From the NCBI GenBank assembly GCA_951406725.2, contig OX597832.1:68076001-68140000 (forward strand): a stretch of 64,000 nucleotides of DNA, read 5' to 3'. Positions 1 to 64,000 of the stretch are shown here, in pieces. The notes below the pieces were generated by a model. The model was given only the letters and a program-made list of their open reading frames with translations. It ran no database searches and had not been told where the DNA came from. Position 1 is the first letter of the stretch, and each line of letters begins with the position of its first letter. The position numbers were made by a program, and so were the translations under genes. This DNA comes from Octopus vulgaris (lineage: Eukaryota).

Positions 1-2
1 AT

Positions 3-149
3 AATTTCAAGTGCAAACTTTGTCTATTAGAGAAAATGTACATCTTATTCAAAGACAATAATTCTTTGAATCAAAGAAGTGAGCTAATGAACTTATGTAG
101 GCACGCGGCTAAATTTAAAATGTCGAATATAAATATACCATATGGATAG
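3..149 (+). pseudogene. C-terminal end of a Penelope-like element (PLE) ORF, GIY-YIG endonuclease tail; runs off the window 5' end
   Basis: Frame from base 3 reads NFKCKLCLLEKMYILFKDNNSLNQRSELMNLCRHAAKFKMSNINIPYG*. The CxLCxxEK...LNxRxEL...CRH pattern is the typical end of the PLE GIY-YIG domain. Confidence 0.75.
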
Positions 150-1212
150 AGTATATATTTTGTATTTTTGATTTTTGAAATTTTGATTTTGACTCTTGAA
201 CGATGAGCGCTACGATGGATTTTGTTTCCAAGCTATGCGGATCTTAATCCGTATAGCAAAGTCTTATGTTTCTACATATACATTAGGAAAAACCTTCGAC
301 TTTGTTTTCATGTTATTGTATTGTATAGGATTACCTTGATTATTTATATTACCTTGATTATTTATAAATGATCCAAAATAGGGTGTTATATTTTATTTTA
401 TATGTCTTTCGTATATATTTTTATTAATGCACCCATTTTTTTAAAAAAAAGCAATGTTGTCAAAATTAGAATGTTGATATAAGTATGTGTATAGCCAAGG
501 ATATGTATTTGTAAGCATGCGTATCTGTGTATGTGTAAGTGAGAGTATATTTGTGCTTAAGTACACATATACACGACTGTATGTATATGTATCCGTTCGA
601 ACTTGTGTTTGTATACTTGTCTCCATATATGCCAATAATGCCGTTACACAGCTTGTATACATAATTTTTTCTTATTTCGTTTTTTTCCCCACCCCTCCTT
701 CGTTCCTTTTTCTCTCTCTTCCTTTCTTTCGCCCCCCCTTACTCAGTATATGAGAATCGCTACATAGATGATTTTTAACTTGCGTGCGAGATGGTTTGCG
801 TGAATATATGTACACATGCATTTATGTGTATATTTAGATTTATATTCATACGTCTGTATATGTATGGCGTTTGCGCGCATCCTTTTCTGTATGTTGATAT
901 ATATATGTACATTTTAATATAAATATGTATTGCAGTGTAATATTTATAACAGGTTTAATTTCTATGAATTAATTTATACTTTCTTCATTAACGTCAATAT
1001 GTATTTTATTCAATGTAAGGTTTTTTCCTCGGATTTTATAATTTTTATAAGTTTTTTATATATATTTACATATATTTTTGACCTTTTGTTTATCGCTCGA
1101 AGATTGACCGTTTTTTCTAAAGGGTCAATCAAACAAGTCCATTTCTTTTTAAAGGTGTAGCGTTTGTAAGAGTCTAGATTGAATTGATATATCGGTTCCA
1201 TTCTAGCAAAAA

Positions 1213-1250
1213 CTGTCTGATGAACGGCAACGAGAAACTCAGAGTAACAG
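1213..1250 (+). ncRNA. Minimal type I hammerhead ribozyme motif
   Basis: ctgt-CTGATGA-acggcaacga-GAAA-ctcagag-TA-acag. Stem I is ctgt/acag, both core boxes are intact, stem III is near-palindromic (actc-a-gagt) and the cleavage triplet is GUA. Stem II is weak. Confidence 0.75.
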
Positions 1251-1355
1251 ATTTTGTTGAATTTTCTGCTGCTTAAAATAAAGCATATTACTCTACCACT
1301 GGTATTTGAGTACTCTTTTTTCCACCTTGTTTCACATTTATGTGTTTACTCCGGT

Positions 1356-1479
1356 ATATATACATATATACATATATATACATATATACATATATATACA
1401 TATATACATATATATGCATATATACATATATATACATATATATATACATATATACATATATATATATATACATATTTAC

Positions 1480-1514
<35 letters not shown>

Positions 1515-1545
1515 TACATATACATATATATATATATATATACAT

Positions 1546-1588
<43 letters not shown>
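1356..1588. repeat. (TATATACA)n/(TA)n microsatellite
   Basis: Direct reading of the sequence. Confidence 0.95.
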
Positions 1589-1590
<2 letters not shown>

Positions 1591-2439
1591 TTTATAAAAG
1601 AGGATAAGGATAAAAATCACGTTAATGATTTTTATTAAGTAGTCAGCATACTATAAAAATTTATTGGCAATTAATGCATTAAATTAGTAATACTGTAAAT
1701 ATGTATATAATTATATCAAGGGAGCTAGGGCAAAAATGACCTGTCCCCAGCATGCTTGAAGTGCCGATACCTTAAAGAAATATCAAAAACTCCAGCTAAA
1801 TATATACACGGCTGAGAGCGGGCTAATGAGAGAAAATTTAAAAGACCTCACTTTAAATGTAAATTAGTGCCAATTTCTGGATTAAAGCAAAAATTAAGCT
1901 TTCTTAGGACGGTATGCACATTTATTTGGGGTCACATTCACCCCCAGCCCCGTGTATTGTGCTGACAAAGGAAGAAAGCTTTTTTTGCTTTAATCTAGAA
2001 ATTGGAATCAATTCACAATTAACGTGAGGTCTTTCTAATTTTCTTATATATATATATATGTGTGTGTGTGTGGATGGGAGGATCAAGGAATGTATAGATA
2101 TATATCATCGACGCTGTGTCCGGCTGACAATTACTATACCGTCTACAATAATTCAGATAAAGCTTTCAGTAGAAGGCAATTAGGCATTATGCATCGAAGT
2201 GAGATCGAAATGGGAACGAAGAAGTGGGAGGAAGAACGGGATTATTTGTCTACTGTTAATTTCCTTTCCGATCTTCAAGTGTATGATTCCTGCAAGTATG
2301 ATAGCTATCTCAGTTATTTGGGTTTACTTCAGAAATTGTGCTTCATACATTTTAGCACGGTTGTTCTTCTATATGCAAAGTTAGTTCCTTCTGAGGTCAG
2401 AACAGGAGCCAAGGACAGCCATCGATTTAATAATACTGG

Positions 2440-2637
2440 TTTCAATTTCTGACACAATACCAGCAATTTCAGGGAAGGTGGATAAGTTGATTATATCGTC
2501 CTCAGCGTTCAGCCAGTTATAGAACCCGAAACGACGAAAGGCAAAATTGACTTCAGAATTTGCACACACAACGTAAAGACAGACGACATACTGCTAACCA
2601 TTTCGCCCAGGGTGCTATGCTAACGATTCTGCTAGCT
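2440..2637 (-). mobile_element. tRNA-derived SINE, family A
   Basis: Reverse complement matches the agctggcagaatcgttagca...gaaatg...tttgcctttc...tttgaaacc consensus seen at 60214 and 44959. Confidence 0.75.
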
Positions 2638-2667
2638 AGACAACTTTTTCGATTGTATGTATGTATG

Positions 2668-2731
<64 letters not shown>

Positions 2732-3149
2732 TATATATATATGTGTGTGTGTGTGTTCGAGTGAGTGTACACAAGAAAGAAGGGCACACAAGACATTTAT
2801 TAGGAACTACATCTATGAATCAAAACAGTTTGATCCAGATTTCAAGCGTGATGCTAGTCTTTAGGCATTTTTAATTTCAAAATGGCTGAAAACTAGCATC
2901 ACGCTTCTAACTCGGACTACCAAGGAATCTGAATCAAACTGTATTGATACACACACACACACATATAATTAACGAGCTTCCTTACAGTTTTCATAGATAT
3001 TCTTCACTCGCAATATACACCACTCAATTCGACTCTGAGATAAAACACTTTTCCAAGTGGATACAGAGTAAGATTGAACCAAGATACTTATAGCTGTGAA
3101 GTGAATGTGCACACGACCATGACCTAACAATTTATCGCCGATGAAGTTT

Positions 3150-3216
3150 CTATGTTTTGCTTTTGCTTTTTCTATTTTGCTTCTTTTTTTTACGTTTCAT
3201 CTCATCTGATAATGTC
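3150..3216 (-). CDS. Candidate terminal coding exon (TLSDEMKRKKKKQNRKSKSKT*) of the minus-strand host gene
   Basis: Minus-strand acceptor ttcttacag, then 1 nt plus 21 codons of basic, NLS-like sequence and TAG. Same strand as the exon at 12413-12532. No homology recognised. Confidence 0.35.
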
Positions 3217-4687
3217 CTGTAAGAATTCAACCTACTTCTCACTTCACCAACTTTGATTTCCTTTGAGGCAAGTTTAATAGCATTGTGTAACATTGAATGC
3301 AGCCAATACAATATTTTGCAACATAAAAAGATCTTCAGATAATAAGAGACACCATTTACTTATTCAATTATATTTTATTTATAATTGATTGTGAGAGGTT
3401 TAAAGTTAAATGGCTGTCGGTGATAATTTAGTGAGATTATTTTTCGCCATCATATGAAATCAAACACAGCAAATATATGCACATAATATCTCCAAGAATG
3501 GATGCATTGTTCCTTTGAATATTTTTATATTTAAATTCTTGGAGGAAGAAAAAGAGAAAATGGAGGATGAACGAATGAGAAACATTGAGAGTTGAGAGAG
3601 AGGGAGAGAGAAAGAAAGAGATTGATATGTGGTTGAGATTTTAATTAACTGGCACGTGTATATTGTACTATCTGCTTCTTTTCAATGTTATAGCCGTCTT
3701 TAATAAGATCTTCAGGGACTATGACAAAATAACAAACGTATTAAATCTGAATCGGTAATTAGATGGCTGTCAGTTAAACAAAGATGCTATTGGAATGTAA
3801 TATGCGTTGTCTCGTTGGAGTGTTTGTGTCAAACTCAAGAAATAAGCTAAGATCAATTTAGCTGCACGTCTGCAATAGGAATGATAGTCAGAAAGAATTA
3901 TGCACACACACACATACATTTTCGACAAAAATAGGTATATGTGACAGAAAGTTTCGGAAAATAAACAACACTAATCAACCTCAATGGAGTTTTAAAGCAC
4001 GAGGTTTCGATCCCATGACACGTGAAATAAAGTACGGATATATAATTGCATTGCTGAATTATTCTTTTAGATCAGTATTTCTCAACGGGGATTTCAGGGG
4101 AGAGTTTCAGGGAGTCGCTGGCGATGTATCGTGATAATCAAAAATCCGGCCTGCTAAAATTTGGTTAAAGTGATTCAAACTGCAGACTCAACGCAAAATG
4201 GTCACATTTAATTCAAAGCGTTAAAAATGTTATGAAAACAATTGGTATGTGTTCACAAAGTCCAAACGATTAATACGAAAAAACCCTCCAGGCTACATCC
4301 TGAAAATTAATTTCTTTGCCGAATTTCCACAATGTTTACGGCGATTCGTTTTTATATCTTGATTTTTTATTTTTCATGCAATTTACGCATGCTTGCACGT
4401 GTGGTGAACACAGTTCACGTCAAACAGCTGACTAAGTAAAGTTCACTATTCAATGCATGGGATAAGGCCTAAACAAACATATTATCGATTTTTGCACTTG
4501 CGAGATGAATTTCGAAACAGAAATAACAAAGTTCAATTTTCATTCGCCTAAACTTTAAGTGACCCATTTTTTGTGGTTGTACGATTTGTTGGCTAGGAGG
4601 AGATGTGCCGGTAAGTTAAACACACAGACACGCAAGTTGAGTTTTATATATATAGATATACCTCAGAGACACACAGACACACACACA

Positions 4688-4800
4688 TACAGTTGGTGTG
4701 ATGTAAGCTGTAAATGTTATAAATATACACTTTCGATGTGAAGTTATCTGTGTTGAAAGATTATACAATCGTAACGATATGGTCTGTTTGGTAATGCAGT

Positions 4801-4852
<52 letters not shown>

Positions 4853-5512
4853 AATAATTACCATGAAGCATTGTGTAGAATATATTGCATAAAAGATCGT
4901 GGGTAAGGCCAAAACAATGCAAAGTAAATGCAAGGTAAACCACAAGAAAACAAATATGTGAAATTGGGGTCATAACTTCGAAATATTGAATACAAGGTAA
5001 GTCTACATTAATTCATATATTTGCTTTTTCGGGATTTACCTTGCATTTACTTCGCATTGTTTTAGCCTTACCAACGATCTTTTATACAATATATGTGTGT
5101 GTGTGTGTGTGTGTGTGTTTACGCATACATGTGCATATATATATATATATCTGTGTGTGTGTGTGTATTTCAAAAAAGTCGGATGGTATATCAACTTTCG
5201 CATATCGTTCGATATAATAAATAAACCGAGAGACAAAACTCGAGTTCCTAGTCAACTTGTCAACTGAAATATATTTAAGTTTAATCTTAGCGTTGTGTCA
5301 CCTCATCACCAATCACTGATCGTTCTGCTTTTTTTCTACTTGCTTTAAAATATTCAGATTCACACACATACATACACACACACACGCATATATATATACA
5401 GTTGGTGTGATGCAAGTTATAAATGTTATAAATATACACTTGCAATGTGAAGTTATCTGTGTTGAAAGATTGTACAATCGTAACGATTGGGTCTGTTTGG
5501 TAATGCAGTCCA
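4688..5512 (+). repeat. Element bounded by ~115-bp direct repeats (4688-4803 and 5397-5512)
   Basis: acagttggtgtgatg...ggtctgtttggtaatgcagtcca occurs twice about 710 bp apart with scattered substitutions. Confidence 0.85.
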
Positions 5513-6948
5513 AAAACTGCGATTCATTGATGATTTATGCTGTTTATAAACATTTTTATTTACAACTTCCGACTGGCGTCATTATTAGCTCCGTAGATGA
5601 ATGGATTAAATAATTCACTTTATGGTAAATGCTTCTCAGTCACATGTGTGTGCTACCAAGTGTTTCAAAACTAATAACTAAATGTAGAGTAAATGATACA
5701 GAAGCTGGGAAAAAACTTTTGAGTAATACTAGTGAGAAGTTAAACTAAAGTGATGTTAATAAATAACAAACAAGAGATTTCATGATCTCACATAGGAGAA
5801 GTACTGAATCTTTGATATTTCGGAAATGTTTCCCCTTTTCAAGTACATGTAAGTTATCAAAGAGTTTTGAAGTAGTTTAAATACATGAGGCACTTTAAAG
5901 ACGCTTCGACATAGTTATAGATTCATTGAAGTTGCAGGTACTTTAAACGTCTGTGCAACGGGAGAGTGGCCGCGTGTGGATGATCTGTTCCACAATATTT
6001 AAATAAACGGACGTGCCATTACGTTTTCACGTCCGGGTCCATTCTAGATTGTAGTAGGCCTAAAAATACCTATTAAATAAGCTATATCATTACTGTTTCC
6101 TTTTAAAGTTGTAGAAATGCGGTCCACTGGCTGAAACGTTAGAACTTCAGGGGGAAAGTACGTTACAACGTTTTATTCGGCGTTTTACCTCCTAGGATGA
6201 AATCCTATCAAGAGCAACTTTGGGTTTCAACCCTTCACAATAGATACATAAAATGTCTCAAATTAGCTATGCGTTTGTATATATATATATATATATATAC
6301 ACACACTTTTTACTTGCTTCAGTTAGAGGGCTACATCCATCGTGAGGCACTATCTGGAAGAATTCAGTTGAACCAACTGTCCATAGCACTTATTTTAATG
6401 TCCGGTAGCTTTTCTATCGTCCACTTTTACCGAATCACTACGTTACAGTGACATACACAAAGCAACACTAATTTGTACGTGCTGGGTGGGGACAGATACA
6501 GACACACACACACATATATGCAAGTGTATGTTTTTATGTATGTGTATATATAATATCGACAAACCACAAACTTCAAAATTGTCGACCCCTTGCTTCAATT
6601 TGAAATATATTTCTAAAAAGGTAGATTGCGTTTTAAAGTAAAAGTTGGCTGCTATTTCTAGCAAGAGTTACTTTTTTAGCATCCACATTATGTTTTCCTT
6701 TGTTTCAAGAGAGGCTGTTGTAGAAATATATTCGACCGAAACAAAAGAAGCTAAACGTTAAACCGAAAATAAATAACTAAATAAATAAATAAAGATTATA
6801 ATAATAAACTAAAATGTAAAATTCACAAGGCTTCAACAACAATTCAAAATGCATCAGTTTCACATCAGGAACGATTAATTCATACGAACGATTAGATTAA
6901 AAGTAGAAAGTATTAAAATCTACTTCAAGTTTATCATCATTTCCATAG

Positions 6949-6979
<31 letters not shown>

Positions 6980-7250
6980 CTCCGTTGTGAGGCGACCTCA
7001 ACTCCACCCGATCGCCACTACCTCTAGCTACGCTTAATACTCATCAAATTTATTTCAAGCTGTTCATTCATCCGTGAAAAAAAATGACATTGTAAAAGTT
7101 ACCAAAACTTTATAAAAAAAATAGTAAAACGTATGGAGAGAAAACGAGGAGAGAATGCTATTCTTTCTCTCTCTCTCTTTCTCACTCTACCTTACTTTTC
7201 TTTCCTTTAACATATATATGCGTGTGTGTATACAGACATGTATACATACA

Positions 7251-7290
<40 letters not shown>

Positions 7291-8689
7291 TATATATATA
7301 CATATACACATATATACTCATATACAAATGTATACATATACATCCACATGTATATATGTGTATAAATATATGCCTACATACATACACACACGCACATATA
7401 CATATATCTATATAGAAGCACATATATACACACACTTACAAATACATATATACACACACTTACAAACACATATACACACACACAAATACAAAGACACGTA
7501 CGCACCTACACACATACACACACACAGACATACACATGAAGATAAAGAGGAGAGTGGAAAGATAATTTCAGCTACATTTGCCGCAACATCTATACTTGAG
7601 GAAACATCAGATTGAAAAACTCCCTACAGACGTATGTTTTGCGTATGAAGGTAAAAATTATGTGAAAGCTTCATTGGATTTACAGATGTTGTTATTTGAT
7701 AATACTTTCTGATGAGCTATGCAATGATGTGATTAATACAGTTCAAACAGTTTCAAATTGAAAGCAAATCAACTTGAGAGACGTGTGATACCACATACAT
7801 ATAACAATGTCACTTCTAACTATGCTACCTACTTTGCAAGTATTTCATTGTTCTCTACTCTATGTTTTCTCTAGCGTTCTCTTACACAATGTGTGTGTGC
7901 GCATGTGTGTGTGTTTAAAAATCCCTTCATAATGAAGGTGTAGAAGAATAACTGTGAAGTGTGGATACAATACTAGATTACCAAATCAAAGACTTTGCGT
8001 TCAAATATAACTGCATGATCCCTGAAATTTGAAAGCTTTCGATATCTTCTTCGACAATTATCTCCCTCATCAAGAAAAGAAAATAATTATCACAACTTTT
8101 AAGTTATTTATTAATATTAGAGGTTTGCTTTTGTTTAATCCTTTTGGATTTCTTTCAATTATTGTGCAAGGAGTTTGGGGCTTTTCGTCAGAACTAAAAT
8201 AAATTCAGACAAGTCACGTCGAGCAGTTTTTGTAGTATGTAGAGAAAGTTGGGTTATCACCCGTGTCTACCATATTTGTCCCACCGCTTCTTTTTAATGA
8301 GGCAGGGAATTCTGTTTCCTTCTGTCTCGTGGCAAAAGAAGTTATAGGAAGGACGAGGTTTAAGAGGCCGAGCACAGATCTTTTCCATTTAGATCAAATG
8401 GTTATCGACTTTTACAAATGAAACTTGTAAAATAAGGCAAAGCAAACTAAAATGTGGGTGAGAGTCGCGAAAATAGCCAGACTGGTTGAGGCCGCTTTAC
8501 GTATACGTCAAGAAATCGTGGAGCGACAGTTGGGAAGAGCACCTGTGGTGTGGGTCGGTGGGGCTCTTCCTGTATCAGAATAACGTCATCATCATTCATT
8601 ATTTTCTAGCATGTATATCTTTACATGGTTTAATCTTTGGGCTCTGATAGCGCTGGAAGGGTTATTACTAAAAACAGACAGCAATTGCC

Positions 8690-8862
8690 AAACGAAGGAT
8701 TACTACAAGCACACACATATAAATCAGGCTACAGCACAGTTTCTGTTATCAAATTCAACTCACAAATCATTGGTCAGCCGAAGATTATAGAAAAAGACAC
8801 TTTCCCAAAGTGTCACGCAGTGGAACCGAAATTGTATGGTTGCAAAGCGAGCCTCCCACCCA
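8690..8862 (-). mobile_element. tRNA-derived SINE, family B (decayed)
   Basis: aaattcaactcacaaatcattggtcagccg...tatagaaaaagacactttcccaaagtgtcacgcagtgg is the reverse complement of the family B head at 53656. Confidence 0.65.
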
Positions 8863-8954
8863 TGTTCTCTCCTTATTCGGATTCCTGTATGAACCAACAC
8901 ACATTATGATCTGCCTTTCTAACAGCCTCTCAGCTGCAGTGCAAGTGTCGGGTT

Positions 8955-9194
8955 GCCACTCTACGTTTTGAGTTCAATTTCCACTGAGATCGAATTCGTC
9001 TTTCATTCTTTTGGAGGTGGATACAATAAGCGACATAAGTAATGTAGTCGACGAAATCGGTAAACAACCATATTGCCCAAACTTCTGGCCTTGAATCTAT
9101 AGTGGAAAGGATTGGAGTAGATGTAATTGACTTACCCCCTCCCATGAAATTATTAACCTGGCGCCCAAATTTGAAAACATCATCATCATTATGA

Positions 9195-9248
<54 letters not shown>

Positions 9249-9375
9249 GGGTGGTGAGCTGGAAAAATCGTTAGCACGTCGGGCAAAGTCATTCTGTCCG
9301 TCCTTATGCTCTGAGTTCAAATACCACCAGGGTCGACTTTGCCTTAGGGCAAAATTTGAAACTATTATTATTATT
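8955..9375 (+). mobile_element. Tandem family A SINE fragments separated by (ATT)n
   Basis: ctacgttttgagttcaatttcc..., then an (ATT)n tail, then a new head gggtggtgagctggaaaaatcgttagcacg at 9248. Confidence 0.7.
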
Positions 9376-9671
9376 ATTATATGAGGTGTCTCTTGAAAGT
9401 CCAACAGTCACAATAAGGAGCTTCAATATTATGTCTCCATTTTACATTGGTGTCTTCTTTCGAATCCAAACCCAATCCGGCGTCCATTGAGACATTTCCC
9501 CTGACTCGTTTTAGTCCCGCGTCTTTTGACAATTGTTTTTTGTTGCTTTGGTCTTTGTATATGGCAATTGATTATGTTCCTTCTAGGGAGACATTTAGAA
9601 GAACTGTGGATATCACGACACCATTTTTGTATTTCAGTATCCACGATACATGTCGATATCTCTATGCAAGA

Positions 9672-11118
9672 CATCATCATCGTTTGGCGTCCGTTTTCCA
9701 TGCTAGCATGGGTTGGACGGTTCGGCCGGGGTCTGGGAAGCCAGGAGGCTGCACCAGGCTCCAGTCTGATCTAGCAGTGTTTCTACAGCTGGATGCCTTT
9801 CCTAACGCCAACCACTCCGTGAGTGTACAGGGTGCTTTTTACGTGCCACCGGCACAGGAGCCAGAAGAGGATGGCAACGCCCATGATCATTTGGTGCTTT
9901 TAGCGTGCCACCGGCACGGAAGTCAGTCAAGACGGAGCTGGCATCGGCCACGTTTGGATGGTGTTTTTACGAGCCACCGGCACGAGTATTACAACTACAA
10001 TTTCCATTTTATTTCTATGTTGATGTTGATGTACTTGATTCGATAGGTCTCTTCAAGCACAGCAAGTTGCCCTACAATCTAAGGTAAGCACAGCAGGCCG
10101 ACTTGCAAGCCATGAACCCTTTTTATTTGTCGGGTATTCGCAGTCCCAACACATCTCCTGATGTCTCGGTCTTTCGTCATTGCCTCTGTGAGGCCCAACG
10201 TTCGAAGGTCATGCTTGACCACCTCATCTCACGTCTTCCTAGGTCTACCTCTACCCCGGATTCCTTCAACTGTTTGGGAGTGGCACTTCTTCACACATCT
10301 CTCCTCATCCATCCGTAGTACATGACCATACCAGCGCAAACGTCTCTCCTGCACTCCACATCCAATGCTTCATAGGTCCAACATGTCTCTCAGAGTGTTT
10401 ACACTCTGTTGTGCGTGCACACTGACATTACACATCCAGCGGATCATGCTAGCTTCATTTCTTTCGAGCCTACGCATGTCCTTCGCAGTTACAGCCCATG
10501 TTTCGCTGCCGTGAAGCATGGCAGTTTGCACACATGCGTCGTACAATCTACCTTTCACTCTGAGCGAGAGACGCTTTGTCGCTAATAGGAGAAGAAGCTT
10601 TCTAAACTTTGCTCAGGCTATTCTTATTCTAGTGGTAACACTCTCTGAGCATCCATCCCCACTACTAACTTGGTTACCTAGGTAGCGGAAGCTATCAACT
10701 ACTTCTAGTTTCTCCCCCTGTAGTGTGATGGAATATGATTTTTGAGTATCCATGGTGTCTATTGCCTCTGTGCATTTGCCGCACACGAAAGCTATCTTAA
10801 TTTTCCTTTGATGTTGCTGCACCTCTTATGTGTCCATAGCTTACACTGGGTACATCTTATGGAGTTTCTACCTACATCTTGTCTTCATATCGAGCAGAGT
10901 CACTCACCTGAGGAGGTGTGTGATGAGTTCGTCTTCTTACTTACTAGAACTTTGATCTTTGCTACATTGACTCTAAGTCCTTTTGATTCTAAACCTAGCT
11001 TCCACACTCGAAATTTCTTTTGTAGTTCCGGTAGTGATTCCGATATGAGGGCCAGGTCATCAGCATAGAGGAGCTCCCAGAGGCAACCCGTCATGAATTC
11101 GTCAGCTATTGCATGGCA
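9672..11118 (-). mobile_element. 5'-truncated RTE-clade LINE (RT remnant, 3' UTR and (GAT)n tail)
   Basis: Minus-strand frames give ELLYADDLALISES, LESKGLRVNVAK, LEVVDSFRYLG, KGRLYDACVQTAMLHGSETW and LRWYGHV with stops and frameshifts. The element ends in a short (GAT)n tail at 9672. Confidence 0.9.
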
Positions 11119-12324
11119 TATTCTTGATGGGGACAAACATATTATTAACTTTAACAAATCTGAGGCAACCAATAACTGCACGTCTCACTACAAGTGGTGC
11201 CATGACATTTCTCTCTCACACACATTCTGCAGCTGACTATCATGAGGTTAAAGCGGTATTTCTGAGTGTTTGACTTCTCGTATACCTCTGCGAAGGTATT
11301 AGTTTCGGTAGAATATCATTCCATGTGTGCAGCATGTTTCTCAGACTGGTATCTAAATAGAAAGGGAACACGATTCGGAGAAGAATTCTTTTGCAGAATT
11401 CCTGCCAGGGATTACAAGGCCTAAAAGCGTACCAAAATAACTGATGGTGCTTTTCACCGCTGGTTACACATTAACAACCAAGGAACGGGTACAATCGATG
11501 TGGCGGTTTTCCTATCAGTTTCTGTAAACCCACATTCAATTCACACGAATCTATTGTAAAACATGCTTGCTTAAGTTGGCGTTCAATAGCTGTCGAATCT
11601 GAGAATACGGAATTACGAAGTGAACATTCAACTCCACGACAAAAATGGATCTCAACACAAACACACAAAATGTTAAACGAAACAAACAATTACGCGAATT
11701 ATAAAACATGAAATATGACTAGGAAACATTCTGCTGTTGCTGAGAAAACTTGTGACGAATAATGTCAATTGAAATGCGTTAATGTTAATTTAAAGGAATT
11801 GCCGAAAATAAATCGAGTAAAAAATTAGAATTCAAAAAAAGCAGAAGCGGTCGATGTCAGCAAAATCCAGTTCAATGAATGTTCCTAGTATTCACAACCA
11901 TCTCTGATTCTCCGACCAAGGATCATTCCATTTTCTCAAAACATGTCACTTATGGAGTAGTTCGTTGTTTCTCTGCTATGGTCGTAGTAACAGTTTGTAC
12001 CTGTGTGATAGATAATTCTTTTATCGATAGATTTATTTCTATTCTGGTGTCCGGAAATGGACGGCTGCAATCATACTGCACAGCCTCCAGAATCTGAAGT
12101 TCGTTGGTTCATACTGACGTCTAACAACTTGTTCAATCTATTTTTATTTTATCGAATATATGTATGCATGCGCGCAGTGTCATTCTATTCATTTTTCCCT
12201 CCCTTACATATTGTACAAGCACACGCACACACACATATATATATACACAGGCTATATGTGCATGTGTGCGTGTGTGCGAATGCGTAGATGTATGCATATA
12301 TGTTATGTTATATTATGTGTGTGT

Positions 12325-12384
<60 letters not shown>

Positions 12385-12412
12385 ATGAAATCGTAATTAC
12401 TTATAAACTTAC

Positions 12413-12532
12413 CTGTTTCAGGTACAGCTCAAGACTCTCAGATATTGATTCATCATAATGTTGTGCAATCTTTATTATCTCTGAAAGATTATTTTGAACA
12501 ACTTCTTTGAGTTCACGAAGTTCGAAATCCAG
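12413..12532 (-). CDS. Internal coding exon (phase 0/0, 40 aa: LDFELRELKEVVQNNLSEIIKIAQHYDESISESLELYLKQ) of an unidentified, probably alpha-helical/coiled-coil protein
   Basis: Strong acceptor ttttttatctattttattcag and consensus donor CAG|gtaagt. The exon is exactly 120 nt, the frame is open and the composition is protein-like. Confidence 0.75.
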
Positions 12533-12677
12533 CTGAATAAAATAGATAAAAAATGATAATATATAAATGAAATGCAGAAATGTTAATGAGAAGAGATGAA
12601 AAAGTTAATATAGTATCTTATTTCGTTTTTCTATTTGTTCTGCATGATTACTGATATGAATTCCTGTGTTGAAATGA

Positions 12678-13072
12678 ATCTTGTATATTGGAAGGGTCAT
12701 AACGCCAATAATTATAAACACATGCATTGGTTCAATATCATTTCTTTATTATTAATCAACTGGTTATTTATCTAACCAACAAACTAATCGATCACCTATT
12801 TAATGCACTAGTTAAACAAACAAAGTGATTATTTGTAAAAAGTGATTATTTGTCATCGTTATTCATGATATCATCAATGAAATGCCCTCGCACTTCCGCA
12901 CGTTAGAGTGAGCGCATGTTATTGTTGGGGTTACGAATAGAGACGAAAGGACATTAAAAACAAACAACCGATTCATTGTTGAACCAACACATTAAGTTAG
13001 TTTAGTTAGTTGGTTAGAGATAGAACCGGCGCGCGTGTCTGATATTATTGATCCTCCCATTATACAACAAGA
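12678..13072. mobile_element. Decayed foldback/MITE-like element
   Basis: cttgtatattggaagggtcataa...acacatgcattggttc...ctaaccaacaaactaa at the left end is mirrored by ttagttagttggttag...gaaccggcgcgcgtgt...ttattgatcctcccattatacaacaag at the right end. Confidence 0.55.
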
Positions 13073-13077
13073 CTAAC

Positions 13078-13620
13078 AGGGTATCGGTATCTTTAAAATA
13101 CAGCCTATAACTTTTTGATACCATACCAGCTGAAATCATCTCAAATTGTCATACAAACTTCCGACTTGAAAGTGATCTAAATTAAAATCTTGCATCAAAA
13201 TTCCATGCGTGGTCATGTTCAAAAAACCAGCTTAGTAAAGACAATATAGTCCATTTCATCAGAAATATAGTGCAGATAATGTTTAAATCATGATAATTGC
13301 CCCAAGACTTAATAATGTAGAAGACAAACGTTTTAAATGTGGCTTCAATTTCGTTACTAATGTTTTGAAGCTTTTGTTCCGCACTGTTTACATTCTGAGT
13401 GCAACTCCTACCTTTCAGTCCTCCTTGAATGAAATAGTCAAGTGTCAAATATGGAAGATAATTTAATCTACAGAACTTATAGTCCTTAAAAGTTGCAGGG
13501 TTTGCACCTAAATGGAGAATGGCAATTCTTCTGCAAGCGACAAGACGCATATGTCCAGCAATTGCACTTCTATAGATATATTCAACTTCGCAATAAATAA
13601 TATATTCCGTTTTCACTGAA
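13078..13620 (-). mobile_element. Highly decayed Tc1/mariner-superfamily transposase C-terminus
   Basis: ORF 13182-13616 contains LPYLTLDYFIQGGLKGR...NSAEQKLQNISNEIEA, resembling the SPDLTPLDYFLWGxLKxxVY...xELKxxIxxEI block. A CAGGGT end lies at 13078. Confidence 0.45.
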
Positions 13621-13699
13621 CAAACTAGTTTTCTTTATGGTATGCAGCATAATTTGAACATTCATGGGTTCAGAGAAAGCCTGACCTTTCTTTCTTGGT

Positions 13700-14075
13700 T
13701 CGACTACAATCCGTGCAACATTTATATTCCTCACCATGCCTGCCATCTCTTATGTCCCTGCCATAAGGCTTCACTTCCACCCACACCAGCTTAATTTAAT
13801 TCGTCCTTAGTCAAAAAGACACCTGTTGTTATGTCCTGTCATTTGCATTTGTATACCATTTCTCCGTTTCTTTTCCGTCCTTGTTTTCGTATACATTCGC
13901 TGCTTTCTTCCAAAGAATCTAGTACTCATAGCTTAGTTTTACCTTAGGAGTGGCCAGATTGGAGCAATCTCGAGTATAACCAGCCGAAAATGCAAAGATA
14001 ATCTGGAACCCTTTGAGGAAAGAAAACTTCGAATGAGCTGCCCGTGTTTTTTCTTGCCCCATTCTTTGTATTCTT
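13700..14075 (+). mobile_element. Non-coding repeat homologous to the 3' part of the 55821-56730 element
   Basis: Shared blocks tcttcca..aatcta, gcttagtttt, tggcc, aatctc, cagccgaaa, ttcgaatg and ccgtgttt occur in the same order and with similar spacing. Confidence 0.65.
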
Positions 14076-14137
14076 TATATATATATATACACGTATATGT
14101 GTGTATATATATATATACTCATATGTACAATATATAT

Positions 14138-14175
<38 letters not shown>

Positions 14176-16206
14176 ATATGCATATTGTGCGCGTGCGCGT
14201 GCATGCGTGTGTGTGTTAGGATTAATTGGACACCGACAGAAAATTCGTTAGCGATTCACACAACAGACATCTGAATACCTTCCAGGCTTTTTCAGTTCGA
14301 TATGACACGGAAACATCTTGGGAAAATTCTTAACAGTGGAAACAAAAATGATCACAAGAAATTGAAATATCTAATGCACCGTTTTCTCTTCTTTTCCTCC
14401 TTGTACATAAAACGTTGCTAGAGTATGAGATGAAGTCGACGTCTGCTGACAGCAACCATAGAAAGTATTTCTTTAATCTTTCTTGAAAATTGCATTTGGG
14501 GATTAGCTTTAACATTTTCAAACTCTTTCATGAATCAAAATATATTATTTCAATTCCTTCATGATATAATCTTTCAAATAAACACGATTGTTCTAGGAGG
14601 GTGGTTGACCAGTTACATAGGGCGAGAAACAGACTAGATAGGAAGTCGGTATCTTGTGTGCTGTCAACCTGATTTCTTCGTGCTGACGGTCAAGGCACAT
14701 ATTTATCAAAAGGTCGAAATATTGGATCATGCCTCAGTTTCAACTTTCGAGTTCGTCCATTTTATTTTTCATCTATTCAAGTGAGAATTTCACAGACAAG
14801 TGTATGTTTAAAGTAATCCTTAAACCGAATGCGCATAACAAATTGTGTTCCAAGTTTCGACCTTTAAATCGAACGAGTTTCCGTTATTGTTTCCAGTTAC
14901 CAAATGTCAATAACTCGACTTAGATCAACCCGAGGCTGTGTGATAAAAATGTTTGCCATAAATTTCACATCGAGGTATCGAAATTGGGACCTGATGAGAG
15001 CAAAGACGACTTCTTAATGACTCATCGAAATTAAACTCCGTTCTACAATGTATGAAAATAGTGTTGCTCTATACAATAGCATCATCATGAAACTGAAACT
15101 TCATTCATTAACATACGGTGTTAATTGCGATACTTCCTGTGGATCAGGAAAAACTATACCAGTCCTTAACCAAGTTCAATGCATATCAAGGTAGCTTTAA
15201 AATTCGACGTCTGGCTCCGAGAAAAACGTGAATAACGTAGATGCGTACCCCAAAATTCTATCGACATTAAAATCATCACTGCAATGCGGCCATTTTGCCA
15301 CAGACATTAGTTCAGTGTATTTATTTAATACGCAGAGGTTTATTCATTTCTAACAATTTGCATTTATAGCCACGGGGCATTGATACGTCACTGCTTCCAA
15401 TAGGTAAACCAGTACAGTAAAAAAAATAACCGGTCAACTTCTATCGCCGCTTCGTGATAACAAATAATTGATTACTTTAATTAACATGAGGCTTCAAGTA
15501 AGTTATATTATTGTATGTGTCTGTTGAATAAAGTAATATTTAATAAGTAGACCATATCTCATTCACCTCGAAGAGTGGAACCGAAAAGTTAATTCTAGCA
15601 ATATTTTAGCACACACACTGTAGAAGTGAGAAGATAAATAATGAAATACAGGAAAGAAAAAATGTTGATCATAATTAACGAAGGAAATAAACGGAATTTA
15701 ATTAAAGTTTTTTTTTTATTGTTTCTTCTCATAATTAGAAGAAAATCAACACATCCAACAAAAAAAGCAAAACAATTGCAAGTAAAACAAATTCAAAAGA
15801 CATGCTGTAAAATTAGCTTCGAGTCATTTCAAATTCTGGATCAGACTTGGTATTTCTTCCACAACTGACATCTACAAGTCATTAAATGTCCCATCAGGAT
15901 TTTGCTTCCTGTCCACGTCACTGAAGGCCTAAATTCCTGCAGGAAATTGATGAGGTTATTTCATCAATGGCCCAGTATATTTCTGTGATATTTTCTTATT
16001 TTGGCTCATTAAAACCAGGTAACTATTTCACCAGGTGCATAGGAATGGAGTGGAAAAGTCATTTGCACATAAAATATAAAAATGTAAGTTTATCAAACGT
16101 TTCGGCCCGTATGGAAATTACTTTGTCTGGTTTCATATGGAGGCTTAAATTCAACTCATTCGCTACTAAGTGGGTATCTTCCCTCTTCTAATAATAAGTA
16201 ATGTTT

Positions 16207-16415
16207 AAGCTGGAAAAATCATTAGAAGACCGGACGAAATACTTAGTGGCATTTCACTAGTCATTATGTTTTGGGTTCTAATTCCGCCGAGGTCAAATTT
16301 TTCTGTCATCCTTTCGGGGTCGATAAGATAAGTACAAATTTGAGCACTGGGGTCAATGTAATTGACTTACCCCTCCCCAGTCCTTGCTGGTTTTCTGCCA
16401 AGATTTAAAACCGAT
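16207..16415 (+). mobile_element. SINE family A
   Basis: Contains ttccgccgaggtc...catcctttcggggtcgataagataagtac...cactggggtcaatgtaattgac. Confidence 0.8.
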
Positions 16416-17799
16416 ATTCAGTAATGTTTAAGTTGTCTCCCATAGATGCTCGGTAGCAAGAATACTGTTAAGTAATCCTTTGTATCGTTCCTGCTCCCGA
16501 TATTTAACTCTATTGTGGCGGACTGCGATGTAGAAATCACTGGAAATAATTAAATTAACGTTTATATTACGTAAGCTTCTATTCAAATCGAAATTTATGG
16601 GCAAACAGTTTAATAGTCTGGACGCCGGTTGCTTCTGAGGCCCCATTGTTCCTTCATGCCTTTATTGACTTGCAGTGGACACATCACCAACTATTCTTGG
16701 CGGATAATTAGGATGCATTAATGACATTATATTATTGGTATTTATTTGAGTCAATCAAGGTGCATCAATGCTATCTCTCGATATTCTACAGGTAAGGAAT
16801 AAAAACAACTTCACGTTAGTCTTTACAGGAAAGGAAAATAAAGAGGAGACATTGAAGAATTTTTAAGTACATGATGTCCATAGACGAATGGCAGGTGAAT
16901 CACGTCTGAAACGGTTTATGGTGTATGTATGTTCCACTAAGGAGGATTTGGGTTTAAATTACAGAAACCAAATCCAAAGATCAAGCCTCTATGTAGCTAT
17001 TTCTTCTGCTAAAGGTTCCTAATATTATACAACACTGCCGTAAAAGGGGGAGAATACATTTGATAATGCAGTTCCAAATACGCTATGTAAGAGAAAGACG
17101 AGATCGTCATCGCTGGAATGTCTTTCATCACATACCGGTGTGACGATGACTGAGTAGAATATAATTAACGAGAACCGGTAATTGTTAATTCGATAAATCC
17201 AGAGGATGTCTGGCAAAGATATAAATAACGGGAAAGGAAACAGTGATATAAAATAGTGTAAGGCATTTTAAATGCTGCTCTTTTTATTGTATAGCGGTCT
17301 ATATTCTCTATGTATATGGCATATATGTTGCAACCAATACAGATATAAATAAAACACTGAAAAGAAGTCATAAAAATCGTCATAAAAATATGATATGGAG
17401 CTAAACCATTAATACCTTACTTCTTTATACTCAGATACGTCACAAATCTCTTATATTTCTCAAAAGCTAACACCGAAAGTTGTGCTAATGGATTTTTCTG
17501 TTTATTTATGGGGGATATTAAATAGAAATGACACTAGTTATTCTGGAAACTTTTAAGCATACGCACACATATATGTGTAAGTATATATACATATAAGGCT
17601 ATGTGTATTTATGAGTCTGTGTGTTAGGATAGTGAATTGTGATTCTCTTGGTTATTTTCCTTGTTTTTAATCTACATACTCTCATATATTGCAGACATCA
17701 AATATAGAATTTTAAAACTGTAGGATGGGAACATTTGTGCATATATATATGTGTGTGTGTGTGTGAGTGTATGTGTATTTATGTGTGTGAGTGTATGTG

Positions 17800-17882
<83 letters not shown>

Positions 17883-18227
17883 ATTGCGTGTTTTATTTCT
17901 TTTCACTTTATCAATTAGTTATCTTTTAGATAAAATAGAACAACTTATAAATTAATTCCATCCTAACTACGTTGACTGGCACAAAATATTAGTTAAAAAC
18001 TAATTTCCCAAAAGAAGAGGTTCATACCTTTATTCATCATCAAATGACCAACTCGAAACATCATCAAATAACCTACTCGAAACAATCGCACAAAACAACT
18101 CAACGAATGTCAAATCTCTAGAATTAAGAAGGAGCAAACCCGAAAATCGTAGTCCGACAAAGAGAAATGAAAAGCGTTGGATCCGATAAAAACCGATATC
18201 ATGACTAATATCATATCATTTATTTTG

Positions 18228-18640
18228 TCTTTGTTTATTGGCTTCAGACATTAGACTGCGACCATGCTGGGGCACCACTTTCAGACAAGTCGATCCCTGG
18301 AATCAATTTTAAGTCTGATGCTTATTCTAGTGATCGCTTTTGCCGAACTGCCCGAACTCAAAAGTCAGGATGTAAACAAACCAACACCGGCTGTCAAGTG
18401 GTAATGGTGGTCGTGGGTACAAAAACACTAGTGGACGTACAAACACACACAAGAGCACAGCTCCCCACATACACGCATATACGACAGGTTCCCACAAAGT
18501 TCCCGTCTACCAAATTCACTTACAAGGCGTTAATCGGTTCGAGGATATAAGTACAAAACATGCTCGATGTGCTGCACAGTGGGACTGAACGCGGAAGCTT
18601 TGTGGTTGCAAAGCGACATTTTTTTTATCCTCAGAGCCAT
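18228..18640 (-). mobile_element. SINE family B, near full length
   Basis: gactgcgaccatgctggggcacc...gtaaacaaaccaacaccggctgtcaag...ccgtctaccaaattcacttacaagg...cagtgggactgaac. Confidence 0.8.
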
Positions 18641-18876
18641 ATCGACGTATTCGTATTTATACAAAACAACTAAGTCCGTGCCTCCATGTGAAGTTTTTAT
18701 GCCCAAATTAGACACGTAAAAGAAAAGTAATCATAAAAGTGGTCGAAGAGACACTCGTGAAATTACGAAGCACCAGAGTAAAGAAGCTAATCTATGGTTT
18801 GTTTGTTTTTTACCGAACAACTAAGTTTGAACAGACGTTAACAGCCTAACGTTGGTTGTCAAGCTGAGGGGAACAA

Positions 18877-18943
<67 letters not shown>

Positions 18944-18959
18944 CATACATAACACACTG

Positions 18960-19056
18960 CCTAAATGCCAATCTTGAAAAATTAGGCTACTCAAAACCAG
19001 AAAGGAGAAGGCTAATTCGAAGACTACCGATCCAAGCAAAACATACAAATCTGCAC

Positions 19057-19089
<33 letters not shown>

Positions 19090-19230
19090 CATACATACAT
19101 ACATACATACATACATACGTACACACATACATACATAGAAAAATACCCTGTTGATGAGCACTAAATCTAGGCTGGAAACCGGCTCTTTCACTATTGGCAA
19201 GAAATTTGGAAATAAAACTGAACAATGCGA
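18960..19230 (+). mobile_element. Possible 3' fragment of a restriction-like-endonuclease LINE, interrupted by (TACA)n
   Basis: Reads LNANLEKLGYSKPERRRLIRRLPIQA, loosely like the extreme C-terminus of REL-type LINE ORFs, and is followed by a UTR-like segment. Confidence 0.3.
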
Positions 19231-20048
19231 TACACACATGCATGCATACACATACACACACTAATACCTGCACCCTCATGATTACGTTGGTAGTCACTCG
19301 TAGTCCGACAAAGACGGCTCTAATTTCTAGTGGGAAAACTTCACAAATGATTTTGTTCATAGTGATCAACTGTATGACCTGCATATAAGTTTCTCCCCTC
19401 CTACAAACTGAATGCCTGAAAAGGTCACCGCGTCCCACACGTCATGAGCGAAAATGAACTCAGAGCTCGGCCAGATGAAGTGTTTTTGCCTCTGAACAAC
19501 ACAACGCACGATCTGATGCACATGCGATTGTGAATAAAACATCTTCACCACTGAGGTGTGCTCATTTATAAGTAAATGAGTACACACTCATCCATGCATA
19601 CACACCTATACATATATGAGGGGTTCGGTATATATTTCCTGCTTGCCAAAAAAGTATTTGTCAAACCAGAAATATGGTAGTAGGTACCCCACTGTGGGAT
19701 TCAATCCATAACACATGTCAGCGTAATGATGCCACAATATTATGGATGCGCACACATGCGTGTGTTACGAAGGGATACACAACTAGAAATGGATATCTAA
19801 ATTTTCCGGACAATAAATAGTTGACTACGGAATATATCTCACACACCTTTCCACGAACTGAAACCCACCGAGCAGACACCAGACCAATTCCATACAGGGT
19901 TTAAGTCTTTTGATTCTGTCAGTGAAATTTCATTTACCGCATTAGCGTGGATGTAGGTGTCTGATGAATATTCACGTCTTCTCACAAATACAAAGGCATA
20001 TATATTTGTGATACATATACAGTAAGTGTATATATATATATATACACT

Positions 20049-20094
<46 letters not shown>

Positions 20095-20934
20095 TATATA
20101 CATATATATAATATGTGTGTGTTTGTATTATGTATTTGTTATAAGTTCATTTTGTCTACACGATCACCCCTGTTTACTTCTGTCCCCGCTCGACACTTCT
20201 TCGCATCTATAACGAACTGCTTCAACAACAAATAAATAATTTGCAACTGAATAAAAAATATATATATAAAACCCTAACAAACACATATGTAGAATTGTAT
20301 GATTTAAGAATGTTCCAAGAAAGCAGATATTACACAACATATGAATAAATTACTTTGATCTTGTTGGAATTTCTCTCTCTTTAGATGTGATAGAAAAGAG
20401 AAAATACAAATTTCAGTCTTGATTTCGTAGCCAAGCTGCCTTTGATTTATTAAGTGTTCTAATACAGATTTCTACAGCATTTACGTCAAGAAATATTGCA
20501 CAAAATTATGTTTGATTTAGTTCAGTGTGAAATGTTGAGACTAATTACACTAACTGTCAACTAGCAGAGACATCTATACAAATAATATGAATCAGAACCG
20601 AGAAAGAAAAGCTGGGTAGATGGGTGGTTGCAGTTTTGGAATATTATGTACATATATAAAGAGAGAGTACTCTAGATGTTATACATGTATGAATAAGATG
20701 TTGTGAAGCTAAACAAATGACTCTATAGTCATTAACTGTGATCAGATGTGACGAGTTATTGTTATAGTTTACTGAACTTAGCGTATGTCACTTGTCAACC
20801 TCAGCTTTCTTAGTTCTTTCTATTTCCACTAAACAAAAGTTAATTCCATTCTAACACCGTGGTGAAATGCTTATAGGAAGGAGTTGCGGGGGTGGGGAAA
20901 GACACCTACTATTGTTACTGCTGTAATAATTCTT

Positions 20935-21098
20935 TCTAATTTTGGTAGGGAGGAGCAAGTCAAATGCATCGACTACAGGGTTCAACGGTACATTATTTTA
21001 TCGACATCGGTGGAATTTGAGCCGAGAACGTACAGATCCGCAAGAAATGGCCCTATGGATTTTGTCCGGCATGCAAGAGATTTTGCCATGTGATGGCC

Positions 21099-21099
<1 letters not shown>
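20935..21099 (-). mobile_element. SINE family A (decayed)
   Basis: tcgacatcggtggaatttgagccgagaacgtac...gaaatggccc...tttgtccggcatgc...gattttgcca. Confidence 0.65.
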
Positions 21100-21159
<60 letters not shown>

Positions 21160-22162
21160 TGTTTTCTTTATTGACCCCATGGGCCTACATAGAACATACA
21201 GGGCTCAAATACAGAGGCATAAACGGACACAAACGGAAGGGTTTATCGAGTAAACATATAAAACAAAAACAAAAATTAACAAAATTAAACAAATACAATT
21301 TCCCAAAGGCGGGGAGATTTCCAAGGAAAAAACCGTGCAATCCCCACAGACAATCACGGTTTCCCTTATCACTTAAGTAAATGCTTGCTCTCCCTTTTCA
21401 GAAGCGCTGGAGATGACGCAGCCTCAGCGCATGCCTCAGCATCAGCAACTACGGCATACCACCCCCCGCACAGCGGCTGTTGACCGCAGATGGACCACCT
21501 GACAAGAGGAACACGCCCTTTCCACAGAAAGCGAAAGGCGATACGTTCCAACGTGTTTAGGCGTGACATGGGACAAAGCACGACGGTCAGACAGTAATAG
21601 ATGACGGATTTGATGTAAGTATTCTCCACCTCTGCCCGACCTTTCAGGGACAGTTTCCTCTCAGCCATATTCTTGATTAGTTTGTGTACCCTGATCGTTA
21701 CCTCGTCCCAGTTCTTATTCACCTGGAGGTCTCGACCGAACCAGACTCCGAGTATCTTAACCGGTCCGTCTGGCCAGTGCCCTACGACGCGGTAGTAAGG
21801 TATAGACCTGATTCTCTAGGTGCCGAGTTGCAGGTCTACAGATTTGTCAGGATTAATCTTCCTGTCACTGCTGATCGCTTCGATGTGCATAGCGTCCGAC
21901 ACGGCTACGGTGACGTCACCTTCATACGCCGGTACGCTTCTCTCGAATCCTAGCTCTCGCGAGAAACCGCTCAACACCTCCATTTTCTGTAGGAGTAGCT
22001 CTAAATTAAACACATAGAGGAGAGGCTAGAGCGGGTGACCTTGGCGGACCAAGCGCAAAATACTAACCGACTCCGATAAGGTGGCCATTGACCTTGGCCA
22101 CCGAAGTGATGCCGCCGTAAATTTTCGAGATGCAGCCCCTGAAAACCTGCTGCCAGATATCG
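21160..22162 (-). mobile_element. Tx1/L1-clade LINE remnant (RT domain with deletions, plus 3' UTR)
   Basis: Minus frames give KIYGGITSVAKVNG, VRQGHPL*PLLYVFNLELLL, KNWDEV..RKLSLKGRAEVENTYIKS and FRFLWKGRVPLV. An AATAAA lies near the 3' end at about 21165. Confidence 0.85.
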
Positions 22163-23462
22163 ATAATAATAATAATAATAAAAATAATAATAATAATAAA
22201 AATAATAATAATAATAATGATGATGATGATTATTATTATTTCAAATAATAGCACGGGTGCTTTATTCGGAACTCTTTTTAAGATTTCGTGTATAGAATGC
22301 AGACGTGATGAATAGTTCTCGGTCCCGTTATTTATAACACGTTTCTATTGACTTCAACGTCTTGTTCTTCCTAATATTTTTATATCTTTCACACAATTAT
22401 CCCTAATTCTTTATGCTCCAGTTTCCCTTTCCGTATTTCAGTCTCTAATAAATTCCTACATCAATGTCTGTCTTTTTCTGTCCTCACCATACACATTCGT
22501 TTCTATGCTCAGCATACATATATAGATGTCAGAGGAGATAAGTTTTGAAACAACATATAAAGGATATTTGCGGCAATAAACTACCACCTCATCCGTAGAT
22601 TTGTCGCATTTAAGGGTACAAAATGTGTAGAATGAGGGAGAGCATCCACAATAATTCATTTTCACTCACAATAAAATTCTTCACTCAAATGATTGTGGCA
22701 TTGTATGGACTTTGTGGTGAGAATATGTTACCATGACAACCTGTGGCATGTAGAAAGTACATTTGTTGAATATGTGCGTGTGTGTTTGTTTGTGTGTGGG
22801 TGTTGGTGTTAGTTATTGGCTCCTGTTATTCTCTATGACATATATATATATATATATATATAACATAAGGGACTAAAGCAATCTGAATATGGCTAGGGAC
22901 AGGGCAGGGTGGTGGGGGTGTTACTGTTGCATTTAGCCCCAGGCGAACATCAACGTCGCCAGATAGGCTTGACACCATCACGGTGTCCTTTAACCTGCAA
23001 AGGGAAATAATTCCCCGATGAAGCGGAAACCACACACGGACCATGGTTTCAAGGTGTATTGCCTATCATCAACGTGTGGTAGGCCCCCGCTTCCTCGACG
23101 AAATCTCACTCTGCAGGATATTCATATATAGATTTTCAAGCAAAACATTCACATTCCTCCCCTTTACACGCACACATACTCACACAGCGTTGAAGCATTG
23201 ATTTTTGTTTCACTGTTGACTTTTCACCATCCCACCTCCATCCGTGGATCACCCCTTCCTTTCTCATTCATATGTTGTGTCGGAGAAATACACAAGAGTA
23301 TTATTATAGTAGAAGATACACGACGCTCTCTTTACCACTTCCTCTCTCCCATTGCTATTACTTTGTCTCACTCTCTCTCAGTCATAGCTATTACTCTCAC
23401 TACTATTCCTTCATTGAATTATTACTTTCTCTCCACTCCCTTCACCACTACTGCGTGATTTT

Positions 23463-23509
<47 letters not shown>

Positions 23510-23607
23510 AATATATAAAACACTACTCTCATTATATATATATATATATATATGTACAAACAAAAATATATAACAACACTACGCTCGTTATATATATATA
23601 TATATAC

Positions 23608-23640
<33 letters not shown>

Positions 23641-24432
23641 TGTATGTATGTATGTATGTATGTATGTATATACACGCATCAACTGTGTTAAGTGCTGTTC
23701 AAATCTCGCACTACTTTGCGTTACTGCTCTATATTTATGGAGCATCCAGTAAGTGTTTGCTGTGACTTGCTAAAATTCATATTTATAACTATTAGTAAAT
23801 ACGAAAGCTTTGGTTTTCTCACATGAGTTATGTAACAACGAAATTACAGCACAAAGGAGAAATATACAAAAGCAAAACAAAAACGTAATTAAGCAAACAG
23901 ACAAAATAAAATATTGTTATTTTGTCTTACAGTTATAATATTACTATAGTCATTGCAGCTGTATAAAGGGACTGATCATATTAAGTTATAATTAATGCGT
24001 CTTAATGTGGTATATAATTAATAATTCATTTACCGTGTGTACATACATACATACATGAATACACACACATACGGACATGCACACACACGTTTGCATGTAT
24101 GTAGACATGTATGTATCATATATATATATATATATATAGATAGATTGATATATATAGATAGATTGATATATATGTGTGTGTATATATATATAGAGAGAGA
24201 GAGAGTGAGAGATAGATAGATAGATAGATAGATTGCTATATATGTGTGTACATATATAACCACACACACCGCCCTAACAAAATAAGGAGTATCTCAGCTC
24301 TTAGGACTGCTTCTCTCTCAACATAAGATTAAAGTACTACTTTGAGACCCAAGTTACAGTAAACTTTTTTTTAAAGGGTGGATGGGAGGATCGCGTTTCG
24401 TAGAAGTGACATTTTCCCCCCGAAACATTTTG

Positions 24433-24712
24433 TAGGGGCAGTTATGGCTGTGTGGTAAAAAGTTTGCTTCCAAACAACACACGTGGATCCGAGTTCAGTT
24501 TCACTACGTAGCACCTTGGGCGAGTGTCTACTTCCATAAGCTCGGGCTGACCAAAACTTGTAAAGGAAATTGATGGCCGGAAACTGTAAGAATCCCGCTG
24601 CATGTATATATGTATGTGTGTGTATCTTTCTGTCTGCGTTTGCCATCTTATCTCTGCTTGACAACCGGTGCTGGTGTGTTTACGTCCTCGTAAATTAGCG
24701 TTTCCGCAAAAG
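24433..24712 (+). mobile_element. SINE family B
   Basis: Head tggctgtgtggtaaaaagtttgcttcc...gagttcag (A/B-box like), followed by cttgacaaccggtgctggtgtgtttacgtc. Confidence 0.85.
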
Positions 24713-24883
24713 AATTCTTGTGCGTCTGTGTCTATTTACACTCACGTATATGGTGTCTCTCTGCTCCTTGCAGACCTTCACTTCTTTTGTGAACAACAAA
24801 CTATACTGTATACAAAAGACAATTACTTAGAACATTTCCCAAGTAAATGTATGCTTTATATATATATATGGAAAAAGAAGTCA

Positions 24884-25226
24884 AGGTAGAAAATGCTAAA
24901 ATGGTTTTATAAAACCCATTTCATTCCCTTTTTCAATCATTGAAACTTTTTCAACTGTAAGTATGGAAAACAAATTTTGGAAAAGTTTTTCAAAAGAATA
25001 TTTGCATAGTATTGAAATACAAGGGGCATTTTCTTTGATTCTGTCTGTCTAGAAACAAGGAAAATGCCCCTTGTACTTGAACACTATGCAAATATTCTTT
25101 TGAAAATTTTTTCTTTCAACTTTTCCAAAATTTAATTGTTTTCCATACTTACAGTTGAAAAAGTCTTAATGACTGAAACTGGTACTGAAATGGTTTTTTA
25201 TAAAATTATTTTAGCATTTTCTACCT
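24884..25226. repeat. ~340-bp imperfect palindrome (foldback), each arm carrying a hammerhead-like motif
   Basis: aggtagaaaatgctaaa...caaggggcattttc is mirrored by gaaaatgccccttg...tttagcattttctacct, with the centre near 25045. Confidence 0.9.
25152..25187 (+). ncRNA. Degenerate minimal hammerhead motif
   Basis: cag-TTGAAAA-agtc-ttaat-gact-GAAA-ctgg-TA-ctg. All three stems are in place, but the first core box differs from CTGAAGA at two positions. Confidence 0.55.
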
Positions 25227-26267
25227 AAAATAATTTTATATAAAACCATTTCAGTACCATACATACGTACATACATACATACATACATACATACAAATGC
25301 ATATACACGAATAACTAAATATACAAGTGTGTACAGTTCGTTCAGTGTAAATGAGAAGGAAATGCTCTCAAATATCGATGTGTGTGTGCACTTGAGTGAA
25401 TGTGTGTGGTGGGGAGTGGTGTTAAAGCCCGAGATTTGTCCTTCTTGAACTCCAAGTTACAAGATTTTTTGCGGAATAGTTTCCTTCCTTTTGTTGAAAT
25501 CCTTTTGCAGCAAAATGTTACAGCATGAACCAAATGACATTTCTACTTTTGTTCTAAATTTTTTTTTTGTTTCCTGTATGGTGCATCGATATAAATGCAC
25601 TGCAAACTTGTCAACCGAGTCTTTAAAACGTAGCTTTAACTGTTTTTCAGATCTTTACAATTGTGGTTTCTAGAAGATTCGATACAACGAAAACTTGCCA
25701 TTTATTTAACATTAAAATAATATGGCAAGACAAAAACAGAAACAAAAAAAAAATCATGAACGTCGCATCCAACATAGTTTCAATCATCCTATACCTATTT
25801 TAGTGATATTTCGTACATAATCATTTGAAAAGTTTCAATAGAATTAATGATAAATTCAGTTACAGTTGTACACAAAAATTGCTAACTGCTTTAATGGGGA
25901 TAAAGAAGTATATATTCCAAATAGTTAACTGCAACGAAATTGTACTGCCAAAATATGTGACCAGTTTAAAAGATGGATGTAACAAAGAATCTGTTGAAGC
26001 AAAGATGGCGTCCCACTATTGTTGATGATAGAATATTTATTGTTACTCTAAGGATACTTTTAATACAAAGTGTATATACTCGGTCTGCATAGATTTCAGT
26101 TTGATGCATTAGTTAAGTGAACACTATGATTGTCGATCCTCTAGGTTAAGAGGAATAAGGATACTTGACACAAAAGATACCGGTTTTCACACTAGATGTC
26201 ACTATAATTACATACAGACATACTTACGCTGTTCACCGTCAGTGTCCTTATGTGTGTGTACATATTA

Positions 26268-26611
26268 CTCTTTTATCTCAGTCATTTGACTGCGGCCATG
26301 CTGGAGGACACCCTTTAGTCGAGCAAATCGACCCCTGGACATATTTTTTGTAAGCCTTGTAATTATTCTATCGGTCTCTTTATGGGGACGTAAACACACC
26401 AGCATCGGTTGTCAAGCGATGCTGGGGGGGACATACACAGACACACAACACACACACATATATATACATATGCATATAAACGACGGGTTTCTTTCAGTTT
26501 CTATCTGCCAAATCCACTCACAAGGCTTGCCCAAGGTACCATGCAGTGGGATTGAACCTGGAACCATGAGATTGGGAACCAAGCTTCTTACCACACAACC
26601 ACTCCTGCACC

Positions 26612-26612
<1 letters not shown>
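26268..26612 (-). mobile_element. SINE family B, near full length
   Basis: cagtcatttgactgcggccatgctggag...gacgtaaacacaccagcatcggttgtcaagcg...aaatccactcacaaggc...cttcttaccacacaaccactcctgcacc. Confidence 0.9.
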
Positions 26613-26681
<69 letters not shown>

Positions 26682-27181
26682 ACAATAACAACAATAATAA
26701 TGTTGATAATAATTTTTTATTTGGTCGCAAGAGCTTATTTAATGTTACATGAAGAGACAAAGACGAATGGATTTTCTGGCATATCTACAAATGTTTTATT
26801 AGGGAATTTTGTGATATAACATCATACAAGTTGGCGTGTAATATTCATAAGGTTATGCAATACGTTACATAGAAACCCTAACACATCTTTTATTGATATT
26901 CTGTAAAATCCATTCTTTATTATCATACTACGCCATGCTTATATACATAGATAATTATATCTGAGGATATTATTGTTTATAATATAAGTGGCTTAGCATG
27001 CGTAAAACCAATAATGGTAAAAGAAATTGTCAATTAATAATTGAGGGTAATAACAAGCAGTAGCATCATGCTAAATATACCAGTCATTGATACGGGGTTT
27101 TAGAAAATTTATTCATTTGCCTGCTTTCACCTTTGTGTCTTTGTGTTTAAGTGAAAATTTATGGTTCAGTCATTTTGACTG

Positions 27182-27220
<39 letters not shown>

Positions 27221-27545
27221 GCACCGTTCCTTTATTGGTGAGTTCAACAAAAAGTACTTCATCCATGAGAGGTAAATATTGTTCGAGTCAGAGTGATTGC
27301 CTAAAAATACACAAGACGCTGTACAAGCTCGTCCGGTCATTGTTTTTTTCAGAAGCATGAAACTCATAGCAGTTCTTTTCAAATTTTCTGCGCGCGCGCG
27401 TGTGTGCGTGCGGAATATACCAAATTCGCAATTTCTTTGTAGTATCTTTTGTACAGTCTTAGAAATTGTACGATATACTTGTTAATTCTGTTGCACTGGT
27501 CGATCATTGCTAGTCCCACTGCCGGGGTAGGTCCTAGTCACTCGG

Positions 27546-27592
27546 ACTACTGAAGAAGTTGAAGTAGGAATCTTATGCTGAAACGTCTGTGC
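27546..27592 (+). ncRNA. Minimal hammerhead ribozyme motif in a PLE-type repeat
   Basis: CTGAAGA (27550-56)-ag...ct-GAAA (27580-83)-cg-TC-tgt. It has the palindromic acgt stem III and a GUC site; stem I is partly decayed. Confidence 0.6.
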
Positions 27593-28659
27593 AACAGACC
27601 TGGTGTCTAGAAATCACTGCAACATGGCTGACAACAAGAGGGCAAGAATAAGGAGAGTTTAGTGTTATGTGCTGGGGGGAGGGAGTGAAAGCTAAGGATA
27701 AAAGGTATCGGTCAACGGAGATGGGAAAGTGTAATGTCCATTAAGGATCTCATACCTGAGATGTTAGCCACGAAATTTTCTCTAGCGCAGAGAACAAAAT
27801 TCTTTCCAGCATTTCTTCCGGCCCGTTATGTAACCAGTTAAAACCCTACCGAGATTGCCTTTCATCTTTTTGTAGTCAATAAAATAACTGCCAGTCGAAC
27901 ACTGGGTTTATAAAATCGACTAACCCCTTCCATTGACATTTCAGGGCTTGTGGTAATAGTAGAAAGAATTAATTACACACACATACACACACTCACAGAA
28001 GCGACTCTACTCACATAATCACACACACATATATACATTATCCTGAAGAAATAACGCTGGTATACATATTTTTCTGTGCGTCACACGAACATATATAGTT
28101 ATACACATTGTGGGTTTGTAATGGGTTTTTTTTAATCAACAATCTATACCATTCACTAGGTAGACTTGTTTCCCCTAATCTATTTCCATCTGACGCCTGA
28201 ACAGGTGTAATGTTGTCATTATACCGAGACAATAAATATATTACTATTACTTTTATGATATGTTTGTGTTTCTATTCACTCGGTATTTCATTTAAATACT
28301 TAAATGTTTGAGGTGAGTCGTTAGTAATGAAATTATTTTTTTCTTTCAGACTATTAATTTCACCTTTCGATTTTGGTAAAGTGTTTTTCAATATTTTTAT
28401 CTACACCACCTTTACTATACTGCTTTGATCTCTGATTGTCATCAGGTGTCTCATTCCTGTATATATACATAATCTTACAACTATGTTCAAGTTAGGAATC
28501 TATATTTTAAATTAAGTATAGTGTGGTTCTTATCCCCCCAGACTACTGAGGTATGGGGAAAGCAATGTCTTTGATAATTTGAATATCGTAGTCGATTTGC
28601 TCTGATGAACTAATTTGTGTCATGTATTTCAGAATATTGTTTTCAAATGTTGGCCCTGA

Positions 28660-28838
28660 GCCAGCAGTTTTTAAAGAAAGGAGAAAGTCCATTTTCCCGA
28701 CCGCAGCATTTGACCGGCACAGAATTTATCGACTTATCGACTATGAAAGGCAGAGTTGAACTCAGAACGGAAAACCGGACGAAATGCCGCTAAGCATTTT
28801 ACCCGGTGTGCAAACGATTTTGCCACTTGTCTGTCTTA
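28660..28838 (-). mobile_element. SINE family A
   Basis: gaaaggcagagttgaactcagaacgg...gacgaaatgccgctaagcattttacccggtgtgcaaacgattttgcca. Confidence 0.75.
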
Positions 28839-30184
28839 ATTTATTTCAGATTATTAAAGTCACTTTTAGATATGAAATAACAATTATTCTCTATGCAGAG
28901 GCACGCTGTCACCACTCGGAATAGTGCAATAAATGTCAACAACTCTTCACAATTCAGAACACACATTTCTCATGTCCTCTGCGTTTCTCGACGTGAAACA
29001 GCAAAGAGTATTAGGATAATCCTAAATAGCATCAACAAAACACACATGGAAATCCAATAAAGAAAAACAAAGGTGGTCTCCACTGGCCTGATCATTAAGC
29101 TTAACAGTTTGAAGATAAAATTTGGTGATACAGAATATGGAGTTCCGTTTGGCTTAGAAAATACACCAGAGTAAAATTGATTGAGAAAATTACTCGATAA
29201 AGAGATAATCAAACAATTTATAATAAATTAGGCATCACTCTCTGCAACAAAAGCGATAATATAATAATCATCATCGATCTATCGATGTAGCAGTACCTAA
29301 TGACGATGAAGTTGAAGAGAAGTGAGGAGAAAATGTAAGGAGTTGCACCGACCGGCTTGAAGAATTAAAAATGAAGCAAACATATATGTTTCGAATCACA
29401 TTTCACAACAGCACAGTTATCACTGAAGGATTCAAAATTTCCTTTCTCACTCATGAGATTCTAGCTTCAGTTCCACGGCATAGTGATTTCCATATGCTTA
29501 TTTACAATAGTCTCAGATCAACCTGATTAGGGTTGATCACAAAAAATGTGAAGTCTACCAGATGAATAAAGAATATAATTCAAGCAGCAATCTTTGGGAA
29601 ACACGATGGCAGCTGGACTCTGATGTTTATGTTAAAGCACAAGTGTTTGTTATGATACTCAACCACTTAAAGACTAAGTATTTCTTTAACTGCCCAGCTA
29701 AAATGCTCGTCGTCGAAAGAGTCTAGGATCTATTTCTCTTTACTTTTAATTTGAAAAAATGGGTGGATAAACAACCGGATAAATATCCAGCCGTTTATGT
29801 AAGTTAAAACAATGAAGACATCCACGGAAATAGTTATACTGTGTATGTGTGTATCATTTTAAGTTATTCTCCAGATAAGTTATATCTGTTAATAACAGAT
29901 AAGTTAATCTGTTAATCAGCAACGTTCATCATCTGCTTCGGTATTTTGGTTTAACTTTGACATTGTCTACGATAACGTTGTTCATGAATTGTAAACAGAA
30001 CAATTTTACACGTATTTTCCATTCAACAATATTTTAATATAAAATTTCTGTGTTAAACTGGAAAGGCTTACCAATGTTTTCCATTCCATGATGCACCAAA
30101 TTCTTTTACGAAAGGTTAAGTTCTTGATGATTTTCTCGAACGGGAACCAAAGTTATCAAATAATACTTAATTTTAACGCGGGTC

Positions 30185-30465
30185 TACAAAGTGGCCGATT
30201 GCTTAGGGAGTTGAGTTTACGATCGTAATGCATGGGTTCGATTTCCAATCCTGAAGATGTTTTGTCTTTGAGAGAGATTCTACATTTTTGTGTTCAAGGC
30301 TAAAAAGCTGCAAATGAGCACCAGGAGAGTGCTGCTGCATTCCTTGTTGGCGTTATGCAGGAGGCAACAGCGAAAAGGGATGGCCGAGAGAATGTCTGAC
30401 TGCCCACGGTTATATAGGCACCTTACACTATTAGCGAAAGAATGGCTCAGGTTAACGAGGAATAT
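30185..30465 (+). mobile_element. Decayed tRNA-derived SINE (family D-like)
   Basis: gtggccgattgcttagggagttgagtttacgatcgtaatgcatgggttcgatt resembles the head at 47250. Confidence 0.5.
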
Positions 30466-30693
30466 GTCGACTATGATTTTTATAGTTCTTGCAGATTTTG
30501 AGACGAGGGCAAATTTTGAGACGAAGGCTTAATTACCATATATTAATGGAGCTTATTTTATTGTGTTCGAATGAAATACATATATTTAAATATTAGAGGA
30601 AATAAACAAAGCCAAAAATTTCGTTGCTCTCACGAGAAAAGGTTAACAGAAAAAAATTAATCTCTTCTTCTGATAGTTCATTTTATGTGCCCA

Positions 30694-30731
<38 letters not shown>

Positions 30732-31125
30732 GAGCACATACACATATATATATATATATATATATAAACACACATACGTATGAAATTGTTCAGAAAGCTG
30801 TATAGAAGTAGTCGGCTCGGATTAATAACTATAAAGCCGTACTAACACTGAGACCTATTAAATAACATTATATTGTATATATTATTACGATCAATAAAAC
30901 AAAAATTACTAATAAGTTATTTTTTAGTTTTTTCTTATTTTCTTTTTTTTACTGATTTGTTGCTGTTTTCTGTATCAATTGTCTCATGATAGATAATTGA
31001 AAATCACTGATGTAAGCGGCCCCAAATAGATATCGAGTTTGTGAGGAGTTTCTTCTAATAAAAACATTATTTTGCCATAAAATTGTTTGAAACAAAAGTA
31101 ATAACGCATCAATTTATATATATAA

Positions 31126-31173
<48 letters not shown>

Positions 31174-31408
31174 ATACATATATATATGTGTGTGTGTGTG
31201 TGAGCGTGCGTGCTCATGTGTATGTATATGTGTGTGCGTGCTCGTGTGTATGTAGATGTGCTTTTGTGTATGCAAAACAGAAAAAGAGCCTGTTTATTAA
31301 GATATTTTGTTACACGCATTTCATTAAGATTGATTATTAGTTATATAATATAAATTCCATAAATATTTTTATTTCATGAACAATCCCTCTTGTTTTGTTT
31401 TGAATTGC

Positions 31409-31464
<56 letters not shown>

Positions 31465-32327
31465 GTGTGTATTTATGTATACGTCACTAAAGTGACAGAG
31501 AGCACTATGTAGTACCAGCATTGCTAGATATAAGAGTCAAAACAACACAAATAGCCAGAGAAACACTATGTTAATGACTAACAAGGGAGACATGCTCCCT
31601 TTGCGGACATAACTAGATCACCGACAATCTCGAATTTTAACGCTACAGCATCTGAATTCTCATCGGTGGCTGTTACTGTGCCTAGAGTTTAACTCAACTC
31701 ACTTGTTGCAAGTCAGTGACCGATGGTTGCTTTGTTTACAATACTTTCCTGGCCGGAGCGGACCCTGGCTATCGCGCTGGCGATCTGATACTCGAGACTG
31801 AAGATAAGTCAACCTGCTTGAAACTGAGTCAGTCTCGTGATCATATTGTCTGCTGGAGGATGGCAGGGTTCACTCCCCTTGTCAGCAATATATATTGTAC
31901 ATAAATGGTGCAGTGCCGCACTGATAAACAGCTGGCGGAAGATCTGCCTGGGGTTAAACTAGTAGTAACATGGAGTAGACACTTTGATGTGGCGATTGAC
32001 TTCTTGATATTTTACAACTAGATATTCTGCTTTCATATTTATATATAGTTATACAAAGGGAATAATTAATGATATTATAGACGATAAAAGATAGTGCTCC
32101 ATGTTACGAGAATGATATGCTTTATAGCTTATAGTTTACAACAACGCTATCTTAGAGTGATTTGAAGAATTCTGTGAGAGTCTAATCTGTAAACTCAAAG
32201 TTACAGAATAAACAGGGAAACCCATTATGTCTTTTATATGTAATTCTTGCTGTTTTGTCAAGAACACATTTGAAAGAGGTTGAGAAATATGCGCCACTAG
32301 CCCACACACCATTTGTACGGTTTATAA

Positions 32328-32393
<66 letters not shown>

Positions 32394-33088
32394 TTTGAAA
32401 GAACATGTGCCATAAGTGAGATGGATAAAGAGGTGATTAACCGAGCGATTCAGAAATTAAACTGCAACAACTCTCTTGTAAAGAAAGCTACTTCCAGTTT
32501 CTTTCTCCACGCCTAGATAATCGCAAGAGCTTAGTCAACAGACTAAATTCAGGTGGGTTATGTCCCCTTCTCTCTGATACAATGGTTTCGTAAATTACTG
32601 AAATGGTCTACATACAACCGCAACGGTTAGCATGACTAAAGTGACGACAATCTACCATTCAATAGAAATGGTTATTTCATCAGTACATATGCTCAGACAT
32701 TTGCGAGTATATAAGTGCATATGCACTTGTATCTATATAGAGTGCATGTGGATATATAAGTCTGCACGTCAAGCTCTATACCTATGTGTTTGTATCGCTC
32801 TCTCTCTCTCTCTCTCTCAGTATATATGTATATATGTATGTGTATGTTTGCGTGTGTAATTACACATACACGTGTTTACGCATTTAAATATGCCTGTATA
32901 TGTCTAAGTGCAAGAATGCATCTGTGTGTACGTAACTATGTGTAATTACATTTTTCATTTTCTTCTTATAGGTTTCTTTGCATTCATACAGATTCATTTT
33001 GACTAATGTCTTCAGTGATCTTTAGTCAATCCAGTCTACAATGTTTGATTTTGTTTCATACAGTATACATTTATATTATTCCATGACC

Positions 33089-33297
33089 AAAGCGCGAGCT
33101 GGCAGAAGCGTTAGCACGCCGGGTGAAATTCCTAGCAGTATTTCGTCTGTCTAAGTTCTGAGTTCAAATTCTGCCGAAGTCAACTTCACCTTTCCTCCTT
33201 TCGGCATCAATAAATTATGTACCAGTTGCGTACTTGAGTCGATCTAAGCGACTGGCCTGCTCCCCAAAAATTTCGGGCCTTGTGCCTAGAGTAGAAA
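33089..33297 (+). mobile_element. SINE family A
   Basis: gagctggcagaagcgttagcacgccgggtgaaat...gttctgagttcaaattctgccg...gggccttgtgcctagagtagaaa. Confidence 0.9.
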
Positions 33298-33309
33298 TTA
33301 ACATCATTC

Positions 33310-33900
33310 CATCTCTGTGTGACCTCGGTCCTTAGGGCCGCTCCAAGCACTAGACTCTACAGTCATGACAGAAGTATACAATTAGCATTACTTGGATTGC
33401 ATCCCGAAAGGTGTCCATTGTCTTCAGAGCCAGAAAAGTTTTCAGATTCTTAAAATTGTTGAAACTCTACGCAGTACACAAGAGTACTACTATGCAGTAA
33501 CACGACGGATTGCCGTAATGAATTACAGCTACCACATCTTCGAAGGAGCTGCTGGCACACATGGAGACATCTGCATCCAGAGAAGGGCCACTCAGTTGAC
33601 AGCTATTAAATTACTTACAAAGACACCCCAGCTTCCAATCCATTCTTGTATTATCGCTTTTGTCCTTTAGCTACTGAAATCCATACTCATTCTTTGGAGT
33701 TGCCTCGTCTTATACTTCTTCCACTCATCGCTTCACCTCTCCTCTCTCTTTTTATAGTTACCATCACTCCCCCATATCGCACTCACCCCTTAGGTGAGTC
33801 CTTCTTATTCAGAACATCACCTATCAGAAATCTTCTTTCTGTTCATGTTGACCCGCAACTGTTTAAACAGAGCATTAATGACATCTATCTCACCGTCTTG
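33310..33900 (+). mobile_element. Very old CR1/Jockey-like LINE 3' remnant
   Basis: MNYSYHIFEGAAGTH...IQRRATQL resembles the MEYCSHIWxGA...LDxIQRRAxRL block that follows the RT domain. Confidence 0.35.
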
Positions 33901-33914
33901 AGGTGTATAATATA

Positions 33915-34118
33915 ACAGAAAAATCAAGAACAGATTAAAGTGTGGAAAAATTTTCAGTCAGAATATTTTGATTCACCCGTCCGCGAGTTTTGAAGATAAT
34001 CAAACAGAATTTCCAAATTTGGTTCATATGTTTTCCAGTAATTTTGCAAACACACAGATAAACAGACGAAGACAAGTGATTACATCACCCTGCTTTCGTT
34101 TACGCGCGCGGGGTAATA
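33915..34118 (-). mobile_element. Helentron/HINE-like non-autonomous fragment
   Basis: The minus strand begins tattaccccgcgcg...gcagggtgatgtaatcac, then a gtctgtttatctgtgtgtttg microsatellite-like block. This is the usual HINE layout. Confidence 0.4.
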
Positions 34119-34337
34119 CGAACAAAGAATAGTAATTTAGCGAAGTAAGATCTTCGGCTTAGAATTGCCAGAGAACAACTGAGGAACAACGTCAGAGTAC
34201 TCTAAGACGTGGTGCAACTCAGCACAGATTATTTCGGTAAAAAATAATGACAACTAAGCAAATTACAGTTCTACATTTAAGGAAAGATAGAACAATATTA
34301 GATTAATAAGCCCTAAAATTCACTCCATATTTGCCCA

Positions 34338-34397
34338 CGGGCATATGGCGTAGTGGTTTAGGGCGCGGGTTACTAACCCCAAGACTCCGAGTTCGAT

Positions 34398-34455
<58 letters not shown>

Positions 34456-34610
34456 CAACAACAACAACGAAAAATACCTTAGGAAAGAGAATCCAGGTTC
34501 GAAATTTCCTCAAGACACCTGAAGAAGGCTGGAGGTTATATCAGCCGAAATGTTGTGTTAACAACAAACACGATGAGAACAAATATCCATCAAATGTAAA
34601 TAATGTATAT
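34338..34610 (+). mobile_element. tRNA-like SINE head, (AAT)n(AAC)n spacer and hammerhead-bearing tail
   Basis: A box tggcgtagtgg and B box gagttcgatt (34338-34398), a trinucleotide tract, then a tail with a hammerhead at 34514-34559. Confidence 0.7.
34514..34559 (+). ncRNA. Minimal hammerhead ribozyme motif
   Basis: gacac-CTGAAGA-aggctg..cagcc-GAAA-tg-TT-gtgtt. Stems I and II are intact; stem III tg is probably CpG-decayed cg. Confidence 0.7.
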
Positions 34611-35886
34611 AATGAATGCAAATTAGCCCTTAATATGGTTAGTCGTTGTGCTATCGACAATCTCCGACAAGTTAGTGTTGGTATTTATCTTCATAACTGT
34701 GGACTCATCAAAGAAGAGTGTCATCATTGCAAGAAAGCCATGTTGGACTAGGAGACGAATAATTAATCCTTATCTTAACTTAAGCTGCAAATCAGTTGTA
34801 AAAGCTGAAAGGATTTCTTGACTGCCTCACCGACTAAATTCCTTTACAGGGAATATATATTTAGAGCATTATATAAGATTCCAAAATTCCAAGGCGATGG
34901 GTTATATGAAGGTGGCAAAAGGATCTGCGACATACAGAGTACAAAGAGTTATATACACATTTATTGGAAATAAAAAGATGAACACAAAAAAGAACGAAGA
35001 ACGTAGTTACAGATAAAGCAACGCATTAAAATAGTGCATAAGAATAATGACAAACAAGTTAGCCATCGGTCAGTAGCATATCGTCTGGTTTTCCTCGCAA
35101 CTCCCCCTCTCTCTTCATCTCTCTCCTCCTATCTTTTCCCCTATGTACGCATGTGTGCACACATGTAGCAATATATTTCTCCACACGATCCTTAAAAACA
35201 TTAATCTACCTCTTTTGAAAAGACACTACTTATAACAAGATTGTCTCTCTTAGTATTATTATATAATAGCGCAAGCGTAGATGCATACATACACAGATTT
35301 ATTTATTTATCTTTTCACATTTGCGCCAGATAAGGAAACAAGGCCTCCAAGATCCTTTACAAGGCCTCATACTGCTGTCTTGGCCTAAAAGATTCAAACT
35401 ACTGTGAAGTCCGCTTAAGGCATCCAGAACGTGAAAACCAAACACAGTATTCTCTCTTTTCTTAGTCTTTCTCCTTATGAGTAATGACTCACCAGTACAC
35501 ACATTCAGATTCGTCTACTCGAATGTGACACCAACAATCTCCTTCTTTCTCTCCCATGTCTGACTATCTTTGAAAATGTTAAATTCACTAAAAATATTGT
35601 CTATACAGACATTGTTTTATTGCCAAAATTTCCTGTCTATAGATTGTTGGACACAAATAAAAACAGTTAAAACTTATATAAATATTTTTATTCATTAGTT
35701 GTTTATGGTATTCTGAATATCGGTTTACCTTCAACTTCATTCGTTCTTGAATACACAACTTTATTTCAGTGAAGTGAATTATTATTTACTCGCCGGGTGT
35801 AAAACAACGAGCAAGGCACTATATATATATGTGTATGTGTGCGTGAGAGAGAGTGTATACACACACACACACACACACACATATCG

Positions 35887-35926
<40 letters not shown>

Positions 35927-35944
35927 ATGATGAAAATTGTATAC

Positions 35945-36560
35945 AGTGCTCAGGTGCACTACAGCTAAAATAAGTGCTGTTGGCGGATTTCAGGAAGCAT
36001 GGATGTTTTGAAGCATGTAGTGTCTGGACAGCTAACAACTGATGGTGGTAGTTCATTCCTTGCTTCAGTAATTTTGAACGTGAAAAAATGTTTCCGAAAG
36101 TCATGGGTGCTGTGCTGTATTTTGATTTTATAAGCATGGAATTCAAAAAGGTGCCCAAGGCTGTAGTTTGAAATATGGTGGATAATCTTGTGGGTGTCAA
36201 CCAAGTCAGTTGCCAGATATCTGAGCGTCAATGCATCCATGCCCAGGGAACAAGTCGTTCCGAGTATGGTTGATGTCTGACGGCAGGTATTCGTTCTGTT
36301 TCACGTTTCTGAGCTGTTTCCTGGATATATATATGCTGAGCAAGATAGGGGTTCCAGACTGGTGATGCAAATTCCAAGTGTAGACGTACTGCTGTCGTAT
36401 ACAATTTTAGATTGATAGCTGGACAGCGGACGACAAAGGTCTTACTAAGTGATGCTAGTACCCCCTGAGCTTTCTTGACTACCTCAGAGATGTGGTTTGT
36501 CCAACGCAGATCGTAGTTTACAATACTGCCCAGATCACTTCCGCTGGACGATTTCTTGAG
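35945..36560 (-). mobile_element. CR1-clade LINE 3' remnant
   Basis: DLGSIVNYDLRWTNHISEVVKKA, LKLYTTAVRLHLEFASPVWNPY, FRKHFFTFKITEARNELPPSVV. Confidence 0.9.
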
Positions 36561-37184
36561 ATTTGTGCAACTAAGGGAGTATATATATGTATCAGAGAGA
36601 ATAGTGCCAAACTTAAAAATGCGATAATCGATATACAGTTTCAGTGCTGTAATCACAATGTCAATGAAATGAAATTGATCGATGCGTAGGAGCTAAGCCA
36701 AAGGATGTCATATCGATGTTTGTGTGCGTGTATGGCTAAATAACATAACACGTCCTTATATTATTTTAGCAGACTTCTTTAATCGTCAACTGAGTCTCAA
36801 GGGACAAGAATTCCGTTCACGGCACTGGAAGATATGCGAAATGAGAGTATAGAGCACGTGAAAAGCATGAAACAGTCTTCCTGAGTCAGTTATGGAGCTT
36901 TACAGCTATTGAATGTGGATATGACAAATTCATTGACAAATTATTCTGCGATTTGGAATATATAAATTCATCTAGAAACTCTAGATAGGATATATATTAC
37001 GTCATATGTAAACAAACAAAAGTTTGGTTTTGAAGCGCTGAAATGTATTGTAGTACAAGTAGAAAGGTATATTTTTCTGGCTTCCTAGATGAGTTTGAAA
37101 TTGAAGGAATGTGTGTCCGAGTCTCATGGCTGGTGGCTGACAGATATTTCTCCTCTGTAAGGATTTTATATATTATTTTTATTT

Positions 37185-37311
<127 letters not shown>

Positions 37312-37466
37312 AACATGTGTACAAAAATAGTACCAGCTTTGATAGAAAAAAAGAGTTAAAAACGACTCGAAATTCACACAAAGCACTAACCTCGTGAGTT
37401 GAGATAACGAAAAAAAAACACCTTTCTATGGTGAGACAGACTCACAAAATGAAGTAAACAGATATA

Positions 37467-37521
37467 TCCATATCGCGTGTTTTCGAACGCTGATCAGTTA
37501 ATCATAGTTCTCATCAGTGGA
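37467..37521 (-). ncRNA. Minimal hammerhead ribozyme motif
   Basis: Minus strand: tcca-CTGATGA-gaac...gttc-GAAA-acacgcga-TA-tgga. Confidence 0.75.
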
Positions 37522-37706
37522 ACTTACTATTACTCCGGGCTAATATGGTAGCCTGCTTCGTGCAGCTTATGAGAAAACCGTTGAAAGCTTGTGTTAATTC
37601 AGACCGGTCGAAGTGTATAGTATAAATAAAACAATATAATGTATTAAATATATTATATTATAGGTGGCCCTGTAGCAATTAGAACCTTAAAGGCTATACC
37701 AGCAAG

Positions 37707-37758
37707 TTCTACTGATGGAACTAAGATTTAACCAGAGTTCGAAATCACGTGATATGAA
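37707..37758 (+). ncRNA. Minimal hammerhead motif with a 1-nt core deletion
   Basis: ttcta-CTGATG-gaac...gttc-GAAA-tcacgtga-TA-tgaa, with a perfect palindromic stem III (atcacgtgat). Confidence 0.65.
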
Positions 37759-37952
37759 TATATCTGTTTACTTCATTTTGTGAGTTTATCTTACTATAAA
37801 AAGGAGCTTTTGCTCGTTCCCTCGCTTTTCGTCAACTCATGATGTTAGTGTTTTGAGTGGTTTTCGAGTCATTTTTGACAATTCTAGCAATACTTAGTAC
37901 CTTTGTTTCTTTTTATGCCTTTAGGTGTTATTGCTAATAGGCCACCTATATC

Positions 37953-38008
<56 letters not shown>

Positions 38009-38015
<7 letters not shown>

Positions 38016-38596
38016 TGAGGGTATCCAGGATGCCACCATGCTAGTGATGGAAGCGACAGCAAAAGCCTGATTCTAAAACCACATCAAGTACTCGTACAGC
38101 ACAAGGTGAAGAGACAAATAGACAAAGAAACTAGCAAAATACTGGATAATCCCAGATCCTGCGTTTCTGGCTCTGTATAAAAATATAATTTGCCTCTTCA
38201 GTGAGATAAACCATAATATATCACAAAAATGCAAATATATATATGTATATATACAAACAACATACGAATACTTACATATACGCAGGTATACATGCATATG
38301 TATATATATGCACAACCGGTTTGATTGTTTGTCTAAATACGACATGCCATATGGTCAAAATACTACCGTAGTGAATATTGTTACGAAGTGAATATAAATA
38401 AGGGTAAAACCGTTATTCAAAATAACGATCATATCATACAGAGCCACAAACCTAGGATCTGGGATTATCCAGTGATTTGCTAGTTAATTTGTCTCGTCTC
38501 TTCACCTTGTGTAATATGAATACTTGATGTGATTTTAGAGTCAGGCTTTGGCTGCTATCTCTAGCATGGTGGTATCTTGGATACTATCAATTATAA
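38009..38596. repeat. Foldback element with ~170-bp inverted arms (38009-38179 and 38436-38596)
   Basis: ctggataatcccagatcct/aggatctgggattatccag, cacaaggtgaagagac/gtctcttcaccttgtg and ccaccatgctag/ctagcatggtgg. Confidence 0.9.
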
Positions 38597-38699
38597 TTTT
38601 AACAATAATTATTACCTATATCGTTTTTCTTCCCATGCTGGCCACTTGATATGATCGTTATTTTGAATAACGGTCATATATGTGTGTGTGTGTGTATGT

Positions 38700-38895
38700 A
38701 TTTCTGTGTGTGTCTGCCCAACACCGCTTTACAACCAATGTTGGTGTGTTTACGACCCCGTAATCTAGACGTTCAGCAAAAGAGACCGATAGCATAAGTA
38801 CTAGGCTTACAAAGAATAAGTCTTGGGGTCGATTTGTTCGACTAAAGGCGATGCTCCAGCATGGCCACAGTCAAATGACTGAAACAAGTAGAAGA
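38700..38895 (+). mobile_element. SINE family B, 3' half
   Basis: aaagagaccgatagcataagtactaggcttacaaagaataag...ctccagcatggccacagtcaaatgactgaaacaag. Confidence 0.9.
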
Positions 38896-39385
38896 GTACA
38901 TACATATATATATATGTGTGTGTATGTATTTAGCATATATAATCATACTTTCATAGAAACACAGATACACACTCAGACTTGCATACATATTTCTAAACAT
39001 ATATGAATGTATGTATAAAACACGCATGCATATCACGCATGCGTACATACACTCAATTCATCACACAACTACACACACACACAGGCAAGTGCCCGCACCC
39101 ACATACATACACACACACACAGCCTTCCAAACTGAATGTGCGGACTGCGAAGAAAACTATTTATCATCGTATTTATTAAGATCAGATCGAGCGATATCAG
39201 TTCTTTATCACATTTTGTCCCCCAAAATGGCAGAATTATTTATTCTTTTGGTCCCACTACGTGTAACAACAAAATCTAAGTCCTTGGATTACAAATGCAT
39301 ATATGCATACGTAAGGTTATATGAATATGTATGCGAGTGTACATGTCTGCGGGTGTGTATATTTATGAGTGCATGAGCGTGCATC

Positions 39386-39424
<39 letters not shown>

Positions 39425-39582
39425 CACATATATTATCACAAACGTATGTATTCATATGCCTATATATATGCAATTAACTGTACATATACACACTACATAC
39501 GCATATACACATGTATACACAGGGAGATAGGTAGAAAGTATATATATAGAGAGGGATAGAGAGATACATGCATACATACACA

Positions 39583-39653
<71 letters not shown>

Positions 39654-39919
39654 CGCACACACACGCAAATATATATCTATATGTGTGTGTGTATTTATAT
39701 TTATTGACATATACACATATCCAAGTAAACATGAGATTGTGTTGTGAGTGTTTGTACATAGAGCGAAAGTAAAGGGGAAAGCAAACTGCGAGCGTTGGTT
39801 TTATTGAACACTATCTTCAATATCAGTCTATCTTAGTCTCTCTCTCCCACACACACACACATATATATATACACATGTGTATATATATATATATATATAT
39901 ATACATATATATATGTGTA

Positions 39920-39954
<35 letters not shown>

Positions 39955-40305
39955 GTGTGTGTGTGTTTGTATACACACATATATATATATTCATATACAA
40001 ATATATGTATTATACATATACCTTTATATATGTATTTTTATTAATGTCCGTACCAGTGAGCGTGTCGTTTGTGTGTGCATGTTTGAGTGGATGTACATGT
40101 ACTTCCGTGCGTGCGTGCGTGTGTGTGTGTAAACTTTTTCTTCATCTGGTAATAAAATATAGATAGTTGATTATGAAAATTCACGATATGTTTTTATTAT
40201 TTCTATTTTCTTTATTTGTTTTTTATCTTTGCAGTATTTCAGGGGTTTTTTTTTTAACTTTTTTTAGTTCTTGTTTTGAATTGTTAGATATTATAAATAT
40301 GTGTT

Positions 40306-40353
40306 TATAGAAGAAGAAGAAGAAGAAGAAGAAGAAGAAGAAGAAGAAGAAGA

Positions 40354-40387
<34 letters not shown>

Positions 40388-40482
40388 AGAAGAAGAAGAA
40401 GAAGAAAAGAAGAAGAAGAAGAAGAAGAAGAAGAAGAAGAAGAAGAAGAAGAAGAAGAAGAAGAAGAAGAAGAAGAAGAAGA
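40306..40482. repeat. (GAA)n microsatellite
   Basis: Direct reading of the sequence. Confidence 0.97.
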
Positions 40483-40591
40483 TGATCTCCCAAAATGTGC
40501 AAAAACATTTTCGCTAGAGTCCACTATCAGTTACTGAGGCATTGATTGTCAATATTTGGTGATTTATTAGTCAATTTGTGTTGTGTTGTTA

Positions 40592-40623
<32 letters not shown>

Positions 40624-40665
40624 ATATGTATATATATATGTATATATATATATGTATATATATAT

Positions 40666-40698
<33 letters not shown>

Positions 40699-41032
40699 CA
40701 TATATGTATATATATATGTATATATATATATATGTATATACATATATGTATATATATATGTATGTATATATATATGTGTGTGTGTGTATATATATATGAA
40801 TGTATGCATATGTGTGTGTGTCTCGGTGTGTATAAGTATAGTTGTATATTGTTATATGTATATACGTACATACATACATACATACATATTCACACACAAA
40901 AGTGTGTACGTTCATAGTATGATGTTTGCGTGTATGTGAATATACGTGCATATAAAAGATGTGAATACATACATACAGACATACAAACACACATAAATAC
41001 ACACAAGCGCACACGCATATACATATATATAA

Positions 41033-41082
<50 letters not shown>

Positions 41083-41257
41083 AATATAGGGAATGCGAGA
41101 TACATACAGATATACCTGTGCATGTATATATATATATACAGGTATATCTGTATATATCTCGCTTTCCTATATTTATTAATATAAATAGTATAGCGGTGGT
41201 ATATATGGCCGCGGCCTTCGGCTAAAATATTTTGGGGATTTAAGGGATATATAGTAT

Positions 41258-41308
<51 letters not shown>

Positions 41309-41560
41309 TATATATACATATATAGTATATATGTGCTTGCGTTGTTAAATCTATGAATACGTATATGTTATATGTATATTTTATCTGTTTATATTTTTTC
41401 AGAAATAGACATATATTCATACACACATTGATAAACTTCTCTTCCTTGCACACGTATACTCTTCCCCATATAAGACTCCTATGGTGATGCTTCTTCATGT
41501 ATGCGTATATATGTATGTATCCCTCTCTTTTTGTACGCACACACAAACACACGAACACAC

Positions 41561-41748
<188 letters not shown>

Positions 41749-42287
41749 GTACACACACATCTATGCCTGCCTGTGTTTGTGTGTGTGTGTTCATTTGTAT
41801 AATATTTTTTATGCCTACCCATTATTATATTTTCGTCTTTTTCTCCATTTACTTTTACATTATGTCTTCTCTTGCTAAGATTAACTTATTAATCATTATA
41901 AACCTACGAAAAAGAAGTCTTCTGAAGAAAGAACATCAAACTCCTTCAGCTGGCTGCCCAAGAGCATTCTCCACTCTTTTTCTATCACCCTCTCTATTTA
42001 TCTGGCTCTGCTACTCTCCTTTTCTCTCTCTCTCTCTATGATTATTTCACCTTCTCTCTTTTCTAGTTCTTCCTTGTCGTTTACTGGACGTGCCGTTCTT
42101 TCATTATACATTAATAGAAAGGGTAAGATGGTGGCGCAAAACTGACTGCAATAATTTTTCTGGTTAAAGAAGAAAACTACGAAAAATGACAGACAAGATA
42201 TTTTCCCCTGATTCTTCTTTCTAAAAGGTGCGTGAAAACATACAGACGTACGGTGCAAACATTTATATATTCATACACATAAACACA

Positions 42288-42338
<51 letters not shown>

Positions 42339-43904
42339 CTTGTTATATATAATGTATATGCGTGTATTTATGTAAGTATATATTATATGTAACTGTGTTT
42401 CATATGTACACATATGTGTATAAAATATAAAATATATCATATATATGAATATATATATATACATATATATATACACACACACGTGTGTGTGTAAACTAAT
42501 ATTTAAAAAATTGGCAAATAGATATTAATTACAAGTAGAGTACATGTTTAGTGGAGATTTAGTTGTTTTTGTCATTCCATCGTCGCTACATTGTTCTACT
42601 GTCTAAATAACTGAGAGCAGCTGCTTTCAAATTTGATCTGGAATTATTTCACTTTTCTAATATTAATATATCTTGTCATGTTTCGAAACTTAGTAAGACT
42701 TGCAAACTTTAAAAACAAAATTCCAATTTCAATTTAATTCCATACATTTAAACAAGAGGAATTTATCATTTTATCAAACGGTTCCCACTCAGTTTCCGGT
42801 CTGCCACGATAAAGGGAGACTGTTCTCTGCGGTACATGATGTACAGCAATTCGTCTTTGTCAAATTTCACGTCTCATATACGAGATCCAACATTTTCATA
42901 TCAGATTACACACTGTCTTCTTCTCGAGGCACTTTTGATCTGTCCCCAACAATTACAAAGACTACCCTGCCCCAAACCCGCACACATACTTTTCTTCGCC
43001 ATTTTTGAGAGCGATTTGTCCATGCTGCAACACCATTTTATAAAATGGCGTTTTGTACAATGTTACCATGTCTTCATAAAAACTACAGTTTGAAAGCCAT
43101 ATCTGCAACTAACTACCATTATATATATCGTACTTGATTACGTATATATTGCGTAGTTATTTTCAAAAATATATATGATCAAGAAAATCACCCCAGATTT
43201 TATATGAGACGTTGGGATTCCTATAAGAAAATGCCTCCTTGACGCAAAATTAAACTGGCTGGCTACAATTGAAGTGTCTTTGCTGACAGATCAGCAAAGG
43301 CACTTCAACAACACAGTTGTTTTTTTAACTCTTTGCTTTTATCAATTTTGATCAATTTACTGCCGGTTTAGAAAGGAATGTTGCTTTCACTATTTTACCA
43401 TTATTGTGTGGAATACAAATAAATTAATATAGCGATGGAGAAGGTTCCGTATGCTCACGAAATGATGTTGGAGAAACCGTGGTTGACAAGATCTATGCTA
43501 CATCGATCGAAACAGGGCTTAAAGAAGTATTAGTCTTCCTTTATATACCAAACATCACTCAAGAAGGGAGTTGGGATCGATGCATCGTACCTCTGCAACA
43601 AACTAATGTTACACAAGTATCAGAAACACAAGTATGGAGTATTACCCTATTCATTGTACTTTAGATTGTGACCTATTAAATATACGTAATTAAGACCTTT
43701 GACATAACCAAGCTTTGCTTGAAGCATCTGCTAAATCAACCTCGATTTTAAATCCATCACTCCAACGCTTCTATTTGGAAGTTTTGCTCATGTATCAGCA
43801 ACTCTCAGCCTAGCACTAGAACTTAATCATGCATGGAAGTGTACTTCTCCACGCCACGGGTTGCTGTCCAAAGAGGAAAATTTTCTTAAAAGCTTGAAGA
43901 ACTT

Positions 43905-44152
43905 CGCATTAGTGTCGTTATGGTGTTGCGTCAGAACGAAAGCAGCTGGAATATACACAGCAAGGTAAACGGCAGACTCTAATTGTTCTGGAATTCACCG
44001 TATTGATTGAGTTCTTACTTTTCATTGCCACGTAAAAAATGGAAGATAAAGTTGACATTAATGACTTTCGAACTCGGATCATAGAGAGCTGAAAAAAAAT
44101 TCGTGTTGCTTTTCTATCGAACACTTCTAACGATGCACTAAATTCTCTGCTT
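43905..44152 (-). mobile_element. SINE family A (decayed)
   Basis: aaagttgac...tttcgaactcggatcatagagagct...tctaacgatgcactaaattctctgc. Confidence 0.5.
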
Positions 44153-44155
44153 TAT

Positions 44156-44895
44156 AACAGGCGGTATCAAACAGTTCACGGTCTAGTACAGTTGCGCACC
44201 GACAGATGGCAGCACACAGTTGCGTGTGCAGTGAGAGCTAGCAGTGACCTTCATGGCGCAGTGTGCTGAGTGACATGGCTATATTTACTTCGCAAGTTGA
44301 GAACTTTGTGTCTCTGTGATCATGTGTATGCTGTAACCTTCAACTTTTATTATCGACAGGAAGTTGGGATAAAGATCAAAGGTAAAAGTTTAGGTTGAAC
44401 TTGAGAAGTCTGCCACAGAGACATTGAACATGCTTGAGCAAGCGCACGTCGATGAGACAATGTAGGAGCCCTTCATCTCTAAGAGCGAAGAAGGCACGAC
44501 AGAGACGCAGCTCAATCAAGAACATGTTCATCGTTCATTTCGACATTCGTGATATTACGCATGGAGAATTCGTCCCGCAGGGCCAGAACGTCAATCGAAA
44601 GTTCTACTGGAACGTTTTGAAGCCTTTGACGGAGGATATTCGGCGAAAGTGACCGGATCTGTCAGGCGCGAAAAAAACTGGATTCCTCACCACGAAAGTG
44701 CACCCTCTTCTCACTCATGATCTCGTCAAAAACAACATGGTGTCACTTCTGTACCAACTTTATTCGCCAGATTTAACACCTGCATCTCTTCACCAAGAGG
44801 AAAGAGCAGCTCAAAGGTCGCCGTTTTCACTTAGGTAAATAAGTTATTTTTAATTAAACATAACCAGTCCGGGAACTTTTTGATACCACATCGTA
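44156..44895 (+). mobile_element. Internally deleted mariner DNA transposon with both TIRs
   Basis: Left end ggtatcaaacagttcacggtctagt matches the reverse complement of the right end accagtccgggaactttttgatacc. Peptide KKARQRRSSIKNMFIVHFDIRDITHGEFVPQGQNVNRKFY, then WIPHHESAP, YSPDLTP and LKGRRF motifs. Confidence 0.9.
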
Positions 44896-44958
44896 TTTCC
44901 ACCATTCTTTCTACCAATTCAAATATAATGAATCTCATTATGATTATGAAGCTAGTCT

Positions 44959-45176
44959 AAGACAGCGAGATGGTAGAATCTTTAGCACGCCACACAAAAA
45001 GCTTAGCCTCATTTCGTCTGTCTTTACGTTCTGAGTTCAAATTCTGCCGAGATCGACTTTGCCTTTCACCCTTTTGGGGGTCGATAAAATAAGTAAGATT
45101 TGGACACTGGAATCAATGTAATCGACTTACTCGCTGCCCAGAAATGGCTGGTCTTGTGCTAAAATTTGAAACCAAT
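44959..45176 (+). mobile_element. SINE family A
   Basis: ttacgttctgagttcaaattctgccgagatcgactttgcctttcacccttttgggggtcgataaaataagta. Confidence 0.9.
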
Positions 45177-45739
45177 ATTAAGCTGGTCATTGGAACATGA
45201 ATGAAGATAAAAATTGATAGAAAGTTTTCTTTAAAATAATGTTTGTATCATAGAAGAAGGGGCAGTCCCAGGTGGGTTGGTATCAAAAGTGTTCCGAAAA
45301 AAAGAACAGATAAAGCCGTGCAATGTGCATTCATAATGAGATGTATTTGATCTTCTCGATCAAAGATAACTCAGAGTTAAACAAGAACAACGATAAAAGC
45401 AAAAGGAAAAACAACACAAAACAAAGCAAGTGTAGTTGTTATTGTTATTAGATAAATGTAACGGACTATCTATGAGTTATATAGAGAAGTAATCCTGCTG
45501 ATTTAAAATTTTCTCCTCTTGAGAGTAAAAGTACATATGTCCGCCATAATAATACAAACAACACTAACCAGCAACCAGTAATAGAATGATTGTTAATTGG
45601 CTGCAATGAAAGGAGAAAATGTCGAACAAAAGAAACTGTATTTGCATGGACATAGAATGTTGCCTTGTTGGTCTGCAATATTCTCTGCAGCTGAACGATA
45701 CACAAAAAGAAGTTGCGTTTCTAAAGCAGCACAAACATT

Positions 45740-45796
<57 letters not shown>

Positions 45797-45826
45797 CAGT
45801 AGTAGTAGTAGTAGTAGTAGTAGTAG
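45740..45826. repeat. (TAG)n microsatellite
   Basis: Direct reading of the sequence. Confidence 0.97.
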
Positions 45827-47048
45827 TCTTCTTCCCCTTCCCTTTTTAAAACAATAAAGTCCAATTTCAAGAGTATTTGAATGCTGTTTCAAGCACGGCA
45901 AACAACAACGTAGAAGTGTACCAGGGCTGGTCATCATTATTGAAGGTAATCAGAAGCTGAGAGAAGACGTGGCTAGCTGAGTGCTTCAGAATTTCACTCT
46001 GCAGTCATGACAATCCACGTTCCAGTTTATTACTTCGTATAATGCTCAAGTTATTTCACCCATAAATTCGGATTCACCCAAAATATTTTAGTGGGTGTAA
46101 TTCAAGCATCAGCCCATATTCTCTTCTTTTCAGCAACCATTCTTTCTCCATCATAAGCACATGAAGTTACATTAACAGTGAGGAGGAACATTAACAGTGA
46201 GGTTTCGTTACCTCACAAGACCTGCTGTTGGAGCAGGTTCTGCTACTCTACACCTCTATATCCCTTCCGTCATCTTTCTAGTTCTTCAAGCTAGAAAACC
46301 TTCAAGTGACATTTATTTTTACACCTATAGCACAGGGACTTCCTCTTTCGCACCGTCGGTGCCAGTGTGTTACGTGTCACACGGATTAAACTTCCGGCTT
46401 CAGAAAACATATTTCCCTATAGCCTTCTCCTCGCATAGCTATTTCTGTACTCACTCTCTGCCCATTCTGCGTCACAAAGAAGATAACAAAGAAACAAAGG
46501 TAAATGGACGAGAGTGTGTAAAAGAAATTCAGTGTGTCGAGTCATCTGTCTTGGTTTTCAAACTGGATGGAAAATCCCAGAAGCCCTTTCCATTCATTGG
46601 CAACTACAGTGTGCAAAACATGAAACATAGCTTCATTTCGAGGGTAATCGCAACATATATTAAATGCGTTTCAAGGTAAGTGCATGTTACTTTTACCCTC
46701 GACAATGTTTAGACAACTTACGCGAACAATTACACACACGTCTTTTCTGAGACGCATCGCCCCCAAGACTCCTTCCCTCAATGGATACGATTCATTTCCA
46801 GTCCCACCTCTGTATAAGAATGCCAACTAAAATATCTCCATTTCTATTAACACCATTTGCAATAATGTTATGGCTGTCAAAAATGTGTGTAGAATTGTTA
46901 TTGATGTTGTCACACGTGTCACTAAAATTGTTGACATCATTTTCTCTCCCAAAATATGTATTCAGTGGAATTTGATGTAAATTGTTTTAGTCTAGTAGTG
47001 TATTTATTTGCGTTATCTGTGTAATAATGTTCATGCTGAGTACACACG

Positions 47049-47102
<54 letters not shown>

Positions 47103-47176
47103 TATGTCACAAGAAAACAAAAGACAAAGACAGGTGACTACAAACAGATGTGTTTGTTTAACGCTCGGGAAGTGAA

Positions 47177-47244
<68 letters not shown>

Positions 47245-47248
<4 letters not shown>

Positions 47249-47578
47249 AGGATCATGGTCAGGGGTTAGAACGTCGAGCTTACGATCGTGAGGTCGTGAG
47301 TTCGAATCCCGGACCGGGCTGTGTGTTTCTGAGCAAGACACTTTATTTCACGTTGCTCCAATTCACTCAGCTGTAGAAATAAGTTGCAACGTCACAGATG
47401 CCAAGCTGTATCGGCCCCTTTGCCTTTCCCTTGGATAACACTGGTGCCATGGAGAGGTGAGGCCGGTATGCATTGGCGACTACTGGTCTTCCATAAACAA
47501 CCTTGTCCGGACTTGTGCCTAAGAGGGTAACTTTCTAGTTTCAATCCCATGGTTAGTCATGACCGAAGGGGGTCTCAT
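47245..47578 (+). mobile_element. tRNA-derived CORE-like SINE (family D), inserted in (TA)n
   Basis: Head tggtcaggggttagaacgtcgagcttacgatcgtgaggtcgtgagttcgaatcccgg, then CORE-like tgagcaagacactttatttcac. TA repeats lie on both sides. Confidence 0.8.
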
Positions 47579-47684
47579 ATATATATATGAGATGGGTTGT
47601 CATGATATGTATACTGGGCTTCGTATATTTTACTACAGTGTCACTTTGATGGCATGCACTACTTTCTCACTGACCCCTACTATT

Positions 47685-47865
47685 GACAAACGCCTGAATT
47701 TTGGGGTGAGAGAACCAGTCGATTAGACCGATTCCATTGATCGGCTAGTACTCATTTTACTAACCTCTAAAAGCGGTAAAGACAAAGATGAGCTCGCTGG
47801 AATTTGAACTCAAAACCTAATGCAAGAGAAAGGTCGCCAATCATTTTCTCTGTGAAACTAATGAT
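47685..47865 (-). mobile_element. SINE family A (decayed)
   Basis: ccagtcgattagaccga...ctagtactcatttt...ggaatttgaactcaaaac. Confidence 0.55.
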
Positions 47866-48004
47866 ACGTGACAAAACAGACATGCTTTCTATTCTATATC
47901 ACACTTCAATCACAACTTTATAATGGAAGGAAACGAACAAAAACTGAAAAGGAAACTGAAGATTCTCGTCGATTGAAAATAATAGCAGGACATAATTTTA
48001 ACAA

Positions 48005-48429
48005 CATTATCAATAGAGAGTATTATGACAACTTTCCGAGACAGTTACGAAAGGCTGTAAAGCCCAAACACCGGGTAATACTGACGAAAGGAGTTTTGTT
48101 TCATCAGGTGCAATCCCACAAGCTCTTGGTTTGAACGGCTGCTGTGCGTGACTGCGGATATGAATTGGTTGATCATCTCTTTAGCCTCATCTGAGTATCA
48201 TCTGTTCAACAAAATGTAAAAACACTTTGCTGGGTACTAGTATCGCAGTGATGATGACGTCATGTCTGCTGTTGATGACATTTTGAACAACTGGATGAAA
48301 GCTTCTTCACTAATGGAATTCAAGCACTACACCACCGATGGAAGGAGTGTGCGAACTAAAAGAGGGTCAATATTGAAATATATACCTTACTTGGTTACGG
48401 ACTGTGAAGTTTTCAGCCGATCCTTGTAG
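48005..48429 (+). mobile_element. Mariner transposase C-terminal remnant with right end
   Basis: INREYYDNFPRQLRKAVKPKHRVILTKGVLFHQ, AAVRDCGYELVDH, SEYHLF, YRSDDDVMSAV and FFTNGIQALHHRWKEC; the element ends ...ccttgTA. Confidence 0.85.
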
Positions 48430-48644
48430 TTGAAATAGTATCTTTATGCATTTACAATATAAATGTGATTATATTTATCAGCGAATATGTCTGAGCGTAT
48501 TTATAGATCTTTGCATTGTAAGTTTTTAATCGGCAGAAAGTTACAAAAGTGTTTCTCGTGCCTTCGGTCACATTTTAAAATTTCTGCCGATTATACACAA
48601 ACACATACCTAGAAACGCAAATAACATATAAATACATGTACAGA

Positions 48645-48900
<256 letters not shown>

Positions 48901-50006
48901 AATATACATACAAACAGAAATACATATGTATATATACATACATGTATACACATACATACAGCAATTTCTTCCGTATATACACAGACACGCACAAACACAG
49001 TTTAAAACGAAAATGTTATTTTATTTACGTCAATCATATTCCTTACTCCAAAATATAATAAAGAAAAGAAACTAATAAATGTTGTTGTGGTGGTGGTGGT
49101 TGTCTTTTTACTTCTGCATATTGATATTTTAGGCGTCATATGGTTAAAGAGTAATCTCAAACCGGAAATAATAAGATATAAGAAGAACGAAATTAAAGAG
49201 ATCGGCCAAGATTTGCGAAGAGCTTATAAGCCGAAAACGGTTATAATAAAAGAATAGTCTAACACAGAAAGATATTAAAAGTGGAATGCAAGAGAATAAA
49301 TATTTCAACAAAGAAGCTTTTTTTTTTTTTTTTTGGAAAATAACAAATGTGTATAGCATTGTTAAGCGAGATATTTCTTGAGGTAGTTTAATAAAATAAT
49401 GAAAATAACTAACAGAGAAAGCCGCCATGCAAAATATATTAGATATCAAAATGGGAAGAATAAATACCAAACTTATAAAAGCAGTTTTGAATGCGAATGT
49501 GTGAACAAAAATATACAAAAAAAAAAATAAGAAGAAAAAAAGAAGACAGAAAGACGAGAAGAAAAGGAGATTAATTTAGGCATATTTAGAAAGTAATTCG
49601 GCTAAAATGCATAACTGCTGCTCTAATGTTTAAACTGAAGTAAACCAAACAAGACGACTTGAACAAAAATAAAATCAGATATCACTCGCGTAAGAATCTT
49701 AGAAAATGAAACAATAAACAGAAAATGGTTAAAATATCAATGGAATATTCACTTGAATTTATTATGCTTGCTTGGACTTGTGAATAAATGTTCGAAATAT
49801 TTATTTGTCATGCTTATTAGCCTTTGTGGACTTTAAAATACAGAAGAATTTCATTTCTTTTAGCACTTTTCCTCTTTACAATTAACACAATGCAATGACG
49901 ACTTTTAAATTGTTTCACTAATGTATGTACGTATATATATATAGGTGTGTGTTTGTGTGTGTGTGTCTATCTGTACGTTTGTGTGTATATGTGTGCGTAT
50001 GTATGT

Positions 50007-50086
<80 letters not shown>

Positions 50087-50528
50087 GTATGTATGTGTGT
50101 GTGTGTGCTTGATTTTATTTGTTTAATTTCTTTTAATATTTTTTATACACACCATTCATTCTAAGTTAATGGAAATCACACATATACAAACGTAGATGTA
50201 TGCATAATGGAAGTCCTTCACACTTATTTATTCATATATTTATAGACGCCTTTTCTTCATATTTATAAAATAGTTCCACTTACGTACAGAGGTGGATACA
50301 TGGATACATACATAGATATACACATATAAATACATACGCGTATAATATTTAGAAAAGATATATGTGATAACAACAATGTGTAAATGACATATATATATAT
50401 ACATGAATTTATATAGAGGGAATTTTGATATGTATATATATATATACGCACACACAAATATACATACATGCACACAAGCACCTGCATCAATTTACTTACA
50501 CGTACATACATTCATACATAGATTCATG

Positions 50529-50567
<39 letters not shown>

Positions 50568-50610
50568 GTTTGCTTTTGTGTGTGCTTGCATATACATGTC
50601 GATACATACA

Positions 50611-50658
<48 letters not shown>

Positions 50659-51227
50659 TACACGTATATATGCACATTTATGCAATAGAATGTACATGTT
50701 TATGGATAGATGTTTTGTTTGAGGATATAGAACATGTATTTGTGTGTGATCGTGGGCATTAGCGCGCATACGTGAGTGAAATACATGATAAACTTTATGT
50801 AGACACAGAAAGATTTGTGCTAGCAGTAACGTAAGTTTCGACGTATACGTATATATTTTTATGTACATATAATTGTGTGTGGACGTGTGTGTATTTATGC
50901 ATGCATGTAGATATATGTGTGTGTGAAGAGTGTGATGATTGCAACGTAAATGTAAATGTTGCTACAGAAATCATAAATTGTCTACGAATAAATGTGAAAA
51001 ATAACAGCTTTAAGCATAAAATGTGCATAAATTCAAACAGACATCTCCATTCTATTAGACACACACATATCTGTATATACACACACACACACAGATACAT
51101 GTATGCACCCGCACGCTATTCTCTGTCTGTTCCTCACAATTTCTTTGTCTGCATGTCAGTCTGTCTGCGAGTGTATTTCCAATACACGCATTTGCTCTCT
51201 TTCTTTATGTATATGTATATTTTTAAT

Positions 51228-51319
<92 letters not shown>

Positions 51320-52719
51320 CTGTGTCTGTGTGTGTCTGTGTGTGTGTGTGTGTATTGTTTCTATGTGTACTTATGTATGTAAATATATAATTCATATAAT
51401 CTATGTGTAACTGCGTGTATGAACGCATGTGTGTATATGCGCATAACTGTGCGTCTGTTAGTAGCGTGAAAAGGAAAATTGTTTTGTTAAAATATTTAAA
51501 CATGAATCTTTAATTGCAACAAAACCAGTTATTCACAGAGTTTACTAAATTACCAACTCTACAGAATCTTTCTGCTATTCTGTTTTACTTTGGATTTTTG
51601 ATTTTTGCATATTTTTGTCTGTATTTACTTTTCCTCACTAAATGAGCAATATTTATGAGATATAGATATGAACAATCTACACATTGCTCTCCCCCCTCTC
51701 TCTCTCCCACATACATGCTAAGTGCCACTCATAATGTATGTGTTTTATAAATCATGTTGATGTAATTCATATAGGCATACATATGTGTTTACATATATAT
51801 ACCTGTGTATATATTTATACATATGAGTGTACATATATATCTATATTATTCGTTTAAGCGACCGCATGAATGCACACACATACATAGATGCATGCATACA
51901 CACCTACACACACATGCACATACACAAACATATATATGTGAATATTAAAACCTTCTACATGTGCATTACATTGATATGCCTACATACATATAAAAATATG
52001 CTAGTGAAATGGAGGACATTTACAAATTAGCTTCAGTGATACTTATAGAGGCATTTACCGACGGATTTTTCTATTATCATCATCGTTATTACATTTGTTG
52101 CTGAGATTGCTGCTCCTCTTAATGCTGTTTATCATTTTAGTCGTTGTCCCATTGTTTATTGATATCCATATTGTTCTTCTTTTAGCTGTTGTTTTATTAA
52201 CAATTTACTAATATTTGTGACTTGATACATTTTTATATTCCAATAAGTTAAATGGACATTATTACAACTCAAAAGAAAAACTTTGCACGATATTAAAACG
52301 AAAATCTGAATGAATGAGTGCACACACAGCTGAACTTATGCATCCTTATCACCACCCCGAACGCAACACACACATACACACACACACATATGTATATGTA
52401 TATGTGTGTGTGTACAAACATACATTTAATTATATATACACAATCATATATATGCACAATTGTGTGCATATATACATGTGTATGTATATATAGACATGTA
52501 TATACGCATACATATGTTTATAATATACATGTTTGTTCCTTTGATACTGTGTGGAATTGTGTCGGTGTATGAGTGCGTATGTATATTTACGCAGACGCAT
52601 GCGCATACATGTCTGAACACTTTTGTATTTTCGTGTTTTAATGTAAAAATATATATCTTACAATTATTTTATAAAGAAGCACATTCTAATTGATTTTGCT
52701 TATAAACATATATATATTC

Positions 52720-52779
<60 letters not shown>

Positions 52780-53204
52780 GCATATATATATGTTTGAGTG
52801 TGTGTGTATCTTAATATGTGTGTATGTACATTCATTTCACTAACCAAACATATTTGAAATGTCTGCTTTCACACGATAGCGAAGATTGGACAGAGGAATT
52901 TAGCATTTTAATAAAAAGACAAATAATGTCTTTTAAAATATCGATTCAATAATTCTAAAATATATCATTTGTTTAGAGATTAGGTGTAGCAAACAAACAG
53001 AAACAGAAAGTTCGATTTTAGGTTGTTTGGAAGACATATTTGTTAAAATACAGTTAATTTTAATGATCATTATTGTATTTATAAAGACGAAACACCATCG
53101 ACAATATTTATCTTAATAGGAAAGAATGCTCAGCTACACGTACACAGATATGCGTTTGGGACTGGAATACATACATACAAAACATATATTTAGTTCTCAC
53201 CCTC

Positions 53205-53375
53205 TGCTTGTTTCAGTCATTAGAGTGCAGCCATGAAAAAGTTTAGTCGGAAGAATCGAACCCAGCCCCCCTACTTATTAGTTTTTTTTATCTGGTCACT
53301 TTTGCCAAACTGCTATGTTGCAGTAAACACACCAACGCCAGTTGTCAAGTGGTAGTGGAGGACATTCGGACACAC
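53205..53375 (-). mobile_element. SINE family B, 3' half
   Basis: cttgtttcagtcattagagtgcagccatg...gtaaacacaccaacgccagttgtcaag. Confidence 0.7.
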
Positions 53376-53655
53376 ACACACAGATGGCTAAAGAGTTAGA
53401 AACATCAATGTCTAGGAATCTGATGAGTTGCAGCACTGAACAGATTTGGTGCTTTTACACATTTTTTTACCATAAGAGATAAACTTTCTCCACGGTGACT
53501 GCAGTGAATTTGGTTATAGTAGTTGGGATGTGTCATAAACATATTGCAATTAAACTTCACACACACATAAATTAATATATAAAAATATATATCAGGGGCA
53601 AAGGGCAAACACGTACGTGTCCGAGTCGTACTGCATGCTATGTATGTGTGTGCGT

Positions 53656-53775
53656 AGGGGCAGGAGTGGCTGTGTGGTAAGTAGCTTTCTTACCAACCAC
53701 ATGGTTTCTGCTTCTGACCCACTGCGTGGCACCTTGGGCAAGTGTCTTCTACTATAACCGCAGGCCGACAAAAGC
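53656..53775 (+). mobile_element. SINE family B head, truncated by a second SINE
   Basis: ggcaggagtggctgtgtggtaagtagc...cccactgcgtggcaccttgggcaagtgtcttctactata. Confidence 0.9.
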
Positions 53776-54072
53776 CCAGTGGTTAGGGAAGCGGACTCGC
53801 GGTCGGAGAATCGCGGTTTCGATTCCCAGACCGGGCGGTGTGTGTGTGTTTATTGAGAGAAAAGACCTAAAGCTCCACGAGGCTCCGGCAGGGGGTAGTG
53901 GCGACCCCCGTTGTACTCTTTCGCCACAACTTCCTCTTACTATCTCTTCCTGTTTCTTGAGTAACGCTGCGATGGACTGGCGTCCCGTCCAGTTGGGTGG
54001 GGGGCACATATGCCACAGAAACCGGGAAACCGGGCCCATGAGCCTGGCTAGGCTTGAAAAGGGCGAAAAAAA
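53776..54072 (+). mobile_element. tRNA-derived SINE family C with a V-domain-like block
   Basis: Head ccagtggttagggaagcggactcgcggtcggagaatcgcggtttcgattccc, internal ctgcgatggactggcgtcccgtccag block, and an A-rich tail. Confidence 0.75.
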
Positions 54073-54200
54073 AAGGAAAAATTCCAGGATAACCTCATGG
54101 TATGGTATACACAGAGAAAAATTTATCAAATAAAATAATTAAAATAACATACAACAAAATTAGTTTTTAATCTGTGGGAAAAGAAGGTAGTACTAGTGAT

Positions 54201-54275
54201 CGCTGCACGTGTTTCTCCGCTTGTGTGTATTAAGGCTATACTTAATACATAAATCAACCAGTGCGTCCTCAGGGT
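54201..54275 (-). ncRNA. Hammerhead-like motif with extended stem II
   Basis: Minus strand: acc-CTGAGGA-cgc...[tgtattaag/cttaataca hairpin]...gcg-ga-GAAA-cacgtg-ca. Stem III is palindromic; the cleavage-site U is mutated. Confidence 0.55.
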
Positions 54276-54999
54276 GTATATATATATATATATGTATATA
54301 TACTATTATTATTTACGGGTAAAAATTTAAAAAATCATATTAAAAATGAAAATAAAGATTGCAAATATATTTTTTAAATATTAAAATCCTAAAGTACAAT
54401 TACAATATATATTGAAAATGCTATACCTAAGGAAATTATTAATGATTAAATTAAAAACATATCCATTCTTGTAATATATCTAAATAAATATTATAGAAAT
54501 TAATAATTTAGTGTAAAATTTACCCCTGTTAATACTAGTATAATACAACATATTTCTATCAAATATGAGTTAATAGTGTAGAATAAAGATTAAATAGTAA
54601 ATACAACTACTTACGTTAGAAACTGATTGGATACAATTAGTAAAAAAAAAAGGTAGATTACTTTTTGACATAGGGTTTAATCCTTCTCTCTCAAGTGCAA
54701 ATGACAGCTCCCACTGTCAGACGTTAAGTATTATGGGAATAACATAAATAATAAAATAAAACACTCTGAAAATATTCTAAAACTGATAATATTAAAGAGG
54801 GTGAAGTGAAAGGCAGATAATAACTAGAAATAGGCACATACTTTGGTTGATGAAATAGAGATAAATTCAAATAAACCTTTGTGTTGGATCAAACTTGATA
54901 GGCAGGTAGAATTTAAGGGGATCAATGACAATAAGCTGGCACATAAGGGATAGTAAACAATGGATCTGTTGAGAAACTGCGGTTGTCAGCTAGTGAATA

Positions 55000-55340
55000 C
55001 CTCTCAATTGAGACAGGACAAAGTCTCTAAAACAATAAACGATGCCACTCGAAGAAAAACTGTCCCAGAGAAAATATAGAGACACAATGTGATTGAATAC
55101 ACACTCAAAAATCAACTGAAGGAATATTCTCATCAAAACGTCTGTAAAATAGCAGGCTGTGAACATAGCAGGCTGTGAACATAGCAGGCTGAATATTTCT
55201 GATAGGATCGGACAAGAAAAAGTGTGCATCGTCATACAGGTTTAGCTGCTCTGCTGTTTTGAATATATCTTCCAAAAGCCAAAAGAGAGGATAGCTATGG
55301 ACAACTAATCCGAGAATTCCATTTATAACTATAAAAATTA
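55000..55340 (+). pseudogene. Possible decayed PLE GIY-YIG endonuclease fragment
   Basis: Across frameshifts it reads CIV/YRFSCS/CCFEYIFQ...KERI, resembling VVYKFxCxCxxxYIGxT...ERI. Contains a 16-bp triplication at 55149-55191. Confidence 0.3.
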
Positions 55341-55538
55341 GCGCAATTGGTTCTGTGAGTAAATGTAAATACCTAAGTGTCAATTTGAACTAGCGGATGA
55401 TTTCACTCAAAATCAAGCACCTAACTTACACATTACAAATATAATCTCTAAGTGGAGCTCTAAAAATATGCAAGAATTTTTTAAAGTATAAAATACGAAT
55501 TTAAAAATAAACTTATAAAATATGAATTCATATTCGTC

Positions 55539-55599
55539 ACCTACATTTCAGCGATAAAGTTTTGTATATTTGTTCGGAATCAGCTCCTTCCTCAGAGGA
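55539..55599 (-). ncRNA. Hammerhead-like motif (degenerate)
   Basis: Minus strand: cct-CTGAGGA-ag...ct-GAAA-tg-TA-gg, with an irregular stem II. Confidence 0.4.
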
Positions 55600-55688
55600 A
55601 GATTTTACATAATTAAGAGGTATGTGTGTGTGTGTGTCTCTCTCTCTCTCTCACTCTGTATATATATATCTATATATATATATATATC

Positions 55689-55735
<47 letters not shown>

Positions 55736-55820
55736 ATGTAGATATATATATACATATATGTAGATATAGATAGATATATATATATGTATGTATCTGTTTC
55801 CCCTATCTCTCTCTCTCTCT

Positions 55821-56730
55821 CTAAGAGTTATACGTTCTTGTCCATGTTGTATTTTTCTACATACCTTAACATATATTCCAGGCGCCACGTACCCTCTTAA
55901 CATTAATGTGAGCACATATTCTTAATAACTGGTACGACTCTTTGTTTGTCTCTCTCTCTCTCTCACTTTTACTTGATCTGTCCCCTTCTCTCTCTACTCA
56001 TCCTCTTTTTCTCTTCTCTTTCCTCTGATTCTTTGGTCTAATCTTCCACTACCCTCCTATTTCTTTGTCTCGCTCTGCACTCACAGGTCGCTCTTCGACA
56101 CCCATCCCTTCTCCTCTCTGATTCCTTCTTTCTCTCTCTTCTCGCTCTTTGTCGCGTTTGTCCCTCCTCTCTCTCTCTCCTCTCTCTCTCTCTTCCGTTG
56201 CTTCTCTTTCTTTTCTTTTCTCTCTTCTCTGTCACGTGACTGCTGGCCGAAATCTGCCTTTCAGCTTCTGACCAGCGTCGTGTTAACATCGTTGTTTTTC
56301 GTCCGCCGCTATAGGCATCGCCGATAAGGCTCCTTTCCTTGCGCCAGAGAAAAAATTGTTTGCTTGTTATCAGTCGTAAGACACTTGTTGTTGTTTTCAC
56401 CGTTAATGCTTCTGTATTTCATGTTTCTGTATTCCATTATTTTTTTGTTTTTTTATATTCGTCCCTTTTGCTGTCCTGGTGTCCGTATGCATTCGATCCT
56501 TCTTCCAGGAAATCTACGCTCCCAGCTTAGTTTTTCTAATGCTCGTTGCTTAGTTTTTCTTGGAGGGCTGGCCGTGATCTAGTAATCTCAAGATTAATCA
56601 GCCGAAATTACTACGATGATCCGATTCTTGACTGAAGACTGAGGGTTTCGAATGTCCTGTCCGTGTTTATTGTATCGTCTTCTAAGAGTTATACGTTCTT
56701 GTCCATGTTGTATTTTTCTACATACCTTAA
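55821..56730 (+). mobile_element. Non-coding element with identical 49-bp terminal direct repeats (PLE pLTR/retrozyme-like)
   Basis: ctaagagttatacgttcttgtccatgttgtatttttctacataccttaa occurs at 55821-55869 and 56682-56730. The interior is CT-rich and no ORF is recognisable. Confidence 0.75.
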
Positions 56731-57726
56731 TATATATATATATATATTGGCCTGCTCGCTTAGCCAGCGGGGTGGCGTCATTTGAAGGCTAAAATAATGT
56801 GAGGCGTGTTGTGACCAGCGATGTGTTGCAACATCTGATAGCCTAGTCGGTCATGGTGATCATGGTAGTGATATATATAGATATATCATCCGTTTCAGTT
56901 GTACAATTGCTGATGATGAGTTTGTGATATTTACACACGTGTGCAGGGTCATTCCCGCGCACACACATACATGTAGGAATGCATGCATATATGTTTAATT
57001 ACATATATATGTTTATGTGTATTTGTGTGTAAGGGTATTTAATCTTAAAATATGCTTAAATGTTGTTTCAGAATTCAGAAAATGTTTGTATTTCCTCTTA
57101 GTTTACATAGGCAAAAAATGTACTAAATATTGCATTGATTCCTGTTTAGGAAACAATTTTTGAATAGCATTTCTGGAATAGATTATATTTAGTGTATTGG
57201 ACGTTTTCTGGCAGGTTTCTTTTGTTGTTAATTCGTATTCTTTAAAAGGTAAAGAAAAAGATATTAAATGAGTAAGTATGATGCCGAAAAACAACAAAAA
57301 TAAATTAACTAAAATTTTATACATATTCGCAGAAGGTGTTTTCAAATAGAACTAGACAAAACGAACAGACTATGGTATAGTTTATATATCAGGATAAAGT
57401 GGAAGAAAAAATAGTGTTTATGTTTTGTTTTTCAAGCACGAGATGCAATCATTTCAGATACAAATCAAAGCAGATCTTTTATCAAAAATAAAATGAAAGC
57501 ATGTAAAATGGTGCCTTTTGAGTTGGAGGGTGTTATTCGTCTCATAAATCGACACAAAAATACGTAGACAGAGATATAGTTAAATATCACTGTATTATAT
57601 GTGGGTGTGCGCGCGTGTGCGTTGTGTATGTGCATGCATAAATATGTATACACACAAGCATATATATATATATATATATATATAATACATGGATATACAG
57701 AAAAACAGACAGACAGACAGACAGCT

Positions 57727-57734
57727 AGATAGAT

Positions 57735-57803
<69 letters not shown>
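57727..57803. repeat. (GATA)n microsatellite
   Basis: Direct reading of the sequence. Confidence 0.95.
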
Positions 57804-58270
57804 CAGAAATACAATTATGTATGTTTATACATACATGAATGTGTGAGAAAGAGGAGAAGATTGCCAACAGATAGGCAGAGAAGTAAGTGAATATATTAAT
57901 AAATACAAAACTAACGACACACGTTTTTATTTGCAATAAAATCAGCCAAAAGGACGTCGTTGATATATTGTTTCACATTTACTGCCATAGATTTTAGTCA
58001 TCGTCTTCTTTTTCCCTTCTTCGATTTGTCCCCATTTCTGAAAATATTTTATTTTCTTGGTGCGTTTATTTTGCTCACTTTTTTACTTCCCTTAAACAAC
58101 GTTAGATGATTTTACTGATACCGTTGGACATCTATGTGTTTGTTTGTCATTCATTAAGTTATTGTACTTCTACTCAACTACATACACATATATATATATA
58201 TGTATGAATATATTCCCATACATACAGACACATATATATGGGTTGTGGTTTGTGCGTTTGTATTATATGC

Positions 58271-58325
<55 letters not shown>

Positions 58326-58365
58326 TATATCTATATATAAATATATATCTATATATAAATATATA

Positions 58366-58746
58366 TCTCCCTCTATATAAACGGCAGTTTGTCTGTGCGT
58401 GTTTCTGTGTGTCTGTTTTCTCGTACCCTCACTCTGACCACGGCTTTCAACCGATTCTGATGAAACTTGACACACACATAGCCCAATGTCATAATTCAAA
58501 ACTAACGCAGAGAAAATTTTGAAAAGTTCCCCCAGTTCTGAAAAAAATCGATAAATTCGACATGGGGTCGAGAATTAGAAACCCAAACCACAGACCGTCT
58601 AGGGGACGCAACTCTACCTTTAACTCTCAAAAAAATTTACCATCATTTTTTTTCCACTTTTTTGCTATTTTTTGGCTATAACTCTCTAAAAATGCTTTAT
58701 AGTTATTTCCCTTACAAACCTGAGCAACGCCGGGCGATACTGCTAG
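58366..58746 (+). mobile_element. Non-autonomous Helitron, apparently intact
   Basis: Starts A|TC(tccctctatataaa), has a subterminal imperfect hairpin cctgagcaacgccggg, and ends CTAG|T. Inserted at an AT within (TA)n with no target-site duplication. Confidence 0.85.
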
Positions 58747-59156
<410 letters not shown>

Positions 59157-59326
59157 AGTTAGTTAGTTAGTTAGTTAATTTGGCTCAAAAGCAAATAGCA
59201 TGAATTTTCTAGCCTGTCCGTAGCTTTCAGGTGCTTTCCCACCTGGTGATTTGAAGTGTCGATCTTCACCACGCCAAATGGCAATCTATCGGCAAGCACA
59301 CTAACTTTATACTTTCAGTATGTGTG

Positions 59327-59379
<53 letters not shown>

Positions 59380-59394
59380 TGTGTGGGTATACCA

Positions 59395-59530
59395 CGGACT
59401 TCTATTAATTTCCGTCTACCAAATCCGTCCACAAGGCTTTGGTCAGCCCTAGGCTACAGTGCAGGACAGTAAGCCAGGGTGTCACGCAGTGGAACTGAAC
59501 CCAGAACCCCACACAGCCACTCTTGGGCCC
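59395..59530 (-). mobile_element. SINE family B head
   Basis: ttccgtctaccaaatccgtccacaaggctttggtcagccctaggctacagt...cacgcagtggaactgaaccc...cacagccac. Confidence 0.8.
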
Positions 59531-59664
59531 ATATATATATATATATATATATATATAATCTTTTATTCTTTTATGTCCGAAATTTGTGAACCACTTGAGC
59601 ACCGAGTACGATGTAATGGACCTGTCTCAACCGAACTTTTCGGATTTGTGCCTATAGTAGAAAG

Positions 59665-59726
<62 letters not shown>

Positions 59727-59727
59727 T

Positions 59728-60165
59728 ATATTTGACTTTTGCTTTACCTTTGCACAAGCTGGCTCCAAGTCTCACCCAGAGACCTCAAGAGACAACAAGT
59801 TGGAAGATCATGTAGGTGTTATGCCTAGGGTGCCATATATTTGGTTTTGTACTTTGTGTTGTACTAGTGAATGCCTAAAAAAAACCATACGAAAATTATG
59901 TTTATTTTAAAACTTGAGATTACAAAGAAAGTATTTTGCGTAGGATATGAGCAGTTCCCATGAGCACTATCTTTTCAATTTCTGTCATTTTGGGGTTTCA
60001 ATTAGCCCCTTTTGCTATCATTCCTAGGGCACTTATGACAACAGGTATTGTTTTAGTCTTCAGGTTCCACATTTTGCTGATTTCTATTTCAGATCTTTAT
60101 ATTTGCTCAGTTTCTGGTAAGTCTTGACAGATACGCTTATATCGATTGGGTCAGTCATATCAATG

Positions 60166-60169
<4 letters not shown>
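59728..60169 (-). mobile_element. 5'-truncated R4/Dong-clade non-LTR element (REL endonuclease C-terminus and 3' UTR)
   Basis: Minus strand: LIDMTDPID...KTYQKLSKYKDL / EISKMWNLKTKTIPVVISALG / EIEKIVLMGTAHILRKILSL*. Flanked on both sides by (ATT)n. Confidence 0.85.
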
Positions 60170-60213
<44 letters not shown>

Positions 60214-60215
<2 letters not shown>

Positions 60216-60415
60216 GGCGGTGAGCTGGCAGAATCGTTAGCACGCTGGACGAAATGATTATCAGTATTTCGCCCGTTGCTATGTTCTGAGTTCCAACGAG
60301 GTCGACTTTGCCTTTCTGGGTCGATAAAAATAAGTACCAGTTGAACACTGGGGTCGATGTAATCGACTCATCCTTTCTCCCCAAAGTTGCTGCCTTGTGG
60401 CAAAATTTGAAACCA
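60214..60415 (+). mobile_element. SINE family A
   Basis: aaggcggtgagctggcagaatcgttagcacg...gtcgataaaaataagtaccagttgaacactggggtcgatgtaatcgac...aaaatttgaaacca. Confidence 0.9.
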
Positions 60416-61419
60416 TTCTTATTATTATTATTACTGTTGTTGTTAATATCGTTATTGTTCGTATTGTTATTATAATCATCATTATTATTAATATTATTAT
60501 TTAAAACAAAACCACAAAATAATAAAGAAATCTAACAAAATCTTCCTTCAGTCTCCCTTCATACATTGCTTCATAAGATTGTTTTTTTTTGTTTGTTTGC
60601 TTTTTCGTTTGTTTGTTTTTCTTTGTTTTTTGGTTTAGTTTTCCTCCACTTTCCTATTTTTATCATTGGTCTAGTAAATTCCAATTTTATTGAAATTTAA
60701 TGGAAGCAACCCTACATTATATTTTGACTACTTAATGTCCACCAGTTGAGTTTAATGAAGTAATTTTATTTATTTGATTGTTTAGTTTGATAATTTTCAC
60801 AAAGTACTTTTCTAATTCACGTTATCGACATTTTCTTTTCTTTCTTCGTTTCTTTCTTTTTCACTTTTTTCCCCTTCTCTTTTCTCTTTCGGGGCTTCTT
60901 TCTTTCGGTTTTGATTTTTATGGTCGAATAATAAAGGTTGCTTGCCAAAACTGACATAGGCATTTAAGAGCTTTTACACATCTGTGAACATTATTATTGT
61001 TGTTGTTGTTGTTTTTGTTATTATGATACTCATCACTATTATTATTATCATCATTATTTTCTTAAGTGTGTGTGTGCACGCGCGCGCGCGGTTAACCGTG
61101 ACAATTTAATTGGTCTATATTTAACAATGGCACGATTGAGCTGTCTTCCAGAGGTTATGGTGCCGGCGATTTTACTAAATGTTCTAGCATCTACCACCAT
61201 ACCAATATTACTACTACTGCTACTACTACTACTACTACTTCTTCTTCTACTATTACTACTACTACTACTACTACTACTACTGATGATGATGATGATGATG
61301 AAGCTACTCCTGCTACTTCCATCATCACCACTACCACTACTACTATATTTTAAATATCTGCAGATTGCAAATTTCTGCAGATAAAAGGAGAGGGGACAAT
61401 AGTTATTGCATGTAATAGC

Positions 61420-61695
61420 AAAGTAAATTACAAACTCTGCCAGAAGCATCGTCACTGGCTCCACCCATTGGCACCACTTGTGGTCATTTTCTGCCTGGTC
61501 ACTCGAGCTGTTAAAAACAAATGTCATCACTTTCGAATCAATCCCTACCACCTTACAAACAAAAGTCTAAAGCAGCTGTGCATCTGTTGCGCTTTTATTA
61601 ACAACACAGAAGATATGATTACGACTGGTGTGTTTGGTAATAGGTCAAATCACTCAGCACTGGCCTAGGGTTAAAAAACAACAACAAAAACAACG
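61420..61695 (+). mobile_element. Decayed SINE/LINE tail ending gcctagggttaaa(AAC)n
   Basis: The same 3' terminus motif occurs at ~31945 (+, gcctggggttaaac) and ~22920 (-, gcctggggctaaatgcaacag). Confidence 0.45.
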
Positions 61696-61867
61696 ATATT
61701 CCGTATGTTCTTAATTTGACGGCTTTGTCTCTGGTTGGTTGATTGCTCACTTGCGGAATTGGATTAAATTAATAGTTATTATTTTGTTCGTGTTTCCAGA
61801 ACGTCTGGAAAGACTTTGACAATTGATTGCTGGTCAATATGATTGACATTATTCACGTTTCACCTCA

Positions 61868-62060
61868 CACGGCGGCGCAGTGGTTTGAGTAATAATAACA
61901 TCATTATATTGTCCGACAAAATATCTTGAGGTATTAGTTCTGGTCTTCTGCTCACTGTGTTCAAATCCCACTTTAGCTAACCTCGCATTTCATCCATGCT
62001 AACCTCGCATTTCATCCATTCGGTGTCGATTAATAAAGTACTAGTGATTATTTGGAATTT
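61868..62060 (+). mobile_element. SINE family A (decayed, with an internal 21-bp duplication)
   Basis: gttcaaatcccac...gctaacctcgcatttcatcca (twice)...ttcggtgtcgattaataaagtactag. Confidence 0.6.
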
Positions 62061-62806
62061 ATTTTCTCTGTGATCCCATACATAAAAGGACCGAGAAAAA
62101 AAAACATACAGATCGTGGCCCAAGTAACAATTTTACCAACACAATATGGACCGGGGAAGAAAGACAAGTTATGATATTTTATTCAGTTAAGAGTTTCGTC
62201 GACTTTAATTATCATATCTCCGAAATAAAGAGAAAGAAAAGTTAACTTATAAGCGTATATGAGAAGCACTATGTTGATAATAATTCCTCTTTCGCTAGAA
62301 ACAGATTTTCCTCTTTTATGCTCCCTCTCATTTCAGTTATTTTAAAAGTAATCACCGAATTCTATAATAATTTAAGAAATAAACTCAAGCAAAAACGAGG
62401 TAATGATAAGTATAAAGTAACACAGGCTTGGTCAGATACACTGCGAGGAACTCTGTCCGTGACTGTTGAAAAACAGCAGTGAGAATCTTGGTAAGGAAGG
62501 AATTCCTCTCACTTGATATTCAACGGATGAAAATCAAGGTGTCTTAGAATATGAGGATGAGGAAGAGTAGAGTTGGTAAGTAGAGAAAAGTCGTGTTTTT
62601 ACATGTTTAAAACTAATGGTTTTAGTATCCACTAGATCTGAACAAAGCCACTTATAAGTATGAAGTACGGGAAATAGTTTTATAGATTATAAGATTGGCG
62701 ATAGATTGGGGAAGAGAAGGGAGGCAAATTATCACCGTCCAAGCCTACTCCACATCCTTATCTTGAGGCTTACCTGTCGCTACTCTTCAATGTATATGTA
62801 TATACA

Positions 62807-62821
<15 letters not shown>

Positions 62822-62866
<45 letters not shown>

Positions 62867-62910
62867 TAATAATAATAATAATGATAATAATAATAATAAT
62901 AATAATGATG

Positions 62911-62990
<80 letters not shown>

Positions 62991-63033
62991 AAGAAGAAGA
63001 AGAAGAAGAAGAAGAAGAAGAAGAAGAAGAAGA
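62822..63033. repeat. (AAT)n directly followed by (AAG)n
   Basis: Direct reading of the sequence. Confidence 0.97.
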
Positions 63034-63424
63034 GAAAATAGAGAAGTTTTTAATAATTCTATTAACAAAAAATTGACAAACATCCCTTACAGCTGTTTCA
63101 ATTCAGACCCTCAGAAAATTAATTAATTTAAAAATTGCTTGAAAGTCGAATCTCTTCAGATGTAGATAAAGATATACGAAATAGGTGTTCAATCTCTGCA
63201 TGTTGAGTAAGCAGCTACAAACCGTTTACTCATGAAAGAACATAGCATATAAATAGTAGAACCCTTAGAGGGGAGTAAAGTTGATTATAATGGAGTCGTG
63301 AGTCGTAAAACAATACACGCATCTGAAGTGTTATGTATAAGAAAGCTCAAGTAGGTGTAATTGGTAAAAATGTTATATTGTGCTGTTATGTCTCTTCTTA
63401 TTAAATCAATATAAACTGTCGCAA

Positions 63425-63568
63425 TGTTGTGAGTTTAAATTCCACCGAGGCCGACTCTTCCTTTCATCCTTTAGGGGTCGATAATTTAAGTACCAGTAAA
63501 CACTGGGTCGATGTAATCGATTATCCCCCTCTCCTAAATTTGAGGCCTTGTGCCTATAGTAGAAAGGC
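63425..63568 (+). mobile_element. SINE family A, 3' portion
   Basis: aaattccaccgaggccgactcttcctttcatcctttaggggtcgataatttaagtaccag...ggccttgtgcctatagtagaaagg. Confidence 0.85.
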
Positions 63569-64000
63569 TATAATTAAGGTGGAAGACATTCAGGCAATCT
63601 AATTAAAAGAGAAGTAAGAATATTGACTTAATGTTAGAGTATATAAAAATTATAGATAAAAACATAAAGTACGATAAATAAAAGAAAATAGAGAAGAGAG
63701 TGAAAATAGATAGAAAGAGAAAAATAAATAAATAAATAGAGAATTATAAATTATTACTCTACACTCCCTTAAAAATTTATTATTGAGCTAGACTAATAAA
63801 GACTAAGAACTATTGGACAAAATTTAATTTATACATTTCACATATGCAATGTTCGTATAATGAATTAGCGGATGTAAATATGTTAAGTTGCTCATGTACG
63901 GAGGTATGGTATTTGACATAAATAAATAAATACAAAAATAGGAATTAAAGGGAATAAAAATATGCTAATAAAAGTGATAATAAGAGCTTAAATATGGGTC

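Follow-up and report, generated by a model that had tools for sequence, protein, structure and literature searches.

Two related non-coding repeats on the window's forward strand
The window, a stretch of 64,000 nucleotides from the Octopus vulgaris genome, carries two copies of a structured repeat motif on its forward strand. The first lies in a non-autonomous element of a young family (family A) at 55820..56737, which consists of a 57-nt 5'-truncated lead (55820-55876) followed by one full 861-bp monomer (55877-56737) that ends at (TA)n. The second is a decayed copy of an older family (family B) at 13677..14071, with the motif at 13948-14035, where point changes affect stems I, II and III as well as C3. 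A sequence-only reading had placed a shared motif at 56555..56665 and 13940-14050, and we verified both positions. The common origin that it proposed is borne out by a blastn match (67.6% over 139 nt, E 3e-5) and by a local alignment score of 167.5, where 200 shuffles reached a maximum of 100. Our coordinates also agree with its own for stem b of the 13.9-kb copy (13954-60/14000-06), for stem c (56580-86/56607-13 and 13964-68/13989-93) and for the GGCTG/CAGCC pairing (56566-70/56599-603). The decay of this last pairing in the 13.9-kb copy is real, but it is private to that copy and not family-wide: most of 31 other family-B segments that we aligned have an intact GGCTGG/CCAGCC pairing, stem c and CUGAGGA.

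We searched the 2.8-Gb source genome for both families. For family A, a first look gave 1849 candidates, and the top 40 scored copies were ~99-100% identical. Its 861-bp monomer is non-coding; copies are 5'-truncated or arranged in head-to-tail tandem, and every copy stops at one point before (TA)n, so that the 3' end is constant. Family B gave 1131 first-look candidates, and its relatives were 85-91% identical. A loose core pattern had 5300 genome matches, compared with 134 for the reversed control, and exposed many diverged families. Six open reading frames, five of them from the window, had no relevant match in Pfam.

Core bases and strand order of the motif
The 56.6-kb copy has a full hammerhead core, namely CUGAAGA, GAAA, an AUC site and the pairs G10.1-C11.1 and A15.1-U16.1. 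We number bases by the hammerhead convention and name blocks S, G and C as in Eckert et al. 2023 (PMC10085705). From 5' to 3', the strands run II5' - b - S - G - b' - I'/CUGAnGA. The 5' strand of stem II (56566..56571, with G10.1 at 56566), placed by covariation and by a stem II control, is detached from CUGAnGA and sits 72 nt upstream of A9 rather than directly after it. It is followed by the 5' strand of stem b (56572..56581), which includes the strand opposite the bulge of a predicted kink-turn (3n, 2n and 1n at 56579-81). Block S (56582..56593) contains the 5' strand of stem III (U16.1 at 56586), AUC at 56585-87, the predicted cut at 56587/56588 and the 5' strand of stem I (56588-93). After a link of 4 nt comes block G (56598..56611), with the 3' strand of stem II (56598-603), G12, A13, A14 and A15.1 (56604-07) and then the 3' strand of stem III. 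The 3' strand of stem b (56612..56624) carries the predicted kink-turn bulge (56612-14) and G1b and A2b (56615-16). The last element (56626..56638) consists of the 3' strand of stem I (56626-31) and the core CUGAAGA, with C3 to A9 at 56632-38. All of these features are on the forward strand. Stem b connects stems I and II at their distal ends.

We aligned 17 hand-picked copies of the window's (A/B) clade and 14 of the E/F clade without using structure. In stems II, b, III and I together, 80.6% of cells were paired in the A/B clade, with double changes in 17 out of 24 pairs; the same four stems in the E/F clade were 87.2% paired, with double changes in 13 out of 19 pairs. None of 500 shuffles reached the covariation score, a count that is not a probability because the representatives were hand-picked and related, and slid registers paired at 18-43%. 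The compensatory changes claimed by the sequence-only reading extend across diverged families. G10.1-C11.1 is present in 16 out of 17 A/B and 11 out of 14 E/F copies, and A15.1-U16.1 in 15 out of 17 and 13 out of 14, respectively. While all stems vary across families, N7 alone varies among the core bases (A, G, U or C).

Overall, we put the probability that the motif is a cleaving, split-core permuted hammerhead at roughly three in four. The sequence-only reading was right that the RNA covaries, is pseudoknotted and is of a ribozyme type, and that it sits where Penelope-like elements (PLEs) and retrozymes carry their ribozyme; what it took for a structured RNA candidate reads as a hammerhead. 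The pairings that it called stem c and GGCTG/CAGCC are real and went unrecognised as stems III and II. Its "TGA-GA" block is the hammerhead CUGAnGA, which it overlooked, and its pairings omit the second pseudoknot, stem I (56588-93/56626-31). It had also found that the strand order fitted neither a hammerhead nor an HDV-like ribozyme. This holds for HDV-like folds and for hammerhead types I, II and III, whose nested three-way orders (CGS, GSC and SCG) differ from the order here of S, G and then CUGAnGA with crossing stems, but a non-circular split hammerhead does fit. The misfit arose from a non-circular permutation combined with a split core.

We also considered an ordinary type-SGC hammerhead, in which stem II would be formed by the bases after CUGAnGA and the upstream strand would be a decoy or an off-switch. 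At that usual place, the A/B clade has 16% pairing with the 3' strand of stem II and no G at 10.1, so that these bases cannot form the stem. For comparison across the genome, a stem I of at least 5 pairs together with a stem III of at least 4 pairs was found in 60 of 177 distinct genomic instances, a set that includes truncated copies and chance matches, and in none of 120 chance stretches from a metagenome pattern scan that served as the null. Among those 60 instances, 42 have an upstream stem II of at least 5 pairs (13 out of 120 in the null). A stem II of at least 4 pairs after A9 is possible in 8 out of 60, all from the E/F clade, where a purine run allows a wobble-rich 4-bp stem; these, together with a single Naiad record in part 17 of the supplement to Craig et al. 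2021 that resembles type SGC by eye, are what speaks for the ordinary fold. In the same clade, however, it is the upstream strand that covaries with the 3' strand of stem II (3 out of 5 pairs), whereas the run after A9 is nearly constant. A continuous block C, with 0-2 nt between A9 and the stem II strand, is accordingly absent from the A/B clade and ambiguous in the E/F clade, and we regard the ordinary type-SGC reading as improbable.

The split hammerhead shares much with the types described by Eckert et al. 2023 (PMC10085705), who took CUGAnGA and its adjacent strands as inseparable, which gives six possible hammerhead orders, and assumed at most 1-2 inserted bases between A9 and G10.1. Like their types SGC and CSG, it has the same blocks in the cyclic order S, G, C, two pseudoknots, a stem I-II linker of 3-5 nt and a helix that connects stems I and II at their other ends; the cyclic order, short linker and joining helix are those by which types SGC, CSG and GCS are recognised. 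Unlike them, it has block C split, with II5' first and CUGAnGA last, it has two extra predicted helices (IV and V), and both strands of its joining helix run on into stem III. Types SGC and CSG are known in that paper from metatranscriptomes and metagenomes only, whereas the form here occurs in thousands of copies in an animal genome. Judged from its sequence, the split-core form belongs to the non-circular hammerhead series of Eckert et al. but is opened at the A9/G10.1 link. In the open-access literature, we found no description of a split-core permuted hammerhead; "type-SGC" appeared in Eckert et al. 2023 only, and nothing joined "permuted hammerhead" with retrotransposons.

Predicted helices IV and V and the genomic 5' ends
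The minimum free energy (MFE) fold of 56485-56660 (176 nt) has a z-score of -2.8 and contains two further helices on the forward strand. Stem V is a hairpin (56503..56565, pairing 56503-12 with 56556-65) that ends directly before G10.1; within its loop, at 56514-56555, family A carries a duplication of ~21 nt relative to family B. Stem IV pairs the strand after A9 (56641..56654, which includes the CGAATG block) with the strand just before stem V, whose extent is put at 56490..56502. In an anchored test of 29 representatives, stem V was strong in 21 (9% shuffled) and stem IV in 19 (9% shuffled, 26% clade-swapped). Constrained MFE folding gave a tight IV/V junction in none of the 29 representatives, partly because the forced open core is penalised; this outcome speaks against the junction, and stem IV consequently rests on the anchored test, which was designed after that result. 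An earlier model, in which stem IV paired straight with the bases before G10.1, was abandoned for stems IV plus V on the basis of the MFE fold and the anchored test. Helices IV and V, stem II and the core may form a four-way junction, in which IV and V would stack together and keep A9 beside G10.1. A viroid hammerhead accepts one extra base between A9 and G10.1. Confirmation of this was not found in the available portions of PMC2632901 and PMC6155905, and those of Perreault 2011 describe other hammerhead core insertions and no helix at A9/G10.1.

The CGAATG block bears on another explanation, a new ribozyme class or a relative of HDV-like or twister ribozymes with CGAATG as its catalytic strand. 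The block is conserved in the A/B clade, the motif has a double pseudoknot and Rfam offers no match for it: a scan of 56400-56720, the check that accompanied the sequence-only reading, gave a single snoRNA match (sR48, E 2.8) and nothing relevant, and the best 150 of 334 matches listed for the whole window were microsatellite-driven miRNA matches only. In the MFE fold, however, CGAATG pairs with an upstream CATTCG, and it is absent from the E/F and Naiad-type families, which keep every hammerhead base. A new class is therefore very improbable. An HDV-like ribozyme in particular was rejected, as no P2 partner or L3 was seen by eye, CGAATG, the would-be J4/2 strand, is paired upstream and Rfam gave no match.

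A kink-turn sequence pattern (a 3-nt bulge, then G-A and A-G) occurs in the internal loop between stems III and b in 16 out of 30 representatives and in 11 out of 15 from the A/B clade. Other bulge lengths fit the pattern in 0-10 out of 30, and the bulge bases are variable. Family A has U rather than G at position 2n in all 47 copies, giving A-U at 2b-2n. The same A-U exception to the kink-turn consensus is known from Kt-23 (PMC2790904). The pattern is absent from most E/F copies and from several published Naiads. We infer that the III/b internal loop would be a kink-turn in most of these families.

The 5' ends of genomic copies bear on cleavage. We found 2225 genome matches that kept the GAAA region and lost the GG of II5', and fetched the first 100 listed (chromosome C1, A/B clade). 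Of these, 86 were simple 5' truncations and were counted; eight with further upstream homology and six inversions were left out, and a family E truncation search, in which mutated full copies dominated, was excluded from the counts. Relative to the predicted bond, truncations started at offsets 0 to +11 in 75 out of 86 cases and at offsets -20 to -5 in 11, compared with a downstream expectation of 39% (uniform null, real flanks). Offset 0 held 12 truncations, with 3.4 expected, and offsets -4 to -1 held none, with 7.7 expected. The step has a p of about 2e-20 against a microhomology-aware null. Only 12 of the 75 downstream junctions lie exactly at the bond; AT microhomologies at +5 and +9 hold most. 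Most short copies run into (TA)n and terminate there, 125-190 nt downstream. The step indicates that, for a share of the templates, the 5' end likely lay at the hammerhead bond, and, judged from these genomic sequences, the motif likely cleaves the element RNA after AUC at 56585-87.

The same data were weighed against a fold derived from a hammerhead that no longer cuts and instead binds a protein or signals an RT stop; RT stalling or a protein nuclease would then account for the 5'-end step. Copies that read through the predicted cut site are many (4574, twice the 2225 without the upstream GG), and the junctions are spread over 0 to +11. In addition, the hammerhead of another PLE is inactive without protein, its cleavage is dispensable for insertion in vitro and no RNA ends were seen at the site (PMC11167929). 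Yet the position of the step coincides exactly with the bond expected by analogy with hammerheads, a reverse transcriptase that has passed the 3' strands of stems b and III should meet no new helix there, and the core bases are invariant although N7 and all stems vary. A non-cutting fold is thus unlikely, though it is the most probable of the alternatives.

Separately, in copies with an inverted 5' end, the change of strand often lies within the ribozyme, near GAAA or the predicted cut (L061, L062, L082, L085, L090 and L104).

Naiad elements, possible docking between units and biological meaning
Craig et al. 2021 (PMC8557442) reported that Naiads, a group of PLEs, target (TA)n and lack canonical hammerheads; some show half of a core, separated from its second half by 35-50 nt, annotated "HHR_core/half_core". 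We searched the Naiad consensi of the supplement to that paper, so far as it was available, for four CUGAnGA variants and judged layouts by eye; cores broken across lines were missed, and record names were deduced from the header that followed or from the record's place in the file. Nine records clearly had the split layout: three from Acropora (near-identical), two from octopus, two from Morbakka and one from Clytia (these last three by position) and one unnamed (part 19). Helices IV and V adjoin the core in most of the nine. Records from Euprymna and Beroe have an imperfect split layout by eye, and no such motif was seen by the same search in the bivalve part of the supplement.

As a separate observation, six Naiad records (File S5, PMC8557442), four of them nematode by header and two unnamed, contain an intact type CSG. 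At their ends, the nematode consensi have textbook hammerheads of type CSG, which Eckert et al. 2023 had from only two metagenomic sequences.

In the source genome, the octopus Naiad motif had 166 matches (control 0). Family N carries the split layout in sense orientation 1.1-1.7 kb downstream of Naiad-type RT fragments in 7 out of 30 loci, one of which is the query's own. Insertion into (TA)n, 5' truncation and inversion, partial tandems and a fixed 3' end are found in the window's repeats as in Naiads (PMC8557442), together with an RNA layout that is alike by eye. Unlike Naiads, families A and B are non-coding; they were never found joined to an open reading frame and had no blastn similarity to Naiad copies, so that their Naiad origin is drawn from the common RNA architecture and insertion habits. 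The tandem non-coding repeats likely derive from Naiad-type PLEs, and the split hammerhead is likely the ribozyme that Naiads were reported to lack. In the open-access literature, Naiads and hammerheads occurred together in Craig et al. 2021, a 2026 preprint (in whose available text all models are of type I) and a paper on a fungal genome.

Intact Neptune-type 781-aa PLEs were rejected as the partner: 30 GIY-YIG loci and 12 longer stretches had no split motif on the sense strand, and the motif at one such locus (L157) is on the opposite strand, in a separate insertion. One of these elements (L171:1245-3587, +; also L172-L174) has an intact 781-aa Neptune-like PLE open reading frame with RVT_1, a Cys linker and, at the C terminus, a GIY-YIG domain, a long upstream reading frame and many near-identical copies. 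By eye, its 3' end has a type I hammerhead-like motif with a U3-A8 core variant, and it is a candidate mobiliser of family A. A broken PLE endonuclease-linker fragment (L011:2142-2684, -) adjoins an opposite-strand family A copy and looks unrelated. The window itself also holds a common PLE-type repeat whose motif at 34519-34555 (+) resembles a canonical minimal type I hammerhead (CUGAAGA, an additional A, stem II and then GAAA). The stem II strands of this motif, six bases each, are the same as those of family A. Type I-like CUGAUGA...CGAAA spacings were found by regular expression at 37478-37517 (-) and 14991-15030 (+).

The repeats resemble non-LTR retrozymes and the minimal type I hammerheads of PLE pseudo-LTRs (PMC4209133; bioRxiv 10.64898/2026.07.22.740005) in being tandem, non-autonomous and tied to PLEs, with one hammerhead per unit, and the activity of those hammerheads is thought to require two copies. 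Those ribozymes have a type I fold and a short palindromic stem III, whereas here each tandem unit holds the split permuted form in place of a type I hammerhead, stem III is stable and the wiring is non-circular; an assembly of two copies, if there is one, would exchange stems I and II.

Stems b and III would make one rod, with I5' and II3' in its terminal loop and II5', I' and CUGAnGA in the internal loop at its far end. This single rod makes loop docking between units or molecules the most likely route, and we lean towards an active site that forms when the terminal loop of one unit or molecule docks onto the internal loop of another. Folding back of one unit through the kink is a serious alternative that falls somewhat short of even odds. 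The spacings are tight (35-44 nt from G10.1 to G12 and 27-30 nt from G12 to C3) and fit a fold-back; by an estimate from A-form rise, the far ends of stems II and III in an active hammerhead are ~40-45 A apart. Some published Naiads, in the available records, have much longer III/b rods with short or absent linkers, which makes an intact fold-back impossible and favours docking. Docking also agrees with the dimer principle of PLE hammerheads (PMC4209133). Cutting between tandem units would release monomers starting at 56588. Reverse transcription primed ~145 nt downstream at nicked (TA)n would then run to the cut end and yield short copies, and uncut, multimeric or circular templates would give read-through and tandem copies such as those in the window.

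More tentatively, and with the odds slightly against so broad a statement, Naiads across animal phyla may use non-circular hammerheads: intact type CSG in nematodes and the four-way-junction form opened at A9/G10.1 in cnidarians and cephalopods. The latter would be active only with two units docked loop-into-loop and would thus act as a switch that counts its own units, cutting multimers while leaving monomers intact.

If the split hammerhead is real, the set of six hammerhead orders would be extended by breaking one link that had been assumed fixed, and non-circular hammerheads would move from rare environmental RNAs to animal genomes, in thousands of copies. The pile-up of genomic 5' ends at this bond speaks indirectly for cutting of the retrotransposition template by a PLE-type ribozyme, itself an open question. 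The split form would also explain the apparent absence in Naiads of the ribozyme that other Penelope-like elements carry.
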